Assembly: GCA_030445745.1 (NCBI GenBank)
Contig: JASUTE010000005.1
Location: forward strand, 68,501 to 132,500
From: Candidatus Cloacimonadota bacterium
GTDB taxonomy: Bacteria; Cloacimonadota; Cloacimonadia; Cloacimonadales; TCS61
Direction: 5' to 3'
Length of the DNA: 64,000 bases
The notes beneath the pieces were generated by a model. It was not told the origin of the DNA. It did not search any database and was given only the letters and a program-made list of their open reading frames with translations. This document shows positions 1 through 64,000 of this stretch, in pieces. How positions within the stretch are numbered: the first letter of the stretch is position 1; every line of letters begins with the position of its first letter. The translations under genes were made by a program, and so were the position numbers.

Positions 1-429
1 GAGAAGAAAAGTTTGATAATCTATGATAGTATGTGGGGCTCTACCCAGAAAATTGCAGAGGCAATCCATTCTGTTTTTGAAGACTTAAACTACAATACTT
101 CCCTGCTAAATTTACGAACCAACCATATTTCCGATATTATGACGAAAGTTTTAACTGCAGAATATATCTGTGTAGGTTCGCCTACTTTGAACAGCAACAT
201 TTTGCCTACAGTAGCTGCTTTCCTAACATATTTGAAAGGACTAGCGCCCAAAAACCGTAAAGGATTGGCTTTTGGTTCCTACGGATGGGGGGGGCAGAGT
301 ATAGGAATTGTGGAAAAAACTCTGCAGGAATGTGGATTTGAAATTTTACCACAAATAAAAGCACAGTACGTGCCCAATGAAGCAAAATTAGAAGAAATCA
401 AGGATAAATTGAAAAAAGAATTAAAATAA
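1..429 (+). CDS. Flavodiiron protein (FprA / rubredoxin:oxygen oxidoreductase type), C-terminal flavodoxin-like domain; 5' end cut by window edge
   Basis: The reading frame is open back to base 1 (EKKS precedes the listed TTG). 'LIIYDSMWGSTQKIAEAI' matches the start of the FMN/flavodoxin domain of flavodiiron proteins. It heads an O2-detoxification gene string. Confidence 0.75.
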   Translation, partial: EKKSLIIYDSMWGSTQKIAEAIHSVFEDLNYNTSLLNLRTNHISDIMTKVLTAEYICVGSPTLNSNILPTVAAFLTYLKGLAPKNRKGLAFGSYGWGGQSIGIVEKTLQECGFEILPQIKAQYVPNEAKLEEIKDKLKKELK

Positions 430-441
430 CAGGAGGTTAAG

Positions 442-951
442 ATGATTTCAGAAAAATTACAAGATGCTATTAATGAGCAGATAAATCGTGAGTTATATTC
501 AGGCTATCTGTATCTTTCCATGGCAGCCTATTTCGATTCTATGAATCTACCAGGCTTTGCCAGTTTTATGAAAGTACAGCTAGAAGAAGAAAGATTTCAT
601 ACTATGAAATTCTATGATTTCGTGAATGAAAGAGGTGGAAGAGTTGTTCTTAAAAAAATAGCTCAACCGCCAGTAGATTTTGATTCTCCAGTAGAGGTTT
701 TCGAGCTATCTTTAAAACACGAGCAATCAGTAACAAAAATGATTAACGAACTTATGGACTTGGCTATCGCAGAAAACGACCATGCTGCCAAAAGTTTTTT
801 AAATTGGTATGTAGATGAACAGGTAGAAGAAGAAAATACGATGAATGGAATTGTAAACAAACTTAAAATGGTTGGTGGAAAAGGGCATGGTATGCTAATG
901 ATGGATAACGAATTGGCTACCAGAACTTTTACTCCACCAAACGAAAATTAA
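442..951 (+). CDS. ftn: Ferritin (non-haem, bacterial Ftn type)
   Basis: 169 aa. 'NEQINRELYSGYLYLSMAAYF' and 'QLEEERFHTMKFYDFVNERGG' are typical ferritin diiron-site helices. AGGAGG lies upstream. Confidence 0.9.
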   Translation: MISEKLQDAINEQINRELYSGYLYLSMAAYFDSMNLPGFASFMKVQLEEERFHTMKFYDFVNERGGRVVLKKIAQPPVDFDSPVEVFELSLKHEQSVTKMINELMDLAIAENDHAAKSFLNWYVDEQVEEENTMNGIVNKLKMVGGKGHGMLMMDNELATRTFTPPNEN

Positions 952-965
952 AAATGGAGGAAAAA

Positions 966-1346
966 ATGACTAAACTAAGACAGCTTTATTACTGTGAGAT
1001 TTGTGGAAATGTAGTAGAAATAGCTAACGAAGGGCAACCTTCACTAGTTTGCTGTGGAGAGCCAATGAATCTTTTGGAAGCTAAAACAGAAGATTCCAGC
1101 ACAGAAAAACACGTACCCTATGTTGAAGAAACCGCAAATGGTGTTGTGGTGAAAATTGGCCAGAATGAATCTCATCCGATGACAGAAAAGCATCACATCA
1201 AATTTATCGAAGTACTTACCAAAGACAAAGTGTATCGAGCCGAACTTAAACCTGGGAATGAACCCAAAGCGGAATTCCCAGTTAAAAAAGAGGATATTGT
1301 AACTGCCAGAGAATGGTGCAACATTCATGGCTTATGGAAAAGTTAG
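966..1346 (+). CDS. dfx: Desulfoferrodoxin (2Fe superoxide reductase)
   Basis: N-terminal desulforedoxin-like CxxC...CC ('YYCEICGNVVE...LVCCGEPM') plus a neelaredoxin domain ('EKHVPY', 'HPMTEKHHI', 'CNIHGLW'). GGAGGA lies 4-5 nt before the ATG at 966; the track ORF starts at 954. Confidence 0.9.
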   Translation: MTKLRQLYYCEICGNVVEIANEGQPSLVCCGEPMNLLEAKTEDSSTEKHVPYVEETANGVVVKIGQNESHPMTEKHHIKFIEVLTKDKVYRAELKPGNEPKAEFPVKKEDIVTAREWCNIHGLWKS

Positions 1347-1359
1347 GGAGTAGATAAAG

Positions 1360-2007
1360 TTGGAAGAAAAATTCAATATGCCTCTTTTAGGCGATAAATT
1401 CCCTGAATTAAAGGTAAACACAACTCATGGACCCAAAATCTTGCCTAAAGATTACGAAGGGAAATGGTTTGTACTATTCAGTCATCCCGGCGATTTTACT
1501 CCAGTTTGTACAACAGAATTCTATTCTTTCCAAAAACGCTATGAGCAATTCAAAGCAATGAATGTAGAACTTATTGGAATGTCGATCGATCAAGTTCATT
1601 CTCATATTAAATGGGTAGAATGGATCGAAGATAATTTAGGCGTAAAGATCGAATTTCCTATAATTGCAGCAACCGAACAAATAGCGCTTAAGCTGGGAAT
1701 GCTGCATCCCGGGAAAGGTACAAATACGGTGCGTGCTGTATTTGTAGTAGATCCCAAAGGAAAAACCAGACTGGTTCTATACTATCCCCAGGAAATCGGC
1801 AGAAATATGGGCGAGATTGTAAGAGCTGTTAAAGCTCTGAAAGTTGCCGATGAAAACGGTGTTGCGATACCGGCAGATTGGCCAAACAACGATCTGATAA
1901 AAGATAGAGTAATTTTGCCAACAGCTTCCAATATGAAAGATGCTGAAGCACGTAAAGGCAAAGAAGGTTGTTACGATTGGTGGTTCTGTCATAAAGAACT
2001 GAAATAA
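1360..2007 (+). CDS. Peroxiredoxin (1-Cys/Prx6-like thiol peroxidase)
   Basis: '[18 protein letters not shown]' is the peroxidatic Cys motif. 215 aa. An alternative ATG start at 1378 would give MPLLGDKFP. Confidence 0.9.
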
Positions 2008-2073
2008 AATGTTGACTAATTGGCTTGTCTATTCAAATATAGCCAGGCCAATTATTTTAATATGGAGGTAAAA

Positions 2074-2661
2074 ATGGAATTTAAAAATTCAAAAACAGCA
2101 GAAAATCTCATGAAAGCATTCGCAGGTGAATCGCAGGCTAGAATGAGATATAGTTATTATGCTTCTGTGGCGCGCAAAGAAGGTTTCCGCCAGATAGAAG
2201 CAATTTTTAATGAAACTGCTGGCAATGAAAAAGAACATGCCAAGCTTTTTATGAAACAACTAATAAAAAACGGTATAAACAAAGAAGCTGCTGTAATTAA
2301 CGATGCTGCCTATCCAGTTTGCTACGATGATACCTTAAGTAATTTGCAATGCGCAGCTGATGGCGAAAAGGAAGAGTGGACTGGATTATATCCTACTTTT
2401 GCCAAGAAGGCCGAGGAAGAGGGTTATCCCGAAGTGGCAAAAACTTTCCGTTTAGTTGCAGAAGTGGAAAAACGCCACGAAGCACGCTATCGTAAATTAT
2501 GGAAAAATGTAAAAGAACATACTGTATTCAAAAAGAATGATAAAGTGTATTGGAAGTGCCGCAATTGTGGTCATATAGTTTACAATATAGAGGCACCGGA
2601 AGTATGTCCAGTTTGCGCTCATCCCAGAGATTATTTTGAAGTTTGGAAAGAAACATATTAA
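2074..2661 (+). CDS. rbr: Rubrerythrin
   Basis: Diiron four-helix domain ('[16 protein letters not shown]', 'EKEHAKLF', '[10 protein letters not shown]') plus a C-terminal rubredoxin-like CxxC...CxxC ('CRNCGH...CPVCAHP'). GGAGGT precedes the ATG at 2074; the track ORF starts at 2020. Confidence 0.92.
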
Positions 2662-2675
2662 AAAGGAGGGAAATT

Positions 2676-2816
2676 ATGCAAAAATATCGTTGCGACGCCT
2701 GTGGTTATATCTATGACCCCGCTGAAAACAATAATGTAGCATTCGAAGATTTACCAGATGATTGGGTATGTCCAGAATGCGGTGTAGGGAAAGACCTTTT
2801 TAGCCCTATCGATTAG
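2676..2816 (+). CDS. Rubredoxin (46 aa, absent from the ORF track)
   Basis: My own translation is [46 protein letters not shown]. It has the canonical CxxCG...CPxCG rubredoxin motifs. AGGAGGG lies 6 nt upstream and a terminator follows. Confidence 0.9.
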
Positions 2817-2824
2817 CGATAAGT

Positions 2825-2862
2825 GTGGATACCATCTGTTGGTGGTATCCACCTTATTTTTT
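2825..2862 (+). terminator. Rho-independent terminator after rubredoxin
   Basis: A 10-bp perfect stem, GTGGATACCA (2825-2834) with TGGTATCCAC (2843-2852), has an 8-nt loop and is followed by CTTATTTTTT. Confidence 0.7.
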
Positions 2863-2875
2863 ATAAGGAGATAAA

Positions 2876-3331
2876 ATGAATGCGGACAAATTTAATGAAA
2901 TTATAAATTTTGCTGTTGCCCGAGAACGCGATGCTGTAGAATTCTATCAGGATCTACAAAAAAAAGCCAAATTCAAGGCGCAAAAAGAGATGCTAAAAGA
3001 ATTGGAAAATATGGAGAAGGGACATATCATTACCCTAAATAAATTACGCAAGAAGGGATTCGCTATAGTTTCCGAAAAAAAAGAAGTTCCTGACCTTAAA
3101 ATAAGCAATTACATAGTAAATGTGGCAACATCCGAAAATATGACCTATCAAGATATTCTTATAGTTGCCATGAAACGCGAAGAAGCTTCCAAAAATTTAT
3201 ACACAGACCTGGCAGCCAGATTGGAAAGTCGGGAAGCTCAGCAAGTATTCCAAAGATTAGCTCAGGAAGAAGCTAGCCATAAATTGAAGTTTGAAAAATT
3301 GTATGACGAACAAGTATTAAAAGATAATTAA
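2876..3331 (+). CDS. Ferritin-like / rubrerythrin-family diiron domain protein
   Basis: 151 aa. Paired helices with E...ExxH signatures ('ARERDAVEFY', 'LENMEKGHI', 'REEASKNLY', 'QEEASHKLKF'). Confidence 0.7.
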   Translation: MNADKFNEIINFAVARERDAVEFYQDLQKKAKFKAQKEMLKELENMEKGHIITLNKLRKKGFAIVSEKKEVPDLKISNYIVNVATSENMTYQDILIVAMKREEASKNLYTDLAARLESREAQQVFQRLAQEEASHKLKFEKLYDEQVLKDN

Positions 3332-3340
3332 GAGGAGAAA

Positions 3341-4321
3341 ATGGTTGATCTGAGAACAAAATACATGGATTTGGAACTGAAAAACCCGATTATAATTGGT
3401 TCTAGCGGGTTAACTGATAATGTGGATTCCATAAAACAGCTCGCTGCAAATGGAGCTGCTGCTGTGGTGCTAAAATCACTTTTCGAAGAACAGATTATGA
3501 TGGAGATAGAAAAAAATCTGGGTGATTACAATCCTTCTCATTCCCATACCGAAACAGAGGATTATCTTACCTATTTCGAGAAAAAACATCACCTGGAAAA
3601 ATATCTGAATTTAATAAAAGATACTAAAAAAGCAGTTGATATTCCGATAATAGCCAGTGTGAATTGCCGCACTGCTTCCGAGTGGGTTAAATTTGCCAAA
3701 GAGATAGAAAAAGCTGGGGCAGATGGTTTGGAACTGAATATATTTATGCTGCCTTCAGATATGAAACAGGGAATAGATGAAAATGTCTATTTTAAAATTA
3801 TTAAACAGGTTAGAATGCAGATAAAAATACCTATCGCGGTTAAAATTGGCTATTACTTCAATAATTTGGCACAACACATTGTGCAACTTTCTCGTACAGA
3901 TGTAAATGGCTTGGTTTTGTTCAACCGCACTTATAGCCCAGATGTGGATATAAATGCAGAGAAAATGATAGCCGGCGATTCTCTGAGTTGCGAACACGAG
4001 ATTACGCATTCATTGCGCTGGATAGGTATTGTTGCCGAAAACACGGATTGTTCTTTGGCAGCTTCAGGCGGTGTTCACAATGGCCAGGGCGTTATTAAAG
4101 AGCTGCTGGTTGGAGCCGATGCCGTTCAGATGGTTTCTGCACTCTACAAAAATTCACCAGCACTGATAAAAACTGTTTTGGCACAACTGCAAAATTGGAT
4201 GGATAAAAATAACTACAGCTCAATCGCAGAATTTAAAGGTAAGTTAGCTCGAAAATCAATTGCCAATCCACAATTTTATGATAGAGTACAATTTATGAAA
4301 TACCTGCAGGGGGAAGAATAA
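3341..4321 (+). CDS. Dihydroorotate dehydrogenase-like (PyrD/PreA-family) flavoprotein
   Basis: 326 aa. N-terminus 'LELKNPIIIGSSGLT', then 'ADGLELN' and 'GGVHNGQGVIKELLVGADAVQM', typical of the class-1 DHOD TIM-barrel fold. Confidence 0.7.
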   Translation: MVDLRTKYMDLELKNPIIIGSSGLTDNVDSIKQLAANGAAAVVLKSLFEEQIMMEIEKNLGDYNPSHSHTETEDYLTYFEKKHHLEKYLNLIKDTKKAVDIPIIASVNCRTASEWVKFAKEIEKAGADGLELNIFMLPSDMKQGIDENVYFKIIKQVRMQIKIPIAVKIGYYFNNLAQHIVQLSRTDVNGLVLFNRTYSPDVDINAEKMIAGDSLSCEHEITHSLRWIGIVAENTDCSLAASGGVHNGQGVIKELLVGADAVQMVSALYKNSPALIKTVLAQLQNWMDKNNYSSIAEFKGKLARKSIANPQFYDRVQFMKYLQGEE

Positions 4322-4340
4322 GCGAAAGTGAGGAGAGTTT

Positions 4341-6011
4341 ATGTATTCCGATATCGAAATTGCGCAAAAGGCAGTTTTGAAACCTATCACGGAGATTGCA
4401 GAAACATTAGGTTTGAAAAAAGAAGATCTGGATTTATATGGTGACTATAAAGCAAAAATTAAGTTTTCTTCCTTAAGAAAATTAGAAAACAATAAAACCG
4501 GTAAACTGATTTTAGTTTCTGCAATTACACCTACCCCAGCCGGAGAGGGTAAGACTACCACTTCAATTGGCTTGGCCCAAGCTATGAATAAATTGGGGAA
4601 AAAAACCTCCGTAGCGATACGTGAGCCTTCTTTAGGACCTGTTTTTGGAATTAAGGGCGGCGCAGCTGGAGGCGGTTATTCTCAGGTTTTACCAATGGAA
4701 GATATCAATCTGCATTTTACCGGCGATATGCACGCTGTTACTGCTGCTAACAACAATTTAGCTGCACTAATCGATAATCATATTTACAACGGAAATAAGC
4801 TAAGAATAAATCCTCGCACTATTACCTGGCGCCGGGTGATGGATGTTAACGATCGGTCACTGCGCAACATTGTTATAGGATTGGGCGGTAAAAAGCAAGG
4901 AGTTCCTCGTGAAGATGGCTTCGATATTACACCTGCTTCCGAAATTATGGCAATTTTGTGCCTTTCCAATAACCTGCATGAACTGAAGGAAAAAATTAGC
5001 AATATTACTGTAGGTTTTACTTACGATAACGAAATTATTAAGGTTAGCGATCTTGGCTTCCAAGGTGCTATTGCAGCACTTTTGAAAGATGCTTTAAAAC
5101 CGAATATAGTGCAAACTTTGGAAAATACTCCCGCTTTTGTGCATGGAGGCCCCTTTGCTAATATTGCCCAGGGTACCAACAGTATTTTGGCTACTAAAAC
5201 TGCTCTTAAACTTTCCGATTATGTGGTAACAGAAGCTGGTTTTGGTTTCGACCTTGGCGCTGAAAAGTTCTTCGATATTGTTTGTAAATATGGTAAGTTT
5301 TGTCCGCAAGCTGTGGTTTTGGTAGCCACAGTAAGAGCTTTGAAACACCATGGTGGTGTAAAATTGCGTGATCTGGATAAACCCAACTTGGAAGCTGTTG
5401 AAAAAGGCTTAGCTAATTTAGGCAAGCACTTAGACAGTATTAGAAAATTTGGAATGCGCTCGGTAGTAGCTATTAATAAATTTGCTTCCGATACCTCAGA
5501 AGAACTGGAATTAGTAGAAGAATACGCCAAACAAAATGGTTTTGATGCTGCTGTAGTAGATTTTTGGGCTAAAGGTGGCGAAGGTGGTTTGCAACTGGCA
5601 GAGAAGACAATTAAGCTTATAGAAGATGGTAAATGCAACCTTAAACCGCTTTATAATTGGGAAAGTGGGGTAAAAGAGAAGATTGCAACCATTGCTAAAG
5701 AGATCTATGGTGCTGAAGCTATCGACTTTACTTCTCAGGCAAACAAAGATCTACGCCGAATCAAGAAATATGGCTTTGAGAAGCTTCCAATATGCATGGC
5801 AAAAACACAGAAGTCTCTTTCTGATAACCCAAAATTACTAGGACGTCCCAAAGATTTTCTGGTTACTGTACGGCAGATAGTGGTTTCCTCCGGAGCTGGA
5901 TTTATTATTCCCATAACTGGTAATATTTTACGCATGCCGGGGCTTCCTAAAAAACCTTCTGCGATGGATATTGATGTAGATGAAAATGGTAATATAAGTG
6001 GTCTTTTCTAA
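4341..6011 (+). CDS. fhs: Formate--tetrahydrofolate ligase
   Basis: 556 aa. 'SDIEIAQ', P-loop 'PTPAGEGKTTTSIGL', 'EPSLGPVFGIKGGAAGGGYSQV' and 'PVCMAKTQ'-like 'PICMAKTQKSLSDNP'. Confidence 0.97.
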   Translation: MYSDIEIAQKAVLKPITEIAETLGLKKEDLDLYGDYKAKIKFSSLRKLENNKTGKLILVSAITPTPAGEGKTTTSIGLAQAMNKLGKKTSVAIREPSLGPVFGIKGGAAGGGYSQVLPMEDINLHFTGDMHAVTAANNNLAALIDNHIYNGNKLRINPRTITWRRVMDVNDRSLRNIVIGLGGKKQGVPREDGFDITPASEIMAILCLSNNLHELKEKISNITVGFTYDNEIIKVSDLGFQGAIAALLKDALKPNIVQTLENTPAFVHGGPFANIAQGTNSILATKTALKLSDYVVTEAGFGFDLGAEKFFDIVCKYGKFCPQAVVLVATVRALKHHGGVKLRDLDKPNLEAVEKGLANLGKHLDSIRKFGMRSVVAINKFASDTSEELELVEEYAKQNGFDAAVVDFWAKGGEGGLQLAEKTIKLIEDGKCNLKPLYNWESGVKEKIATIAKEIYGAEAIDFTSQANKDLRRIKKYGFEKLPICMAKTQKSLSDNPKLLGRPKDFLVTVRQIVVSSGAGFIIPITGNILRMPGLPKKPSAMDIDVDENGNISGLF

Positions 6012-6024
6012 TCGGGGTATGTAA

Positions 6025-6936
6025 ATGAAATTTTTAAAACAGAAAAATATGAAGATGATGCTGTACGGGCTCAGTTTCTTGGTTTTATATGGAATTTTTC
6101 TATTCGGATGGCGTGTATTAGCTTTGGTAGTTACAGCGAATATTTTTGCCATTCTCACTGAATATTTGTTTGTACGCAACAAGAAAAACAACCGAGTTTC
6201 GATGGCGGCAATGGTTACAGCTACTTTGCTGGCACTTTCAGTGCCACCTACCTTACCTTTTTGGATGATAGCCGTGGGTGCCATTGTGGCCATTACATTT
6301 GGCAAGATGGTTTTTGGTGGTTTCGGCTTGAATATGTTCAATCCGGCGATGGTAGGCAGAACTTTTATTTATGTAGCATTTGTCAATGCGATGACGGTTA
6401 ACTGGCTGCAGCCGTTCACCAAGTTTCCGGGCGGGTTTTCGGTGTGGCAAAAAATAGGAAACTTAACCAGTGCCACACCCATGATCCATTTTCGTGATAC
6501 TGGCGAGTTAACCGAGCTGAGCCGTTTGTTTTTCGGGCTTATTCCCGGAAGTGTGGGTGAGACCTCGGCTTTTCTTATTATTTTAATTGGCATCTACCTT
6601 ATTTGGACCAAAACCGCCAAATGGCAACCCATGCTGGCTACTTTGCTCAGTTTCTCTGTTTTTACGCTTATTTTCTATGGTACTAATCCGCTTCCTTTAA
6701 TCTTTAGTGGCGGGCTGATGTTCGGAATCGTATTCATCACTACCGATCCGGTATCTATGCCCAAAAACAAAACGGCAATTTGGGTGTATGGTTTCCTAAT
6801 AGGTTTCCTAACAGTCCTAATCCGTAAATATTCTCTGTTTGTGGAAGGATTTATGTTTGCTATTATTATCACCAATTCATTTATGCCGATTATCGAGATC
6901 GCTATTACCAAACTACAGAAGAAGAAAAGGAGTTAG
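6025..6936 (+). CDS. nqrB: NqrB/RnfD-family membrane subunit (FMN-binding)
   Basis: 303 aa and polytopic. 'TSATPM' is a flavinylation-type S/T motif and 'FITTDPVS' is a conserved C-terminal motif. It is first in a B-C-D-E-F order cluster. Its length is closer to RnfD than to Vibrio NqrB. Confidence 0.8.
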   Translation: MKFLKQKNMKMMLYGLSFLVLYGIFLFGWRVLALVVTANIFAILTEYLFVRNKKNNRVSMAAMVTATLLALSVPPTLPFWMIAVGAIVAITFGKMVFGGFGLNMFNPAMVGRTFIYVAFVNAMTVNWLQPFTKFPGGFSVWQKIGNLTSATPMIHFRDTGELTELSRLFFGLIPGSVGETSAFLIILIGIYLIWTKTAKWQPMLATLLSFSVFTLIFYGTNPLPLIFSGGLMFGIVFITTDPVSMPKNKTAIWVYGFLIGFLTVLIRKYSLFVEGFMFAIIITNSFMPIIEIAITKLQKKKRS

Positions 6937-6938
6937 CT

Positions 6939-7565
6939 GTGACCCAGGAAAAAAAAAGATTCAGCGATACCAGATTTTATCCCATCTTCTTCATGATAAT
7001 TGTATCTGTGATCTTTGTGGGGATTTTAGCCACTTTTTATGAATTAACTGCGCCTAGAGTGAAGGCTTACCAACAAGAAAGTAACCAAAAAATAATACTT
7101 GGTTTATTTGGACTGCCAACCCAGGCTCCGCAGCAAGCTTTCGATAAATTTATTGAAGAAAAACAGCAAGATGATATTGTTTATTATGAAGCAATTCAGC
7201 AAAATCGGCTTTTGGGTTTTGCCTTTCCTATTCGGGGGAAGGGACTGTGGGGAACTATAGATGCTGTGGTAGCCGTCTCGCCAGATTTTACAAAAATTAT
7301 CGCTTTCGATGTAATAAAACAGAATGAAACACCAGGTTTGGGTGGTCGTATAACCGAAAAGAAGTTCAAAAATCAATTCCAAAATAAGGATTTATTACAG
7401 AATAATGAATTAGTGAAATACAATCTGGTAGCAGAAGATGCAGTTGAAGATAAATATGAAATAAGCCAGATAACCGGCGCTACCTTATCCAGCAGAGCCG
7501 TGGTTAATATGCTTTATAATGAATTAAAAGATATTAAAGAAAGTTTAGGTGTTTCTTATGAGTAA
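6939..7565 (+). CDS. nqrC: NqrC/RnfG-family FMN-binding subunit
   Basis: 208 aa with an N-terminal TM helix. 'ETPGLGGRI' and the flavinylation motif 'ITGATLSSRAV' are present. GTG start with AAGGAG 6 nt upstream. Confidence 0.85.
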   Translation: MTQEKKRFSDTRFYPIFFMIIVSVIFVGILATFYELTAPRVKAYQQESNQKIILGLFGLPTQAPQQAFDKFIEEKQQDDIVYYEAIQQNRLLGFAFPIRGKGLWGTIDAVVAVSPDFTKIIAFDVIKQNETPGLGGRITEKKFKNQFQNKDLLQNNELVKYNLVAEDAVEDKYEISQITGATLSSRAVVNMLYNELKDIKESLGVSYE

Positions 7566-8154
7566 ACGAGAAATATTCATGAACAGCGCTTTTACCGAAA
7601 ATTCAGTTTGGAAGCAAATATTGGGAATTTGTTCGGCACTGGCCATAACCAACCTGGTGCGAAACAGTTTGGTGATGGGTTTGGGCGTTATTTTTACTTT
7701 GGCTTTATCTAGTCTTACAGTTTCGCTTATCCGCAGCTATATTCCCAAAAGAATACGTATGATGGTGCAAACCCTCATCATCGCTTCCTATGTAATCATC
7801 GTCGATCTATTTTTAAAAGCTTTTATGCCGGAGATAAGCAAAGCTTTGGGGCCCTATGTGGGGCTTATCATCACCAACTGCATCATTATGGGAAGGTTGG
7901 AAGCTTTCGCTGGTAAAAATAGCCCGATCGATAGCATGATAGATGGAATTGGTACTGGAGTAGGCTATAGCCTGGTGCTTATCATCATCTCGTTTGTACG
8001 CGAGCTGTTTGGCTTTGGCACCCTGTTTGGTTTCCAAATTTTGGGAGATTGGTGGACAAAATGGTCGATAATGGTAATGGCACCCAGTGCCTTTTTTATG
8101 TTAGCAATTTTAATTTGGATAATCAAAGGTCCCTTGAGTGCTAAGAAAGGATAG
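7558..8154 (+). CDS. nqrD: NqrD/RnfE-family membrane subunit
   Basis: 'NSVWKQILGICSALAITN' and 'GLIITNCIIMGR' are typical of NqrD/RnfE. The ATG at 7558 overlaps the nqrC stop; the track ORF starts at 7549. Confidence 0.88.
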   Translation: MSKREIFMNSAFTENSVWKQILGICSALAITNLVRNSLVMGLGVIFTLALSSLTVSLIRSYIPKRIRMMVQTLIIASYVIIVDLFLKAFMPEISKALGPYVGLIITNCIIMGRLEAFAGKNSPIDSMIDGIGTGVGYSLVLIIISFVRELFGFGTLFGFQILGDWWTKWSIMVMAPSAFFMLAILIWIIKGPLSAKKG

Positions 8155-8162
8155 GAGTTAGT

Positions 8163-8750
8163 ATGGAATTGAATCCGTTCGTTATTTTCATTGCTGCAAT
8201 TTTCACCAGTAATATTCTGCTGACAAATTTTCTGGGAATGTGTTCCTTTCTCTCTGTATCCAAAGAGATAGAATCTTCATTGGGGCTGGGGTTTGCTGTT
8301 GTTTTCGTGATGACCTTTACCTCGGCAATCAACTATGCTGTTTATCATTATATTTTGGTGCCTTTGGATATAGTTTATCTGCAATACATCATCTTTATAA
8401 TTGTTATTGCAGCATTTGTTCAGCTTACTGAAATGGTGATCGAGCGTTTTTCGCCGGTGCTCTATTATTCTTTGGGAATATTTTTACCACTTATAACGGT
8501 TAACTGTGCTATTTTAGGTATTTCTTTGTTCATGGTCATTCGTGAATACAATTTTGTGCAATCAGTTGCTTTTGGAGCTGGTGGAGGTTTGGGCTGGTTG
8601 CTGGCAATTTTAGCTTTAGCAGGCATACGAGCCAAGGTGAATTATAAATTTGTGCCTACCGGCTTACAAGGAGCTGGTTTAAGCTTAATAATAACCGGTC
8701 TGATGGCTTTAGGGTTTATTGGATTTTCCGGAATCGTAGTGATTCAATAG
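8163..8750 (+). CDS. nqrE: NqrE/RnfA-family membrane subunit
   Basis: 195 aa. 'NILLTNFLGMCSFL' and 'FLPLITVNCAILG' are typical of NqrE/RnfA. Confidence 0.88.
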   Translation: MELNPFVIFIAAIFTSNILLTNFLGMCSFLSVSKEIESSLGLGFAVVFVMTFTSAINYAVYHYILVPLDIVYLQYIIFIIVIAAFVQLTEMVIERFSPVLYYSLGIFLPLITVNCAILGISLFMVIREYNFVQSVAFGAGGGLGWLLAILALAGIRAKVNYKFVPTGLQGAGLSLIITGLMALGFIGFSGIVVIQ

Positions 8751-8765
8751 TAAAGGTAAAAGAAT

Positions 8766-9866
8766 ATGATAATTACGATAGCAAACACTGTTATAATTGT
8801 GAGTGGCATTTCTGGTTTCTTAGCGTTTTTACTGGTGTTAGCCGAAAAATTCTTTGCTAATTATGGCGAATGCAAGATAGATATTAACGGGAAAAAAGAA
8901 CTGGTAATAGAAGGTGGGAGTTCTTTACTAGCTAGTTTGAACGAGAATAAAATATTTTTAGCATCTGCTTGTGGTGGTCGTGGTAGTTGTGGTTTTTGTA
9001 AATGTACTGTAAAAAGCGGTGGAGGCCCGCTGCTACCAACCGAGAAACCATTTTTGAATTCACAGGAAATAAATAAGGGTGTAAGATTAGCCTGCCAGAT
9101 AAAAGTTAAGGAAGATCTTCAGATAGAAATTCCTGAAGAAATTTTTAATATTCGCAAATTTAAAGCTGAGGTTAGCCAAATAAGAAATTTTACCTACGAT
9201 ATCAAAGAATTAACTTTGAAGTTGATAGAGCCAAATGAAATAGATTTTAAAGCTGGGCAGTATGTGCAGTTGGAAGCGCCACCTTATGAAAAAAGCAAGC
9301 ACAGTGTAACTCGGGCTTACTCAATAGCCAGCAGTCCGCTCCACAAAGATTATATTCAGCTCATTATTCGTCGTGTTCCCGATGGTATTTGCACTACATA
9401 TATTTTCGATTATTTGCAGCAGGGCGATAATATCAATTTCACTGGACCTTTCGGCGATTTCATCATTCGGGACACCCAATCTGATATGTTATTCGTGGCT
9501 GGAGGTTCCGGTAAAGCTCCTATAAAATCTATGTTGGAATATTTACAGAACCAGGGCAGTAAGCGCCGAATGATTTATATGTTCGGAGCTCGTACTAAAG
9601 ACGATCTTTACTTAACAGAAGAATTTAGGGAATTGGAAGAAAAATTGGCCGATTTTACTTACGTTCCAGTTCTTTCTAAGCCCAAAGAGGGTACAGACTG
9701 GCAAGGAAAAACTGGTTACATTCCGCCCTATTTTCCTGAGTATATAAAAGATCCCCAAAATACTGAAGCTTATCTATGCGGTAGCCCCGGTATGATTGCC
9801 GCAGTAAAGAAAGGGTTGTTGGAAAATGGTGTTAGCGAAGATAAAATTTATTACGACAGCTTTTAA
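8766..9866 (+). CDS. nqrF: NqrF-type subunit (TM helix + 2Fe-2S ferredoxin + FAD/NADH-binding FNR-like domain)
   Basis: 366 aa. Cluster motif 'CGGRGSCGFCKC...RLACQ', FAD motif 'RAYSIAS', NAD motif 'AGGSGKAP', and C-terminal 'YLCGSPGM'. Confidence 0.92.
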   Translation: MIITIANTVIIVSGISGFLAFLLVLAEKFFANYGECKIDINGKKELVIEGGSSLLASLNENKIFLASACGGRGSCGFCKCTVKSGGGPLLPTEKPFLNSQEINKGVRLACQIKVKEDLQIEIPEEIFNIRKFKAEVSQIRNFTYDIKELTLKLIEPNEIDFKAGQYVQLEAPPYEKSKHSVTRAYSIASSPLHKDYIQLIIRRVPDGICTTYIFDYLQQGDNINFTGPFGDFIIRDTQSDMLFVAGGSGKAPIKSMLEYLQNQGSKRRMIYMFGARTKDDLYLTEEFRELEEKLADFTYVPVLSKPKEGTDWQGKTGYIPPYFPEYIKDPQNTEAYLCGSPGMIAAVKKGLLENGVSEDKIYYDSF

Positions 9867-9878
9867 CAGAGGTGAATT

Positions 9879-10331
9879 ATGAAGGAAACTCCCCAGGAAA
9901 AAAAAATACATGAAAATATGAAAGCTGGTGTTCTTACCATGCACGGTTTTTTGGGTGATGATGATAGACACTTTCATGAAATTATCGCAGAAGATAAGGC
10001 CGCTTTGGAAAAGCTTGGGCTTTCCTGCTATCAAATTGCCGATAAACTTCAACAAATTACCGATAAAGCTTATAATAGTTACCAGGATAGCATTTTGTTG
10101 GATGATAAACTCTTGGTTTCCTATAACAGTGTACGAGGCAAAACAATTTGTCCTTTCGGCCATCCTGGCGGCTACCCCAAAGGTGAAATAAAATTAAAGA
10201 ATTTGGAAAATGGAAGAACTATCGTCTGGACACCTTTAAATATTCATATGATCAGAGAGCACTGTTTTTTCGAAGGAGAAGGTTCCAAACACAGATTGGA
10301 TCCACAAATTATCAAAAAAACTCTTTTCTGA
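9879..10331 (+). CDS. Hypothetical protein (150 aa, soluble)
   Basis: GAGGTG-type SD region. Sits 12 nt after nqrF. I recognise no family. Notable residues are 'CPFGHPGGYPKG' and 'HCFFEGEGSKH'. Confidence 0.55.
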   Translation: MKETPQEKKIHENMKAGVLTMHGFLGDDDRHFHEIIAEDKAALEKLGLSCYQIADKLQQITDKAYNSYQDSILLDDKLLVSYNSVRGKTICPFGHPGGYPKGEIKLKNLENGRTIVWTPLNIHMIREHCFFEGEGSKHRLDPQIIKKTLF

Positions 10332-10337
10332 AGATAG

Positions 10338-11489
10338 ATGAATAGAATATTTTTTATTATTATCTTATTTTTATGGGGCGAGATAAGTGGCCAAACCTTA
10401 AATGAAAAGATAGAAAAATTAGACGAAATACGTTCCGAACTAAATAAAAAAATTGAAGAGATAGAACAAACTGAGCAACAAAAACAAGAGACAACCCAAA
10501 ATTTGCAAGAATATCTTGCCCAGAAACATACAATTGAAGCTAAAATAGAAAATTTAGAAAAAATAAAGAAAAATGCTAAATCGGAATATGAATCGACCAC
10601 GAATAGATTGAGTGATACTCGCAAAACACTTCTAGCAACTCAAAATTATGCCGATGTGGTGAACATGGTGTGCCAGGAAGAATTCAACATACTTTTTAAA
10701 CTGCACTTCAAAAGTGTTCTTTATCCCGAAAATATTTCCGACTGCAAATTACTAGCTTATATGCTAAACGAATCTTTAAAAGAGAGCAGCCAAGTGAATA
10801 AGGAACTCAACAATTTACTCAGTGCCAAACAGCGCTTGGAAAGAAAGAAAAAAAAGGATGAAAAATATTATCTGGATGTGCGCTGGAGTGAAATAGTGAA
10901 TAAAAAAAAAGATAAGAAATATACAAAAATGGTGAAGGATTTAGAAAATAACTTAGCGCAAATTGAAAAAGAACATAAACAGATGCTGCAGGTAAAAGCT
11001 CAGTTGGAAAAAGAAGCCAAATCCTTAGATGAATTGATAAGCAAATTGCAGTCGGAAATATTACAAGAAGATTATAGCTTTCAATTCTCTACAGAAAAAC
11101 TGATTTGGCCTCTTACAGGTAAAATATTAAGAGATTTTGGTGAACAAAAGAGTAGTGATTATAACGTAACTGTTTTTAATAATGGCATAGATATTGGTGC
11201 TAATCGAGGTAGCCAGGTAAAAGTAGTAGAAGATGGGGTAGTGGTCTTTGCAGAGCGTCATGGTGGTTCAGGAAAGCTTGTTATCGTTAATCATCGTAAT
11301 GGTTTTTACACCTTGTATGGACACAATAGTGTGCTTATGGTTTCCAAAGGAGAAGAAGTATTTAAAGGACAAACAATTGCACTTTCGGGGGCTACAGGTA
11401 CAGCAGCACAACCTTGCTTGCATTTCGAGATAAGAAAAAAGGGGAAGCCAGTAGATCCACTGGAATTTTTGGATGAAAATAATAAATAA
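10338..11489 (+). CDS. M23 family metallopeptidase with N-terminal coiled coil (EnvC-like murein hydrolase activator/peptidase)
   Basis: Signal-like N-terminus, then a long heptad-rich K/E/Q region. The C-terminal LytM domain carries 'HGGSGKLVIVNH', 'YGHNS' and 'CLHFEIRKKGKPVDPLEFL'. Confidence 0.88.
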   Translation: MNRIFFIIILFLWGEISGQTLNEKIEKLDEIRSELNKKIEEIEQTEQQKQETTQNLQEYLAQKHTIEAKIENLEKIKKNAKSEYESTTNRLSDTRKTLLATQNYADVVNMVCQEEFNILFKLHFKSVLYPENISDCKLLAYMLNESLKESSQVNKELNNLLSAKQRLERKKKKDEKYYLDVRWSEIVNKKKDKKYTKMVKDLENNLAQIEKEHKQMLQVKAQLEKEAKSLDELISKLQSEILQEDYSFQFSTEKLIWPLTGKILRDFGEQKSSDYNVTVFNNGIDIGANRGSQVKVVEDGVVVFAERHGGSGKLVIVNHRNGFYTLYGHNSVLMVSKGEEVFKGQTIALSGATGTAAQPCLHFEIRKKGKPVDPLEFLDENNK

Positions 11490-12534
11490 AACTGGCAAAT
11501 TAGAAAATTTCGTAAAAAATCACTGGCAACCCAATATGGTTTTCCTACACGATACCGGTAGTATGTATGGGATAGGTTGCGCTGCCTTCCAAAAAGATGC
11601 AGTTGCTAAAATAGACAGACTGAAACAACGGGGTCAGCGCAAACATTATTTGGTGCTTTTTCCTAAAATAGAGTGGCTGAGTAGATATGGAATAATTTAT
11701 CCAAACATTCTTCAACGCCTTTTCAGGCAGTTTTGGCCTGGTAATCTCACTATCCTATTATCCGATAAGAAAAAATATTTTTCTCACCTTACTTTTAGCA
11801 ATAAAATCGGAATACGTATTCCGGAAAGTAAACTTCTACGCGATTTTATTTCCTACATTGAAGAACCAATTGTAAGTACCAGTATAAACGTAAGTGGCGA
11901 AGCACCACTTAAAGATTTAAAGCAGATAATAAAAGAGAAAGGTAGCTGGTTCGATTTTGGGATCTCAGACAAAAGTAAAGTATTAGCACAACCCTCTACA
12001 ATTATTGATTTTGTAGGTGGAGAACTTAAGCTGATTCGTGCTGGTAGTATCAATTTCGATTTGATAGAACAAAGCCTAAAAAAACCACTTATCTTGTTTG
12101 TATGCACTGGCAACATTTGTCGTAGCCCTATGGCTGAATATTATACGCGCAATCTAATAGAACAAAGGGGACTAAATTATCGAGTAGCTTCAGCTGGATT
12201 TATGGCTTCCGGTTATCCTATTTCCGAATCTGCTTTTAAAGTTTTAAGAGAAAATGGCATAGATGCAGCACACCATGTGTCTTCTGTTCTAAATAGGAAG
12301 CTGGTGGAAGAAAGCAATTTAATTATTACTATGACCTTACGTCAGAAGCGCGATCTTTTAAGTTTGTACCCAAATAGTTATAATAAAACCTTTACATTTT
12401 CGGAATTTTGTGATTTTGCCTCGGATATAGAAGATCCCTATGGTTTGGAAATTGAATATTACCGCGGTGCGTTTGAGATGATAAAAACAAGAGCGCTGGT
12501 ATTATTAGAAAAATTGGAAGCAGAGGTGGAATGA
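11473..12534 (+). CDS. Fusion protein: YrdC/Sua5-family L-threonylcarbamoyladenylate synthase domain + low-molecular-weight protein (Tyr/Arg) phosphatase domain
   Basis: The N-terminal ~200 aa are YrdC-like ('FWPGNLTILL', 'IGIRIPES', 'STSINVSGE', 'STIIDF'). The C-terminal part has the LMW-PTP P-loop 'VCTGNICRSPMAE' and the Asp loop 'DIEDPYG'. Confidence 0.85.
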   Translation: MKIINKTGKLENFVKNHWQPNMVFLHDTGSMYGIGCAAFQKDAVAKIDRLKQRGQRKHYLVLFPKIEWLSRYGIIYPNILQRLFRQFWPGNLTILLSDKKKYFSHLTFSNKIGIRIPESKLLRDFISYIEEPIVSTSINVSGEAPLKDLKQIIKEKGSWFDFGISDKSKVLAQPSTIIDFVGGELKLIRAGSINFDLIEQSLKKPLILFVCTGNICRSPMAEYYTRNLIEQRGLNYRVASAGFMASGYPISESAFKVLRENGIDAAHHVSSVLNRKLVEESNLIITMTLRQKRDLLSLYPNSYNKTFTFSEFCDFASDIEDPYGLEIEYYRGAFEMIKTRALVLLEKLEAEVE

Positions 12535-13670
12535 TGGAATATAATTTGCTAAAATTCAGAAGATTTCTGCATCAGCATCCCGAGCTTTCTGGCAAAGAAG
12601 CTCACACAGCACAAAATATTGTGGAAACACTGGAATTTTTCTCACCAAGTAAAATTATAACCAATTTAGGTGGACACGGCGTAGCAGCAATTTTTAAAAC
12701 TGGAACAACTGGACCTACTGTATTGCTACGAGCAGAATTGGATGCGCTTCCTATAGAAGAGCTGAACGATTTTGCTTATAAAAGCAGGGAAGAGGGGATT
12801 TCCCATAAATGTGGACATGATGGGCATATGACAATTTTGGTGGGAGTGGCAGCCAAGCTGGCACAAAATATAAATAAACTCAAAGGTAGAATTATTTTGC
12901 TTTTCCAGCCCGCAGAAGAAACCGCTGAAGGTGCCAAGAAAGTAATAGAAGACTTAGAAATAAAAGGAATTGTACCAGATTACGTTTTTGCACTTCATAA
13001 TTTACCTGGTTATCCCTTGGGACAAATGATTCTACGTAAAAACGTCTTTGCTTCAGCTTCTCAAGGATTTATAACCCGATTTAAAGGTAAAACTTCCCAT
13101 GCTGGCCACCCAGAAAATGGCAGCAACCCCGTACTAGCTATGACAGCACTGATAAATTCACTACTAGCCTTGCCGCAGCTGCATACTTCTTTCAACGATT
13201 CTGCCTTAGCTACCATTGTTCATGCAAAATTGGGCGAAATAGCATTTGGTACTTCGCCAGCCGAAGCTGAAGTAATGGCGACTTTTAGAACTCATTCCGA
13301 TAAAGTTATGCAGCAACTTAGCCAGCGGGCAGTTGAGATAACAGAAGGCCTGGCCGCAACCTATAATCTGAAATTTATAGTGGACTGGGTGGAAAAATTT
13401 CCTGCTACAAAAAATAATGATGATTGTGTAGATATTTTGGAAGAAGTTGCCCAAAAACTTGATATAGACTATATTTATCGTTCTCAGCCTTTTCCCTGGT
13501 CGGAAGATTTTGCCTACTTTACCCAAAAATACAAAGGTGCTTTCTTTGGAATAGGTGCTGGTGAAAAGCATCCGCAACTGCATGATGAATTCTACGATTT
13601 TGCAGATGAGATAACAGAGGTTTGTGTAGAAATTTTCCTAGAAATTATAAATAAGATTCTGAAGGTGTGA
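12531..13670 (+). CDS. M20D-family amidohydrolase (N-acyl-amino-acid/hippurate hydrolase-like)
   Basis: 'FRRFLHQHPELSGKE', 'LRAELDALPI', 'HKCGHDGH', 'FQPAEE' and 'HNLP' are the standard M20D signature set. Confidence 0.88.
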   Translation: MMEYNLLKFRRFLHQHPELSGKEAHTAQNIVETLEFFSPSKIITNLGGHGVAAIFKTGTTGPTVLLRAELDALPIEELNDFAYKSREEGISHKCGHDGHMTILVGVAAKLAQNINKLKGRIILLFQPAEETAEGAKKVIEDLEIKGIVPDYVFALHNLPGYPLGQMILRKNVFASASQGFITRFKGKTSHAGHPENGSNPVLAMTALINSLLALPQLHTSFNDSALATIVHAKLGEIAFGTSPAEAEVMATFRTHSDKVMQQLSQRAVEITEGLAATYNLKFIVDWVEKFPATKNNDDCVDILEEVAQKLDIDYIYRSQPFPWSEDFAYFTQKYKGAFFGIGAGEKHPQLHDEFYDFADEITEVCVEIFLEIINKILKV

Positions 13671-14833
13671 AAATGTTGAATACTTCCTACATTACATTGA
13701 ATAAAAGAGCTTTAAAGCAAAATATTCGTTATTTAAAAAAACGTATTGGTAAAGATGTGAAATTTACTTCTGTAATAAAAGGAAATGCCTATGGACACGG
13801 CATAGAGAAATTTCTACCTATGGCGGAATCTTGTGGAGTAGATTATTTTGCTGTTTTCGATTCCTATGAAGCTGCCAGAGCGCTTTCGGTAAAATCGGAA
13901 AAATCTCAGCTGATGATAATGGGAGCTATAGATAATGAAGATTTGCCGTGGGCAATAGAGAACAATATCTCGTTCTACGTCTTCGACCTAAACAGGCTGA
14001 AAAAAGCAATAGCAGCAGCAAAATATATAAATAAACCAGCCCGCATTCATATAGAATTGGAAACAGGTTTAAACAGAACTGGCTTTGAACGGGACTTACT
14101 GCCACAGGTTGCAAAGATTATAAACGAAAATAGAAAAGATGTAGAGATAGAAGGAGTTTGTACTCATTATGCAGGAGCTGAAAGTGTAGCAAATTATCTG
14201 CGAATTCAAAACCAGAAAGAAAAATTTGATACTAGCAGTAGTTTTTTGAAATCAAAGAAAATAGTACCACATTACTATCATACAGCTTGTTCGGCAGCAG
14301 CGCTTATTTATCCAGAAACTCAGATGGATATGGTACGTATTGGAATTGCTCATTATGGTTTCTGGCCCAGCGAAGAAACTAAAATGTACAACCTACTTTC
14401 CGACAACCGGGATTTTACCCGAGATCCACTGCATTCAGTTTTAGAGTGGAAAACCAAGATCATGAGTTTAAAAAAAGTGAAACAGGGCGATTTTATTAGC
14501 TATGGCAATTCCTTTCTGGCTTCCAAAAATAAGTTAATAGCTGGCATACCAATTGGTTATTATCATGGCTATAGACGCAGTTTAAGCAATGTGGGGCATG
14601 TGCTAATAAAAGGAAGAAAAGCTCAGGTGGTTGGTTATGTTAATATGAATATGTTTTTAGTAGATGTAACCAATATAAAAGATGTAAAAGTTGGTGATGA
14701 AGTGATCTTGATTGGGAAACAGGGAAAGCAACGAATATCGGTAGCATCTTTTTCCGAACTTACCAATTTTTTAAACTATGAACTATTATCGCGATTACCA
14801 ATACAAATTCCACGCTATATTAAGGAAAAATGA
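13667..14833 (+). CDS. alr: Alanine racemase
   Basis: 388 aa. PLP-Lys motif 'SVIKGNAYGHG', plus 'VRIGIAHYG' and 'YGNSF...GYYHGYRR'. Confidence 0.93.
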   Translation: MKMLNTSYITLNKRALKQNIRYLKKRIGKDVKFTSVIKGNAYGHGIEKFLPMAESCGVDYFAVFDSYEAARALSVKSEKSQLMIMGAIDNEDLPWAIENNISFYVFDLNRLKKAIAAAKYINKPARIHIELETGLNRTGFERDLLPQVAKIINENRKDVEIEGVCTHYAGAESVANYLRIQNQKEKFDTSSSFLKSKKIVPHYYHTACSAAALIYPETQMDMVRIGIAHYGFWPSEETKMYNLLSDNRDFTRDPLHSVLEWKTKIMSLKKVKQGDFISYGNSFLASKNKLIAGIPIGYYHGYRRSLSNVGHVLIKGRKAQVVGYVNMNMFLVDVTNIKDVKVGDEVILIGKQGKQRISVASFSELTNFLNYELLSRLPIQIPRYIKEK

Positions 14834-15326
14834 CTACCCAAAGAGCGGTGAAATACAAGTATAGGAAATTTAAAAAGCATTGGAAGAACTAAGTATAACA
14901 AAGTGTAATGGCAACGGTGCTTATTTACCTGCTGCTTTCCATTTTACACCTCCAGCATTTGGTAAATGTGGCTTCTATAGGTGCTTCGGCTTTTATTGTT
15001 TTTGCTATGCCCAAATCATTAACATCTAAAGAGAAAAATCTGGTGGCCGTCATGTTAGCGGCATCATTGTGGGAGCTCTGTTGGCAATTCTTTTGGCCAA
15101 CTGCAAAATTACAGCGATTCGGCTTGTGATCATGGCGCTTTCCGTGGGAATCACAATGTTCATTATGGTGGTGGTGGATGTAGAGCATCCGCCGGCATGC
15201 GGTACAGCTTTGGGGATTGTCGTAGATGGCTTTTCCAGTGAACTGGCGCTGGCTGTTGTCTTAAGCAGTTTATTGCTGGCTGCAGCTCACTATTTTTTCA
15301 AGCCCTATATGAAAAACTTGGTTTGA
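14830..15326 (+). pseudogene. HPP-family membrane protein, disrupted (frameshift, possibly also in-frame stops)
   Basis: The family motifs are split over two frames. 'IGASAFIVFAMP' is in frame 1 (ORF 14908-15129). 'GGRHVSGIIVG...VEHPPACGTALG' is in frame 0 (open from ~15000, ORF listed from 15069). The switch lies around 15034-15050. An ATG at 14830 overlaps the alr stop and is in frame with 14908, but TAA codons at 14890 and 14896 interrupt it. Confidence 0.6.
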
Positions 15327-16652
15327 TCAGTTATTTATCTTGGCCATCAGCTGGCCAATGTGTTTTATTTTTATTAGGTTAGAACGTTGAAGGCTAACTT
15401 TATCGGAAATGACAATTTTTTTGTAGCCCAATCTTACAGCTTCTTTAATACGCATTTGTATCTGAGAAACAGGCCGAATTTCGCCATTTAAGCCAACTTC
15501 GCCTATAAAGATCATATCAGCGGGTAGGGGTTGGTCGTTAAAACTCGAGATCACAGCAGCTACAGCAGCTAAATCTAAGGCTGGCTCCACTACTTTAATG
15601 CCACCCGCCAAATTAAGAAATACATCGTTATTGCGTAGGTTCAGCGAAAGGTTTTTTTCGATAACTGCCAGCAGTAACGCTAATTTTCTTCTATCGAAAC
15701 CAAGGGTTACTCTTTGTGAAGTACCATAATTAGCAGGTGATATTAATCCTTGAACCTCTACCAGAAAAACGCGGCTTCCTTCTATCGTGGCACCTACAGC
15801 AGTTCCAATTCGATTATCTGTTTTATTAATAAATATACGAGAGGGATCAGCTACTTCGACCAAACCTTTACTTTGCATTTCGAAAATTCCGATCTCGTTG
15901 GTAGAACCAAACCGATTCTTGGTAGCTCTTAAAATTTTAAATTGATTCTGGCTCTCACCTTCAAAATAGAGCACTGTATCTACCATATGTTCTATTATTT
16001 TAGGACCAGCAACTGCTCCTTGTTTGGTTACATGTCCAATTAAAAATGTCGGAATTCCAGTTTTTTTGGCCAGACGAACCAAGAGAGAGGTAATCTCGCG
16101 CAATTGAGAAATACTACCAGCTGGAGAATCTAAATTTTCCGTAAAAATCGACTGGATAGAATCTACTACAATAAGTTGCGGTTCAAATTTAGCAATAGCT
16201 TGCAAACATGCTTCAATTTGGGTTGTGCATAAAAGGTAGAGTTCTTCAGAAGTACATCCCAGCCGATCGCAACGGAGCTTTATCTGCTGTGTACTCTCTT
16301 CACCCGAGATATACAAAATTTTTTGTTTTTTATTAGCTAATTTATCTGCTAGCTGCAGCATCAGGGTAGATTTTCCAATACCCGGTTCGCCTCCTATCAA
16401 CACAACCATGCCTGGAATGATGCCGCCACCCAGGCTGCCATCCAGTTCATTTATTCCAGTAAGTATTCGCTTGCGGGCTTTGGTTTGTATTGAGGTTATC
16501 GATTGCGGCTCTGCTTCCTCTATAGCAATTTTGCTCTTTTTCTTTTTCCCCACAATCCGACTGACCTCTTTTAAAGAATCCCAAGCTCCACATACTGGAC
16601 ATTTACCCTGCCAGCTATTAGTTTCTGCTCCACACTCTGTACAAACAAACAT
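15327..16652 (-). CDS. radA: DNA repair protein RadA (Sms)
   Basis: N-terminal zinc ribbon 'CTECGAETNSWQGKCPVCGAW', Walker A 'GGEPGIGKST', the KNRFG motif, and a Lon-like C-terminal domain. Confidence 0.96.
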   Translation of the reverse strand: MFVCTECGAETNSWQGKCPVCGAWDSLKEVSRIVGKKKKSKIAIEEAEPQSITSIQTKARKRILTGINELDGSLGGGIIPGMVVLIGGEPGIGKSTLMLQLADKLANKKQKILYISGEESTQQIKLRCDRLGCTSEELYLLCTTQIEACLQAIAKFEPQLIVVDSIQSIFTENLDSPAGSISQLREITSLLVRLAKKTGIPTFLIGHVTKQGAVAGPKIIEHMVDTVLYFEGESQNQFKILRATKNRFGSTNEIGIFEMQSKGLVEVADPSRIFINKTDNRIGTAVGATIEGSRVFLVEVQGLISPANYGTSQRVTLGFDRRKLALLLAVIEKNLSLNLRNNDVFLNLAGGIKVVEPALDLAAVAAVISSFNDQPLPADMIFIGEVGLNGEIRPVSQIQMRIKEAVRLGYKKIVISDKVSLQRSNLIKIKHIGQLMAKINN

Positions 16653-16654
16653 AG

Positions 16655-17584
16655 TTACTTCCTATTTTTATAAAAATTTTTGGTTGTTTCTACATCTTTT
16701 CCAATTTGTTTGATTAAAGCTTGTTTGCTACTAAAAGTAAATTCATCTCTTATTTTTTTGAGAAAATAAAGCTCTACATTACTATTGTAAAGATCTTCAT
16801 TGAAATCTAAAATATAAGATTCAATAGATTTAATACCATTTTTCTTTAACGTGGGACTATAACCAATATTGGTAGCGGCTGCAAAATTTTTGTCTTTAAC
16901 TCTTATGTTACAAATATAAACTCCAATAGCCGGGATGAGTTTATTTGGTTGAGCTGGTTTTAAATTAACTGTAGGATATCCCAGAGTTTTTCCTATTTTA
17001 TGCCCGCTTACCACTTGGCCAACAATGCTGTAATTTCTACCCAGATAGCTTTTTACTTTCTGCATATTGCCTTCGCGTACCAAATCACGTATGATACTAC
17101 TGCTAATGATACGATTATCTTGGCGATATGGTTCCACAATGTCGATTTTGTAATTATATTTGCAAGCAAGTTCCTTTAGAAGCTTGTAATCTCCTTTCCT
17201 ATCTTTCCCGAAATGTGTATCATATCCAATTACCAGTTCTCGAGCACCTATTTCTTGCAAAATTATTTTTTTTAGGAATTTCTCTGGTTCCATTGCTGCC
17301 ATTTCAGGGGTGAAATTTAAATACAATATGCAATCTATTCCCAAGTTATACAGAAGTTTTTCTTTAACTGCATTTTCAGTTAGCAGATAGGGAAAAGTTT
17401 TGCGGTGAATAGTTTCTAAAGGATGATGATAGTAGGTTAGAACAACAGCTTCACCATTTTTTGCCCGCGCTGTTTTTACAAGTTTTTTAATTAACTTCTG
17501 ATGACCTTTATGTACGCCATCGAAAGTTCCCATGGTAAGAACTGGATAGTTTAATTTACAAATTTGATTTTCTAAAAAAGTCAT
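16655..17584 (-). CDS. ribF: Bifunctional riboflavin kinase / FMN adenylyltransferase
   Basis: 309 aa. 'TMGTFDGVHKGHQ', and in the kinase domain 'GHKIGKTLGYPTVN' and 'ESYILDF'. Confidence 0.94.
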   Translation of the reverse strand: MTFLENQICKLNYPVLTMGTFDGVHKGHQKLIKKLVKTARAKNGEAVVLTYYHHPLETIHRKTFPYLLTENAVKEKLLYNLGIDCILYLNFTPEMAAMEPEKFLKKIILQEIGARELVIGYDTHFGKDRKGDYKLLKELACKYNYKIDIVEPYRQDNRIISSSIIRDLVREGNMQKVKSYLGRNYSIVGQVVSGHKIGKTLGYPTVNLKPAQPNKLIPAIGVYICNIRVKDKNFAAATNIGYSPTLKKNGIKSIESYILDFNEDLYNSNVELYFLKKIRDEFTFSSKQALIKQIGKDVETTKNFYKNRK

Positions 17585-18429
17585 ATTAGCACCAATTTAG
17601 GTTGTAGCTGGCAGCCTTCAATTTCACCAAAGCCAATACATTTAGCATCTTTATTTAACATCATATAGAAGCCATCTGGGATCCCAGTCATATTTAGCTG
17701 TTGGCCGTTTTTATAGTAGGTTATTTTCGTATTATTCAAAGTTAATCTGGGAATATGAGGGAAGAATTTTTCCAATGGTTGCAGATAATTTTGCCAATTT
17801 TCGGAATTTAAATTTTCTAAAGGGATAGCTTGATGCACTGTTGTTTTTCCTATTTTAGTGCGCCTTATGTTAGTGGTAGTGGCACAGGTTCCCATTTGGG
17901 CAGCTATTTGCTGGCTTAAAACTCGCACATAGGTACCTTTACTTACTAAAGTACGATAGCTTATAAACGGGAAATTTACCTCTGTATACTCGAATTCTAA
18001 AATTTTTATTGGGCGACTGGTAAGATGGAAATCCACATTCTTGCGGGCTAGCTGATAAGCTTTTTGGCCATTATATTTCAGTGCTGAAAAGCGCGGTGGT
18101 GTTTGTGTTTTGAAATTTTTTATTTCTTTTGCTGTTGGTAGCTTTTGCTGATATGGTTTTTCAGTAATAATAGCACCCTCTAAATCGCCTGTATCTGTTT
18201 CTATTCCCAATTGCATAGTAACCAGATATTCTTTTTCATCATTAAGAAAGAATTTTACCGTGCGAGTTGCTTTACCACTAAAAACTGGTAATAATCCGGT
18301 TGCTAAAGGATCCAACGTGCCAGCATGTCCCATTTTTTTTATTTTGGTTATTTTTCTTAACTTTTCAATAACTCCAAAAGAGGAAATTCCACTTGGTTTG
18401 TCGATCAGAAAAATACCAGACTGGCTCAT
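17581..18429 (-). CDS. truB: tRNA pseudouridine(55) synthase
   Basis: 'GIFLIDKPSGISSF' and the catalytic-Asp motif 'GHAGTLDPLATGLLPV'. 4-nt overlap with ribF. Confidence 0.94.
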   Translation of the reverse strand: MSQSGIFLIDKPSGISSFGVIEKLRKITKIKKMGHAGTLDPLATGLLPVFSGKATRTVKFFLNDEKEYLVTMQLGIETDTGDLEGAIITEKPYQQKLPTAKEIKNFKTQTPPRFSALKYNGQKAYQLARKNVDFHLTSRPIKILEFEYTEVNFPFISYRTLVSKGTYVRVLSQQIAAQMGTCATTTNIRRTKIGKTTVHQAIPLENLNSENWQNYLQPLEKFFPHIPRLTLNNTKITYYKNGQQLNMTGIPDGFYMMLNKDAKCIGFGEIEGCQLQPKLVLI

Positions 18430-19403
18430 TATAACTGTTCCTTCAAATCCCTCAACAAAGTATCTCGTATTGTGTTAAGATCACCGTTCATATCACAACC
18501 GGAAGCTTTTTTATGACCACCTCCACCATATTTAGTAGCTATCTTGTTAACATTTAAATGGTTAGAACGTAGGTGAACCTTATATTTATTTGGTTCTATT
18601 TCTTGCAGACGTACACTGGCAATGACTCCAGTGATACCTTTAACCCAACGACTCAATCCACCTGTGGCTTCTGCAGTAAGATTTAGGTTATCCAGCATTT
18701 TTTTGGTAGTATAGAAAAATAAAAATTTACCATCTTCATAAGTTTGTATGGTTGCTAAAGATTGGCCTATTAGTTTCATTTCATTTGCACTGTGGCTATG
18801 CAGAAACTTATTAGCTATTTCCCCGGGTACAAGCCCTAATCTCATTAACTCAGCACACATATCAAAGGTAGCTGCTGTAGTGTTTGCATTTATGAAATTA
18901 TCCGTGTCGTTTAAAATCGTGGTGTATAAACTATCAGCAACATATTTTTGGGAAGCTTTTGCAAGCTGTTTTATTCTTTCTTTGAACATATTGAACAAAA
19001 TAGCACCAACTGAAGCCAGTTTTGTATCGATGTAGGTGAAAGCTTCAGGGATAAGGTTCCCTTGGATGTGATGATCGATAGCAATAATTGCTTTGGCTTT
19101 TTTGGATAAGTGATCACAAATTCCTAATCGGGAATGTTCATGGCAATCTAAAATTATTAGTAAATCAAACTGAAGATTTTTTTGGCAAATTTTTGTGCGG
19201 TTTTGGACATTGAGATAATCGTATTTTGAGGAACCCTTTCCTTCCAACATAATTTGCAGGTGTGGGAATAACTCTTGCAATGCCAATGCAGCTGCCAAAC
19301 CATCGCCATCGGGTTCTACGTGGGTTAAAATAGCTGCTCGGGGAAATTTTTCAATAAGTTCTAAAAGCTTTATTTTACATTCATTTTCAGTTTTTATCAG
19401 CAT
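18429..19403 (-). CDS. nrnA: DHH/DHHA1-family phosphoesterase (NrnA-like oligoribonuclease/pAp phosphatase)
   Basis: 'HVEPDGDGLAAALAL', 'IAIDHH' and the DHHA1 motif 'GGGGHKKASG'. The start is uncertain: the track ORF reaches 19475 inside rbfA, and I prefer the ATG at 19403. Confidence 0.85.
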   Translation of the reverse strand: MLIKTENECKIKLLELIEKFPRAAILTHVEPDGDGLAAALALQELFPHLQIMLEGKGSSKYDYLNVQNRTKICQKNLQFDLLIILDCHEHSRLGICDHLSKKAKAIIAIDHHIQGNLIPEAFTYIDTKLASVGAILFNMFKERIKQLAKASQKYVADSLYTTILNDTDNFINANTTAATFDMCAELMRLGLVPGEIANKFLHSHSANEMKLIGQSLATIQTYEDGKFLFFYTTKKMLDNLNLTAEATGGLSRWVKGITGVIASVRLQEIEPNKYKVHLRSNHLNVNKIATKYGGGGHKKASGCDMNGDLNTIRDTLLRDLKEQL

Positions 19404-19755
19404 CTGTGTTTCTATCTTCCTGGTGTATTTTAGCGAATATCTCTTCCAGTCTTTGAGCTTCCTTGGCTTTATCATCTGGCAAAAATTTCAGTTCAGGAAT
19501 AATACGCATAAAATGTGCTTTTGCGATGGAATCTTTGAATACACCTGAGCTTTTGGTGAGTAATTCCTGTAATTTATCATCATCGATATCGGTGAGATGA
19601 GTAAAATATACGCGAGCAAAGGAAAAATCGGGGGAAAGACGTATATCGCTAATTGTAACCCATTGTAAACGGTCGTCGCGAATTGTGGATTGCAAAGTTG
19701 TATTCATGAGGCGCAAAAGTTCTTTTTCCATGCGTTTAATGCGAATTTTGGACAT
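19387..19755 (-). CDS. rbfA: Ribosome-binding factor A
   Basis: 'RIKRMEKELLRLMNTTL' and 'VTISDIRLSPDFSFARVYF'. GGGAGG lies 4-5 nt before the ATG at 19755; the track ORF starts at 19767. Confidence 0.9.
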   Translation of the reverse strand: MSKIRIKRMEKELLRLMNTTLQSTIRDDRLQWVTISDIRLSPDFSFARVYFTHLTDIDDDKLQELLTKSSGVFKDSIAKAHFMRIIPELKFLPDDKAKEAQRLEEIFAKIHQEDRNTDADKN

Positions 19756-19806
19756 AGTACCTCCCATGTTGGAAAAATTTTAAGGTGAATCATCACCCTC
19801 TAAGAT

Positions 19807-22185
19807 CTATATTTTTCTTTCTACTTCTATTATTGTGTAAGCTTCTATTATATCGCCCTCTTTAATATCGTTATAGTTTTCCAGGCCAATACCGCATTCA
19901 CTACCGGCTTTTACCTCTTTTACATCATCGTCATAATGTTTCAGCGAGGAGAGTTTACCTTCGTGAATCATGATATCGTTGCGATACAGTCGCATAAGGG
20001 CATCGTTGTGGATAACACCTTTTTCTACTGAACAACCAGCAATAGTTCCAACTTTTTTGATTTTGAAGATCTGTTTTACCTTGGCAGTTCCCAGATATTT
20101 TTCCTTCAATTCCGGAGTCAGCATTCCCTGCAGAGCTTTTTGGATATCTTCGATAGCTTCATAGATAATTTGATATTGTTTTATATCCACATTTTCATTT
20201 TCAGCCATCTTCTTAGCAGAGTTGCTAGCGCGTACATGGAAGCCAATTATTATAGCATCGGAAGCGGCAGCCAGGGCTACATCAGCTTCGTTAATACCAC
20301 CTACAGCTTTGCGAATTATATTTACCATTACTTCATCAGTACTTAGTTTTTCAAATGAATCGCAAAGTGCTTCTACCGATCCATCTGTATCTGCCTTTAC
20401 TATTAGTTTCAGTTCCGACATTTCTTTTTGTTTTATCTTCTGGAATAAATTATTCAAGTTAGTTTTACCGTGATATTTTTCTCGTTCTTCCCGTATATGC
20501 TTTCGTTCTGAACTAATCTGGCGTGCCATCTTTTCGTTCTCTACCTTGTTTATAATATCACCAGCTTTGGGAACATCATTCAATCCATATAAAATTGCTA
20601 CATCGGAAGGGCCGATCTTTTCCTTTTCATTACCGCGTTCATCCTCCATTTTCCTAATTTTACCATAGGTGGCTCCGCAGACTACATTATCTCCTTTTTC
20701 AAGATCACCTTCGGAAAGTAGAATAGTAGCCACAGTTCCCATCCGAGAATCTTTTTCACTCTCGATTACAGTTCCCTTACCAGGAATATCTACTGGGGCT
20801 TTCAATTCTTTCATTTCTGCTGCCAAAATAATAAGTTCCAAGAGTTCTTCAATTCCTTCCCCAGTTTTAGCTGAACAGGTAGTCCAGGGAACATTTCCTC
20901 CGTAATTTTCTAAGTAGAGATTTTGTTTTAACAAATCGGCGATGGTTTTTTCGACATTGGCATCTTTCAGATCTATTTTGTTTATTGCCACAATAATAGG
21001 AACGCCAGCAGCACGGGCATGATCGATGGCTTCCACGGTTTGTGGTTTCACACCTTCATTAGCCGCTACCACGATGATAGCTAAATCTGTTACATTGGCT
21101 CCGCGCGAACGCATAGCTGTAAAAGCTTCATGGCCAGGAGTATCTAAAAAAGTTATCTTGTTGCCATTGAAATCTACCTGATAGGCCCCTATATGTTGGG
21201 TAATGCCACCACTTTCACCCGCAATTATATTGGTTTTACGAATGTAGTCTAATATGGAAGTTTTACCATGATCTACATGTCCCATTATGGTAACAACAGG
21301 AGGACGTTTTTCATAATCGGCAGCTTTTTTCTCTTTTTCGCTGGTTTCCACAATATCGCGGCCATATTCCGATTTAAATTCAACATCAAAATCAAATTCA
21401 TCGCAGATCATCTCTAAGGAATCTCTATCGAGTCGCTGATTAATGGTAACCATTTGGCCCATATTGAAGAAGGCAGCAATAATTTCCGTAACTGGAACAT
21501 CCATCAATTTTGCTAATTCGCTAACTGAAGTAAACTCGTTTATCTGTAATTTGCCGTCTTTATTCTTATCACCTTGCTTATCAGATTTTTTATATTTTTT
21601 CTTCTTTTTAGGTTTTGCCAGAGTTTTCTTGATGTTTTTGCTAATTTCTGCTTCTTCAATTTCGGTAGGCTCGAATTTTTTCTTTCGTTTTTTGCCTTTG
21701 CCCCCGTGTTTTAACTTAGCTCTGGTATGTTTGCTTTTTTCTTCGAAATCATCAAAATCTTTTTTATGTTTTTTAGCAGCTTTTTGGCGTTTATCGATCT
21801 TTTCTGGAGCTGGAGGAGGTGTGGGTAAATCTTTTTCGCGTTTAGGAGTAGATTTACTGCTTTTCTTCTTAGTTTTGCGAATCTCTTTTTCCTCGAAAAC
21901 GGGAATATCTGCTTTAGTTTTGCCGCTTTCTTTTTTTGGTTTTGCTTTTTCAGGTTTCTTTTTGGAACTAAGAACAATACGCTCATGGTAACTTTTACGG
22001 TCTTGCTCACGTTTTTTCTCAGCATCTACTTCCTGTTTAAATTTAGCTTTTATTTTTTCTACAACATCATCTTCTACGGGGCTCATGTGGCTTTTTACTT
22101 CCACCCCCATATCGGCTAGATGCTTTTTGAGTGCATGCGTAGAAATTTTTAGTTCTTTTGCTAATTGATGTACTCTTTTTGTCAT
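19807..22185 (-). CDS. infB: Translation initiation factor IF-2
   Basis: 792 aa. Lys-rich N-terminal region. GTPase motifs 'GHVDHGKTS', 'DTPGH' and 'NKID', with a conserved C-terminal domain. Confidence 0.98.
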
Positions 22186-22517
22186 TATTCCTCCAGGTTA
22201 ATAAGAAATTTCAGAATTCCGTCAGCAAAATTTTTATCATTCACAGAAATAATTCCGATTTCTCTTCGGTTTAAAATTCTGCCAAAATCCAGCTTGGTGC
22301 CAATTTCTCTAACAGTTAAATTGGTAGCACTGCTTATGTTTAGAAAGCCTTTACGGGAGCTATGACCCAGATCTTTTGCCAATAACAATAACGCAGCTTT
22401 ACCGCTACGACAACTTCTTTCAACTGCATCGTAGCCGAAGCTAAGTTTGCCAGCTTTGTTTGCTAGCTGCAAGAGACTTTCTAACTTTTTTTCCATTTTT
22501 TCTTCTTTCTTTGCCAT
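22185..22517 (-). CDS. ylxQ: L7Ae/YlxQ-family RNA-binding protein
   Basis: 'LLQLANKAGKLSFGYDAVERSCRSGKAALLLLAKD' matches the L7Ae-like fold. It holds the canonical position between ylxR and infB. The start is ambiguous among 22538, 22517 and 22496. Confidence 0.75.
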   Translation of the reverse strand: MAKKEEKMEKKLESLLQLANKAGKLSFGYDAVERSCRSGKAALLLLAKDLGHSSRKGFLNISSATNLTVREIGTKLDFGRILNRREIGIISVNDKNFADGILKFLINLEE

Positions 22518-22711
22518 TGCTCTATTTTTTGTAAACACTTATTTGAAATACAAACATAAAATCCACGTCCAGACAACTTGTGTTTTAGGTCATAAACGAC
22601 GCCGCTAGCTGTTTTACCAAACCGTAACAGCTGTAGCTGCGGTTTTTTCTGACGGCATATTACACAAGTACGCATGGGAATATGCCCAGCTTTGGATTTT
22701 TGGTTCGGCAT
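22481..22711 (-). CDS. ylxR: YlxR/RnpM-family (DUF448) RNA-binding protein
   Basis: 76 aa. 'PMRTCVICRQKKPQLQLLRF' is the DUF448 signature. It lies immediately downstream of nusA. Confidence 0.85.
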   Translation of the reverse strand: MPNQKSKAGHIPMRTCVICRQKKPQLQLLRFGKTASGVVYDLKHKLSGRGFYVCISNKCLQKIEQWQRKKKKWKKS

Positions 22712-23944
22712 TTAAAAATATTTTGCTGATTCTTTTAGTTTCTGTGCTGTTTTTTTGCCCAAGCCTTCCAAGTTGCACAACTCTTCCACTGTGGAAGAAT
22801 AAATGTCTTGCACAGAGGTGTAGCCGTGTTCTTTTAGAATTTGGGCAATCTTGGGTGTTACTCCATCCAGATCGCTTACATGGCTAGTGATGCGGCGTTC
22901 TTCCGAAATCTTTTCTTCAAATTCAGGTTCTGTGAAGATATCCAATTTGTAATCGGTGAGCTTAGCTGCCAGCTTAACATTTTTGCCCTGCTTGCCAATT
23001 GCCAGATTTTTGTTTTCTTCACTCACTATGATACGAGCAAAATTTCCTCGTTGAGCCAGGTATACTTTTTCTACCACGTCCATACCAATCGCATTAGCTA
23101 TCAATTGTTCAGGGGAGCTATCCCAAGAAACAACATCGATAAGTTCACCATTTAGCTCTTTGCGAATTGATTCGATGCGAACCCCTTTGGGGCCTAAGCA
23201 GCTAGCTGTCGCATCCACATCGTTGCTAACAGCATGTACCGCCACTTTGGTACGTACGCCTGGTTCACGAACTATTTTTTTTATTTCTATGTCACCATTT
23301 TCAATTTCAGGGACTTCCATTTCAAATAATTTTTTTACAAATTCTGGGCGAGTGCGCGACAGAATAACAATAACATCTTTACGGCGCTTACGAATATTTA
23401 CTACATAAGCACGCACGATATCGCCAACTTTAAAATATTCATCTTCGATCTGTTCTTCTACTGGTAGCAGAGCATCTGCATAGCCGATATCTACCAAAAG
23501 ACCATTGTAGTCTACTTTCCTAACCTTACCAGCCACAATTTGATTTTTCTGCTTTTCGTAGTCGAACATAATGCGGCTTTCTTCCAGGTGTTTTATACGC
23601 TCAAGAATAGCTTTACGAGCATTTTTTATCACCTTTGGCTCAAATTCAAAAATAGGCATTTGGACTGCAATTTTATCGCCTAATTCAGCATCTTTATCAT
23701 ATCTTTTAGCTTCTTCCAGGTTTATTTCGCCGAGTTCGGTATCCTGTTCCACAACTATTTTTTTGAATTTTGCCAAAACTTTATTGGTATCGAAATCAGC
23801 AATAATTTCCAACTCATTTTCCGGGTTTAGTTTTTTAGAGATTGCTTGAAATAAACCTTCTCTGATTATCTTTTCCAATTCTTCTTTGTTAAGCTGTTTT
23901 AAATTGGCAAGCTCAGCCAATGAACTCATCAAATTGGCGCTCAT
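22712..23944 (-). CDS. nusA: Transcription termination/antitermination factor NusA
   Basis: 410 aa. N-terminal domain, S1 domain ('GKVRKVDYNGLLVDIG'), two KH domains ('IGKQGKNVKLAAKLT') and a C-terminal HhH repeat. Confidence 0.97.
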   Translation of the reverse strand: MSANLMSSLAELANLKQLNKEELEKIIREGLFQAISKKLNPENELEIIADFDTNKVLAKFKKIVVEQDTELGEINLEEAKRYDKDAELGDKIAVQMPIFEFEPKVIKNARKAILERIKHLEESRIMFDYEKQKNQIVAGKVRKVDYNGLLVDIGYADALLPVEEQIEDEYFKVGDIVRAYVVNIRKRRKDVIVILSRTRPEFVKKLFEMEVPEIENGDIEIKKIVREPGVRTKVAVHAVSNDVDATASCLGPKGVRIESIRKELNGELIDVVSWDSSPEQLIANAIGMDVVEKVYLAQRGNFARIIVSEENKNLAIGKQGKNVKLAAKLTDYKLDIFTEPEFEEKISEERRITSHVSDLDGVTPKIAQILKEHGYTSVQDIYSSTVEELCNLEGLGKKTAQKLKESAKYF

Positions 23945-23954
23945 CGCTTACTCC

Positions 23955-24413
23955 TTATTTTCTTTTCTTTTTTAATTCAAAATACGTTTTCGCTTTTTTA
24001 ATATCGGAAAAGGGAATTATAAGTTCTTCCGTAAGAGTTTCTAACTTTATGTGTTTAGGAAGTACTTCCTTTAGTGTTCCCCTGATGTGAACATTTTTGT
24101 CCTGCTGGCTGTAGGTAAGTTTTATTTTTTCGTTTATAGCGCTTACATAGTGTTTCTTTAGCTTTAGTTCACGTTCCAAACCTGGAGACGAAACTTCCAA
24201 AAAATATCTTCCCGGAATCAGGTCCTCAGCATCCAGTTCCATATTAATAATACGGCTTACCTCTTGACATTCGGCTATAGTAACTCCATCTATTTTAGTG
24301 ATATAAATAAGCACTATCTTCCCTTTGGAAGCATTTTTTAACTGCACATCGTACAGCGCTACTCCTACCTGCTGACAGGCATCATGAGCTAACTTTTCAA
24401 TTTTTTCTAACAT
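23955..24413 (-). CDS. rimP: Ribosome maturation factor RimP
   Basis: 152 aa. 'LEVSSPGLEREL' is the RimP signature. It heads the nusA-infB operon. Confidence 0.9.
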   Translation of the reverse strand: MLEKIEKLAHDACQQVGVALYDVQLKNASKGKIVLIYITKIDGVTIAECQEVSRIINMELDAEDLIPGRYFLEVSSPGLERELKLKKHYVSAINEKIKLTYSQQDKNVHIRGTLKEVLPKHIKLETLTEELIIPFSDIKKAKTYFELKKKRK

Positions 24414-24434
24414 AACACCATTCCTATAATAATT

Positions 24435-24457
24435 GAACCACTGAAATCCAGTGGTTC
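24435..24457 (-). promoter_or_regulatory. Leader hairpin in the rimP-nusA 5' UTR (possible attenuator)
   Basis: A 9-bp perfect stem, GAACCACTG with CAGTGGTTC, has a 5-nt loop. On the minus strand it is followed by AAUUAUUAUAGGA and ends 21 nt before the rimP ATG. Confidence 0.3.
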
Positions 24458-24687
24458 GGGAAATTTATCAAAAAAAAACTGACCTGCAAATAGTCAGCAT
24501 TCTTTTTACCGGCCTTTTTTCCAAAAAAAAATTATCGGTTAAACTGTCAAGCAGTTATTATTTCAAAAGATTATTATTTAAGAAGTTAGCGCTTTTTATT
24601 ATTAGATTATTTACTGCCAGCTAAACAGTTAAGGTTGACAGCTTTGCGTTTTTTCCCATTTTTTCCAAAAACAATAAGAGGTGGGAT

Positions 24688-25482
24688 ATGAATTACAAAA
24701 TTGGTATTTGCCAGTTTGAGCCTAAACTATTGGATTTGGAATATAACCGTAACAAGATGCAAGAGATGGTAGATGGGGTACAGGCCGACCTCATTGTTTT
24801 CCCTGAATTAGCCACCAGCGGCTATGTTTTTAAAAATATGCAAGAAGTACGCTCGGTTTCGGAAAATTTTAAAACAGGCGAAACAGCTCAGATGCTCAAG
24901 AGATTAGCGAAAAAGAACAATTGCAGTTATGTGAGCGGTTACTGTGAACAGGAGGGTGATGATATCTATAATTCAGCCATGCTGATCAATCCGGATGGGC
25001 AGATGTACAACTATCGCAAACTGCATCTCTTCTACGAAGAAAAGTTGTGGTTCAAGCCCGGAAACCTGGGTTTTAAGGTAGTTTCAGCCAAAAAAGGTGT
25101 GCAGCTGGGAATGATGGTATGTTTCGATTGGATCTTTCCGGAATCTGCCCGCACTTTGATGTTAAGAGGAGCTCAGGTTTTGGCACATCCTTCTAATTTG
25201 GTTTTGCCCTGGTGCCAGGAAGCTATGAAAACCCGTAGCTTGGAAAATCGTGTTTTTGCCGCTACCTGCAACCGCATTGGTATTGAAAAAAATGGTGATA
25301 AAAAACAGCATTTTACCGGTATGAGCCAAATTACCAATACTACCGGAAAAATATTGCAGCGCTTAGGCGAGGATGAGGAAAAACTCTATATTGCCGAGGT
25401 CGATATAGAAGAAGCAAATAACAAAGATGTAAACGAATACAACAACATCATCAGCGATCGTCGCGCCGGCTTCTACGATTGA
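24688..25482 (+). CDS. Carbon-nitrogen hydrolase (nitrilase superfamily amidase)
   Basis: 264 aa. The Glu-Lys-Cys triad contexts are 'VFPELATSGY', 'YRKLHLF' and 'MMVCFDWIFPE'. Confidence 0.88.
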   Translation: MNYKIGICQFEPKLLDLEYNRNKMQEMVDGVQADLIVFPELATSGYVFKNMQEVRSVSENFKTGETAQMLKRLAKKNNCSYVSGYCEQEGDDIYNSAMLINPDGQMYNYRKLHLFYEEKLWFKPGNLGFKVVSAKKGVQLGMMVCFDWIFPESARTLMLRGAQVLAHPSNLVLPWCQEAMKTRSLENRVFAATCNRIGIEKNGDKKQHFTGMSQITNTTGKILQRLGEDEEKLYIAEVDIEEANNKDVNEYNNIISDRRAGFYD

Positions 25483-26783
25483 TCTAAAGCTGTTTTCAGC
25501 TCTGCTAAAGCTCTTGCGGCCATCTTCTGTTTTTTCAGTTTTTTGTTACTCTCGCGGTAGGGCAAAGGTGGTACCAACCCGAAATTTGCATTCATTGGTT
25601 GGAAATTGGAGCTGGGCTTTAGCAGATGTTCCCATAAATTGCGACTGATAGTGGTGGTGGGCAACTTTTCTTTCTGCCAATTTTGAGTTAATATTTTGCT
25701 TACCAAAAGACCACTTAAGATAGATTCCACATAGCCTTCCAAGCCGCTTAATTGGCCGGCAACAAATATATTTGGTTTATTTTTCAAACTCAAATTTGGT
25801 TTTAAAATTTCGGGACTATTCAAAAAAGTATTGCGATGGATGGAACCATAACGCAGGAATTTGGCATTTTGCAATCCCGGGATTTTTTGCAGTACCTGCT
25901 TTTGCTGACCATATTTCAGCATGGTTTGGCAGCCTACCAGGTTATAAGCTGTTTTGGCCTGATTTTCTGCTCGCAACTGAATAACTGCATAAGGACGTCT
26001 GCCAGTGCGTGGATCCTGCAGCCCAACCGGGCGCATAACCCCAAACCGAAGTGTATCTTTTCCACGCCGTGCCAGTTCCTCGATAGGAGTGCAATTTTCA
26101 TAAAATTTGAAATCTAAATTTTGGAAAAATCTATTTTCGAACTCTTTGGCTTCGTGCTTTTCAGCATTATTCAAAGCTTCTACAAATTCATAATATTCTT
26201 CCTTGGAAAAAGGGCAGTTCAGATAATCTGAGTTATCATCCTGATACCTGCTTTTGCTAAAAATTATATTTAGATCTAGGCTCTCAGTTTCCACGATGGG
26301 AGCAATAGCATCGAAAAAGTAGAGCTGCTGCTGGCCGATTGTTTTTTGCAAATTTGCTGTAAGTGCCATTGAAGTAAGCGGGCCACTGGCCAAAATGGTG
26401 AGCTCATCATCTAATTTGGTTACTTCCCGGCGAACCAGCTGAATATTGGGGTTTTCTTCTATCTGCTTGGTAACAGCAGCAGCAAAAGCGCTTCTGTTTA
26501 TGGCTAGTGCATTTCCAGCTGGCACACTATGCTTTTGAGCGATTGGTAGTAGTTTGCAGCCCATGTGTTGCATTTCTGCCTTCAAAAGGCCACTGGCTGT
26601 GGTCTGCAACTTCGATTTGAAGGAATTGCTGCAAACTACCTCAGCTAGTTTTTCGCTGCTATGGGCTTCGGTACACTGATGAGGTCGCATCTCGTACAGC
26701 GTTACCTTCCAATCTGAATCTGCTAGCTGCAGGGCAGCTTCACTACCAGCCAGACCACCACCAATTATTTTTATATTAGGCAT
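25473..26783 (-). CDS. trmFO: Methylenetetrahydrofolate--tRNA-(uracil-5-)-methyltransferase TrmFO
   Basis: 436 aa. FAD motif 'IIGGGLAGSEAALQLA', plus 'VCSNSFKS' and 'FVAGQLSGLEGYVES'. Confidence 0.93.
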   Translation of the reverse strand: MPNIKIIGGGLAGSEAALQLADSDWKVTLYEMRPHQCTEAHSSEKLAEVVCSNSFKSKLQTTASGLLKAEMQHMGCKLLPIAQKHSVPAGNALAINRSAFAAAVTKQIEENPNIQLVRREVTKLDDELTILASGPLTSMALTANLQKTIGQQQLYFFDAIAPIVETESLDLNIIFSKSRYQDDNSDYLNCPFSKEEYYEFVEALNNAEKHEAKEFENRFFQNLDFKFYENCTPIEELARRGKDTLRFGVMRPVGLQDPRTGRRPYAVIQLRAENQAKTAYNLVGCQTMLKYGQQKQVLQKIPGLQNAKFLRYGSIHRNTFLNSPEILKPNLSLKNKPNIFVAGQLSGLEGYVESILSGLLVSKILTQNWQKEKLPTTTISRNLWEHLLKPSSNFQPMNANFGLVPPLPYRESNKKLKKQKMAARALAELKTALDQS

Positions 26784-26949
26784 TGCTTTTTCCTTATTTT
26801 TCTACTAAAGTTTTGCATTAAGATATCTTTTTTCCAAGACTACAAAATAGAAAAGCATTTGGTATTTTAGCAGATATCTAAAATCCAACATTCTAAAGCC
26901 CATACCTTTGTCAACTATTTGGGTATAAATAAGGAAATTTGGCGAATTT

Positions 26950-27372
26950 TTAAATTATTTTGAAAGGAGTTAGTTTTAACTTGTCTAACTTTAATAGTTC
27001 CACGTGCTTGCGGATTCTTCCTTGGTGCCAGGCTGCTTGTATCTGGTCAAAGTTTTGCTGGAGTGTAGTAATTTGAGTTGGAATATCTTTACTGCTTGCT
27101 ATTATGCAAGCAAATTTTTTGTTAATTCTTTTAATATTTGGCCCGAAAACTCTGGACACAGCGCAGGTTACATCTTTGCTTTGAAGCAGGTTAACTATGC
27201 CGCCAGCTTTTTTAGGATCAGCATGCTGTTCTTCCTCTTCTGTGGTATTTTCTATACTGGCAATCTGCCGGTAATCGTTTTGGGTGATTTTATAGATCTG
27301 GTAAAACTTGGCATCGCCAAAATGGCGGTTGATAAAATTCTTGTTATCATCGGTTGCAAAAGCGAATATCAA
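26950..27372 (-). CDS. NifX/NifB-like (dinitrogenase FeMo-cofactor-binding fold, PF02579-type) protein
   Basis: 140 aa. 'IFAFATDDNK...INRHFGDAKFYQIY' and 'VTCAVSRVFGPN' match the family pattern HFG-x-A-x-F...G-x-x-A. Confidence 0.65.
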   Translation of the reverse strand: MIFAFATDDNKNFINRHFGDAKFYQIYKITQNDYRQIASIENTTEEEEQHADPKKAGGIVNLLQSKDVTCAVSRVFGPNIKRINKKFACIIASSKDIPTQITTLQQNFDQIQAAWHQGRIRKHVELLKLDKLKLTPFKII

Positions 27373-27743
27373 AGTTTTTCCTTCAATTCAAACAGGTTGC
27401 CATAGCCATCTTGCAAAAATATTAAATCGGAATGCTGACGCTGTTTACGAATTACATGGTAACCCTTTTGCTGAGCGACGTGGCAAGTATATTCACGCTG
27501 AGGAACTTTCAAACAAATATGGCCAAAATGTGGTTGTTTGCTATCACCGTTTACAAATAATTCCAACTTCAGGTAATCTTTTTGCATTAGGAAAGCAGAT
27601 GCGTCTTTTTCCAAACCGAATATTTTTTGGCTAAGTTGTCTATTTATTTGGAATTCACGCACTATTTGAAAACCCAAAAGTTCTTTGTAGAAATTATCTA
27701 TCTCTGATTTATCTGAAATATCTAAGCCGATGTGCTGTAGCAT
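27369..27743 (-). CDS. VOC (glyoxalase/bleomycin-resistance/dioxygenase) family protein
   Basis: 124 aa. 'LQHIGLDISDKSEIDNFYKELLGF' and 'HICLKV...DGYGNLFEL' are typical of the paired beta-alpha-beta-beta-beta fold. Confidence 0.65.
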   Translation of the reverse strand: MLQHIGLDISDKSEIDNFYKELLGFQIVREFQINRQLSQKIFGLEKDASAFLMQKDYLKLELFVNGDSKQPHFGHICLKVPQREYTCHVAQQKGYHVIRKQRQHSDLIFLQDGYGNLFELKEKL

Positions 27744-27758
27744 CTATCTCCTTTATGG

Positions 27759-27992
27759 TTATTTTAACATCTCTTCGCGCACCATAAGATTACCGCATTT
27801 GGGGCATTTTATATCAGTACATTTAGTTCCGCGCTGATGGGGAATAGTTGTGCGACATTTGGGGCAAACACAGTTGCCGCCGGGACCATAAGCACCTCCA
27901 TTATTGCGGCCTTGGCCTCCTTGGTTAAAGTTTCTTCCCATTCCTCTGCCTTGTCCACCACCATGTGGACCGGTTCCATCTCTATTTGGCAT
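27759..27992 (-). CDS. DUF5320-like small protein with Gly-rich linker and C-terminal zinc ribbon
   Basis: 77 aa. N-terminal 'MPNRDGTGPHGGGQGRGMGR' is a DUF5320-type start, followed by 'CVCPKCRTT...CPKCGNLM' (CxxC-x17-CxxC). AGGAGGAG SD. Confidence 0.7.
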   Translation of the reverse strand: MPNRDGTGPHGGGQGRGMGRNFNQGGQGRNNGGAYGPGGNCVCPKCRTTIPHQRGTKCTDIKCPKCGNLMVREEMLK

Positions 27993-28263
27993 TTGTCTCC
28001 TCCTTTTTATCTTCCAAAATTTCGTAGTCTTTGCTTTCTATTACGGTGTGCTCTTGCTGCTCGATATTTTTCTTTTTGCTACCCAGTTTACGGAATATCT
28101 TGCGGGAAATGCTATCTGGTTTGCGCAGATCGTTTATGATAGCACCAACTAAGGGTGCTACAACGGTCTTCCAAAAAGAAAAATTTCTCCCGCCGCTATT
28201 TGTTGTATTATTTCTACGACGACGACCATGACCACGCGGGCCAGTTCCATCTCTATTTGGCAT
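27982..28263 (-). CDS. DUF5320-like small protein (paralog, basic N-terminus, acidic tail)
   Basis: 93 aa. It has the same 'MPNRDGTGP' start, and 20 nt are identical between 28244-28263 and 27973-27992. GAGGAGAG SD. It overlaps the next gene by 11 nt. Confidence 0.65.
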   Translation of the reverse strand: MPNRDGTGPRGHGRRRRNNTTNSGGRNFSFWKTVVAPLVGAIINDLRKPDSISRKIFRKLGSKKKNIEQQEHTVIESKDYEILEDKKEETNAK

Positions 28264-28309
28264 CTTAACTCTCCTCGTTTAATTTAATAGTTTTGAACAT
28301 ATGTTAAAT

Positions 28310-28338
28310 AAAATAAGTTGACTGGGCGGGCTTGTCAA
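28310..28338 (-). promoter_or_regulatory. Candidate sigma-70-type promoter for the DUF5320 operon
   Basis: The minus strand reads TTGACA (28338-28333), a 17-nt spacer, then TATTTT (28315-28310). This is about 45 nt upstream of the ATG at 28263. Confidence 0.3.
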
Positions 28339-28361
28339 ATATTTAATCTTAAAATTGTTAG

Positions 28362-28390
28362 AAAAAAAACCACTCTGTCTGATAGAGTGG
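28362..28390 (-). terminator. Rho-independent terminator downstream of the sigma-factor pair
   Basis: The minus strand reads CCACTCT-atcagac-AGAGTGG followed by T8 (plus-strand A-run at 28362-28369). The plus-strand side is also followed by T-rich sequence, so it may be bidirectional. Confidence 0.6.
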
Positions 28391-28552
28391 CTTTTGGTGC
28401 TTTTTTTTCTTATTATCATAGTATTCATCCATATCTAAATTAATTTGAGCCATTATTCTCCTCTTTATTTTGATTTTTGCTTAACCCAAGTTAAGAAGAA
28501 TGAATTTTGGCTCAATTATTTTTAACCACTTTTTGGATGTTATCTTTCTGAA

Positions 28553-29527
28553 TTATGCTTCACTTTTATCTCGGCTATATATTACTTTTATTTCCCCTTT
28601 GCCGTTTATGAATTCCATAATTTCTTCTCTTTTCATTTTTAAGGTTCCATCTTTTTTGGTTTGCATTATTATGTCTTTGATTTCTTTATCAACTTGAAAT
28701 TCTAATATCTTTTGAGGTGGTTGAGGAAATTGAATTATCTTAATAGCATTTTCATTATAGATTTCAAATTTTGTGATGAAACAAGAAAAAAAACCATCTA
28801 AATTGTAGTAGTTTACATAAAGTTCATACGTTTTATTATCTATCAATTTTATGCTATAATTTAATATTTTTTTTATATGAATATCTGGTATTTTCGAAGG
28901 TATTTCACATTCCCGGAAATATAGCTTCATCTTTTCTAAAGAATTTGTTTCTAAGGCATTTTTGAATTTTTTAATAAAGTTAATTAAATTTTCATGCAGT
29001 TTAGCACCAACAATAGCCCTAGAAGCTATCATACCATGTTGTTTGTTATACTCAGCTCGTATTTCCCTTTTTAAGCGATAGAGGCGTTTACGTAAAGTGG
29101 AGTAACTAATCCCCTTTTTTATAGCTACTTGGCGAAGTTTTCTACCTTCGGCAATATATTTCTGCAAAAGTTCTTTATCAGATTCTTTTAAATCAATATT
29201 GTTTTCTTCCAAAACCTCCGAGAGTGTTTTAATCTGTTTATCCTCTAAAAAAGTTTCAGTATAGATGTTCTCTATTTTGTTAAAATCTACCGGGTTATTC
29301 AAAACATCTCTTTTCTGTTTCTTAAGCAGGTCAATAGCAGCATTCTTGGTGACTTTCTGGATCCAGCTTCTTAACTTTTCAGAATCTATCTTAGCAGAGT
29401 TTAAATAGTATTTCATATATACTAATACAAGAACATCTTCTTGGTCTTCTTGATTAGTTAGGTATTTTTTTAGTACTGGGATTGAATATCTCTTTATTTT
29501 GGAATATAATGTTTTATCTGCCTGCAT
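28553..29527 (-). CDS. ECF-like sigma-70 family factor with ~150-aa C-terminal extension (paralog 1)
   Basis: 324 aa. Region-2-like 'EDVLVLVYMKYY...LRSWIQKVTKNAAIDLLKK'. Region-4 HTH 'LLQKYIAEGRKLRQVAIKKGISYSTLRKRLYRLKREI'. The C-terminal domain is shared with the neighbouring gene. Confidence 0.7.
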   Translation of the reverse strand: MQADKTLYSKIKRYSIPVLKKYLTNQEDQEDVLVLVYMKYYLNSAKIDSEKLRSWIQKVTKNAAIDLLKKQKRDVLNNPVDFNKIENIYTETFLEDKQIKTLSEVLEENNIDLKESDKELLQKYIAEGRKLRQVAIKKGISYSTLRKRLYRLKREIRAEYNKQHGMIASRAIVGAKLHENLINFIKKFKNALETNSLEKMKLYFRECEIPSKIPDIHIKKILNYSIKLIDNKTYELYVNYYNLDGFFSCFITKFEIYNENAIKIIQFPQPPQKILEFQVDKEIKDIIMQTKKDGTLKMKREEIMEFINGKGEIKVIYSRDKSEA

Positions 29528-29544
29528 AATAATGGATTTTCTGG

Positions 29545-30528
29545 CTATTCTTCACTTTTATCTTGGTTATATATTTCTTTCATTTTACCTTTGCCTTTAA
29601 GGAATTCCATAATTTCTTCTCTTTTCATTTTTAAAGTTCCATCTTTTTGGGTTTGCATTATCGTTTCAATTATTGTCTTATCAAGATTTACTTTTATTAT
29701 TTTTTGTGGTGGTTTGGGAAATTCAACTATTTTTATAGAATTTTCATTATAGATTTCAAAAATCGTGATAAAACTCGAAAAAATTCCTTCTAAATTGAGA
29801 TAATTAACAAATAATTTGTATTTTTTATTATCAAGTAGTTTAATATCATAATCTAAAATTTCTTTTATTTTGATATCTGGAATTTTGTGAGATATTTCAC
29901 ATTCCCGGAAATATAGCTTCATCTTTTCTAAAGAATTTGTTTCTAAAGCATTTTTGAATTTTTTAAGAAAGTTTTGCAGATTTTCATGCAGTTTGGCCCC
30001 AACAATTAGGCGAGAAGCTATAATACCCTGCTGTTTATTGTATTCTGCCCTAATATCTGCTTTTAATCGATATATCCTTTTTTTTATTGCAGCAAAACTG
30101 GTACGGCGCCGATAAGCTAATTTTTTTATTTTAAATCCGGATTTGATATACCTTTCCAATAGCTGGCGCTCTGGTTGCGAAATAATCTTGCTATAATCTT
30201 TCAATATATCATCTAATGACTTAACTTCTTGCTTCTTTTTATCTTTAGTAAGAAAACTTTCGGTGATTATGTTTTCGAGGTCATCAAAATTGAGAGTTTT
30301 TTGGGAAATTTGGTGTTTTTTAGATTTATTATAATCTATACTGGCATTTTTAGCAACTGTGATTATCCAATTATTCAGGTTTTCTTTTTGTAGTTTGTCT
30401 TCATGCAAGTAATATTTAATTAATACTGTTTGAGCCAGGTCTTCTCTATCTTCCTGATTGCTAACATATTTACAAATAGTTCTGTAAGCTAAATTTTTAA
30501 CCTTCTGGTATAATTTTTCTTCCTGCAT
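29545..30528 (-). CDS. ECF-like sigma-70 family factor with ~150-aa C-terminal extension (paralog 2)
   Basis: 327 aa. Region-2-like 'EDLAQTVLIKYY...LNNWIITVAKNASIDYNK'. Region-4 HTH 'LLERYIKSGFKIKKLAYRRRTSFAAIKKRIYRLKADI'. A 17-nt gap separates it from paralog 1. Confidence 0.7.
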   Translation of the reverse strand: MQEEKLYQKVKNLAYRTICKYVSNQEDREDLAQTVLIKYYLHEDKLQKENLNNWIITVAKNASIDYNKSKKHQISQKTLNFDDLENIITESFLTKDKKKQEVKSLDDILKDYSKIISQPERQLLERYIKSGFKIKKLAYRRRTSFAAIKKRIYRLKADIRAEYNKQQGIIASRLIVGAKLHENLQNFLKKFKNALETNSLEKMKLYFRECEISHKIPDIKIKEILDYDIKLLDNKKYKLFVNYLNLEGIFSSFITIFEIYNENSIKIVEFPKPPQKIIKVNLDKTIIETIMQTQKDGTLKMKREEIMEFLKGKGKMKEIYNQDKSEE

Positions 30529-30588
30529 AAAAATATTCCTATATTAAACATTGGCTAATCATTTTAAAAGCAATCACTTAGTCCACTT

Positions 30589-30620
30589 TTCGTCCCCTTT
30601 CTACAAAAATATCGTATATA
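30589..30620 (+). promoter_or_regulatory. Bipartite promoter-like motif, copy 1 (TTCGTCCCCTTT-N12-CGTATATA)
   Basis: An exact 12-nt left box sits at 30589-30600 and an 8-nt right box at 30613-30620, with the same 12-nt spacing as copy 2. Read as TCGTCC-N17-CGTATA it has the geometry of an ECF-type promoter. Confidence 0.45.
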
Positions 30621-30762
30621 ACAGTAGAAGGAGGAACTAAAGATAAAAAATAGATTGAATTATTATCGTCAATAAATATATCGTGGCTTGGTGATAGAAA
30701 GAGGGAAATTGTGCATTTTAAGGATGCTGTAATTGTAATTATTGTAAGCAGTTAACTTAGAA

Positions 30763-30794
30763 TTCGTCCCCTTTTTCAGTTTTGTTCGTATATA
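30763..30794 (+). promoter_or_regulatory. Bipartite promoter-like motif, copy 2 (TTCGTCCCCTTT-N12-CGTATATA)
   Basis: Identical boxes at 30763-30774 and 30787-30794. It ends 20 nt before the AGGAGG (30815-30820) of the 65-aa ORF. Confidence 0.5.
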
Positions 30795-30825
30795 TAAGTG
30801 AAAGCAAAAATATTAGGAGGCTACG

Positions 30826-31023
30826 ATGAAAAAGTTTTTATTAGTTATTTTTTTAATCAGTGTATTGACCAGTGGATTATTTGCAGTTGAATCGAATATA
30901 GATACAAGTAAATTGGAAGAGATTAGCTGGGAAGAAGTAGGAGATAATGCTGTTATATATGAAGTTGGTGATGGTTATTGTATCGTTGTAATAGGTGATG
31001 ATGTTTACATTGTTTTCGAATAG
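30826..31023 (+). CDS. Small exported protein (65 aa, signal peptide + acidic ~45-aa mature part)
   Basis: AGGAGG lies 5 nt upstream. 'MKKFLLVIFLISVLTSGLFA/VES' looks like a Sec signal. The mature part is rich in E, D, V and I. I recognise no family. Confidence 0.6.
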   Translation: MKKFLLVIFLISVLTSGLFAVESNIDTSKLEEISWEEVGDNAVIYEVGDGYCIVVIGDDVYIVFE

Positions 31024-31033
31024 AGGATAAATC

Positions 31034-31258
31034 ATGAAAGTTCGCGATGAGATCCGGAAAATGCTCTACGAAATGGAATTGGAGAATCCTGGAATATTGG
31101 ATAGATATTCGGAAAAGGATATAAACAGGATACCGGAGATAAAAGCGATACTTGAACAGAAAAAATTCAAAAAAATAATAAATTTCAAAGTAGTTAGAAA
31201 AAATAAAAATGAACAATTGGAGTCTCTTAAGTCAATAAAGTTTAATTTTTTAATATAA
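31034..31258 (+). CDS. Small hypothetical protein (74 aa, charged, no signal peptide)
   Basis: GAGGA lies 6 nt upstream, 10 nt after the preceding stop. A strong terminator follows. I recognise no family. Confidence 0.5.
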   Translation: MKVRDEIRKMLYEMELENPGILDRYSEKDINRIPEIKAILEQKKFKKIINFKVVRKNKNEQLESLKSIKFNFLI

Positions 31259-31294
31259 TTTCTCTCTAAATTCCTCTCTAAAACTAATAAAGTG

Positions 31295-31328
31295 GCCACT
31301 CTTGCCCGCAGAGTGGCTCTTTTTTTTT
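31295..31328 (+). terminator. Rho-independent terminator after the small-gene pair
   Basis: An 8-bp stem, GCCACTCT (31295-31302) with AGAGTGGC (31310-31317), has a 7-nt loop and is followed by TCTTTTTTTTT. Confidence 0.7.
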
Positions 31329-31378
31329 GACATAATTGCCAACTTAAAGAAAATAACAAAAAAGATTGGAGTTAGAAA

Positions 31379-31783
31379 ATGCAAAAATTAGGGAATCATA
31401 AAAATTATGATGTGGAAGAGTTAAATAATATAGAAAACCAAGCTGATATCTTCGATATCTTCGAAAATCCGCACCCGGATATGGATTATGTGATTCGTTC
31501 TGAAACTGCAGAATTTACCGCTATTTGTCCAATAACAGGTCAGCCAGATTTTGGGAAAATCATCATTGAAACTACTCCTGATAAGTATTGTATTGAACTG
31601 AAATCTTTAAAGATGTATCTGTTATCGTTTAGAAACAGAGGTATTTTCCATGAAGCGGTAACTGGGAAAATTGCTAAAGATATTATCGATACCATTAAAC
31701 CAAAATGGCTAAAAGTCACTGGGGAGTTTTCTGTAAGAGGTGGCATTTCCACTACTGTAGTTTTCGAGTATCCACAAAAGTAA
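31379..31783 (+). CDS. queF: NADPH-dependent 7-cyano-7-deazaguanine (preQ0) reductase, type I
   Basis: 134 aa. 'EFTAICPITGQPDFGKIIIE' carries the catalytic Cys and the QueF motif, with 'ELKSLKMYLLSFRNRGIFHE' following. Confidence 0.92.
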   Translation: MQKLGNHKNYDVEELNNIENQADIFDIFENPHPDMDYVIRSETAEFTAICPITGQPDFGKIIIETTPDKYCIELKSLKMYLLSFRNRGIFHEAVTGKIAKDIIDTIKPKWLKVTGEFSVRGGISTTVVFEYPQK

Positions 31784-31792
31784 AATTTTGAA

Positions 31793-31869
31793 TGGTGTGC
31801 CCGAGAGGATTCGAACCCCCGACACCCAGAACCGGAATCTGGTGCTCTATCCAGCTGAGCTACGGGCAC
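31793..31869 (-). tRNA. tRNA-Arg (anticodon CCG), CCA encoded
   Basis: The reverse complement folds by hand. Acceptor GTGCCCG/CGGGCAC, D-arm GCTC-AGCTGGATA-GAGC, anticodon arm CCAGA-TTCCGGT-TCTGG, T-arm GGGGG-TTCGAAT-CCTCT, discriminator A, then CCA. Confidence 0.9.
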
Positions 31870-31989
31870 ACATAATGCCAAACTTATAACCTCCATTTTT
31901 TATGCAACTATTTTTTAATAACTTCTCAACTTGTTAATCTGATATTGACATATAAATTAGAGTTCCTTTTTTTGTTTAAAAGGTGGAAA

Positions 31990-32598
31990 ATGGATTTAGA
32001 ACAAAAACGAAAATTTTTTATTATAGAAGAGAGGGAGCTGAATTTTCAGCAAATTTATGGAAATTCTGCCCCTATACATCTGGAAATAGGATGCGGTAAG
32101 GGTGAATTTTTAGCGATGAAATCCCGAGTGATATGGGATAAGAATTTTTTGGGAATAGAGGTAAAACCAAAAAGAATAAAAAGCACGCTAAAAAAGCTAG
32201 AACCACAGCACCACAGTAATGTTCGTCTTCTGCAAATGTTTGTTGATGCGCAATCCAGCCAAATTTTTCCGCCAAATTCCATCGAGATGATCTACATCAA
32301 TCATCCTGATCCCTGGCCCAAAAGAAAGCATCATAAAAGAAGATTATTGCAAGATGAATTTATCGATATATTACACAGAATATTGGTTCCAGGTGGGATT
32401 TTACAGATAATTACAGACCATGTAGCTTATGCAGAATGGATAACGAAAAAATTCCTGTCCAGGTCAGATTTTCGTAGCAAATATGAAGGTGGTTATACCA
32501 AAATCCCCTTTGAAGGACATATTGTAACTTATTTTGAAAAAATAAAAAGATTAGAAGGCAATGATCCGATTTTTATGAAATATAAAAAGGTAGGATAA
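31990..32598 (+). CDS. trmB: tRNA (guanine-N7)-methyltransferase
   Basis: 'HLEIGCGKGEFL', 'NFLGIEV' and 'IYINHPDPWPKRKHHKRRL' are TrmB signatures. AAGGTGGA precedes the ATG at 31990; the track ORF starts at 31945. Confidence 0.9.
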   Translation: MDLEQKRKFFIIEERELNFQQIYGNSAPIHLEIGCGKGEFLAMKSRVIWDKNFLGIEVKPKRIKSTLKKLEPQHHSNVRLLQMFVDAQSSQIFPPNSIEMIYINHPDPWPKRKHHKRRLLQDEFIDILHRILVPGGILQIITDHVAYAEWITKKFLSRSDFRSKYEGGYTKIPFEGHIVTYFEKIKRLEGNDPIFMKYKKVG

Positions 32599-32599
32599 A

Positions 32600-33757
32600 G
32601 TGGATAAAAATAAATTACAGGAGATCTATCAGAAAAATATTAAGATGATAGACGATAATTTTAGCCAATATGCCACTCATAACAATCGAGCATATCGCTT
32701 AAAAGCTGAAGATAATGATTATACCAGAACTCAGTTTGCTATCGATAGAGATCGCATTCTGTACAGCGGGGCTTATCGGCGCTATCAGGGTAAAACTCAG
32801 GTTTTTTCTTTTACGAATCTTTTCGACGAAGAGATGAGCAATCGTAGTCTGCACACTACCTATGTTTCGCAGATCTCGCGCACAATTGGCAAAAACTTGC
32901 ATCTGAATACCGAATTAATCGAAGCTATAGCACTGGGTCACGATTTGGGGCATACACCTTTTGGTCATGATGGCGAAGTAGCACTTAGCAAAGTTTGTAA
33001 GCAGTATGGAATAGGTGCTTTTCATCATAATATTGAAAGTATGCACATTGTGGATCATATTTCCAACCGGGGTAAAGGCCTGAATTTAACTTTTCAAGTA
33101 CGAGACGGCATAATTTCGCACGATGGCGAAGTTCATAATGCCAAATTGATTCCTAAAGCAGATAAAACAGAAGCTGATATTCAAAATTATATTGAAAAAA
33201 TGAAAAGTGGCCAAAAAGTGAGTTGGATGCCTGCTACCTTGGAAGGCTGTGTTGTTAGAATCTCGGATACTATTGCTTATATTGGCCAGGATATAGAAGA
33301 TGCTATCCGTTATAAAATTCTACAACGCCAAGATCTTCCCAAAGATTGTGTGGCTCATTTGGGCAACACCAATAGCCAAATTATCGATACCCTGGTGAAA
33401 AGTGTGGTACTTACCAGCTACAATAAAGACTATATCGCTTTCGACGAAGATACTTCCAATTATCTTCTGAAGCTAAAAAAATTCAACTATGATAATATTT
33501 ATACAAATGCCAGTGTAAAAGAATCTAAGCGTATCATCAATCGCAGCACTGAAATTTTATTCAACCAGTATATGGAAGATATAGAAACACATAATTCTAA
33601 CTCAAAAATATTTAAGCATTTCCTAAACAAAAAAACACCGGAATATTGCCAAAAATTCAGCAATGCTGAAAAAGTGCGTGATTTTCTGGCTACTATGACC
33701 GATAGATATTTTAACGAAGAGGTGAAACACTATCTGTTACCGGGTAGGTTCTTATAA
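32600..33757 (+). CDS. dGTP triphosphohydrolase-like HD-domain protein
   Basis: 385 aa. 'FAIDRDRILYSGAYRRYQGKTQVF', 'NRSLHTTYVSQISR' and the HD motif 'ALGHDLGHTPFGHDGE'. GTG start. Confidence 0.88.
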   Translation: MDKNKLQEIYQKNIKMIDDNFSQYATHNNRAYRLKAEDNDYTRTQFAIDRDRILYSGAYRRYQGKTQVFSFTNLFDEEMSNRSLHTTYVSQISRTIGKNLHLNTELIEAIALGHDLGHTPFGHDGEVALSKVCKQYGIGAFHHNIESMHIVDHISNRGKGLNLTFQVRDGIISHDGEVHNAKLIPKADKTEADIQNYIEKMKSGQKVSWMPATLEGCVVRISDTIAYIGQDIEDAIRYKILQRQDLPKDCVAHLGNTNSQIIDTLVKSVVLTSYNKDYIAFDEDTSNYLLKLKKFNYDNIYTNASVKESKRIINRSTEILFNQYMEDIETHNSNSKIFKHFLNKKTPEYCQKFSNAEKVRDFLATMTDRYFNEEVKHYLLPGRFL

Positions 33758-33774
33758 AATTTTAAGGAGATAAG

Positions 33775-34885
33775 ATGGAATTGAATGATTTTTATAAGCA
33801 AACTGATGAGCTGATCGAGAGGATTCAAGAGATCAGGAGGTTACTTTGACCCGCAAGGGCTAGATAACCAAATTTCCCAACTGGATGAAAAGATGAAACA
33901 ACCCGATTTTTGGGAAAATCCGCAGCAGGCTAAACTGATAACCAAAGAGGTGAGCTCGTTGCGCGAAAAAAAAACTGAATATAATAAAATTATCGATATC
34001 GAAGAGGAATTGGCAACCTATAAGTTACTTTTGGCAGAAGAAGAAAGTGCCGAATTTTTGCAGGAAGCTTCCCGCAAATTAGCCGAGTACGAAAAATTTA
34101 TAGATAAAGCTGAAACCCGTTTTTTACTAAGCGATACAACAGACAACAATAGCGCTGTGCTCACTATTCATCCCGGAGCGGGCGGAACTGAATCTCAGGA
34201 TTGGGCTGAAATGCTGTTTAGAATGTACACTCGCTGGGCAGAAAAACAAAATTATTCCACCAAAATAATAGATTACCAACCCGGCGATGAAGCAGGAATA
34301 AAAAGCGTAACTATGGAAATAGATGGTGAATATGCTTTTGGCTATCTGAAATGTGAAATTGGCATTCATAGATTAGTGCGAATTTCACCATTTAATGCCC
34401 AGGGTAAAAGACAAACCTCATTTGCTTCGGTGTATGTGTATCCCATGGTGGAAGATGATATCGAAGTAGATATAAATCCTAAGGATATCAAAATTGATAC
34501 ATACCGAGCTAGTGGAGCTGGTGGGCAACATGTAAATACCACAGATTCAGCAGTTCGCATTACTCATCTGCCCACGAATATTATTGTACAATGCCAGAAC
34601 GAGCGTTCCCAAATAAAAAACCGCGAAACAGCAATGAAGATTTTAAAAGCTCGTCTCTACCAGCATTATCAGGAACAAAAAGAGAAAGAACGTCAAAAGT
34701 TGGAAGATGATAAAACCGATATTGGCTGGGGCAATCAAATTCGTTCCTACGTTTTTCATCCCTACCAAATGGTAAAAGATCATCGTACCAATCACGAAAC
34801 AGGTAATACTTCTGCAGTTATGGATGGTGATATTAATGAATTTATCTACACTTTTTTAAAATTTAAAGCCAAAAAGGAAAACTAA
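33775..34885 (+). CDS. prfB: Peptide chain release factor 2 (requires programmed +1 frameshift at 33847)
   Basis: Frame 0 gives MELNDFYKQTDELIERIQEIRRLL and stops at TGA 33847-33849. The +1 frame from 33848 continues DPQGLDNQISQLDEKMKQPDFW and on to 34885. RF2 motifs 'SPF' and 'SGAGGQHVNTTDSAVR' are present. Confidence 0.95.
33835..33850 (+). promoter_or_regulatory. prfB +1 frameshift site (internal SD + CTT TGA C)
   Basis: AGGAGG (33835-33840), then TTA, then CTT TGA C. This is identical in architecture to the canonical RF2 autoregulatory recoding site. Confidence 0.9.
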
Positions 34886-35619
34886 TGCAACTTGCAAAAT
34901 TAAAAGAGCAGGTAAAACAGCAGCAGCTTCCCAACCATATCGCAATAATTATGGATGGGAATGGACGCTGGGCAAAAAAACATAAGTTCAAGCGCATTAT
35001 GGGACACAAGAAAGGTGTGGAAACAGTTCGCAAAATTGTGGAAATTAGTGGCGAAATTGGTTTGAAATATCTCACACTCTATGCTTTTTCAACTGAAAAT
35101 TGGCGACGTTCGAAAACTGAAGTAGACTATTTGCTGAAACTTATAATCGAAACACTTGATAAGGAGATAGATGAATTAGTGGAGAAAAATGTAGTAATCA
35201 AATTCATCGGTACCGATAAAGGCCTGAGCCACAGTTATCGCGATAAGATAGAATCTACTTCCCAAAAATCCTGGCATAACGATGGATTGCACCTGAATGT
35301 GGCGATGAATTATGGGGGAAGACGGGAATTGGTGGAAGCTGTTCAAAAAATTGGCCGCAAAGTGAAAAGTGGTGAAATAGAAGCTGCAGATATCGATGAA
35401 AAATTAATATCCGCTCATCTTTATACTGCAAACATGCCCGATCCGGACTTGCTTATTCGTACCAGCGGTGAATACAGGCTTTCCAACTTTTTAATTTGGC
35501 AAAGTGCCTATGCCGAACTTTGGTTTACACCTGTACTTTGGCCAGATTTTACCCAAAAACATTTTCTGGAAGCTATTTGGGATTTCCAAAATCGTGAAAG
35601 AAGGTTTGGAGCTAGATAA
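34885..35619 (+). CDS. uppS: Isoprenyl transferase (undecaprenyl-diphosphate synthase)
   Basis: 'HIAIIMDGNGRWAK', 'LTLYAFSTENWRR', 'IRTSGEYRLSNFLIWQ' and 'RERRFG'. Confidence 0.95.
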   Translation: MQLAKLKEQVKQQQLPNHIAIIMDGNGRWAKKHKFKRIMGHKKGVETVRKIVEISGEIGLKYLTLYAFSTENWRRSKTEVDYLLKLIIETLDKEIDELVEKNVVIKFIGTDKGLSHSYRDKIESTSQKSWHNDGLHLNVAMNYGGRRELVEAVQKIGRKVKSGEIEAADIDEKLISAHLYTANMPDPDLLIRTSGEYRLSNFLIWQSAYAELWFTPVLWPDFTQKHFLEAIWDFQNRERRFGAR

Positions 35620-36404
35620 TGGAAATATTGAAACGAATTTTAGTTGCGGTTATCTTCATTCCTGTTTTACTACTGATCTTCTATTTAGGTGGTTGGTATC
35701 TTACGATATTGTTAGCGCTTATTTTAACAGCCCAGTTGGTGGAATTGCGCCACATCTTTGCCAAGTTGGAAGCCCAGCCCAATTTTCTTATTGTTCCTTT
35801 AGGCTTGCTGTTTTATTTCGCCAATATTTTGGCATCCAATCAGATTACCATAGCCGTTTTAGTTGCTTCTATCATCATTATGATGAGCATTGATCTGTTC
35901 TCACACCAATTACAAGGTGCGGTAAAACGTATTAGTTTCAGTATATTCGCCCTTATCTATCTTTCTCTGTTTTTAGCGCTTACTTTCAAGCTTAGTTTGC
36001 TGGGAGATGATAAATATCTGCTGCTGGGTCTAATGGTTACTATTTGGGTAACAGACAGTGCTGCTTATTTTTTGGGAATGAGCTTCGGTAAGCATCGGAA
36101 TATTTTTGCTGCCAGCCCGCAAAAATCTATTGAAGGCTTTATTTCTGGCATCATTGCAGCTTTTATTACTGCCTTTTTGTTGGGAATGCTCTTCGGCTAC
36201 ACAAACGTGCAGATTATCGCTATGGCAGTTGCTGCTGGTATATTTGGACAATTTGGTGATCTTTTTGAATCGATCTTGAAGCGTGACGCCGGTGTGAAAG
36301 ATAGTTCCAACCTCTTACCAGGACATGGTGGTATTTTAGACAGGTTCGATAGCCTGCTTTTTGCGGCACCAGTTCTATATTTGTTGCTTAGCCTATTAAA
36401 ATGA
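35619..36404 (+). CDS. cdsA: Phosphatidate cytidylyltransferase
   Basis: 261 aa and polytopic. The C-terminal signature is 'SILKRDAGVKDSSNLLPGHGGILDRFDS'. Confidence 0.92.
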   Translation: MEILKRILVAVIFIPVLLLIFYLGGWYLTILLALILTAQLVELRHIFAKLEAQPNFLIVPLGLLFYFANILASNQITIAVLVASIIIMMSIDLFSHQLQGAVKRISFSIFALIYLSLFLALTFKLSLLGDDKYLLLGLMVTIWVTDSAAYFLGMSFGKHRNIFAASPQKSIEGFISGIIAAFITAFLLGMLFGYTNVQIIAMAVAAGIFGQFGDLFESILKRDAGVKDSSNLLPGHGGILDRFDSLLFAAPVLYLLLSLLK

Positions 36405-36445
36405 TAGATTGTGAAACTTATTTAAAATAATCACGGAGGTGTATT

Positions 36446-37468
36446 ATTAAAATTATTTTAATAACAGGTGGTGCTGGTTTTATCGGTTCCAATTTTATAG
36501 AATACTTTTTGAACAAGTACAATGACTATAAGCTAATAAACTACGATAAACTTACCTATGCTGGGAATATTCAAAATTTAGCTACTGTAGAAGATAACGA
36601 AAATTATGTTTTCATTAAAGGTGATATTTGTGATTCCAAGCAACTAAAAAATGTGTTTGAAGAGTTTAATCCCGAATTTGTAGTTAATTTTGCGGCAGAA
36701 ACTCATGTGGATAGAAGTATTAAAGCTACTGATGAATTTATTAAAACCAATATCGAAGGCACCCAAACCCTATTAGAAAAAGCCAGAGAGCACGAGATAA
36801 AAAAGTTGGTACATATCTCTACCGATGAAGTTTACGGTGCTGTAGGGCCTTCCCAACAGGTTGATGAAACCGGCCAGTTAGCTCCCAACAATCCTTATGC
36901 TGCTAGTAAAGCTGCAGCAGATATGTTGCTGCGCGCAGCTATGAAAACTTATCGGCAACCCATAAATATAGTGAGAAGTACAAACAATTATGGTCCCTAT
37001 CAATTTCCCGAAAAATTCATTCCTCTGGTTATTTCTAATGCTATGCATCACAAAAAGATTCCTATTTACGGTTCCGGAAAAAATATGCGGGATTGGCTCT
37101 ATGTATTAGATAATTGCCGAGCTATTGAGCTGGTATTGAACAATGCTTCACCTGGTGAGATTTATAATGTGAGCACGAACAATCTGATTTCCAACTTGGA
37201 TTTAGCTAAGCAAATACTGGCAATAATGGAAAAACCGGAGAAATATATCGAGTTTGTGGAAGATAGACCTGGTCATGACTTTTGTTATGCCATAGATTCT
37301 ACAAAAATTAGGAAAGAACTGGGTTGGCAACCAAATATAGATTTTAAAATTGGTTTGCAGCAAACAGTGCAATGGTATTTGAATCATGAAGAGTGGCTGG
37401 ATGATGTCAGTACAGGAAAATATTTGGATAATTTGGAAAAAGTAAAACAGCAATATCCCGAGGTATAG
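36446..37468 (+). CDS. rfbB: dTDP-glucose 4,6-dehydratase (apparent ATT start codon)
   Basis: The Rossmann motif 'KIILITGGAGFIGSNF' is encoded upstream of the first canonical start (TTG at 36509). The frame is open from 36431. GGAGGT (36435-36440) lies 5 nt before ATT at 36446. Later motifs are 'FAAETHVDRS' and 'YAASKAAAD'. Confidence 0.85.
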   Translation: MKIILITGGAGFIGSNFIEYFLNKYNDYKLINYDKLTYAGNIQNLATVEDNENYVFIKGDICDSKQLKNVFEEFNPEFVVNFAAETHVDRSIKATDEFIKTNIEGTQTLLEKAREHEIKKLVHISTDEVYGAVGPSQQVDETGQLAPNNPYAASKAAADMLLRAAMKTYRQPINIVRSTNNYGPYQFPEKFIPLVISNAMHHKKIPIYGSGKNMRDWLYVLDNCRAIELVLNNASPGEIYNVSTNNLISNLDLAKQILAIMEKPEKYIEFVEDRPGHDFCYAIDSTKIRKELGWQPNIDFKIGLQQTVQWYLNHEEWLDDVSTGKYLDNLEKVKQQYPEV

Positions 37469-38920
37469 ATGAGAAGAAATTTAATATTTTTAATGATTTT
37501 ATTTTTACTCACGGGTTGCGCTACTGTTGGGAATCTCAATTGGTTACCCCAAAACAAAAAATTGTTGCAGGAAAACAGTTTACAAAAACAGCAACTAGAT
37601 AGTCTTAAAACTGAGCTTGCCGATTTAACTCAAGTTATCGATTCCTTGTATTATGAAATTGAATACCAGCGATATACAGCCGATTCTTTACGCGAAGCTT
37701 TGGAAATAGCCAATAGCCGTGTAGCTGTGAACCAGCAGTTCGTTATTCCCGATTCTATTGAATTTGCTGGCAGAATCTTTCATTTACATAACGAACGTAT
37801 CTATCATAAATTTGAAAAGATCTTTAAAAATGAGCTAAATTCTGCGCATCGTTTCATCCCACGTACTGGACGTTATTTCGCTCTTTTCGATTCTGTGTTT
37901 GCCCAGTATGAAGTACCTCTTGATGCCAAGTATTTGGCTATAGCTGAGAGCAGATTAAGCAGTCTGGCTTATTCGCGAGCTGGTGCTTCTGGTATATGGC
38001 AGTTTATGAAGAGTACGGCTGAGGGCTATGGTATGAAGGTTAATTCCTATGTGGATGAACGCCGCAACGTGTACAAAGCCACCGAGGCAGCTGCTAAATT
38101 CCTTAAGAGTAATTATCAATTTTTACAAAGATATGGTGTGAATGATTGGCTGCTGGCCATGAGCGCTTATAACGCTGGGCCAGGTAACATTGCTAAGGTT
38201 ATTCGTCAGCAAGGCGGCAAAGATTTCTTTGATCTTATGATGAAAGCAGATGAAACCAATAAATATGTTTGGAAAGCAGTTGCAGCTAAGCTTATAATTG
38301 AAAATGAAGAGGAAATATTTGGGAAGAAATTAGAGCGTCAACAACCATTAGATGAAATAGTGAGACAAGAACCAATAGAACTAAAAGGGTATCATAAAAT
38401 TGATGATTGGGCCCAAGCTCAAGGTACTTTTGTAGGTAAAATTTGGGAATTTAATCCCTGGATAAAAATCTACCAAAGGTCTAATGGCAAATATTCTTCC
38501 ATAAATGATGTAGTTCTACCTCCTGGAAAATTTGAAATATTGGTTCCCATTGCAAGCAAGCAAGATAATGAAAAATTAGCTAAGATTCAGAAAAAATTGC
38601 TACAAGAAAATTCAGGTTATTTTACCTATCATGTTGTAAAGAAGGGTGATAATCTTTATAATATTGCCAGAAAATATAAAACTTCAGTTAGCAAACTAAA
38701 AGAGCTTAATGGATTGCATTCCAATATAATAATACCTGGTCAGAAACTAAAATTATTCGGTCAATCCAGCGAAAGTTACTATGTAGTGAAAAAAGGTGAT
38801 TCAGTTAGCAAGATAGCTGATAAAGTGGGCACTAGCACAACTCACCTAATTAAAAAAAATAACCTTAAAAGCAAAAACGGGGTAGTAATGATCTATCCCG
38901 GCCAAAAATTGTATTTTTAG
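37469..38920 (+). CDS. Lipoprotein lytic murein transglycosylase (MltD-like) with two C-terminal LysM domains
   Basis: Lipobox 'LLLTGCA'. SLT domain 'AIAESRLSSLAYSRAGASGIWQFM...AYNAGPGN'. Two LysM repeats, 'YHVVKKGDNLYNIARKY' and 'YYVVKKGDSVSKIADKV'. Confidence 0.88.
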   Translation: MRRNLIFLMILFLLTGCATVGNLNWLPQNKKLLQENSLQKQQLDSLKTELADLTQVIDSLYYEIEYQRYTADSLREALEIANSRVAVNQQFVIPDSIEFAGRIFHLHNERIYHKFEKIFKNELNSAHRFIPRTGRYFALFDSVFAQYEVPLDAKYLAIAESRLSSLAYSRAGASGIWQFMKSTAEGYGMKVNSYVDERRNVYKATEAAAKFLKSNYQFLQRYGVNDWLLAMSAYNAGPGNIAKVIRQQGGKDFFDLMMKADETNKYVWKAVAAKLIIENEEEIFGKKLERQQPLDEIVRQEPIELKGYHKIDDWAQAQGTFVGKIWEFNPWIKIYQRSNGKYSSINDVVLPPGKFEILVPIASKQDNEKLAKIQKKLLQENSGYFTYHVVKKGDNLYNIARKYKTSVSKLKELNGLHSNIIIPGQKLKLFGQSSESYYVVKKGDSVSKIADKVGTSTTHLIKKNNLKSKNGVVMIYPGQKLYF

Positions 38921-39367
38921 ATGAAATTAATGACAAGGCGAATGCTGAAAACAGATCTGCCACAGGTTTTAGCAATTGAGCAACAACTATTTGCAGATCC
39001 TTGGCAAGCTGGAATGTTTACAGAAGAGATCGATAAGCATGAAGCATGGGTAGCGATAAATGAATTGAACCAGATAGTGGGGTATCTTACAGGATGGCTG
39101 GTGGCAGACGATTTTTCACTAAATAATATCGCTGTGGATAAATCTTTTCAAAGAAAGAAAATCGCCACTAAATTGCTAAAAGAAATTATTAAAAAGCTTA
39201 GAACCAGAAAGTGTAAAAATATTTTTTTGGTAGTAAGAGAGAGTAATTTGGCAGCAATTAGGCTTTACGAAAAGTTTCAATTTGTTATTATAGGCAAAAA
39301 AAAAGAATATTATCAGAAACCAGTTGAAGATGCCTTGGTTATGAAGTTGGAAATAGAGGAGAAATGA
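38921..39367 (+). CDS. rimI: GNAT N-acetyltransferase, RimI-like (ribosomal-protein-alanine acetyltransferase)
   Basis: 148 aa. 'LAIEQQLFADPW', 'LNNIAVDKSFQRKKIATKLL' and 'LVVRESNLAAIRLYEKFQF'. Confidence 0.8.
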   Translation: MKLMTRRMLKTDLPQVLAIEQQLFADPWQAGMFTEEIDKHEAWVAINELNQIVGYLTGWLVADDFSLNNIAVDKSFQRKKIATKLLKEIIKKLRTRKCKNIFLVVRESNLAAIRLYEKFQFVIIGKKKEYYQKPVEDALVMKLEIEEK

Positions 39368-39990
39368 AAGAAAAATTTATTACGTTTGAAGGTATAGAAG
39401 GCTCTGGAAAAACCAGCCAGGCTAAATTGTTACAAGAATATTTTGAAAAGCAAGGTAAAGAGGTTTTGCTTACCCGTGAGCCGGGGGGACCTAAAATATC
39501 TGAACAAATCAGAAATATCCTGTTGAGTAATGCTAATAAAGAGATGTTGCCCGAAACAGAGATGCTGCTTTATATGGCCAGCCGTAGTCAGCACACTGGC
39601 GAATGGATAATTCCCATGTTGAAAAGAGGCAAAATAGTTATCTCAGATCGCTATTACGATTCTACTTGGGCTTATCAAGGGGTTGCGCGTAATTTGAATA
39701 TGGATATAATACGTACCATTACTAAATATGCTACTTATGGCTTGGTGCCAGATATTACTATACTCATAGATTTACCGGCATCAATTGGCTTATCGCGAAT
39801 AGCTAAGAAAGAAGCAGATCGCCTGGAAAATGAATCACTAGAATTTCATAAAAAAGTTCGAAAGGCATTTCTTGACATTGCCAAACAGGAAAATAATCGT
39901 TACATTGTGGTAGATGGAACTAAAAGTATTCCCAAACTGCACAAAGAAATTATAGAAAAAATTAATGATAAGGAAGGTAGAAATGAATAA
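39364..39990 (+). CDS. tmk: Thymidylate kinase
   Basis: P-loop 'ITFEGIEGSGKTSQ', plus 'TREPGG' and 'DRYYDSTWAYQG'. Confidence 0.94.
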   Translation: MKEKFITFEGIEGSGKTSQAKLLQEYFEKQGKEVLLTREPGGPKISEQIRNILLSNANKEMLPETEMLLYMASRSQHTGEWIIPMLKRGKIVISDRYYDSTWAYQGVARNLNMDIIRTITKYATYGLVPDITILIDLPASIGLSRIAKKEADRLENESLEFHKKVRKAFLDIAKQENNRYIVVDGTKSIPKLHKEIIEKINDKEGRNE

Positions 39991-41626
39991 ATTATCAAAG
40001 ATAATCTTGTCTGTAAGCCTTATTGGATGGGCATTGGTTGGAATTCTATTCCTAAATTCTTCTACTGTGGTTGCCGAAAACGATGCCCAATCGTCCAATG
40101 TGTACAAACAAATGCGTCTTTTTAACGAAGTACTTTTCAAACTGCGTGATAATTACGTGGAAGAACTGGATATGCAAAGACTGATCGATGCTGCTATCGA
40201 AGGTATGTTAGATGAAACAGATCCTCATACCAACTTTTTCACTCCTGATGAGTTCGAACAATTTAGTACCGATACCAAAGGCGAATTTGGCGGGTTAGGT
40301 ATTACCATAAGCAAAAAAGGAGATTACATAACGGTTGTTTCTCCTATGGAAGGGACACCTGCTTACCGAGTTGGTATACTTTCTGGCGATAAGATAGCCA
40401 AAGTAGATGGAGAAAGTATGGTTGGTGTTAGTACTAATGAAGCGATAAAAAAGATGCGGGGTGAAAAAGGCACTAAAGTAGAGCTGGAAATTATTCGTCC
40501 CGGCGTGGAAGAACCTCTTAATTTTGAAATCGTAAGAGATATAATCAAAATAGATAGCGTGCCCTATTCTTTCAAATTGGACGACGGAATAGGCTATATC
40601 CGCATTCGCCAATTTAATGCTAACACCACAGAAGAATTACGTTCCAGTTTAGATGAATTGGAAACAGCAGGTATTCGCGGTTTGGTAATAGATCTACGCT
40701 TCAATCCTGGTGGATTGCTGCGTGAAGCTGTGAATACTGTAAATGAATTTGTGGGTAAAAATAAATTGGTTGTGTTTACCAAAGGACGTATTCCTAGAGC
40801 AAACCAAGAATACTATACGCGCTACAATCGTCAGCGTTCCGGTTATCCTATTGTTGTGCTTATAAACGAAGGTTCGGCTAGTGCTTCCGAAATTTTTGCC
40901 GGTTCTATGCAAGATTACGATAGAGCATTGGTGGTGGGCAAAACTTCTTTTGGGAAAGGTTCAGTGCAAAATCTTATCCCACTTTCCGATGGCAATGCTA
41001 TAAAAATAACAACAGCGAAGTACTATATAAAATCGGGAAGGTGTATACATAAGGAATTAAACGATAAGCTCTTGAAAGATGAACGTTACCGCAATGGAGA
41101 TTATTCCAAAGAAGAATTAGAAGAAATGCGTCAAGAATTGGAAGAAAAGACACACAATAAAGTATTTTATACTGTTGGAGGTCGCAAAGTATATGGTGGT
41201 GGTGGCATTACACCAGATATCGAAATCGATAACGACCTACTAACCGATTTGGGCGTGGAATTACGTAGGAAAAACACATTTTTCAATTTCTCCGTAGAAT
41301 ATATGTTAGAAAATGAAGATACTGTGACAGAAGATTTCGAAGCAGACCAGCAGCTTGTTCAAGATTTTCTGAAGTTCGCAGAGACTAAAGATATAAAATG
41401 TGAAGAAACAGCAGTGGATAGTTGCTATAGCTGGATTCAAACAGAGCTTACCAGCAACATTATTGGCCGAAAATTTGGTGAAACAGCTAGCTATAAGATC
41501 TCACTGCGTGAAGATGACCAGCTTCAGGAAGCTTTAGACCTGTTCGATAAATACGATACTCTGCCAGAAATGTTCGACTATGCAGCAAAAATAAAAGAAA
41601 GCAAAAAGGAGGAGAAAGATGAATAA
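39983..41626 (+). CDS. ctpA: S41 family C-terminal processing peptidase (PDZ domain)
   Basis: Signal/TM N-terminus. PDZ 'GGLGITIS...GDKIAKVDGES'. Catalytic region 'DLRFNPGGLL', 'INEGSASASEIFAG' and 'GKTSFGKGSVQ'. I prefer the ATG at 39983 (AGGAAGG SD); the track ORF starts at 39965. Confidence 0.9.
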   Translation: MNKLSKIILSVSLIGWALVGILFLNSSTVVAENDAQSSNVYKQMRLFNEVLFKLRDNYVEELDMQRLIDAAIEGMLDETDPHTNFFTPDEFEQFSTDTKGEFGGLGITISKKGDYITVVSPMEGTPAYRVGILSGDKIAKVDGESMVGVSTNEAIKKMRGEKGTKVELEIIRPGVEEPLNFEIVRDIIKIDSVPYSFKLDDGIGYIRIRQFNANTTEELRSSLDELETAGIRGLVIDLRFNPGGLLREAVNTVNEFVGKNKLVVFTKGRIPRANQEYYTRYNRQRSGYPIVVLINEGSASASEIFAGSMQDYDRALVVGKTSFGKGSVQNLIPLSDGNAIKITTAKYYIKSGRCIHKELNDKLLKDERYRNGDYSKEELEEMRQELEEKTHNKVFYTVGGRKVYGGGGITPDIEIDNDLLTDLGVELRRKNTFFNFSVEYMLENEDTVTEDFEADQQLVQDFLKFAETKDIKCEETAVDSCYSWIQTELTSNIIGRKFGETASYKISLREDDQLQEALDLFDKYDTLPEMFDYAAKIKESKKEEKDE

Positions 41627-42122
41627 ACAAAAATTACTTGAGTCGATAAAAGGTGGCATCAAAGGCGAATTAGATAGCATTAATTTATATTCGCAAGCTT
41701 TAAAACATGCCGAAGGTTCTGCTGTTAAAGAGTTTTTGGAAAACAGAATAAAAGAAGAGCAGCAGCACTACAACTTTCTGCTGAATTACTATCGCGAAAT
41801 AGAAGATGATCAGAAGTTATCTTCAATTCCTACTGAACTTCAAAACAAAGAAAATGAGTATAGTCCTATTATAAGCGATGAATTTCTGAATAGAATAGCT
41901 TCTCAGCAAATTCTATTTTCTACATTTTCTACAGCTGCACTTTTGGAAAAGAATTCCATGGATTACTATAGAAAATGCGCTGAAGAAGTTGATGAACCTA
42001 TTTTACAAGAATTTTATAAAAAATTGGTAGATTGGGAAGCTACTCATTACGAAGATGTAATTGACATTCAAAAACAAGCTGAAAAAGCTTACTGGCAAAT
42101 GAATCGCTTCGAACCTTTCTAA
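41619..42122 (+). CDS. Ferritin-like / rubrerythrin-family domain protein
   Basis: 167 aa. 'GELDSINLYSQAL', 'IKEEQQHYNFL', 'LEKNSMDYYRKCA' and 'DWEATHYEDV' give a diiron-type E/ExxH helix pattern. Confidence 0.65.
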   Translation: MNKQKLLESIKGGIKGELDSINLYSQALKHAEGSAVKEFLENRIKEEQQHYNFLLNYYREIEDDQKLSSIPTELQNKENEYSPIISDEFLNRIASQQILFSTFSTAALLEKNSMDYYRKCAEEVDEPILQEFYKKLVDWEATHYEDVIDIQKQAEKAYWQMNRFEPF

Positions 42123-42132
42123 ATTAATTTAG

Positions 42133-42156
42133 AGCCCGGCTGCTTGCGGTCGGGCT
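42133..42156. terminator. Hairpin between convergent genes (possible bidirectional terminator)
   Basis: AGCCCG (42133-42138) pairs with CGGGCT (42151-42156) around a 12-nt loop. TCTTTATT follows on the plus strand. It lies between the ferritin-like gene (+) and the MATE gene (-). Confidence 0.4.
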
Positions 42157-42159
42157 TCT

Positions 42160-43608
42160 TTATTGGTTAATTTTAGCTTTTTTCCATGTACCGCGACTGT
42201 AAACGAAAAAGGCTACTATCGTAGCAATAACATTGCTTACCAACATCGACCACCACAATGAATCGTATGGATGTGCTGCTAAAGGTTGCGATAGTGGCGT
42301 TAAAATATTTTTCCAAAAATCAGTTTGGAATAAACCGAACTCCATTATTTTACCAGAAAGAATGTAAACTAAAGGAATGCGCAGCAGCCACAAACGGAAA
42401 ATATTGATATACATCGTGGGTTTGGTATGACCAGAACCGTTAAAAACACCAAACATAACAAACATCAAACCAAAAGTGCAGGAAGCAATCGACATCACTT
42501 TGAACATTCGCCTGCCAGCTTCTATAACTGCAGCATCTTGAATGAAAATACTGGTAAGTGTACCGCCAAACAGAAATAACACTATACAGCCACATATCAT
42601 AATCGGCATTACTAATTTCAATGCTATCCCCACGCTATGTTCTGCTCTTTTTACTTTTTGGGCTCCTAAATTCTGTCCGATAACAGCAGCTAAACCATTG
42701 CTAATTCCCATTGCAGGCATCATGAAAAAACTCCTTATGCGCGAACCAATAGCATAAACAGAAATAACCATGGTTCCATAACTGTTTACAAATCCCTGCA
42801 GAAACAGAATCCCGAAACTGGTCATAGATTGACCCAAAGAGGCTGGAATGCTTATGCTAAGGATTTTTTTCAATACTGGCGGATTGGGAATAATATGCTT
42901 CAATTTAGGAACAATTTGCGGTGATTTCTTAAACAGGAAATATATAGCTACTCCTGCACCTATAAATCTGGCAATCAAAGTAGCATAAGCTGCTCCTAAA
43001 ATTTCCAATTTAGGTAAGAAACCGATTCCAAAGATCAACAGTGGATCTAAAATCACATTTATTAAAACCGAGACAAATTGAATTTTCATGGGTGATACAG
43101 TATCACCTAAACCATGTGAAAAACTTTGGTAGGAGATAAAAACAAACATAAACAGCATTCCAAACAAAATCACTGAAATATACTGCTTCGCTTCTACCAA
43201 TATTACCTCTGGTGTATTTAATAATCTTAAAATATCATCTATAAAAATAAAACTAGCTGACAGAAAAATAGCTGCGAAAAGTGACATAATGATGATAAAT
43301 TGGCCGACCACTTCTTTCATTTTTTCATATTGATGAGCACCTTTGTATTGAGCCACCAAGGTAGTTCCGGCAATTACAAAACCAAACCCAAATGAAGTTA
43401 GGAAAAATATGAGTGGAAAAGTCATTCCGGCTACAGCTACTGCGTTTCGGGCTGAATCGCCTAATTTTCCTAACCAAAAAGCATCTGTTAAATTGTAGAA
43501 TGTTTGAAAAAAGTTGGAAAGCATTATCGGCAGTGACAGCTTAACCAAATTTTTTAAAATGTTACCGCTACTAAGATCGATGCCAGAGGTAGATTTTTTG
43601 GGGGGCAT
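42160..43608 (-). CDS. MATE family efflux transporter
   Basis: 482 aa, with a 12-TM pattern. N-terminus 'ILKNLVKLSLPIMLSNFFQTFYNLTDAFWLGKLG' is typical of MatE. Confidence 0.9.
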   Translation of the reverse strand: MPPKKSTSGIDLSSGNILKNLVKLSLPIMLSNFFQTFYNLTDAFWLGKLGDSARNAVAVAGMTFPLIFFLTSFGFGFVIAGTTLVAQYKGAHQYEKMKEVVGQFIIIMSLFAAIFLSASFIFIDDILRLLNTPEVILVEAKQYISVILFGMLFMFVFISYQSFSHGLGDTVSPMKIQFVSVLINVILDPLLIFGIGFLPKLEILGAAYATLIARFIGAGVAIYFLFKKSPQIVPKLKHIIPNPPVLKKILSISIPASLGQSMTSFGILFLQGFVNSYGTMVISVYAIGSRIRSFFMMPAMGISNGLAAVIGQNLGAQKVKRAEHSVGIALKLVMPIMICGCIVLFLFGGTLTSIFIQDAAVIEAGRRMFKVMSIASCTFGLMFVMFGVFNGSGHTKPTMYINIFRLWLLRIPLVYILSGKIMEFGLFQTDFWKNILTPLSQPLAAHPYDSLWWSMLVSNVIATIVAFFVYSRGTWKKAKINQ

Positions 43609-43958
43609 TAGGGATATATCCTATTAAACTCTTTCGATAAATTCAATAACAGTGGTAGGTGTGCCAAAAGACCATTAGCGCCTTCGTATTTCAGAAAAAG
43701 CCCATCAGAGAAGCGAAAGCAACAATCTTCACTCCAAAAATTACCTAAAAATTCAGCTAAAGATATCTTTATATTCTGCATTAAATATTCAGTATCTTGA
43801 AGTATTTTTGTTGCCAACTCTTCTTTGTCTGCCAGAGTTTTAAGAAGATCATTTTTTTCGATAAGAAATACCTGATATTCTGTTGTGGCGGCAGCGGAAT
43901 TAGCAAATTTTGCTAAGGAATAAGACACTGCTTGCCACCAGGGATTATTTGTGTTCAA
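43608..43958 (-). CDS. Hypothetical protein (116 aa, cytoplasmic)
   Basis: The start/stop overlaps its neighbours (1 nt with MATE, 4 nt with the upstream ORF). I recognise no family. Confidence 0.5.
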   Translation of the reverse strand: MNTNNPWWQAVSYSLAKFANSAAATTEYQVFLIEKNDLLKTLADKEELATKILQDTEYLMQNIKISLAEFLGNFWSEDCCFRFSDGLFLKYEGANGLLAHLPLLLNLSKEFNRIYP

Positions 43959-44275
43959 CTCAAATTCCGCCAGAAATTCCTCCCTTCTTTTATACCATTG
44001 GCTATCAATTTATTATCCTGGGGGAAAACTTTAAAATTAGATTTTGAATTCTGAAAAATAAATTTGGTAGTTTGGTGCTCTTGCTTATAGCAGCTGGTTT
44101 GGCGTTCATTTCCAATTCTGTAAATTCGTTTAATTAATGTATCGGTTTTTATAACTTCATAATATGCTATCGCAGAAGGGTCTTGAACAGTTTCGTGATA
44201 ACGGTAAACTTGGGAGCTGCTGGTCAAAATGCTAGTAAATATTATAGTTAGGAAAAGGACGCTTGTTTTTTTCAT
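43955..44275 (-). CDS. Hypothetical exported protein (106 aa)
   Basis: N-terminal signal-like 'MKKTSVLFLTIIFTSILTSSS'. 4-nt overlaps on both sides. I recognise no family. Confidence 0.5.
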   Translation of the reverse strand: MKKTSVLFLTIIFTSILTSSSQVYRYHETVQDPSAIAYYEVIKTDTLIKRIYRIGNERQTSCYKQEHQTTKFIFQNSKSNFKVFPQDNKLIANGIKEGRNFWRNLS

Positions 44276-45165
44276 TTTATTTCATATAGCTTGCTGACGG
44301 GAAGCAGAAAAATTTCCCTCTGTTCGTTAGTAATCATCAATGTTTCATTATTTTGGAAGCAAATAGCTTCACACTGTTTGGCTTTTATGGGCAACCAACT
44401 TATTTTTCCTTGGAAGTAGGAAGAATTTTCCTTTTTGAAAATCCAAACTGAATTATATGTTAAAACTGCCAGCTTACTACCATCATCATTAGCTTCAGCC
44501 GCTGTAACCATGCCACCGATATCAAAAGTTTCCAAAGGAATCAATTCACTTTGTTTCTGGGAAGTATCTACTTGATAAATGGTAGTGTAGGTGTCCTCAC
44601 GATGTTTGCTAAGAACAAAAAGAGAATCATTTGCCCAAAAAATCGCTTCGCAATCGAAATTTTTATTAGCAGCGGGAAATTTTTTCTGATTGGGATAGTT
44701 AACACGGTATTCTTTACAGGCAGTAGTGATTCCAGTAAATTCCGGGTAAGGATCTTTGACTTGATAGATAACCAAATCGCGGCGGGCATTGCCGTTGTTT
44801 CCCAAATCGGAAATATAAAGATTTCCCTCAGCATCTGTGGTCATATCTTCCCAGTCCACATTAGCAGCATTTGCTACAAAAATACCGCCTTCATTTTGGT
44901 TATACCACTCCGCCCGTAGAATTTCACCCTGGCTGTTTACCGGGTAAATTTTGTTCAACGAACCAGAATCGTTCAGTGTCCAATACACATTATCCCAGAA
45001 CCTGCTTTTCACAATTGCAGAAGATTCGTCTATTTCAGCAAAATCGAAAGTTGTATAAGCTGCTAAGTCAACTGTTTCTACTTGTGGTAAATCCACTTTT
45101 ATAACGGATTGTGCCGATAATAAAATAGTTAGGAGAAGGAACGTAAGTAAAGCTATTTTTTTCAT
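44272..45165 (-). CDS. Exported protein, probable beta-propeller (SdiA-regulated/phytase-like repeat pattern)
   Basis: 297 aa with signal 'MKKIALLTFLLLTILLSAQS'. It has recurring D/E-x-E-A/G-I blocks ('WEDMTTDAEGNLYISDLGNN', 'DCEAIFWANDSLFVLSK', 'CEAICFQNNETLMITNE'). The family assignment is tentative. Confidence 0.5.
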   Translation of the reverse strand: MKKIALLTFLLLTILLSAQSVIKVDLPQVETVDLAAYTTFDFAEIDESSAIVKSRFWDNVYWTLNDSGSLNKIYPVNSQGEILRAEWYNQNEGGIFVANAANVDWEDMTTDAEGNLYISDLGNNGNARRDLVIYQVKDPYPEFTGITTACKEYRVNYPNQKKFPAANKNFDCEAIFWANDSLFVLSKHREDTYTTIYQVDTSQKQSELIPLETFDIGGMVTAAEANDDGSKLAVLTYNSVWIFKKENSSYFQGKISWLPIKAKQCEAICFQNNETLMITNEQREIFLLPVSKLYEIK

Positions 45166-45178
45166 AAATTTCCCGCTT

Positions 45179-45523
45179 TTAGCAAGTTAAATGAAAAGCA
45201 GCGACAACTTGACTTTCTTTGGATATTCTATTAAATTCTTCCACTGTTTTACCAGTTTTGTGTGATATCAGCTTGATTTTGTTATCATCTAGCATCTTCT
45301 GGAAATTCGTATCGACCTTCATCAAACCGTAATAGCCAGTACCAATTATTACTAATTCTGGTTTAACTTCCAGTAATGTAGGAATATCTTCTTTCTGCAA
45401 AAGATGTCCCTTTTGTCGCCACCAATTGTCTTGTATTTTTCCAGAGGGCCAAATTATCAGATCTTTAACAAATTCCTGGCCATTGATCTGCATTTTACCA
45501 AATGTATATTTCTCTATTTTCAT
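45179..45523 (-). CDS. Mth938-like (DUF498) domain protein
   Basis: 114 aa. 'FGKMQINGQEFVKDLIIWP', 'PELVIIGTGYYG' and 'VVAAFHLTC' match the Mth938/NDUFAF3-type fold pattern. Confidence 0.6.
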   Translation of the reverse strand: MKIEKYTFGKMQINGQEFVKDLIIWPSGKIQDNWWRQKGHLLQKEDIPTLLEVKPELVIIGTGYYGLMKVDTNFQKMLDDNKIKLISHKTGKTVEEFNRISKESQVVAAFHLTC

Positions 45524-46491
45524 TTCAGTGATTCAAAATATAATTGGCTATTATTTTTATTTATTACAAGTTGAAAATTCATATCTTTTGGCTTTATCAA
45601 TTTTATTTCTTCTTTATCTATCAGCTTCCGGTCAGATGGAATATAGAAATATTTTTTTATGCTATCCCAATCCTTATTCCTCAAGGTTCTTATTTTGTTT
45701 AAATAGTAACTAACCCAATTATTTCCTATTTTTGAATCAGGATTAGTTTTGCTTAACTTTTCTCTTGAGACTTCAACATATTTTTGATCTAATTCGAAAC
45801 CAATATAGTTTCTACCAAGCCTTTTAGCAGCTATTGCTGTTGTACCTGTTCCCATAAATGGATCAAAAACAATGTCGTTTTCATCTGTACTCATTAAAAC
45901 TAATCTTTCAAGAAGATGAATTGGAAGTTGGCATGGGTGTGGGTCTCTATTTTTATTATGCTTTATTCTATGTATATCTGTCCAAACATCAGAAACTAAA
46001 GGACCAAAAGGGTGTACTTTAGCTTTTTTACCTCCATAATCCTTTAAAAGGTAACCGGTTTTACGGTCTCTTTTGTGTGGATATCTGATTTCATTAAATT
46101 TTATTTTTTTCTCATCTTTGGCATAAAAAAGAATTCCATAATGGGCTGGTTGTAATGTTTTTCCCATTGGCGCTGTTGGAGCGTCCCAACTAATCCAATG
46201 TTTAAAAAATGCTATTTTATTCAGTATAGCAGAAAAATAAGTTAACCATTTAGGTATATTATGAATATAAATAGAACCGGTAGGTTTTGTAACTCTAACC
46301 ATTTCTGAAATCCATTTTTCACACCATGAAATATAATCTTTAAATTCTAAAGAGTCTTTATAACTGTTATATTTCTTTTTTAAATTGAAGGGTGGATCGG
46401 CAAAGCTCATATCAACAAAATTATCTGGGATTCTTTTAAATAATTCTAGACAATCACCTTGAATAATGGAATTAATCGTATCTTTTTTCAT
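45520..46491 (-). CDS. DNA methyltransferase, beta-class N6_N4 type (motif IV before motif I)
   Basis: 323 aa. Motif IV 'DMSFADPPFNL' lies near the N-terminus and motif I 'VFDPFMGTGTTAIAAKRLGRNYIGFE' near residue 210. 4-nt overlaps with both neighbours. Confidence 0.85.
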   Translation of the reverse strand: MKKDTINSIIQGDCLELFKRIPDNFVDMSFADPPFNLKKKYNSYKDSLEFKDYISWCEKWISEMVRVTKPTGSIYIHNIPKWLTYFSAILNKIAFFKHWISWDAPTAPMGKTLQPAHYGILFYAKDEKKIKFNEIRYPHKRDRKTGYLLKDYGGKKAKVHPFGPLVSDVWTDIHRIKHNKNRDPHPCQLPIHLLERLVLMSTDENDIVFDPFMGTGTTAIAAKRLGRNYIGFELDQKYVEVSREKLSKTNPDSKIGNNWVSYYLNKIRTLRNKDWDSIKKYFYIPSDRKLIDKEEIKLIKPKDMNFQLVINKNNSQLYFESLK

Positions 46492-47459
46492 TTGTAGCTT
46501 TCTAATAATTTTTTAAATCTATCAATTTCATCTCCATGAAAGGTGAAAACATCTTCATAAGCGGTAACCATTCTATGTAAATCACCTTTGCGAACATACC
46601 ATCCAATTCCATCGACAAAACCATAAAATTTTGCTTTAGGATAATTTTGTTTAATCAGTCTATTAATTTGTAATTCTGTTTTTGATTTATCGCCTTGTCC
46701 TGAGGAAGTAGTAGCTAAAAAAGAGCATTCAATAATAATTCTAGGATCATTTTTATCAGGTATAATAAAATCCATTGTTCTTTTACTATCATGGGCATTC
46801 GTTATCAATTCATTTAGATCACCTGATTCATAATTTATATTTAGGTTATCTAATATTTGTCCAATTACAGTTTCTGGATTATTTTTCTTCTTTCCTGAAT
46901 AGCTTCCTTTTTCTTTATACCTAATTATTGTATCTATTAACTGATGAGTATCGAAAGTTAGTTTTCCAATACTTAGCTTTTTTAATTCAAACAGTGGTAT
47001 TGTTTCTGATAAAATTCTTATAGAACTACCTTCAAAGAAAAGATTAACAATTCCTTTACGGAAATATTTATTTCTTCGTACTAAATTATTTATTTTTGAG
47101 TCAGACCATTCCGTAATATTGACAATGTCAATTGTATCATCACACCATTTATCTTTAAGTGTTATCTCATTTAATTCTTTACAATTTATAATTCTGCTTA
47201 AAGTAATTAAGCGTTTAAATGACTCGTTAGAAAATCCAGTAAGTGCAAGTAATGCTCTTAAACCATTATCTTTTTTTTGTAGTAGATCTTCAAATATTTC
47301 TTTTTTCAGTCCGTTATTATCTATTTTATTTTTTACATTCAGTAGTGTTTCTGTTAAAGAAATGATATAACCTTCATAATCTTCTTCAAATTTTGAATTG
47401 AAAAAATAAAATGTATTTTTTTGAACTATCGTATTAACTTTTTCTTCTAGAGTTCTCAT
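46488..47459 (-). CDS. Putative type II restriction endonuclease (PD-(D/E)xK-like core)
   Basis: 323 aa, located between two methyltransferase genes. 'RTMDFIIPDKNDPRIIIECSFLATTSSGQGDKSKTE' resembles the D...E-x-K/S nuclease core with the following GS/K helix seen in DpnII/MboI-like enzymes. The specific family is not certain. Confidence 0.6.
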   Translation of the reverse strand: MRTLEEKVNTIVQKNTFYFFNSKFEEDYEGYIISLTETLLNVKNKIDNNGLKKEIFEDLLQKKDNGLRALLALTGFSNESFKRLITLSRIINCKELNEITLKDKWCDDTIDIVNITEWSDSKINNLVRRNKYFRKGIVNLFFEGSSIRILSETIPLFELKKLSIGKLTFDTHQLIDTIIRYKEKGSYSGKKKNNPETVIGQILDNLNINYESGDLNELITNAHDSKRTMDFIIPDKNDPRIIIECSFLATTSSGQGDKSKTELQINRLIKQNYPKAKFYGFVDGIGWYVRKGDLHRMVTAYEDVFTFHGDEIDRFKKLLESYK

Positions 47460-48694
47460 ATTTCCTTCCTAAAGAATAAGATGTTTTCTTCTTTCATTGT
47501 ATTTCTCATACCTTTTATAGGTTTAATAATATTTTTTTTTAATTTTAGATTATACTTACTACAAGATGCTATAATACTTGTTTCTAGCTTAATTCCTCCA
47601 GTTTGTTTGGTATTTGAACCAATTATCATTACAAGAAATTTACCATTTTTAAGCACTCTGGAAATTTCTTTACAAACTTTATCCATTTCAATAAAATAAT
47701 TTTCTAGCCTTTCTTTTTTGTTTCTTCCCATTAGACCTATCATTTTTTCTCTTAATTTGTTAATATTAACACCAAAATATTCCAAATGTGGCTTATCATT
47801 TTTAAGATAGTCGATGGCAAAAGAATATGGTGGTGACGTAATTACTCCATCTACCGAACCATTATTTATTTTTAAATTAGTAGCGGTAGAATTATCTAAA
47901 ATTTTAAGATTACCTAATTTGCTAGTATTTTTTTTATTAAAATTTAAAACAGTTTCTACATATCTTTTAAGCACTTTTTTAAATAATTGTTTGTGGCTTG
48001 ATTGTTTCACTCTTTTTGAATAACCTAAAGCGTCTAAGTATGCTAATAATACTAAATTATATATTTTCTCTTTCTTCACTAATTGTGCTTTTTTCAACAT
48101 ATCTGGATAAGAATTTGTAGATAAGAAATAAAAGAACTCTTCAGTTTTATCTGTTATTTTGGATAACAGATTAATATCTAAATCTAGGCTTTCATATTTT
48201 ACTTTAGTCATAAATTTACAGAAGGGGCTTAAATCAGCTGCATAAGAGTTTATTCCCATCAAACTTGCCTCAATGTTTGTTGTTCCACTACCACACATAG
48301 GGTCTAGTATAGTCTCTCTTTTTTTTATTCCAATTATATTCATAATAGCTTTAATTAATTGTGGATGAAACTTACCTCTATAAGGAAATAATCCATGTGT
48401 AGCATATCCGGTTGAAAATTTTCCATTTTTAAAATAGTTATTAGTTAATTGTGATCTATTTTTATCATTTTCAATGAAGCTATTATAACATAGTTGAAAA
48501 TGTTTAGTTTTTATATTTCCAATACTTTCAAAATAAGCACCTCTATTTATCAATTCTTTTCTTTTCAACATTTTAAATTCCAAATATGCAAGTCTTAGTT
48601 CAAACAATTCAGTTACTGAAGGTAAAAGAATTATATCCTTTTGAAATATTAGATTTTCAATGTCTTCTAGTTCAAAAAATGTTTTTTTCATCAC
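47456..48694 (-). CDS. DNA methyltransferase, motif I before motif IV, SPPY catalytic motif (N4-cytosine or N6-adenine)
   Basis: 412 aa. Motif I 'ILDPMCGSGTTNIEA' is followed about 165 aa later by motif IV 'GVITSPPYSFAIDY'. The ATGA overlaps the hslU stop. Confidence 0.8.
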   Translation of the reverse strand: MMKKTFFELEDIENLIFQKDIILLPSVTELFELRLAYLEFKMLKRKELINRGAYFESIGNIKTKHFQLCYNSFIENDKNRSQLTNNYFKNGKFSTGYATHGLFPYRGKFHPQLIKAIMNIIGIKKRETILDPMCGSGTTNIEASLMGINSYAADLSPFCKFMTKVKYESLDLDINLLSKITDKTEEFFYFLSTNSYPDMLKKAQLVKKEKIYNLVLLAYLDALGYSKRVKQSSHKQLFKKVLKRYVETVLNFNKKNTSKLGNLKILDNSTATNLKINNGSVDGVITSPPYSFAIDYLKNDKPHLEYFGVNINKLREKMIGLMGRNKKERLENYFIEMDKVCKEISRVLKNGKFLVMIIGSNTKQTGGIKLETSIIASCSKYNLKLKKNIIKPIKGMRNTMKEENILFFRKEI

Positions 48695-50052
48695 AAAATA
48701 TATTTGGAAAGGTCTTCGTCCTTGATAAGTTTGCGTAGTTTTTGGTTCACTATCTTCTTGGTTATAGTCACTCTTTTATATTTTTTAGTTGGCATTTCAA
48801 AAAGGTAGTCTTCCAGAAGTGCATTCATAATGGTGTGTAGTCTACGAGCACCTATATCTTCCATTTTAGCATTGGCCTTAGCTGCGTAGTCGCTGATGGC
48901 ATCAATAGCTTCTTCACGGAAAACTAACTGAACATTCTCGGAGGCAAACATCGCTTTATATTGCTTGGTTAATGAGTTTTTTGGATAAACCAATATTTTT
49001 TTTAAATCTTCCTGAGATAAACTGTTAAGTTCCTGGCGGATGGGGAAGCGTCCTTGCAGTTCTGGTATCAGGTCGGAAGGTTTGCTAGTGCTAAAAGCAC
49101 CTGCTGCAATAAACAAAATATGCGAGGTATTGATAATGCCATATTTAGTAGGAACATTCGAGCCTTCCACTATAGGCAGCAAGTCTCTTTGTACTCCACT
49201 GCGAGAAACATCTGCTGAACTGCGATTATTTTCCATTGCTGCTATCTTGTCTATCTCATCAATAAAGATTATACCGTCATTTTCCACACGCTTTTTAGCT
49301 TCTATTCTCACCTTTTCTTTGTCTACTAAGCGGTTTGCTTCTACTTCAGTGAGATAGTCATAAGCTTCTTTTACTTTCATTTTCTTTTTCTTATCACCCT
49401 TGCGATTGAAAGGTAATAAACCTGAAACAATATCGCCAATTTGCAGATCAATGGAAGCTGAATCAGAACCGCCCATGAATTCCAAATGTGGTTTGCCTGG
49501 TTTTTCTACAGAAACTTCTACTTCCCGATCATCTAAGTTACCGCTATCGAAAAGGTTTTCCATTTTTTTTCGAATACGCTGGTAGCGGTCCTTACGAGTT
49601 TTGGCTTCTTCTTGAGTTTCATCTTTAGGAGCTGGTGGAGCTGGGTAAAGTATATCAATTAGCCTCTGTTTAGCATTGTGCCGAGCCTCAGTTTGCACAT
49701 CTTGCATCATCTGTGTTTTTACCTGATTCAAAGCTATATTCATCAGCTCGCGTATCATCGATTCCACATCGCGACCTACATAACCTACTTCAGTGAACTT
49801 GGAAGCTTCTACTTTAATAAATGGTGCATTTGCCAAACGTGAGAGCCGTCGCGAAATCTCAGTTTTTCCTACTCCGGTGGGACCAATCAAGATGATATTG
49901 TTTGGCATTATCTCTTCACGTAGTTCATTCTGCACATGTAAGCGGCGCCAGCGATTTCTAAGTGCTATAGCTACAGCCTTTTTGGCCTTATCCTGCCCGA
50001 TTATATAATTATCTAATTCTTTTACTATTTTAGAAGGAACTAAATCTTTCAT
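48691..50052 (-). CDS. hslU: ATP-dependent protease ATPase subunit HslU
   Basis: 'PSKIVKELDNYIIGQDKAKKAVAIALRNRWRR', Walker A 'GPTGVGKTEI', 'IIFIDEIDKI' and 'GRFPIR'. The ATG at 50052 lies 2 nt after the hslV stop. Confidence 0.96.
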   Translation of the reverse strand: MKDLVPSKIVKELDNYIIGQDKAKKAVAIALRNRWRRLHVQNELREEIMPNNIILIGPTGVGKTEISRRLSRLANAPFIKVEASKFTEVGYVGRDVESMIRELMNIALNQVKTQMMQDVQTEARHNAKQRLIDILYPAPPAPKDETQEEAKTRKDRYQRIRKKMENLFDSGNLDDREVEVSVEKPGKPHLEFMGGSDSASIDLQIGDIVSGLLPFNRKGDKKKKMKVKEAYDYLTEVEANRLVDKEKVRIEAKKRVENDGIIFIDEIDKIAAMENNRSSADVSRSGVQRDLLPIVEGSNVPTKYGIINTSHILFIAAGAFSTSKPSDLIPELQGRFPIRQELNSLSQEDLKKILVYPKNSLTKQYKAMFASENVQLVFREEAIDAISDYAAKANAKMEDIGARRLHTIMNALLEDYLFEMPTKKYKRVTITKKIVNQKLRKLIKDEDLSKYIL

Positions 50053-50054
50053 TT

Positions 50055-50585
50055 TTAAATTTCCTCTGAAGTGATGTTTTCGTTTGTATAAATACAAATC
50101 TGCGCAGCGATCTTTAAGGATTCTACAGCGATTTCTTTTGGTTTAAGTTTAGTGTATTTGGAAAGTGCTCTGGCAGCGGCCAGCGCATAATTTCCACCTG
50201 AACCTATGGCTGCAATGCCATCATCCGGTTCCAATACATCGCCATTACCAGAAATAAGCAGTAGGGCATCCTGGTTAGCAACTAAGATCAATGCTTCCAG
50301 GCGGCGTAAAATTTTATCGCTACGCCACTCTTTAGCTAGCTCTACCGCTGCTTTTTTTATATTGCCTTTGTATTCATTTAGTTTTTTCTCAAATTTTTCA
50401 AACAAGGTAAAAGCATCTGCTGTGGCACCAGCAAAACCTGCTATAACCTGGTTGTTGTAGAGTTTTCTTATCTTTTGCGCAGTAGATTTTGCTACTGTGT
50501 TGCCCATGGTTACCTGGCCATCGCCAGCAATGGCTACATTTTTTCCGATCTTTATTCCTAAAATTGTAGTTGCATGCATCTCCAT
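50055..50585 (-). CDS. hslV: ATP-dependent protease subunit HslV
   Basis: 176 aa. 'ATTILGIK...[10 protein letters not shown]' contains the N-terminal Thr nucleophile, and '[14 protein letters not shown]' follows. Confidence 0.95.
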
Positions 50586-50588
50586 ATA

Positions 50589-52571
50589 CTAACCTTCTTC
50601 TTTTTTGGGTTTTTCTATCTCATCTTGAATACGTTTTTTTTCTTCTTTTTCAGCAACATCTATCTTCATCTGTTTAGCCATGTTATAGCGTTTTTCTACA
50701 GTTGCTTTCTCTTCACCTTCCACATGTTTAAGCACTATGCTATATATTTCATCAGCATCCAAGGTTTCTTTTGCTAAAAGTAATTCCGAAAGTTCATGCA
50801 AAATTTCAAGCCTAGTTTCCAATATTTGCTTAGCTTGTTTATAAGCTTCCAATACTATTTTATGTATTTCAGAATCTACTATCTCCGCAGTTTTCTCGCT
50901 CATACCTTCTTGCTGGTTTATTTCCTTGCCTAAGAATACCTGAGAGTTTTCTTTACCAATCATCATAGGGCCAATTTCAGAACTCATACCCCATTTGCAA
51001 ACCATTTGTTTAGCCAGGTCGGTAGCCCGTTGAATATCGTTAGAAGCTCCGGTAGAGATATCTTTCAACACTATTTCTTCAGCTGCTCGGCCACCCATAA
51101 GCCCCACTATCGATTGTTCCAAGTAAGTTTTGGTATATTTGCTTTTATCTGTTTGCAAGAAATGAGTAGCTCCGCCAGTGAATCCCCTGGGAATAATAGT
51201 TACTTTGTGGATTGGTTCAGTTTTATCTAAGAAAACAGAGCACAAAACATGACCAATTTCGTGGATGGCAGTACTGCGCTTGTCTTCTTCAGTTATAACT
51301 CTGCTTTTGCGAGCTTTACCCAAAGTTACTTTATCTTTTGCCTCTTCAAAATCGGCGTTTTCAATCTTTTTTTTGCTTCTTCTAGCTGCCAGAAGTGCTG
51401 CTTCATTAACTAGGTTAGCAAGATCGGCACCACTAAAGCCAGGAGTGCCGCGAGCTACCAATTGCAGACTCACATCTTTTGCCAATGGCAATTTTTTTGT
51501 GTGCACTTTTAGAATTTCAAACCTGCCTTTTATATCCGGCAAATCTACCACTACTTGGCGGTCGAAACGACCAGGACGAAGCAGCGCTGGGTCTAAAACA
51601 TCGGGTCTGTTAGTGGCAGCAATAACTATCACAGAATCATTGGGTTCAAAACCATCCATTTCTACCAAAAGCTGGTTCAAGGTTTGCTCACGCTCGTCAT
51701 GTCCACCTCCCAAGCCGGCACCACGATGACGTCCCACGGCATCTATCTCATCGATAAACAAGATGCAGGGAGCATTTTTCTTAGCATCTCGGAACATATT
51801 TCTTACTCTAGATGCGCCTACTCCTACGAACATTTCCACAAAATCGGAACCACTTATATTGTAGAATGGTACTTTGGCTTCACCGGCTACAGCTTTGGCC
51901 AACAAGGTTTTACCTGTACCAGGTCTTCCCAGTAACATAACCCCACGAGGTATGCGACCACCTAAACTTTGAAATTTCTTAGGGGCTTTTAAAAATTCAA
52001 TGATCTCCTCTAATTCCTCTTTAGCTTCATCTACACCTGCTACATCTTTAAAAGTAACATTGGTTTTACCGCCCATGAAAAGTCTGGCTGTATTTTTCCC
52101 AAAATTTAGGGCTTGATTAGCTCCACCACGCATTCCGCGCATCATGAAAATCCAAAAACCTATGAAAATAAGGAAAGGTAAGAAATTCAAGAATATAGCT
52201 AAGAACTGCGAAGGTTTTTGAGAACTTACATTTACTCCAGCATCTGTAAGCTGATTGGTAAAATCGGAATCTGGTTGAAAGGGTAGATAGGTTGTGTATT
52301 GCTGGCCATCTTCTGTTTTAAAACTAACCTGCTTATCGCTTATTTGTGCCTCTTCAACTCTACCGCTTTTGTAAAGCTGCTGAAACTGACTAAAAGTTGC
52401 CTCTTTTACATTTCCCTGTCCTAAATTTGTAATTTGGAACATAACTATAACCAAGAGGATTATTACCAACCAGAAGGTAATGGTCTGAGAGCGCTTCATG
52501 CGAGGTGGTTTCTTGTTTTGGTTATTATTATTTTGATTATTATTATTTTGGGGCTTTCTTGGGTTTTCCAT
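50589..52571 (-). CDS. ftsH: ATP-dependent zinc metalloprotease FtsH
   Basis: 660 aa. Two TM helices, Walker A '[13 protein letters not shown]', SRH '[20 protein letters not shown]' and the zinc motif 'HEIGH'. Confidence 0.98.
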
Positions 52572-53108
52572 CTATGTATAAATCTCCTTTTTTAAAATTC
52601 CTACGTAAGGTAAATTACGATATTTTTCAGCAAAATCTAATCCGTAACCTACCACAAATTCGTTTTCTATTTCATAACCAACATAGTCTAATTTTAAATC
52701 AATTTTATGAGCTTCGGGTTTGTCCAAGAGTGTGCAAATTTTCAACGAAGCTGGATTATGTTTTTGCAGATATTTAAAAATATAATCTAAAGTAAGGCCG
52801 GTGTCAACAATATCTTCCACAATTATCACATCCTGGTTTACAATATCAACATCAATATCTTTACGAATTTTCACCACACCAGAAGATTGAGTGCTGTTGC
52901 CATAGCTAGAGATCGACATAAAATCTATCTTCACAGGTACCGATATAGTGCGCATTAAATCGCTCAAAAAAACTACAGCTCCACGCAATATGCAGACCAG
53001 TATGGGGGTTTTGTCTTTATAATCTTGGGAAATTTGTTTCCCTAGTTTTTCTATTTTTTTCTGAATTGTTTTTTCATCTAACAATATTTTCTTTAAATCT
53101 TTTTCCAT
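52572..53108 (-). CDS. hpt: Hypoxanthine phosphoribosyltransferase
   Basis: 178 aa. PRPP motif 'VIIVEDIVDTGLTL' and 'YVGYEIENEFVVGYGLDF'. Confidence 0.94.
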   Translation of the reverse strand: MEKDLKKILLDEKTIQKKIEKLGKQISQDYKDKTPILVCILRGAVVFLSDLMRTISVPVKIDFMSISSYGNSTQSSGVVKIRKDIDVDIVNQDVIIVEDIVDTGLTLDYIFKYLQKHNPASLKICTLLDKPEAHKIDLKLDYVGYEIENEFVVGYGLDFAEKYRNLPYVGILKKEIYT

Positions 53109-53109
53109 G

Positions 53110-54543
53110 CTATTTTTTTCTTATCCTTTCCGCTTTTCGGGTTTTTTTCCTGGAAATTTTTTCCAATTTTATCTTCAAGATATTATCTGTATTCTGGGTT
53201 ATAGCCAATCTATCGTCTATACGATAACCGCAAACCCATATAATTTTCTTATTATCACAGAACAAAACTACCTTATCTCTCTCAAATTTTGGGACTTTTT
53301 CGTCAATAAAAAAATCCTTTAATTTCTTGGAATGATGCATTCCCAGAGGTTTGAATCTGTCACCAGGTTGACGATGCCTAATCTTAAGCGGAAATTCAAG
53401 TTTGTCTAAATCTAAATATGCTGTATATTTATCTTCGTATAAATATTTTGTTTTTGGCAGCTTTTTCAATTTTTTCATTATTATCCTATAATCTTCAAAA
53501 CTGCTACGATTACGAATTCTGTCGATATCTTTGCTGTTGTCTTTGTTATCGTATTCTAAAATTTGCTTATTAGCAAAAATTAGTTTATCATATTCTTTTA
53601 AGACTACAATATCATGAGGCAGATCTACCTGTTTGCTGCCTTCTGAATCCAGAACTGCCTCTATTTCTTCAAAGTTGGAAGAATAAAAATCTTTATCAGT
53701 ACCGGTAAAATTTTGGTAGGCTAGCCTGTAAAGATAGTAGCGTAAAGCAGAAAGAGTTTTCTGCAGAGTTTCAATGGAAAGCACCAGCTTGTCGTCTTTT
53801 TCGTGCAAAGTTGCCTTGTTTAAACTGCGGGCTGCCAGTTGCTGCATAATTTGGTCGGTTTCAGCAAAAATATTAGCTGTCTGGTAGAGTTTGTTCACAA
53901 TATCGGCATTCAAGTTTTCTTCCAACCAGGGTAGTAGCACATTACGCAATTTATTACGTGTGTAAGTATTTTGTTGGTTTGTACTATCTTCGCGCCAGCT
54001 TATCTTTTGTTGCTTTAAGTAGGAAGTAATTTCGCTGCGTGAAAAGGGCAGAAGAGGATGAACTATCTCGCCGGTTTGTGGTTCAATTCCTTTTAGGCCT
54101 GTATAGCCAGATCCTCGAAAAAGGCGAAAGAGAATTGTTTCAGCTTGGTCTTTCCGATTATGTCCCAGAGCGATTTTATTCATTTTATATAGTTTTGCTA
54201 CTTTTCGGAAAAATTTAAAACGAATTTCACGGGCATTATTTTCTACTCCACTGCTACTTTCCAAATCGCAATTTTCTACCACCAGTGATATATTTCTATG
54301 AAAACAAAACTGTTTTACGAATTCTTCATCCTGTTGCGATTCCTCTGCGCGCAGATTGTAGTTTATGTGAACAGCTAGCAGATTGAGTTTGTAATGACTT
54401 TTCAGTTGCCATAAAGCAGTTAGCAAAGCTGTGGAATCGGCTCCACCGGAATAGCCAACCAAGATCTTATCACCATTTTTAAGCAAACCTTTGTCAAAAA
54501 CAAATTCTTCGAACTTTCGTAGAAAACTTTGTTTATTTCCCAT
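53110..54543 (-). CDS. tilS: tRNA(Ile)-lysidine synthase
   Basis: PP-loop 'ILVGYSGGADS', 'ALGHNRKDQAETILFRLFRGSG', and a C-terminal TilS domain. I prefer the ATG at 54543 over the TTG at 54573. Confidence 0.92.
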   Translation of the reverse strand: MGNKQSFLRKFEEFVFDKGLLKNGDKILVGYSGGADSTALLTALWQLKSHYKLNLLAVHINYNLRAEESQQDEEFVKQFCFHRNISLVVENCDLESSSGVENNAREIRFKFFRKVAKLYKMNKIALGHNRKDQAETILFRLFRGSGYTGLKGIEPQTGEIVHPLLPFSRSEITSYLKQQKISWREDSTNQQNTYTRNKLRNVLLPWLEENLNADIVNKLYQTANIFAETDQIMQQLAARSLNKATLHEKDDKLVLSIETLQKTLSALRYYLYRLAYQNFTGTDKDFYSSNFEEIEAVLDSEGSKQVDLPHDIVVLKEYDKLIFANKQILEYDNKDNSKDIDRIRNRSSFEDYRIIMKKLKKLPKTKYLYEDKYTAYLDLDKLEFPLKIRHRQPGDRFKPLGMHHSKKLKDFFIDEKVPKFERDKVVLFCDNKKIIWVCGYRIDDRLAITQNTDNILKIKLEKISRKKTRKAERIRKK

Positions 54544-54689
54544 CTCATAGCCGCCTATCTTCTTATAAAACAAAAATATTTTCTAACATTTTAAAAGTAC
54601 GAAGTTTTGTGTCAAATAAAAAGCTTGTAATAAATACCGAATTTAAATATTTTGCATAAAAAGAGATAAAAAACAAAAAGGAGAGATCC

Positions 54690-56288
54690 ATGAAGAAATT
54701 ACTTTTGTTAGGAGATGAAGCTTTTGCTCAAGGAGCACTGGATTCTGGAATTTCTGGTGCTTTTGGCTATCCGGGCACACCCTCTACCGAGATTGTAGAG
54801 TATGTGCAGAGTAACCAGGAAGCAATCGAACGAGATGTAAAACGAGCTTGGTCAGCAAATGAAAAAACATCTATGGAAGAGGCATTGGGAATGTCTTTTG
54901 CTGGCAAACGTGCCATCGTTACCATGAAACATGTGGGTTTGAATGTAGCGGCCGATCCATTCATGAATTCAGCTATGGTAGGAGCTAATGGAGGTTTAAT
55001 CGTAGCAGTAGCCGATGATCCTTCCATGCACTCTTCCCAGAATGAACAGGATTCGCGGGTTTATGGTAAATTCGCTATGGTGCCTATTATGGAACCTGCC
55101 AATCAGCAAGAAGCTTACGAAATGCCTTTCAAAGCTTTCGAAATTTCCGAAAAATATGAAATCCCAGTTCTATTTAGAATAACCACCAGACTGGCTCATT
55201 CCCGTTCGGGAGTTACACGTAGAAAAAAATTACCTGAGAAAAAAGGGTCGATGCCTGAATATATGTATCAGTTCATGCTTTTGCCAGCTATAGCTCGTAA
55301 AAAATACAAAAAATTGCTGGAATTGCAGAAAGATCTGGAAAAAGAATCTGAAAACTCACCCTTCAACAAATATACCGATGGTGAAGATAAAAGCTTGGGA
55401 ATAATAACTTGTGGATTGGGTTACAACTATCTTATGGAAAACTTCAAAGATCTGAAAAAAACACATCCAGTATTAAAAATAGGACAATATCCTCTTCCCA
55501 GAAAACAAGTAGAGAAAATTACTTCCGAATGTGAAGAAATATTGGTTATAGAAGAAGGAATGCCGGTTGTGGAAGAGATGCTAAAAGGTTATTTAGAAAA
55601 GAAACCAAAAATTAAAGGTCGTTTGGATGGCACTCTACCTCGAGATGGTGAATTGAATCCATCACTAGTAAGAAAAGCTCTGGGCTTAGCTTCCCCACAA
55701 GGTTATGAAATGCCTGAACTGGTAGCTAAACGTCCACCAGCACTTTGTGTAGGCTGTCCGCACCGTGATAGTTTCCAAGCATTGAACGAAGCAATGGAAA
55801 AATATGGTAAGGGACATGTATTTTCCGATATAGGATGTTATACTCTTGGGTTCCAACCTCCTTTCAATGCTATAAATTCCTGTGTTGATATGGGAGCTTC
55901 TGTTTCGATGGCTGTGGGAGCTGCTACTGCAGGATTTTTCCCCTCAATAGCTGTTATTGGCGATTCCACTTTTGGCCATTCTGGTATGACCGGCCTCTTG
56001 GATGCTGTAGATAAAAAAGCAAATGTAGTTATTATGATTTTAGATAACGATACAACCGCTATGACAGGTATGCAGGACTCCGTTGTAACCGGTAGAATAG
56101 AAAGTATTTGTGAGGGAATTGGTGTGAAAAAAGACCATATTAGAGTTATCAATCCACTGTCACGTCATCACGATGAAAACGTGAAGGTAATTAAAGAAGA
56201 GATAGCTTATGATGGGGTTTCTGTAATTATTCCACGTCGTCCCTGTATTCAAGTTTATGCTAAAAGAAAAAGAGATAAGGAGATTTAA
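54690..56288 (+). CDS. iorA: Indolepyruvate:ferredoxin oxidoreductase, alpha subunit (TPP-binding)
   Basis: 532 aa. 'LLGDEAFAQGALDSGISGAFGYPGTPSTEI', 'CVGCPHRDSF' and the TPP motif 'GDSTFGHSG...LDN'. Confidence 0.9.
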   Translation: MKKLLLLGDEAFAQGALDSGISGAFGYPGTPSTEIVEYVQSNQEAIERDVKRAWSANEKTSMEEALGMSFAGKRAIVTMKHVGLNVAADPFMNSAMVGANGGLIVAVADDPSMHSSQNEQDSRVYGKFAMVPIMEPANQQEAYEMPFKAFEISEKYEIPVLFRITTRLAHSRSGVTRRKKLPEKKGSMPEYMYQFMLLPAIARKKYKKLLELQKDLEKESENSPFNKYTDGEDKSLGIITCGLGYNYLMENFKDLKKTHPVLKIGQYPLPRKQVEKITSECEEILVIEEGMPVVEEMLKGYLEKKPKIKGRLDGTLPRDGELNPSLVRKALGLASPQGYEMPELVAKRPPALCVGCPHRDSFQALNEAMEKYGKGHVFSDIGCYTLGFQPPFNAINSCVDMGASVSMAVGAATAGFFPSIAVIGDSTFGHSGMTGLLDAVDKKANVVIMILDNDTTAMTGMQDSVVTGRIESICEGIGVKKDHIRVINPLSRHHDENVKVIKEEIAYDGVSVIIPRRPCIQVYAKRKRDKEI

Positions 56289-56290
56289 GC

Positions 56291-56872
56291 ATGAAAAAAG
56301 ATATAATTCTAGCTGGTGTAGGTGGTCAAGGAATCCTGTCTATTGCAACCATTATTGGTTATGCAGTTATCGAAAGCGGATATAATCTGAAACAGTCTGA
56401 AGTGCATGGAATGTCCCAGCGAGGCGGAGATGTGCAATCTCACCTGAGAATTTCCGATAATGAAATATATTCCGATCTTATTCCACTGGGAAACGCTGAT
56501 ATGATACTGGCAGTAGAGCCTATGGAAGCTCTGCGGTTTTTGCCATATCTGGCACCCGCTGGCTGGTTAATTACCAACACCAAAACTTTCGAAAACATCC
56601 CAGATTATCCCGAAAAAGACAAAATAATCACAGAAATAGAACAGTTGAAAAACAAAGTTGCTTTAGATGCCGATGGCATAGCCAAAGAATTAGGAACGAC
56701 TAAGGTGATGAATATGGTAATGTTAGGCGCTGCTTCTGAATTTCTGGAATTAGAATACAGCAAATTGGAAGAAGGAATAAAAAGCGTATTTGGCAGAAAA
56801 GGTGAGAAGATTGTGGAAACTAATCTGAAAGCCATGGCTGCTGGAAAAAAAATAGCTCAAGAAAAAAAATAA
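56291..56872 (+). CDS. iorB: Indolepyruvate:ferredoxin oxidoreductase, beta subunit
   Basis: 193 aa. 'ILAGVGGQGILSIATIIG' and 'SEVHGMSQRGGDVQSHLR'. Confidence 0.9.
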   Translation: MKKDIILAGVGGQGILSIATIIGYAVIESGYNLKQSEVHGMSQRGGDVQSHLRISDNEIYSDLIPLGNADMILAVEPMEALRFLPYLAPAGWLITNTKTFENIPDYPEKDKIITEIEQLKNKVALDADGIAKELGTTKVMNMVMLGAASEFLELEYSKLEEGIKSVFGRKGEKIVETNLKAMAAGKKIAQEKK

Positions 56873-56891
56873 ACGATTAATTTACCTAGAA

Positions 56892-56918
56892 AAGCCTGCT
56901 GCCCAGTGTAGCAGGCTT
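56892..56918. terminator. Hairpin between convergent iorB and the DUF1848 gene
   Basis: A 9-bp perfect stem, AAGCCTGCT (56892-56900) with AGCAGGCTT (56910-56918), is followed by ATTTTA on the plus strand. It just overlaps the 3' end of the minus-strand gene. Confidence 0.5.
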
Positions 56919-57723
56919 ATTTTATAGCATAGCAATATTCGCAGGCAAACCTACATGTGTTGTAAGTTCCTATATCACGGCTTTGGGCACATAAACAGTT
57001 CTTTCTTTGTCCTGTATCTTTGGCTTTACTGATTCTGCGGCCGCTTATATCTTCCACTAAATCACCATCAATGCAGCTTCCCTGTTTTATATTAGGAAGC
57101 CTATCGCAGCAGCTTTGAGCTTGGATGTGGTTTTCTGCGGCTAGCTGTTTTAAATGCTGCATAAAATCTGGTAAATCTTTCAATTCAAGCACATTTTTTA
57201 AAATTTTATAGTTTTTTAGTCGTTTACGGGTTTTAGCATATTCATCGTAGAGACTTATGATAACTTTATTGGTATAACCTTTCAGACTTTTTGCAATTTT
57301 TTGGAAGCTACGCAGGTGAAAATCCATATCGGTTTGCTGGCTTATTATTATCGGGTCATAGCGCCAAATTATGCGTCTGCTTCCTACTAAACTACTAATT
57401 TTTTGAAACATTTCTACTCTTTTTGGAAGCGGAGGTAGTTGGTTCTCGAAAGTTTTATCGTAGGCATTTAATGTGAATAAAAAATAGAATGGATAACCCA
57501 TTTTTTGTAGTTTTGGCAGGTGTGGCAACAACGAGATGGGATATTTTGTCCAAAACACAAAGCAATCTACAGCTGCTAGGCTTAGCTGAATGCGATTTAC
57601 CTGCTTAGGATTAAAAGGGTTGGCAACTTCGCAGTAGCCTGCTTTTATTTGTTGCATAAACCATTCGCCAAAAAATGCAGGGATATCGCTACGGCGGCTG
57701 GCACTAATGATTTGAGATTTCAT
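56917..57723 (-). CDS. DUF1848 domain-containing protein
   Basis: 268 aa. 'IISASRRSDIPAFFGEWF' and 'VFWTKYP' are the DUF1848 N-terminal signatures. The C-terminal end is Cys-rich (CLCAQSRDIGTYNTCRFACEYCY). Confidence 0.7.
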   Translation of the reverse strand: MKSQIISASRRSDIPAFFGEWFMQQIKAGYCEVANPFNPKQVNRIQLSLAAVDCFVFWTKYPISLLPHLPKLQKMGYPFYFLFTLNAYDKTFENQLPPLPKRVEMFQKISSLVGSRRIIWRYDPIIISQQTDMDFHLRSFQKIAKSLKGYTNKVIISLYDEYAKTRKRLKNYKILKNVLELKDLPDFMQHLKQLAAENHIQAQSCCDRLPNIKQGSCIDGDLVEDISGRRISKAKDTGQRKNCLCAQSRDIGTYNTCRFACEYCYAIK

Positions 57724-57752
57724 AAAAAAAGGGGAGAGCTGGAACTCTCCCC
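57724..57752 (-). terminator. Rho-independent terminator after the CoA-disulfide reductase gene, abutting the next ATG
   Basis: The minus strand reads GGGGAGAG-uuccag-CUCUCCCC followed by U7. The U-tract runs directly into the ATG (57723) of the DUF1848 gene. Confidence 0.7.
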
Positions 57753-57759
57753 AGGTGGA

Positions 57760-59460
57760 TTATTTTTCGCGCTGGTAAGGCCAACCCAAAATGCCGCCTT
57801 CCATCACTTTTACATTTGTATATCCGTTGCCCTTCAGGCAGCAGGCTGCTTCGTAACCGCGCAGTGATATTTTGCAGTAAACTACAATAAGTGTGTTCTT
57901 CGCTTGCGGTAGTTTGTCCAAATTATCTCGAATAGCACCCAGTGGAATTAGTGTTTCGCCAATTCCCAGGCGCATTTGTTCATATTCGTTTGTGGTGCGT
58001 ACATCTAAAATGTACATATCTTCATTGTTATCCAGTTTCTGTTTCACTTCTACCGAAGATATTCCGTCCATCCTTCCTAACCATTTGTTTTCCAAAACGT
58101 GGACGGCGGTAATAAAGTTTTCAATAGCTGGGGAGAAGGGGGGAGCATAGGGCAGATCCAGGTTCACCAGATCGGAAATATGCATTTTGGCATGTAAGGC
58201 CATAGCTGCTATTGCCAGCCGCTTGGAAACATCGCCTGTTCCTATAACCTGGACTCCCAATAAAGTTCCTGTACGTTTATCGGCAACCATCTTGATCCCG
58301 ATCGGTTTAGCATCCATAAAGCCTGGCTTATCGGGTGCAAAATGAATAGCAGAGATAATGTTAGCGTAACCTTCCTGACGAGCTCGTTGTTCACTAAATC
58401 CGCTGCTGCCTACCGTGTAATCGAAAACTTTGCAGATCCCAGTTAGCACAGCTCCTTCATAAGTCGCTTCGTTACCATTTATAACATTTTGGCCTACTAC
58501 GCGTCCCTGCAGGTTAGCTGCATCTCCCATAGGCCAATGCGTTTTAACACGATTATGGCTTACCAGATCATGAATTTCTACACAATCTCCTGCTGCGTAA
58601 ATATCAGGGTCGCTAGTTTGCATGAATTTATTTACCTCTATACCACCAGTAACGCCTATGCGTAATCCAGCATCTTTCGCTAAAGAAATATTAGGTTTAT
58701 TGCCAATAGAAACTACTGCCAGCTCACAGTCTAAGATTTCATCGTTAGATAGTTTTACACCTGTCAGTTTGCCATCTTTTCCGATAAATTCATCTACTGA
58801 ATGGCCAGTGTAGATATTAGCTCCGTGTTTTTTTACCTCTTTTTCTGTCAGTTTAGCCATTTCCCAATCCAAAAATGGTAGAATTTGGGGCAATTTTTCT
58901 ACTACGGTTACCTTAATTCCAGCCAACTGCAATGCTTCACATGTTTCTATTCCAATAAGTCCACCGCCAACTATTACAGCATTTTTTATCTTTTTTTCTA
59001 CAGCCACTTTTTTCAAATAGTCCGCATCTTCCATGCTTTGCAGAGTGCTTATACCTTCTAGCTCACTACCGGGCAAATTGGGAAAAATAGGCTTGGCACC
59101 GGTTGTAATTATCAGTTTATCATAATTATATTCAGCGTTATCACAAGTCTTCAAATTTTTTACTGTTACTTTCTTGTTTTTGCGGTCTATCTTAGTGACT
59201 TCTGTGTTTACCACAGCTTTAATGTCTTTTACTTTTGAGAAGAAATTGCTATCTCGCGGAGTACCTGTGGGAGAGCTGATGAGTTTGTTGCGTTCATCGA
59301 ATACACCGCCCACATAATAGGGATAACCGCAGGAAGCCATACTGAGATATTTACCTTTTTGAATGATGGTTATTTCAGCGTTACAGTCCATACGGCGGGC
59401 TTTGGAAGCTGCTTTGGGGCCAGCAGCTGAACCACCGATAACTACTATTTTCTTTGCCAT
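57760..59460 (-). CDS. CoA-disulfide reductase / NADH oxidase family flavoprotein with C-terminal rhodanese domain
   Basis: 566 aa. FAD motif 'VVIGGSAAGPKAA', redox Cys context 'YLSMASCGYPYY', second Rossmann 'VIVGGGLIGIE', and a C-terminal rhodanese with 'VVYCKISLRG'. Confidence 0.88.
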   Translation of the reverse strand: MAKKIVVIGGSAAGPKAASKARRMDCNAEITIIQKGKYLSMASCGYPYYVGGVFDERNKLISSPTGTPRDSNFFSKVKDIKAVVNTEVTKIDRKNKKVTVKNLKTCDNAEYNYDKLIITTGAKPIFPNLPGSELEGISTLQSMEDADYLKKVAVEKKIKNAVIVGGGLIGIETCEALQLAGIKVTVVEKLPQILPFLDWEMAKLTEKEVKKHGANIYTGHSVDEFIGKDGKLTGVKLSNDEILDCELAVVSIGNKPNISLAKDAGLRIGVTGGIEVNKFMQTSDPDIYAAGDCVEIHDLVSHNRVKTHWPMGDAANLQGRVVGQNVINGNEATYEGAVLTGICKVFDYTVGSSGFSEQRARQEGYANIISAIHFAPDKPGFMDAKPIGIKMVADKRTGTLLGVQVIGTGDVSKRLAIAAMALHAKMHISDLVNLDLPYAPPFSPAIENFITAVHVLENKWLGRMDGISSVEVKQKLDNNEDMYILDVRTTNEYEQMRLGIGETLIPLGAIRDNLDKLPQAKNTLIVVYCKISLRGYEAACCLKGNGYTNVKVMEGGILGWPYQREK

Positions 59461-59550
59461 TTTTCCCTCCTGTTTTTATTAAATTTAATTTTTCCCAAAA
59501 AATATCAAAATTTGCAGGTGTCAAGCAATAGATTTGAGCATATGTGTAAA

Positions 59551-61407
59551 TTAAACTTTTTCCTGTAGCTCCAGCCATCTGGTTTCAGCTTCTTCCAATT
59601 CTTTTTGTAACTGTTGCTGTTGTTGTGATATTTCAGAGAAATCGGAAGCTGAGAGTGTAGCTGCCTCAGTTTCTATTTTTATTTCCAAATTTTGCAATTG
59701 TTTTTCTAGTTCGGGAATCTGTTTTTCCAACTGCTCTAGTTCGCGTTTTTCATTGTAGCTAAGTTTTTGACTGCTGTGCATATTTTTCTGAATAACTTTT
59801 TTAGGTTCTTTGTCTTTTTCTTTCTTTTCTGCATCGCGATAACGTTTTACCAATAAATAATCTGAATAGTTACCAGGGAATTTTCGAATAGTTCTGCCTT
59901 CAAAAACGAAAAGGTGGTCAGTTACTCTATCCAAAAAATAACGATCATGGGAAACCACCAAAATGCAGCCACGAAAGGTATCCAGGTAATCTTCTAGAAT
60001 TTCCAGGGTTTTTATATCCAGGTCGTTGGTAGGTTCATCCAAAATTATAAAATTGCTACCAAACATAAGTGAGCTAAGCAGGAAAAGTCGTTTTTTTTCT
60101 CCACCAGAAAGGCTGGAGAGCTTATTTTGCTGCATTTTTTTATCGAACAAGAATTTTTGTAACATCTCGGAAGCAGAATGCAGAGTGCCATCTTTAGTTC
60201 TAATATGTTCAGCTTTTTCCTTCACAAATTCCAAAACAGATTGTTGCGGGTCAAAATTGTGCTTCTCCTGTTTGAAATAAGCAAATTTGGTATTTATTCC
60301 AACTTTTATGGAACCACTACTTGGCTCAATTTCACCTGTAATAATTTTCAAAAGCGTGGTTTTGCCACAACCATTTGGGCCCAATATTCCAATGCGCTCC
60401 TGTTTTTGGAAAATATGCGAAAAATCTTGGAAAAGTAGGTTGTTGTCGTACTTTTTGCTTACGTTTTTCAATTCCAAGATAGTTTTTCCCAGTCGTTTTT
60501 CGCGAAAATTTATATCCAGTTCCTTGTTTTCGGAAAGGTATGATTTATCCAGCAATTCTTTTACTCTGTCCAGGTGGTTTTTGGGTTTGGAAGTACGGGC
60601 TTTAGCGCCACGCTGTAGCCAGCGCAGTTCCTTTTGAAGTTGAGCTTTACGGCGAGTTTCTTTTCTTTGCAGATCTATCTGCTGCAGCTGTTTCTGTTTT
60701 ATGTAGTCGGAATAATTTCCCTGGTAGAAATGAAAAACTCCCTGGTCAATTTCCATTATTCTTTGAGAAACAGCATCCAAAAAATAGCGGTCATGGGTAA
60801 CAAAAATCGCACTGCCGTTGTAATTTATTAAAAAATTTTGGAACCACTCGATGGTTTCTATATCCAAGTGATTTGTCGGTTCGTCCAACAAAAGTAGATC
60901 GGGACTGTTTACCAACACCCGAGCTAAGTCTAAACGTCTTTTTTGACCACCAGAGAGAGTTGCGATTTTCCTATGCAAGTCGGAAAAACCTAATTTGGTT
61001 AGTATACTTTTAGCCTTAACCTCTGTTTGCCAGATACTTTCAGCTTTTTCCAATAATTTTTTATTTTCATGTAGTTTACCTGTTGCTTCCAAATAATGAT
61101 ATTCTCGTAAAATTTCAAATTCGGGGTCGTTACTGTAATAGATGTGCTGGTAGATGGAATGCTGTGGATTTATATCTGGCTGCTGAGGAAGATAGCCAAT
61201 TTTTAAATTGCTACGAAATACTATGCTACCAGAATCTGGGTATTCCAATCCAGCTAACATTTTCAGAAATGTAGATTTACCGCAGCCATTTATGCCAATT
61301 AAACCGATCTTGTCCTGACTGTTTATGCCAAAGGTGGAATTTTCACTTATCACCTTATCGGGGAAGGCTTTCTGTAAATTTTCTATAGAAACTATATTTT
61401 TACTCAA
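59551..61407 (-). CDS. ABC-F family ATPase (Uup/EttA-like, two ABC domains + C-terminal coiled coil)
   Basis: 618 aa with no TM domain. Two Walker A motifs ('GINGCGKST', 'GPNGCGKTT') and two LSGGQ/LSGGE signatures. TTG start with AGGAG 7 nt upstream. Confidence 0.92.
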   Translation of the reverse strand: MSKNIVSIENLQKAFPDKVISENSTFGINSQDKIGLIGINGCGKSTFLKMLAGLEYPDSGSIVFRSNLKIGYLPQQPDINPQHSIYQHIYYSNDPEFEILREYHYLEATGKLHENKKLLEKAESIWQTEVKAKSILTKLGFSDLHRKIATLSGGQKRRLDLARVLVNSPDLLLLDEPTNHLDIETIEWFQNFLINYNGSAIFVTHDRYFLDAVSQRIMEIDQGVFHFYQGNYSDYIKQKQLQQIDLQRKETRRKAQLQKELRWLQRGAKARTSKPKNHLDRVKELLDKSYLSENKELDINFREKRLGKTILELKNVSKKYDNNLLFQDFSHIFQKQERIGILGPNGCGKTTLLKIITGEIEPSSGSIKVGINTKFAYFKQEKHNFDPQQSVLEFVKEKAEHIRTKDGTLHSASEMLQKFLFDKKMQQNKLSSLSGGEKKRLFLLSSLMFGSNFIILDEPTNDLDIKTLEILEDYLDTFRGCILVVSHDRYFLDRVTDHLFVFEGRTIRKFPGNYSDYLLVKRYRDAEKKEKDKEPKKVIQKNMHSSQKLSYNEKRELEQLEKQIPELEKQLQNLEIKIETEAATLSASDFSEISQQQQQLQKELEEAETRWLELQEKV

Positions 61408-61530
61408 ATAACTGCTCCTGAAATTCTTTATGACGAAAATCTCTCATCTATTGTGCTTGTCAACTTGATAAATATGTTAGAAAGGATCTGTATAAGAAGC
61501 GATTATAAATAGAATTAACTTTTAATATGA

Positions 61531-61945
61531 GAGGTTATAGTAATTTTGGATGAAGATAGCTTTTTGTGACAGCTTGGTCTCCTGAAAAGATTTGTGAAAG
61601 TGGGCGGAGAAATGGTTTCACTGGTAAAAGTAGAAGAGGAATTGAACAAATTACTGCTAGATGATGTTGTTTTCTGTGCGGTGGGTGTACCTAATTTTAC
61701 CAAAGGAGCCGATATTGTGGCAGCTATTACACCGGTGAATAGAGCACAAAAAAATAATGGAAAAGCTGAAGAAAGTTTTACTTACAATAGCTGTACCACG
61801 CAAATTTCAAGTTATTGAAGATATTCCAAAGATGGGAAGTGGTAAAGTAAGTTTCCGTAAAGTTGAGAAGATCTGTAGAACCTGGCAAAAAATGGAAAAG
61901 CTCAAAAATTATAGGCGAACCCGATTCTTTTCCAACCTAAACTAA
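61531..61945 (+). pseudogene. 3' remnant of an AMP-dependent acyl-ACP/acyl-CoA synthetase (Aas-like), with in-frame stop and frameshift
   Basis: It reads ILDEDSFL-TGA(61567)-QLGLLKRFVKVGGEMVSLVKVEEEL...AVGVP. The frame then shifts in an A7 run (61748-61754) to EKLKKVLLTIAVPRKFQVIEDIPKMGSGKVSFRKVE. Only the C-terminal subdomain is present and no N-terminal adenylation domain lies upstream. Confidence 0.65.
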
Positions 61946-62657
61946 ATTTTATTTTTTGTTCTTTGCTATGTTGGCGGCAAATAAGGTAAGAAACTCCGCT
62001 GCCTACAACAGCACCTGTAACAACATCGCTGAGAAAATGATTGGCGGAAGCTACCCGTAACCCAGCACAAATAGAGGCAGTTCCAAATAAACCAGCAGCT
62101 AACAGAGGCTGAGCACCATTGAATTGATAACTATAGAAATAACTATAGGTTGCCAGGGCAAAAACCGTGGAAGTATGATGCGAGAAAAATGATTGAGAAG
62201 CATCTTCTGTTTGTTTCATTTTTAAAGTTGTATCATCATCATAAACATAAGGTCGCCAGCGCTGAGAAAGAGTTTTACTCCAAGAAGCTATTGCCGATTG
62301 TGTTAAAATTATTTCACTAAGTACAATTAGATTATCCCAAGTATATGGCTCATCGTAGCTATAGAACAAACTAGCTGCTAGATGACCAAAAACTATATAA
62401 TCGCTTAAATTATCTAACTTGTTATCGTATTTTCTTACTACCCAGCGATCGAAAAAGGGGATGGAACTTTTTTGCATGTCATCGATATCGGAAACTGAGA
62501 GTTGCTCATAGAACTCATCGTTAGCCAGCTCGGCAGATTGTTGCAAAGCGGCTGTACTAACCAAATAGATGGATGATGTTACCTTATCTACCTGAAAAAC
62601 CTGGGCAGCAAGAGAAAGACTGATTATTGCAATTAAAAGTGTTGTGATTTTTTTCAT
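61902..62657 (-). CDS. PAP2 family phosphatase (exported/membrane)
   Basis: 251 aa with a signal-like N-terminus. The PAP2 tripartite motif is 'SQRWRPY', 'SFFSHHTS' and 'RVASANHFLSDVVTG'. Confidence 0.85.
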   Translation of the reverse strand: MKKITTLLIAIISLSLAAQVFQVDKVTSSIYLVSTAALQQSAELANDEFYEQLSVSDIDDMQKSSIPFFDRWVVRKYDNKLDNLSDYIVFGHLAASLFYSYDEPYTWDNLIVLSEIILTQSAIASWSKTLSQRWRPYVYDDDTTLKMKQTEDASQSFFSHHTSTVFALATYSYFYSYQFNGAQPLLAAGLFGTASICAGLRVASANHFLSDVVTGAVVGSGVSYLICRQHSKEQKIKFSLGWKRIGFAYNF

Positions 62658-62665
62658 AATAATAA

Positions 62666-62696
62666 ATCAACCTGCAGCATAAAGCCACAGGTTGAT
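62666..62696 (-). terminator. Hairpin downstream of the ornithine carbamoyltransferase gene
   Basis: A 9-bp perfect stem, ATCAACCTG (62666-62674) with CAGGTTGAT (62688-62696), has a 13-nt loop. The U-rich tail on the minus strand is only weak (UUAUUAUU). Confidence 0.4.
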
Positions 62697-62701
62697 AAAT
62701 T

Positions 62702-63703
62702 CTATTTTCCTAAAGTTGCAACCATAACTGCTTTAATGGTGTGTAATCTATTTTCTGCTTCATCAAAAACTACCGATTGCGGTCCTTCAAATACTTCTTC
62801 GGTTACTTCCATTGAATCGAGTCCGAATTTTTCTTTGATCTGTTTACCAACTGTGGTATCGGCATTGTGGAAAGATGGTAGGCAGTGCATGAACAGGCAG
62901 TTTGGATTACCGGTTTTATTCATTAATTGTTGGTTTACCTGGTAAGGTTTTAGCAGCTGAATGCGCTGTTGCCATACTTCGTCTGCTTCACCCATGGAAA
63001 CCCAAACATCTGTATAAATAACATCAGCGTTTCTTACACCTGCCTCGATGTTGTCGGTGACTGTTATTTTAGCGCCTGTTTCTTTAGCGATTTGCTGGCA
63101 CTGTGCAATAAGTTTTGCATCTGGTTGAACTTCTTTGGGTGCCACGATCCTGAAATCCATTCCCATTTTAGCTCCACCAACCATAAGTGAATTGCCCATA
63201 TTGTTGCGGCCATCACCCACGTAAACAAAAGTCATCTGGTTGTAGGGTTTGTTCAGGTGTTCTTTTGCTGTTAAGAAATCGGCTAAGATCTGGGTAGGGT
63301 GAAATTCGGTAGTAAGACCGTTCCAAACAGGTACGCCAGCGTACTTGCCTAGTTCTTCTACTATTTCCTGGCCAAAGCCGCGATATTCGATGCCATCGTA
63401 CATTCTGCCCAGCACACGAGCAGTATCTTTCATGGTTTCTTTGTGTCCCATCTGGCTGCCAGAAGGCCCCAGGTAGGTTACATGTGCGCCCTGATCGAGT
63501 GCAGCAATCTCGAAAGCACAACGGGTACGAGTTGAACTTTTCTCGAAAATCAATGCTATGTTCTTACCAGCCAGCAATTGCTGTTCGGTGCCAGCGTATT
63601 TCGCTTTTTTCAAATCTTCTGCCAAATTTAGTAAAAATAGCATCTCTTTGGGTGTAAAATCCAATAATTTCAGAAAATTGCGATTTTTAAGATTAAAAGC
63701 CAT
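62702..63703 (-). CDS. argF: Ornithine carbamoyltransferase
   Basis: 333 aa. Carbamoyl-phosphate motif 'FEKSSTRTR', ornithine motifs 'DVWVSMG' and 'FMHCLP'. I cannot tell anabolic from catabolic use from sequence alone. Confidence 0.95.
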
Positions 63704-63780
63704 AATATGCTCCTTATGTTTAATTTAGTTTTAAGTCACAAAATTAGCTTTTAATATTTAGGCAAGGAAAAAGTGGTGAA

Positions 63781-64000
63781 CTCACTCCAGCCTTCGCGCA
63801 AACTCAATTGTAGTTTTCTCTTACTACGCAAGAGGAAAACTTATGAGGTTCGAGGAGAAAATCCTCACTCCAGCCCTATGGAATCGGCAAAGCCGGCAGC
63901 AAAGCTGCATTCCACTGGGCCAGCCCTATGGAATCGGCAAAGTCAGTCATCCTCACCCCAGCCCTCTTCCTCTGTCGATAGAGAGGGAGCATGGTCTTAT
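63781..64000. repeat. Intergenic cluster of short direct repeats and hairpins, truncated by window end
   Basis: CTCAC(T/C)CCAGCC occurs three times (63781, 63864, 63952). A perfect 22-nt repeat CAGCCCTATGGAATCGGCAAAG occurs twice (63871-63892, 63921-63942). Hairpins include GTTTTCTCTT/AAGAGGAAAAC and GCAGC-aaa-GCTGC. The region is GC-richer than its surroundings. Confidence 0.6.

Follow-up and report, generated by a model that had tools for sequence, protein, structure and literature searches.

A low-GC module of tandem ECF-type sigma factors with fused, recombining C-terminal domains in a Cloacimonadota genome

Two adjacent genes in a genome of the phylum Cloacimonadota encode paralogous group-4 (ECF) sigma factors, each carrying a fused, soluble C-terminal domain (CTD) of ~160 amino acids, and the CTDs are a DNA-level patchwork, assembled by gene conversion between the tandem paralogs and by exchange between strains. 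The genes lie near the middle of the 64-kb stretch of DNA that was analyzed (the window). The explanation that we favor, and that as a whole we consider reasonably probable, is that the locus is a self-contained, low-GC regulatory module of ~3 kb (about positions 28,360 to 31,320), composed of two divergent operons between two terminators.

Two ECF-type sigma factors in a terminator-bounded locus

Sigma B (327 aa, 29545..30528, identical to database sequence P0001) and its paralog sigma A (324 aa, 28553..29527, with the same CTD) are both encoded on the minus strand, and 17 nt (29528..29544) separate the sigma B stop codon from the sigma A start codon, an arrangement that agrees in every coordinate with an earlier note made from the sequence. 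The same 17-nt spacing recurs in related loci (L003 and L009-L013, L012 included), and the two genes are presumably cotranscribed.

The earlier reading of both proteins as ECF-type sigma factors was borne out when the HMM comparisons that it called for were run. Sigma70_r2 (PF04542) matched above its gathering threshold (27.6 bits for A and 39.9 for B; cutoff, 24), and TIGR02937 scored 47.4 and 42.9 bits (cutoff, 42.9) over residues ~3 to 161, its alignment extending at or above the cutoff to model positions 163/165 and therefore including region 4. The separate region 4 model, PF08281, gave 14.5 bits for A (cutoff, 25.7) and no match for B. The core of ~165 aa, which in sigma B comprises sigma2, the linker, and sigma4 (residues 1 to 165; 30034..30528, minus strand), matches the ECF superfamily model over its full length and is made of sigma2 and sigma4 only, without regions 1.1 or 3. 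In the full-length AlphaFold2 (AF2) model of sigma B, helices run from H2-18 through H145-166, those of sigma4 occupy residues 118 to 166, and Foldseek matches of the model include ECF sigma structures. These results support the assignment of A and B to the group-4 sigma factors. The best named NCBIfam equivalog for the core was SigZ (NF007215), whose cutoff of 212 bits is well above the 47.7 and 41.1 bits obtained. The sigma half of the B clade is nearer than that of the A clade to single-copy relatives (39 to 44% identity). The main text of the ECF classification 2.0 paper makes no mention of Cloacimonetes.

No neighboring gene matched an anti-sigma domain in Pfam or NCBIfam, which upholds the statement that no canonical anti-sigma gene adjoins the pair. 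The gene downstream of B is its paralog A, and the divergently transcribed small partner consists only of a signal peptide and ~45 further residues, unlike a canonical anti-sigma factor.

A hairpin followed by T8 downstream of sigma A (28362..28390, minus strand), likely the terminator of the sigma operon, forms one boundary of the module; the other is the intrinsic terminator of the divergent operon (31294..31318, plus strand), which has a 9-bp stem with five GC pairs and a T9 tail. The edges of a pronounced GC trough coincide with both. Sigma A and sigma B have GC contents of 28.9% and 27.9%, compared with 37.0% for the whole window, and the lowest 300-nt windows reach 23 to 24%, so that the AT richness previously judged from a spot count is real. 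The neighbors of the sigma genes are a gene for a 65-aa secreted protein, one for a 74-aa protein, and small MPNRDGTGP open reading frames. Tandem 323-aa open reading frames in a second low-GC patch (45.5 to 47.5 kb) were considered as relatives and proved unrelated, one being DNA methyltransferase-like by sequence motif and the other having no assignment.

A CTD profile run against 1.84 billion proteins retrieved about 113 cluster representatives, most of which by far are 305 to 345 aa long with the CTD at about residues 160 to 320. Every member that carries an organism name belongs to the Cloacimonadota, and the family is apparently unnamed and restricted to that phylum; a genome search with a narrow CTD alignment (A2) found three GTDB loci only. 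Array size varies: some strains carry three sigma genes in tandem, and single-copy relatives have the same CTD but no paralog.

The CTDs are a DNA-level patchwork

Sigma A and sigma B are 57% identical overall, a figure that averages two very different halves. Their sigma halves are 37% identical (sigma2, 43%; linker, 25%; sigma4, 44%), and their CTDs (A, residues 163 to 324, 28556..29041, part of alignment A2; B, residues 166 to 327, 29548..30033, modeled separately; both minus strand) are 75% identical (helix part, 89%; sheet, 68%; tail, 70%). The mosaic described in the earlier note, with sigma halves about one-third identical, therefore stands, but its description of the proteins as nearly the same from IRAEYNKQ onward was overstated because CTD identity is 75%.

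At the DNA level, two tracts of recent conversion stand out on the minus strand. Tract 1 (28901..28974 in A, 29893-29966 in B) codes for part of an invariant helix (KNALETNSLEKMKLYFRE...); it contains the 54-nt perfect block reported at a 992-nt offset (28901-28954 and 29893-29946), which is exact, and, after one mismatch, a further 19 identical nt (28956-28974) rather than the 18 first counted. Tract 2, the equally exact 33-nt block at 28610..28642 in A and 29602-29634 in B, lies in the CTD tail, and there are further identical runs of 21 and 15 nt. Where A and B share a residue, they use the same codon at 46% of positions in the sigma half, at 87% in alignment columns 181 to 225, and at 81% in columns 271 to 328 (Fisher P = 8e-4, sigma half versus CTD). 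The DNA identity between A and B is greater than protein constraint accounts for. The tract 1 block carries synonymous differences in other strains, and there is therefore no universal DNA-level constraint on it.

The histories of the two halves differ between strains. The sigma halves split into clades A (bootstrap, 99%) and B, each including members of both the window lineage and the L003 lineage, and dS between the clades is saturated (pS for the window pair, about 0.86); the duplication is old, preceding the strain and species splits. Each sigma half has been maintained by purifying selection within its clade (omega between orthologs, 0.04 to 0.29). Within single genes, dS jumps as much as 14-fold, from 0.10 in the sigma half to 1.49 in the CTD for sigma B of the window and of L007, and from 0.00 to 0.27 and from 0.12 to 0.98 in other comparisons. 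The CTD tree contains clades that mix A and B types, with bootstrap values of 100% and 85%. A recombinant patch is visible in the sigma A CTD itself (28763..28912, minus strand; about CTD codons 45 to 95): the window and contig L001 are ~100% identical over 1.35 kb save for these 150 nt, the sole divergent stretch, inside which the L001 sigma A gene is 93 to 95% identical to a B-type gene, L013_B. Several of these cross-strain inferences use short metagenomic contigs (1.3 to 2.1 kb) that are possibly chimeric.

Codon usage, domain trees, and dS jumps all support the gene conversion that had been suggested for the extension. The accompanying suggestion, that the promoter-recognition half diversifies while the extra domain is constrained, is not supported, since the sigma halves are stable between orthologs and it is the CTD that turns over; the CTDs are alike within the window pair but are the more divergent half between strains. 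In the L003 pair, synonymous identity within the genome is not raised (0.51), and conversion is therefore episodic rather than constant. We propose that crossovers may be seeded in the invariant helix IVGAKLHENL..NF..KFK..LE.NSLEKMKLYF, whose flanks hold breakpoints, and at a second seed in the invariant strand FEIYNEN.IKI..FP. Crossovers so placed would keep coresident CTDs alike while making the CTD the fastest-changing part of the protein between strains.

Three other accounts of these peculiarities were weighed. Purifying selection on the protein alone, without DNA exchange, is already largely refuted, and we give it almost no credence. It draws on the invariance of the CTD core across the family, on alignment columns 161 to 180, where 80% amino acid identity goes with a baseline codon identity of 0.47, and on the baseline value of the L003 pair; it does not explain same-codon fractions of 0.87 and 0.81 in two tracts against 0.46 elsewhere, perfect 54-nt and 33-nt blocks of which the first varies synonymously in other strains, the mixing of A and B types at 85 to 100% bootstrap, or the steps in dS. 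Barely less improbable is the idea that the duplication or the mosaics are assembly artefacts, with contigs from mixed-strain metagenomes collapsed or chimerically joined over the repeated CTD. The window derives from an uncultured, MAG-type organism, and related contigs often end at or inside the pair (L001 begins within the sigma B tail, and L007-L013 span 1.3 to 3.2 kb). However, with a 63% difference between their sigma halves, the two window genes cannot be a collapsed repeat; their longest perfect repeat, 54 nt, falls short of the usual assembly k-mer; independent assemblies (NCBI, JGI, and Logan) show the tandem arrangement again; and P0001, to which sigma B is identical, represents a cluster of eight sequences on three contigs.

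The third account, under which the cassette arrived recently as a mobile or foreign island and owes its oddities to horizontal transfer, is unlikely, though less so than the other two. GC falls 8 to 9 points below that of the window over exactly the terminator-bounded module, a tRNA-Arg gene lies ~0.5 kb away, and the module occupies a chromosomal site different from that of single-copy relatives, which adjoin a radical-SAM gene. Nevertheless, no integrase, transposase, or flanking repeat was noticed at the module, and searches for phage and defense functions (PHROGs and PADLOC) returned nothing beyond a generic sigma model. Synteny on the QueF side is common to divergent lineages (the window, L003, and L007), family genes lie 1 to 5 GC points below their own flanks in other lineages as well, and the sources found for the family are Cloacimonadota only. 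Set against these three accounts, old paralogs that exchange CTD segments remain our preferred reading.

The CTD, its secreted partner, and a two-part intergenic motif

The maximum 19-residue Kyte-Doolittle means of 0.77 (A) and 1.36 (B) indicate no transmembrane segment, in agreement with the earlier note, and the soluble extension is ~160 aa long rather than about 150. AF2 predicts an antiparallel sheet of five strands together with two helices and a small alpha/beta tail (CTD-only model; pLDDT, 77.4; pTM, 0.68; shallow alignment of 15 sequences). The core of the domain does not vary within the family, even where overall identity falls to 45%, and the extension has one conserved Cys. An NTF2/SnoaL-type extension had been proposed, and in the fold comparison the best PDB matches from Foldseek were indeed all NTF2-like (the CaMKII hub, VirB8-like OrfG, KSI-like proteins, AtzH, and TcpC); they were weak, with E values of 0.015 to 0.2, none at or below 0.001, and TM-scores of at most 0.54. 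Mycobacterium tuberculosis SigJ was absent from the top 50, no Pfam model of the SnoaL/NTF2 clan matched any of 15 CTDs even at E ≤ 10, and the CTD sequence had no match in Pfam, NCBIfam, or PDB. The fold is probably NTF2-like, as these weakly scoring model comparisons suggest. A search of the BFVD viral fold library gave no meaningful match. The pTM of the full-length model is 0.43, and docking of the CTD onto the sigma core is therefore not claimed with confidence.

Upstream of sigma B and divergent from it lies the gene for the 65-aa protein (30826..31023, plus strand), which has a hydrophobic N terminus (19-residue Kyte-Doolittle mean, 2.35) read as a signal peptide; the rest of the protein, about 45 aa, is a beta-rich domain. 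Homologues occupy this divergent position in all 10 independent loci examined, and the protein has no match in Pfam or NCBIfam. The co-oriented 74-aa gene that follows in the pair-bearing lineage (31034..31258, plus strand) likewise matches no family and takes the place held in single-copy loci by a receiver-only response regulator. In L002, L006, L015, and L017 this regulator is encoded next to the small gene, and histidine kinases are encoded nearby in L017, L021, and L016. Across Pfam, NCBIfam, PHROGs, PADLOC, and PDB sequences, nothing informative was found for the CTD or for either small protein. A pherotype-like covariation of small protein and CTD was considered and rejected: the L007 CTD is only 59% identical to that of window sigma B, and the small proteins are ~95% identical.

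Between the divergent operons are two exact copies of a two-part motif, TATATACG-N15/16-GGGGACGAA, found nowhere else in the 64 kb; GGGGACGAA itself occurs twice in the window against 0.12 occurrences expected by chance. On the sigma-sense strand, the left copy (30752..30803, minus strand) reads TTTCAC-TTATATATACGA-N14-AAA-GGGGACGAA-N7-TTAA and directly adjoins the beginning of the small gene. Its plus-strand reading, TTCGTCCCC-N15-CGTATATA, lies 31 nt upstream of the small-gene start codon (ATG at 30826). The right copy (30578..30629, minus strand) has the same orientation, and 60 nt separate the end of its GGGGACGAA box from the sigma B ATG downstream. Both copies are kept in L003, L007, L002, L006, L015, L036, and L039; across 14 copies, the blocks are conserved and the spacers vary in sequence at fixed length; in the remotest members of the family, the motif is degenerate. 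In the five lineages with a measurable TATA.ACG block, a −10-like CGT block lies 19 to 31 nt upstream of the small-gene ATG, and in L016 the only motif copy is able to serve the small gene alone. A metagenome-wide scan gave 31 matches, 27 of them chance occurrences in unrelated DNA and 4 at this same intergenic region, and found no extra regulon members. Between the copies, a −35-like box, TTATTGAC (30668..30675, minus strand), faces the sigma operon and is seen by eye in all aligned intergenic regions, although a consensus promoter scan did not call it.

ECF promoters are marked by CGT in the −10 region and a spacer of 16 ± 1 nt (PMC3426412). Most likely, TTCGTCCCC-N15/16-CGTATATA on the small-gene strand would be the cognate ECF-type promoter of the small secreted protein operon, giving a circuit logic that may be akin to the "one sigma, one adjacent target" arrangement of ECF41. 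Both copies face the same way and therefore cannot each serve their own adjacent divergent gene; no gene is evident on the small-gene strand downstream of the right copy, and the direction of the motif is ambiguous. A mini-open reading frame after the right copy (GTG-GAC-TAA, or ATA starts) was considered, but nothing conserved or canonical was seen. The locus has no anti-sigma factor. By analogy with other fused-extension groups, ECF41 and ECF42 among them (PMC8999054), the CTD would most likely be an in-cis sensor or regulator of sigma activity and might work by binding a ligand or a partner protein.

Both proposals have competitors. The motif could instead be an operator bound by some other regulator, or it could act at the RNA level as an element of the 5' leader; we think both rather unlikely. 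The shared orientation of the copies and the putative −35 block, which lacks the usual AAC, would suit this, as would the resemblance of GGGGACGAA to a Shine-Dalgarno sequence, a role that it fills for the sigma gene in L016, and partial CCTCC/GGGG complementarity beside some copies. But RNAalifold found no consensus pairs over the 14 copies and Rfam matched only the tRNA, results that also dispose of a leader hairpin suspected by eye; the block-spacer-block layout, with its 15- to 16-nt spacer and invariant CGT, suits ECF promoters (PMC3426412); and Pfam recognized no other DNA-binding regulator in the listed neighborhoods, the recurrent regulators being receiver-only response regulators and histidine kinases. 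The CTD, for its part, might be a protein-protein interaction module, either a hub for A-B oligomerization or a dock for a single-domain response regulator, rather than an in-cis ligand sensor; its copies would then be kept matched by the need to bind each other or a shared partner. This is slightly easier to entertain than an operator or leader element but still doubtful: the top structural matches include oligomeric NTF2-like hubs (CaMKII and VirB8-like), the response regulators and kinases listed above lie near several family loci, and coresident CTDs are homogenized in the window lineage; yet the window-lineage module has no response regulator, single-copy relatives carry the same CTD with no paralog to pair with, the L003 CTDs are not homogenized, and the structural matches are weak. 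An in-cis regulatory CTD and a cognate promoter remain the readings that we prefer. More speculative, and to our minds improbable, is an elaboration in which the CTD acts as an exchangeable specificity cassette, its segments shuffled between copies and genomes to diversify the signals perceived, much as pherotypes or allelic variants of receptors do, with the small secreted protein as output or cue and, in ancestral single-copy loci, the histidine kinase and receiver-only regulator feeding back onto the CTD. If true, it would constitute an undescribed route of ECF control in an uncultured phylum, combining domain-level cassette exchange with a secreted mini-protein loop.

Comparison with known ECF systems

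ECF sigma factors with fused C-terminal regulators form an established class that is still poorly understood, and according to PMC8999054 most of its groups are unstudied. The present group is compact and links four features: a CTD unrecognized by existing domain libraries, a partner gene that is always present, a candidate cognate promoter limited to this locus, and recombination in one domain. The putative sigma-promoter pair, with a candidate regulon of one, is a candidate orthogonal part. The locus is also a clear case, from nature, of a regulator in which one domain recombines and the other evolves clonally, and it counsels caution, as the repeated CTD breaks or scrambles short-read assemblies here.

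The closest parallel is ECF41, exemplified by M. tuberculosis SigJ and Bacillus licheniformis Ecf41Bli, with which the related SnoaL-extension groups ECF56, ECF205, ECF294, and ECF295 are allied (PMC3426412, PMC7826278, and PMC8999054). Both systems have a minimal sigma2-sigma4 core with a soluble C-terminal extension of about 100 to 150 aa, of the NTF2-like superfold in ECF41 and probably so here. Neither has an anti-sigma gene; each has a single conserved neighboring gene and a two-part, promoter-like motif that is particular to the group and restricted to the locus. The group nonetheless lacks the defining marks of ECF41: the CTD, which has an additional alpha/beta tail, matches neither SnoaL_2 nor any other NTF2-clan model in Pfam and does not bring SigJ among its leading structural matches; the neighbor is a secreted protein of ~65 aa instead of a COE enzyme (carboxymuconolactone decarboxylase, oxidoreductase, or epimerase); and the ECF41 promoter, TGTCACA-n16-CGTC, has no match in the window, where the motif is TTCGTCCCC-N15/16-CGTATATA. 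The confinement to Cloacimonadota and the domain-restricted conversion in tandem paralogs set the group further apart.

ECF42 likewise replaces an anti-sigma factor with a fused extension and has a conserved neighbor suspected in regulation (PMC8999054), but its extension is a TPR domain of ~200 aa and its neighbor is YCII-like, whereas here an alpha+beta domain is accompanied by a secreted mini-protein and, in many loci, a receiver-only response regulator. Bacillus subtilis SigZ (ECF238), the best named match of the core, is also without an anti-sigma factor (PMC7826278); the scores fall far below the cutoff, however, and the Cys-rich ECF238 tail of ~20 aa contrasts with the ~160 aa and single conserved Cys found here. 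The recombination recalls the concerted evolution of tandem paralogs in its raised synonymous identity within tracts, its discordant segment trees, and its bounds in conserved sequence, but differs in being limited to one domain of a two-domain regulator, in the import of divergent CTD segments from strain to strain, and in leaving the CTD alike within a genome yet, from strain to strain, the half that diverges more. These findings do not upset the general view of ECF regulation; the locus, whose function is inferred, is a variant of the known theme of an ECF sigma factor with a fused regulatory extension.

The tandem sigma genes and their fused domain

Two minus-strand open reading frames, sigma A (28553-29527, 324 aa) and sigma B (29545-30528, 327 aa), lie 17 nt apart, where an earlier note made by reading the sequence alone had placed a pair of minimal ECF-like sigma factors. 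Both proteins pass the Pfam Sigma70_r2 model, bearing out that reading, and over residues ~3 to 161 they align to TIGR02937, the NCBIfam ECF superfamily model, with scores of 47.4 and 42.9 bits (cutoff, 42.9). A PDB sequence search returned weak matches to the ECF sigma factors SigH, SigW, and SigE. As the note had also said, neither protein contains a transmembrane-like segment, no anti-sigma-like gene adjoins them, and the genes are AT-rich, with GC contents of 28.9% (A) and 27.9% (B) versus 37.0% for the window.

Overall, A and B are 57% identical (BLASTP), and the mosaic conservation described from the sequence is real: amino acid identity is 25 to 44% in the sigma parts (sigma2, 43%; linker, 25%; sigma4, 44%) versus 68 to 89% in the parts of the fused C-terminal domain, or CTD (first helices, 89%; sheet, 68%; tail, 70%). 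The identical DNA blocks reported at an offset of 992 nt are exact (28901-28954 and 29893-29946, 54 nt; 28610-28642 and 29602-29634, 33 nt), and the match does resume past one mismatch after the 54-nt block, over 19 nt rather than the 18 nt claimed.

The CTD, the ~160 residues that follow sigma4, is without sequence relatives in Pfam, NCBIfam, and the PDB, even when E values of ≤10 are allowed. An AlphaFold2 model built on a 15-sequence family alignment was moderately confident (pLDDT, 77.4; pTM, 0.68) and predicts two helices (one long, one short), an antiparallel sheet of five strands, and a small tail with helix and strand elements. Searched with Foldseek against the PDB, this model gave no matches at an E value of ≤0.001, and essentially all of its best matches (E values, 0.015 to 0.2; TM-scores up to 0.54) belong to the NTF2-like superfold: the CaMKII hub, the VirB8-like OrfG, ketosteroid isomerase-like proteins, AtzH, and TcpC. 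Mycobacterium tuberculosis SigJ (ECF41) was absent from the top 50 Foldseek matches, and a BFVD search with the CTD found nothing. The suggestion that the domain is an NTF2/SnoaL-type extension is thus plausible but unproven at the level of the fold and is not supported at the level of the family, where no Pfam match was obtained at that permissive threshold; the modeled fold is probably NTF2-like.

A word-indexed search recovered only 14 relatives; an exhaustive search with a profile of just the CTD found 113 cluster representatives, 88 of them at an E value of ≤1e-10. Nearly all are 305 to 345 aa long, with the CTD at ~160 to 320, so the sigma-plus-CTD architecture is retained. Conserved across the family are the helix L..NI.NF.KKFK..LE.N.L.KM..YF, the strand F...F.I...N.IKI..FP, and a glycine near the tail. 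All members with a named organism are Cloacimonadota, including “Ca. Tenebribacter burtonii” and “Ca. Tenebribacter mawsonii”; the family, of ECF sigma factors with an unannotated CTD, is specific to Cloacimonadota. The window also encodes a TrmFO whose sequence is identical to that of a protein in a Candidatus Cloacimonadota MAG.

Recombination of CTDs within an old gene pair

Domain-wise identity matrices and bootstrapped neighbor-joining trees were computed separately for the sigma half (residues ~1 to 165) and the CTD, from loci that include several short metagenomic assemblies, among which chimeras are possible. The sigma halves form two clean clades, A and B (A clade support, 99%), with identities of 62 to 99% inside A, 80 to 100% inside B, and just 32 to 44% between them; single-copy relatives fall outside both, closer to B. 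Each clade holds both the lineage of the window and the divergent lineage of locus L003, and the duplication must therefore be old. In the CTD tree the A/B split is lost: the A copy of L011 groups with the B copy of L012 (100% bootstrap), and the B copy of L013 groups with the A1 copy of L012 (85%). Some strains carry a third tandem sigma-plus-CTD copy, as in L012, where B, A1, and the start of A2 (1935-2108) are separated by 17-nt spacers; a third copy was also seen in L011 and L013, and array size differs between strains.

The similarity of the paired CTDs could reflect purifying selection on the protein, a constrained DNA- or RNA-level element, or homogenization of the DNA. Where the window pair share a residue, they use the same codon at 46% of positions in the sigma half, which equals the codon bias baseline, and at 47% in the highly conserved alignment columns 161 to 180, but at 87% in columns 181 to 225 and 81% in columns 271 to 328; this pattern across columns indicates that purifying selection and recent DNA homogenization both operate. 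In other strains the 54-nt block contains synonymous differences, which favors recent conversion over an element constrained universally at the DNA or RNA level. Conversion is episodic: the L003 pair sits at the baseline of synonymous identity (0.51).

Ortholog comparisons place discontinuities in dS inside single genes. Between sigma half and CTD, dS rises from 0.10 to 1.49 for the B genes of the window and L007, from 0.00 to 0.27 for the A genes of the window and L001, and from 0.12 to 0.98 for L012 A1 and L011 A; omega of the sigma halves between orthologs is 0.04 to 0.29. The window and L001 are ~100% identical over 1.35 kb save for a ~150-nt patch in the A CTD (~28,763-28,912), within which the L001 gene is 93 to 95% identical to a B-type gene of another strain. 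Likewise, the B genes of the window and L007 share 93 to 95% identity as far as CTD codon ~40, beyond which identity drops to 39 to 68%. The breakpoints flank the invariant helix. These dS jumps and DNA mosaics reverse the earlier proposal of a diversifying sigma half joined to a constrained extra domain: in recent history the sigma halves have been stable, and it is the CTDs that recombine and turn over fast. The pair is an old tandem duplication, and its CTDs are subject to gene conversion restricted to this domain and to exchange between strains.

The module, its small-gene partner, and the intergenic motif

The low-GC block (28 to 30%) is the entire module, comprising sigma A, sigma B, a 297-nt intergenic region, and plus-strand genes of 65 aa (30826-31023) and 74 aa (31034-31258), with an intrinsic terminator at either edge (28,362-28,390, minus; 31,294-31,318, plus). 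The 65-aa protein has a signal peptide-like N terminus followed by LP.IS.E...G..Y.ILEV.D.Y.I....G.VY.V. All 10 independent loci examined, including those of the most distant family members, have a homolog of this small gene upstream of the sigma gene and divergent from it. In the window, a perfect AGGAGG precedes the small-gene ATG by 5 nt (30786-30825); no Shine-Dalgarno sequence is recognizable before either sigma gene (30529-30570 and 29528-29544).

In the single-copy lineages L002, L006, L015, and L017, a receiver-only response regulator follows the small gene, and histidine kinases lie nearby in L017, L021, and L016, which suggests two-component input into the module in single-copy relatives; the pair-bearing lineage has the 74-aa gene in place of the regulator. 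The two-component genes lie at L002 5130-5507, L015 2069-2461, L017 3859-4323 and 2211-3707, L021 2239-3879, and L016 5917-8238; the regulator beside the small gene often occurs with a PAS histidine kinase, and the window lineage has neither.

Between sigma B and the small gene are two same-orientation copies (minus strand; left, 30752-30803; right, 30578-30629) of the motif T[TC]T[CA]AC-TTATATATACG[AC]-N14/15-[AG]A-GGGGACGAA-N7-TTAA. GGGGACGAA occurs in the 64-kb window only at these two sites (0.12 expected by chance). The two-copy layout recurs in L003, L007, L002, L006, L015, L036, and L039, and L016 has one copy. Across 14 aligned copies the blocks ATA.ACG, GGGGACGAA, and TAA are invariant, and the spacers vary in sequence and are fixed in length; RNAalifold found no consensus structure in these copies, and Rfam gave no match to the motif. 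A metagenome-wide scan returned 31 matches, of which 4 were genuine, all from this intergenic region, and the others were unrelated DNA matched by chance.

On the small-gene strand the motif reads TTCGTCCCC-N15/16-CGTATATA; a CGT in the -10-like block and a spacer of ~16 nt are hallmarks of ECF promoters (PMC3426412). The -10-like block lies 19 to 31 nt upstream of the small-gene ATG in the five lineages with a measurable TATA.ACG block, and in L016, whose intergenic region is just 70 nt, the small gene is the only gene the lone copy can serve. Because of the invariant CGT, the spacer, the distance to the ATG, and the L016 arrangement, the left copy is favored as a candidate sigma-dependent promoter of the small-gene operon.

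By eye, a long inverted repeat covers the left-copy GGGGACGAA box in L002 (TTAGGCGCAAA...TTTGCGCCTAA), L006 (ACAGGCGCAG...CTGCGCCTGT), and L015, with apparent compensatory changes and T-runs after it. This repeat, which was not apparent in the window, may act as a bidirectional terminator or attenuator. In L006 (608-720), the 353-aa gene call for P0013 probably starts too early, as its N-terminal extension contains the second copy of the conserved motif and its sister P0014 starts 37 residues later.

No phage or defense affiliation of the module was found. Downstream of sigma A, a 31-aa ORF (MAQINLDMDEYYDNKKKKHQKPLYQTEWFFF; 28358-28453, minus) preceded by a strong ribosome-binding site of the AGGAG type ends in the terminator hairpin and T-run; it is among the gene calls of L001 as well and may be a real microprotein or a terminator by-product. 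Beyond it are overlapping minus-strand ORFs of 77 aa (27759-27992) and 93 aa (27982-28263), both kept in L001, both starting MPNRDGTGP.G, and neither with a Pfam match at an E value of ≤0.001; the cysteines of the former are spaced CxxC...CxxC, as is typical in zinc ribbons. On the other side, a tRNA-Arg (CCG) gene (31793-31869, minus) lies just past QueF, ~0.5 kb from the module edge, and neither an integrase nor flanking repeats were observed. A second low-GC patch (45520-48694, minus; 25 to 29% GC), beside hslU/hslV, encodes putative DNA methyltransferases of 323 aa (FADPPFN) and 412 aa (SPPYSF) around another, unassigned 323-aa ORF and, from motifs read by eye, looks like a putative inserted restriction-modification cassette.

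Comparison with known ECF systems

The locus is a real, well-defined feature in which the secreted mini-protein is a constant partner and the promoter-like motif is specific to the locus; its evolutionary pattern is demonstrated, and we infer the regulatory mechanism of its sigma/CTD module. None of the NCBIfam equivalog or subfamily models came near its cutoff, and the best of them, SigZ, at 47.7 bits against 212, places the pair outside SigZ/ECF238. Sigma factors with a fused C-terminal extension in place of an anti-sigma factor are well known, and SnoaL-like extensions define groups ECF41, ECF56, ECF205, ECF294, and ECF295 (PMC7826278, PMC8999054); ECF41 factors have essentially one adjacent target, reached through a group-specific promoter (PMC3426412). 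The module described here differs from ECF41 in that a SnoaL_2 domain was undetected in its CTD, the COE neighbor is missing, and the promoter TGTCACA-n16-CGTC was not found, but it shares the absence of an anti-sigma factor, one of the four features tested. By analogy, the locus would work like this fused-extension class of ECF sigma factors.

Follow-up and report, generated by a model that had tools for sequence, protein, structure and literature searches.

Organization of the locus

The window, that is, the whole 64,000-nucleotide stretch of Cloacimonadota DNA that was analyzed, contains a 297-nt intergenic region that parts a sigma factor unit on the minus strand from a small-protein unit on the plus strand (Table 1). 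Two plus-strand copies of a bipartite motif, TTCGTCCCCTTT-N12-CGTATATA, lie in this intergenic region. The initial annotation, which was made from the sequence alone, had described the copies as carrying identical boxes 174 nt apart, start to start, and both the coordinates and the sequence were confirmed. The 12-nt spacers of the two copies are unrelated in sequence. The AGGAGG that had been placed 20 nt after copy 2 was also found at that position, ahead of the 65-aa gene. Behind copy 1, GAAGGAGGA (30627–30635) had been reported to lack a usable start codon; indeed, no ATG or GTG lies in range, and the first TTG (30656) opens a frame of only six codons.

The two sigma paralogs are probably co-transcribed. 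On the opposite side, the 65-aa protein matches no Pfam or NCBIfam family, its best Foldseek match has E = 0.38, and its AF2 model consists of a signal helix and three strands. Its orthologues beside the motif are conserved and measure 64–76 aa. In other lineages, a receiver-only response regulator takes the place of the 74-aa gene. The wider gene neighborhood differs between lineages: queF and trmB are the neighbors in the window, a radical SAM gene and a cold-shock gene in L016, L017, and L018 (with a C25 peptidase gene as well in L016 and L017), and a histidine kinase gene in L143 and L150.

Table 1. Genes and sequence elements around the duplicated motif, in window coordinates.
Feature	Position	Strand	Description
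Sigma paralog 2, 324 aa	28553–29527	−	Lies 17 nt downstream of paralog 1, with which it shares 57% identity
Sigma paralog 1, 327 aa	29545–30528	−	ECF-type sigma2 and sigma4 (residues ~1–165), C-terminal alpha+beta domain (~168–327)
Left-box-like TTAGTCCACTTT	30578–30589	+	Adjoins copy 1; 83% match to the left box
Motif copy 1 (P1)	30589–30620	+	Left box TTCGTCCCCTTT (30589–30600), 12-nt spacer CTACAAAAATAT, right box CGTATATA (30613–30620)
TTGACG-N14-TATTTTT	30646–30672	−	Resembles the upstream region of one other window gene
GTCAATAA block	30668–30675	+	Only invariant block outside the motif copies in five aligned two-copy lineages
Purine-rich TAGAAAGAGGGA	30695–30706	+	Complementary to CCCCTTTTT of copy 2; counterpart of the relatives' long-range stem
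Motif copy 2 (P2)	30763–30794	+	Left box TTCGTCCCCTTT (30763–30774), 12-nt spacer TTCAGTTTTGTT, right box CGTATATA (30787–30794)
AGGAGG	30815–30820	+	Shine-Dalgarno sequence of the 65-aa gene
65-aa protein gene	30826–31023	+	Signal peptide, then small three-stranded beta unit
74-aa protein gene	31034–31258	+	Second in the operon; no family match
Intrinsic terminator	31294–31318	+	Strong; 9-bp stem, then T-run; closes the small-protein operon and precedes queF

Occurrence of the motif

Searching both strands of the window for TTCGTCCCCTTT-N12-CGTATATA with up to three mismatches recovered the two copies and nothing else, and none of 100 dinucleotide-preserving shuffles matched the full motif pattern. 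The relaxed pattern TCGTCC-N15-19-CGTAT, for which 0.01 matches are expected in 64 kb, returned the same two sites, as did CGTCC-N16-19-CGTNNA and CGT[CT][CT]C-N15-18-CGTNNA. A PWM built from the 12 motif instances described below gave scores of 34.0 and 30.3 bits to the two copies when run on the window. The next-best site (17.6 bits, at 12177 on the minus strand) lies antisense within a 353-aa gene and was set aside as a chance match; scores of at least 14 arise about 0.35 times per window in shuffles.

No further sites were found in the window or in approximately 50 kb of related loci, the Cloacimonadota DNA sampled for motif sites amounting to about 115 kb. A scan of genome contigs with TTCGTCCCC-N15/16-CGTMTAT produced at least 119 matches in unrelated phyla. 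All 80 listed were single matches, and among those listed the only one from Cloacimonadota was the known locus, the others being attributed to chance. The additional left-box-like element that abuts copy 1 is lineage-specific, reading TTAGTCCCCTTT in L146.

Conservation of the motif across relatives

Orthologous loci were retrieved via the sigma factor and the small protein. They comprise the window clade (L001–L010, L014, L146, and L148) and more distant loci, with sigma identities of 75% (L011), 46% (L016), 45% (L017 and L018), and 44% (L143), together with 41% for L150 as measured on the C-terminal domain. Across the seven motif-bearing lineages, sigma identity ranges from approximately 41% to 81%. 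A metagenome scan with the sigma alignment gave four loci, one of which duplicated the L016 species while the rest were too short, and a further protein search, which used a broad alignment of the family, contributed next to nothing. Near-identical contigs were seen in many digester-type metagenomes.

Copy 1 is conserved in L011, L016, L017, L018, L146, and L148. Both copies are present in L011, L016, L017, and L018, in the same order and orientation and 172–205 nt apart. The intergenic region measures only about 112 nt in L143 and L150 and there holds a single copy, TTCCGTCCCA-N15-CGTAAAT and TTCCGTCTCC-N15-CGTATAT, respectively, the left boxes containing the variants CGTCCCA and CGTCTCC. The 12 independent instances from the seven lineages yield the consensus TTyCGTCyCC-N15/16-CGT(A/C)nAT, with an invariant core of CGTC.C ... 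CGT..AT and a CGT-to-CGT distance of 22 or 23 nt. A MAFFT alignment of the five two-copy lineages contains three invariant blocks, namely copy 1, the 8-mer GTCAATAA, and copy 2, and is otherwise divergent. Thus, boxes, orientation, and spacing have been kept in seven lineages while spacers and flanks have changed, which supports the initial proposal that a spacer free in sequence and fixed in length marks a site recognized by a protein.

The geometry of the motif is that of a promoter for an extracytoplasmic function (ECF)-type sigma factor. Promoters of this class combine a −10 element that contains CGT, frequently as CGTC, with a −35 element that is specific to the group and lies about 16 nt farther upstream, the spacer being 16 ± 1 nt (PMC3426412). 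All 12 instances fit a −35/−10 spacing of approximately 16 ± 1 nt, with N15 in the window clade, L011, L143, and L150 and N16 in L016, L017, and L018. All 12 also carry CGT in the −10 box, as CGTC in L017 and L018 and as CGTA elsewhere. The ECF geometry suggested in the initial annotation was therefore strengthened by the form CGTCCCC-N15/16-CGT, by the canonical CGTC −10 of GC-richer relatives, and by the ECF-type character of the adjacent proteins.

The position of the motif relative to the flanking genes is equally constrained. Every lineage has a copy shortly upstream of the orthologous small gene, as the initial annotation had anticipated, at a CGT-to-ATG distance of 26–39 nt (39 nt for copy 2 in the window). 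This variable distance fits a promoter with a short leader rather than a translational element. On the other side, the left box of copy 1 lies 60 nt from the sigma ATG in the window and 59 nt in L011; in L017, the 27-nt distance is uncertain, its sigma start codon having been reassigned from the protein alignment. Where only one copy exists, its left box begins at a distance of 59 nt from the sigma ATG, and its right box is separated by 29–30 nt from the ATG of the small gene. All 12 instances share one orientation relative to the small gene. On the sigma strand no copy was found even with three mismatches, and all copies point away from the sigma genes.

These positional constraints could also arise if the motif were an operator for a conventional DNA-binding regulator of the sigma operon, the small-protein operon, or both. 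In four lineages, the sigma start codon and copy 1 (or the single copy) are a constant 59–60 nt apart, and CGT occurs in both boxes about two helical turns apart, as an operator might require. However, the boxes are dissimilar, with no dyad or direct-repeat relation between them, the orientation relative to the small gene is the same in all 12 instances, and both the geometry and the CGT(C/A) box are those of ECF promoters. Moreover, no DNA-binding regulator gene is conserved in the neighborhood, where the conserved partner is a receiver-only protein. We regard an operator as unlikely and favor a promoter because the boxes are unlike, the orientation is single, and the spacer is constrained in length and free in sequence.

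The flanks of the two copies retain some likeness, with ACTTAG upstream in the window and TATAAGTGA(A/G)AG downstream in L011, and these short similarities indicate that the two copies arose by duplication. The same similarities would be left by a local duplication whose second copy is a neutral, functionless remnant. Such a remnant is scarcely credible here, given that the boxes are intact in both copies in five lineages whose sigma factors are 45–75% identical, while the spacers and most of the intervening 170–205 nt have diverged. These identities also exclude very recent kinship among the two-copy lineages. The earlier suggestion that copy 1 might be a decayed duplicate was likewise abandoned, since copy 1 equals copy 2 in conservation and its distance to the sigma start codon is constant. 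Judging from these comparisons, the duplication, with its 170–205 nt between the copies, has split two positional roles that elsewhere are held by one site, and both copies have since been maintained.

The adjacent sigma factor family

The divergent pair had been taken for sigma genes from the sequence alone, and profile searches agreed: Pfam Sigma70_r2 was matched, and the NCBIfam sigma70-ECF superfamily model (TIGR02937) was matched over its full length, with 42.9 bits for paralog 1 (equal to the cutoff), 47.4 bits for paralog 2, and 54.4 bits for P0011. Against the PDB, the matches of the family profile were almost all ECF sigma factors, the best being Bacillus subtilis SigW (5wuq, E = 1e-5), and two helical bundles are seen in the AF2 model. 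The sigma4 recognition helix, S-F/Y-x-x-I/L-K/R-K-R/K-x-YRLK, is shared by the two window paralogs and every relative that carries the motif, which is consistent with the invariant −35 box. Owing to these conserved and nearly identical helices, either paralog could read both copies. A 75%-identical sigma factor is annotated in a Cloacimonadota MAG.

Beyond approximately residue 165, a C-terminal domain of about 160 aa follows that is more conserved than the sigma core. AlphaFold models it (pLDDT 74) as a long helix packed on a curved six-stranded sheet, and Foldseek returned only weak NTF2-like matches (VirB8-like, AtzH, 3ecf, and the CaMKII hub), all with E ≥ 0.03, so that the domain may be called weakly NTF2-like by predicted fold. 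The domain gave no match to Pfam SnoaL at E ≤ 0.1. In an exhaustive HMMER search of 1.84 billion representatives, it was found in about 90 clusters (50% identity), where almost all of the full-length matches were proteins of 305–345 aa with the domain at residues ~160–320, behind a sigma-sized N-terminal region. By these searches, the ECF-like sigma family appears small and phylum-restricted. Fused C-terminal domains are present in about 19 known ECF groups (2021 ECF reclassification). No anti-sigma-like gene was recognized in the sigma operon or its neighborhood.

Within each genome, the two motif copies are alike: CGTA with a 22-nt distance in the window clade and L011, CGTA with 23 nt in L016, and CGTC with 23 nt in L017 and L018. 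Gene conversion is not the cause of this concerted change because the spacers within one genome stay different. That both copies moved together from CGTA to CGTC, and by one nucleotide of spacing, instead points to a single trans factor with which they co-evolve. The motif is missing beside more distant members of the sigma family that have no neighboring small-protein gene (L151–L154).

The hypothesis of the initial annotation, that the copies are the cognate promoters of one or both adjacent sigma paralogs, is supported by these comparisons, with some correction. The motif was found only beside this sigma subfamily and its two copies change together, which points to the adjacent sigma as the probable reader. 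The copies do not match the two paralogs one-to-one: an assignment of one copy per sigma paralog was rejected, as two copies also occur in the single-sigma lineages L016, L017, and L018. A single copy accompanied by one sigma gene is seen in L143 and L150, the former with a second, distant sigma-like gene elsewhere. Alternatively, the motif could be an alternative-sigma promoter read by a sigma factor encoded elsewhere, with the adjacent sigma genes being mere neighbors or targets; that the sigma genes lack the motif in their own orientation would suit such an arrangement. Yet the motif and this sigma subfamily stay together in seven lineages despite differing gene neighborhoods, and the details of the motif shift in step with sigma divergence, so a reader encoded elsewhere seems improbable.

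The region behind copy 1

Six-frame translations from five lineages gave no common peptide, with GTCAATAA falling in differing frames, and a small open reading frame behind copy 1 was therefore rejected. The reverse complement of GTCAATAA, TTATTGAC, resembles a −35 element for the minus-strand sigma operon; alternatively, the block may be a functional part of an RNA started at copy 1.

Long-range pairing was found in part of the lineages. In L011, L016, L017, and L018, a segment 35–60 nt upstream of copy 2 pairs with its left box or spacer, and only 0–4 of 300 shuffles paired as well. The stem is thus significant in four of six lineages, the window being among the others: in the window and L146, the equivalent pairing of AGAAAGAGGGA with CCCCTTTTTCA is no better than chance. 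The 13-bp stem of L016, L017, and L018 is 97% paired and has four compensatory pairs, none being found in slid controls. In these three lineages, the stem could end transcripts from copy 1 within copy 2. In the window, the fold of the P1 region is no better than that of shuffled sequence (z = 0.23), and the structure that RNAalifold derived from five sequences was weak (−3.4 kcal/mol). Rfam matched nothing but tRNA in the window, L011, L017, and L018. No target complementarity of a putative P1 RNA was found.

The stem raises the question of whether the motif itself acts as RNA, either through its reverse complement in the 5' leader of the sigma mRNA or as a structured leader of the small gene. 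The 3' arm of a long-range stem lies over copy 2 in L011, L016, L017, and L018, with the compensatory pairs just described, and copy 1 is probably within or beside the sigma 5' leader. Against these points, the stem in the GC-richer clade uses the variable spacer and not the invariant boxes, a bipartite element with a free spacer is not a signature of RNA structure, the window shows no fold beyond that of its shuffles, and a leader of this kind would not fit into the loci of the single-copy lineages. Consequently, we consider action of the motif as RNA very unlikely. In the window, P1 is taken as an upstream tandem promoter with a transcript that would probably continue into the small-gene operon because stem and fold are no better than chance there.

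A proposed tandem promoter model

The explanation that best accommodates these observations, with a probability of roughly 0.6, is that the two copies are tandem ECF-type promoters of the small-protein operon, read by RNA polymerase in association with the adjacent ECF-like sigma factor. The −35 box (T)TCGTCCCC would be recognized by sigma region 4, and the −10 box CGT(A/C)TAT, 15–16 nt downstream, by region 2. The 65-aa gene is the presumed target of P2, whose start would fall at approximately 30798–30801, about 25–28 nt before the ATG; transcription from P2 is predicted to cover the 65-aa and 74-aa genes up to the terminator. P1 would start at approximately 30624–30627 and give a non-coding transcript pointing away from the sigma genes. 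With its distance of about 60 nt from the sigma ATG, P1 would be the positional counterpart of a single ancestral-type promoter. Its transcript probably reads through P2 as a long leader in the window and probably stops at the hairpin overlapping P2 in GC-richer relatives. P1 may serve as a source of a leader or a small RNA, or it may interfere with the sigma operon promoter. The sigma factor would probably be controlled through the C-terminal domain fused to it and not by an anti-sigma factor, and it is predicted not to be directly auto-activated.

Several features were counted against this promoter reading. The −35 box TTCGTCCCC lacks the AAC typical of ECF promoters, the classical ECF auto-regulation arrangement is absent (no sigma gene has the motif ahead of it in its own orientation), P1 has no identifiable product, and the long-range hairpin that might end P1 transcripts is not significant in the window.

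The sigma operon must have a promoter of its own in the same 297 nt, and since P1 is fixed about 60 nt from the sigma ATG, this promoter should overlap or face P1. A sigma-70 consensus scan of the intergenic region found nothing. The minus-strand element TTGACG-N14-TATTTTT (Table 1) is not enriched over chance, and its spacing is not kept in the GC-richer clade; a perfect TAnnTTTG in the spacer of copy 1 was dismissed, as it is not conserved in relatives. If P1 faces or overlaps the sigma operon promoter, active sigma factor could throttle its own synthesis by occlusion or collision, and additionally generate a non-coding RNA of about 160–200 nt containing GUCAAUAA, which in some lineages would end in the hairpin overlapping P2. 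We offer this elaboration tentatively and consider it doubtful. Were it correct, negative feedback by P1 would replace the missing anti-sigma factor.

Significance and comparison with known systems

Cloacimonadota are abundant uncultured fermenters of anaerobic digesters, and to our knowledge nothing is known about their transcriptional regulation. The top-ranked papers of a literature search did not connect the phylum with sigma factors, and the phylum is unmentioned in the text of the 2021 ECF reclassification. The analysis defines a sigma family together with the sequence it probably recognizes and what is probably its only local target, namely a small protein, secreted or cytoplasmic, that in many cases is accompanied by a receiver domain. 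What is new appears to be an undescribed ECF-like group with a promoter deduced from sequence comparison; the kind of switch is already familiar, and the system type will not surprise a specialist. Nevertheless, the sigma factor and promoter are a candidate orthogonal pair for use in a heterologous host, and they present a concrete case of how an ECF sigma factor with neither an anti-sigma factor nor auto-activation is restrained.

Among well-studied systems, the promoters of B. subtilis sigma-W (TGAAAC-N16-CGTATA) have a −10 box, CGTATA, identical to that found here, and SigW is the nearest solved structure by sequence; the −35 boxes show no relation to each other. SigW is under the control of RsiW, a membrane anti-sigma factor, is auto-regulated, and has a regulon of dozens of genes, unlike the sigma factors described here.

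Enterobacterial sigma-E drives the small RNAs MicA, RybB, and MicL. As an ECF promoter without an open reading frame, P1 could similarly drive a non-coding RNA, which would then include the short invariant GUCAAUAA, and a strong stem lies about 160–200 nt downstream of P1 in several lineages. However, that stem has a 35–60-nt interior and is not a compact terminator, it is not significant in the window, and the transcript is a prediction only. A further parallel is offered by the pR/pL promoters of coliphage 186, in which face-to-face or back-to-back overlapping promoters cause transcriptional interference. In a comparable manner, P1 would be directed away from the sigma gene, with its position fixed at about 60 nt upstream of the sigma ATG, although interference with the sigma promoter by analogy with coliphage 186 is only a hypothesis.

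The closest analogue appears to be the ECF41-type sigma factors, exemplified by Ecf41Bli of B. licheniformis and the RSP_0606-linked sigma factor of R. sphaeroides (PMC3426412). Like these, the sigma factors described here combine an ECF core with a fused C-terminal extension, have no recognized anti-sigma factor, and probably have essentially one neighboring target gene. The ECF41 promoter, TGTCACA-n16-CGTC, also has a −35 element without the usual AAC (PMC3426412), and thus shares with the present motif a group-specific −35 without AAC, a CGTC-type −10, and a spacer of 16 ± 1 nt. Some of the details that define membership nevertheless differ. The −35 element is TCGTCCCC and not TGTCACA. Compared with the SnoaL-like C-terminal extensions of ECF41, ECF56, ECF294, ECF295, and ECF205, the C-terminal domain has weak NTF2-like fold matches and no Pfam SnoaL match. 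The neighboring gene encodes a 64–76-aa protein of no recognized family instead of a COE enzyme. Finally, the phylum is Cloacimonadota, and the putative promoter is duplicated in tandem in most lineages.

Sequence elements at the motif copies

In three related loci that carry two copies of the bipartite motif (L016, L017 and L018), the −35 box of copy 2 lies inside an inverted repeat, with arms such as AACAGGCGCAG ... CTGCGCCTGTT, whose 3' arm makes up the promoter spacer of that copy. Four compensatory pairs were identified among the three sequences. The inverted repeat overlapping P2, the promoter proposed at copy 2, could act as a terminator or attenuator of transcripts from P1, its counterpart at copy 1. 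At copy 1 itself, the adjoining partial left box, TTAGTCCACTTT, corresponds to TTAGTCCCCTTT in L146, a locus of the window clade, and is absent from L011 (also two-copy) and from the GC-richer clade; its appearance suggests that 11 nt of the −35 box were duplicated locally in tandem.

Beyond both motif copies, the sole block invariant in all five of five two-copy lineages was the 8-mer GTCAATAA, which occurs three times in the window versus 3.3 expected. Read as its reverse complement, TTATTGAC, the 8-mer resembles a −35 element of the divergent sigma operon. A further copy of the 8-mer lies close to the 3' end of the 74-aa gene.

Coordinates of the sequence features
Feature	Locus	Position	Strand	Description
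Inverted repeat, 12–14 bp	L016	~9760–9845	minus orientation of locus	around copy 2
Inverted repeat, 12–14 bp	L017	~440–530	minus orientation of locus	around copy 2
Inverted repeat, 12–14 bp	L018	~880–970	minus orientation of locus	around copy 2
TTAGTCCACTTT	window	30578–30589		83% copy of left box, immediately adjoining copy 1
GTCAATAA	window	30668–30675	plus	invariant 8-mer
GTCAATAA	window	31231–31238	plus	further copy
First small gene	window	27759–27992	minus	neighbouring paralog
Second small gene	window	27982–28263	minus	neighbouring paralog
TAAGTTTG	window	31879–31886	minus	perfect TAnnTTTG match, Bacteroidetes-type −7 element

Related sigma genes and their neighborhoods

The sigma/small-protein module recurs in more elaborate form at two single-copy loci, L143 (17450–20014) and L150 (520–1126). 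L143 encodes a second sigma-like protein (324 aa, 29% identical), after which come proteins of 25, 90 and 27 aa with the C-terminal Y-x-I-x4-G-x-x-Y-V-V hairpin in common, and also a receiver protein. L150 carries three small-protein genes in tandem (76, 45 and 45 aa); the small proteins of both loci lack a signal peptide. Remoter members of the sigma-plus-C-terminal-domain family (L151–L154) occupy different contexts: a position 3' of a Ser/Thr-kinase/sigma-54-activator fusion of 1338 aa, or one beside divergently transcribed genes of 169 and 431 aa. Both the motif and the small gene are absent from these four loci, and the family therefore probably holds several specificity groups. Alignment with relatives also indicated that the gene call for L017 P0013 (353 aa, 608–1669) begins approximately 30 codons too early, crossing motif copy 1, with the true start near 697–699.

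Beyond the sigma operon, and separated from it by a terminator-like hairpin (~28368–28400), lie the two adjacent paralogous small genes of the window listed in the table. Both of their products open with MPNRDGTGP and continue into Gly/Arg-rich tracts; a CxxC...CxxC zinc-ribbon-like tail is present in the first as well. A Nitro_FeMo-Co family gene (26950–27372) adjoins them.

Candidate housekeeping promoters

TTGACA −35-like boxes were observed upstream of queF (31327) and trmB (~31946). By contrast, TAAGTTTG lies 9 nt ahead of the 5' end of a tRNA gene (31796–31869). This match hints at a Bacteroidetes-like type of housekeeping promoter in Cloacimonadota.
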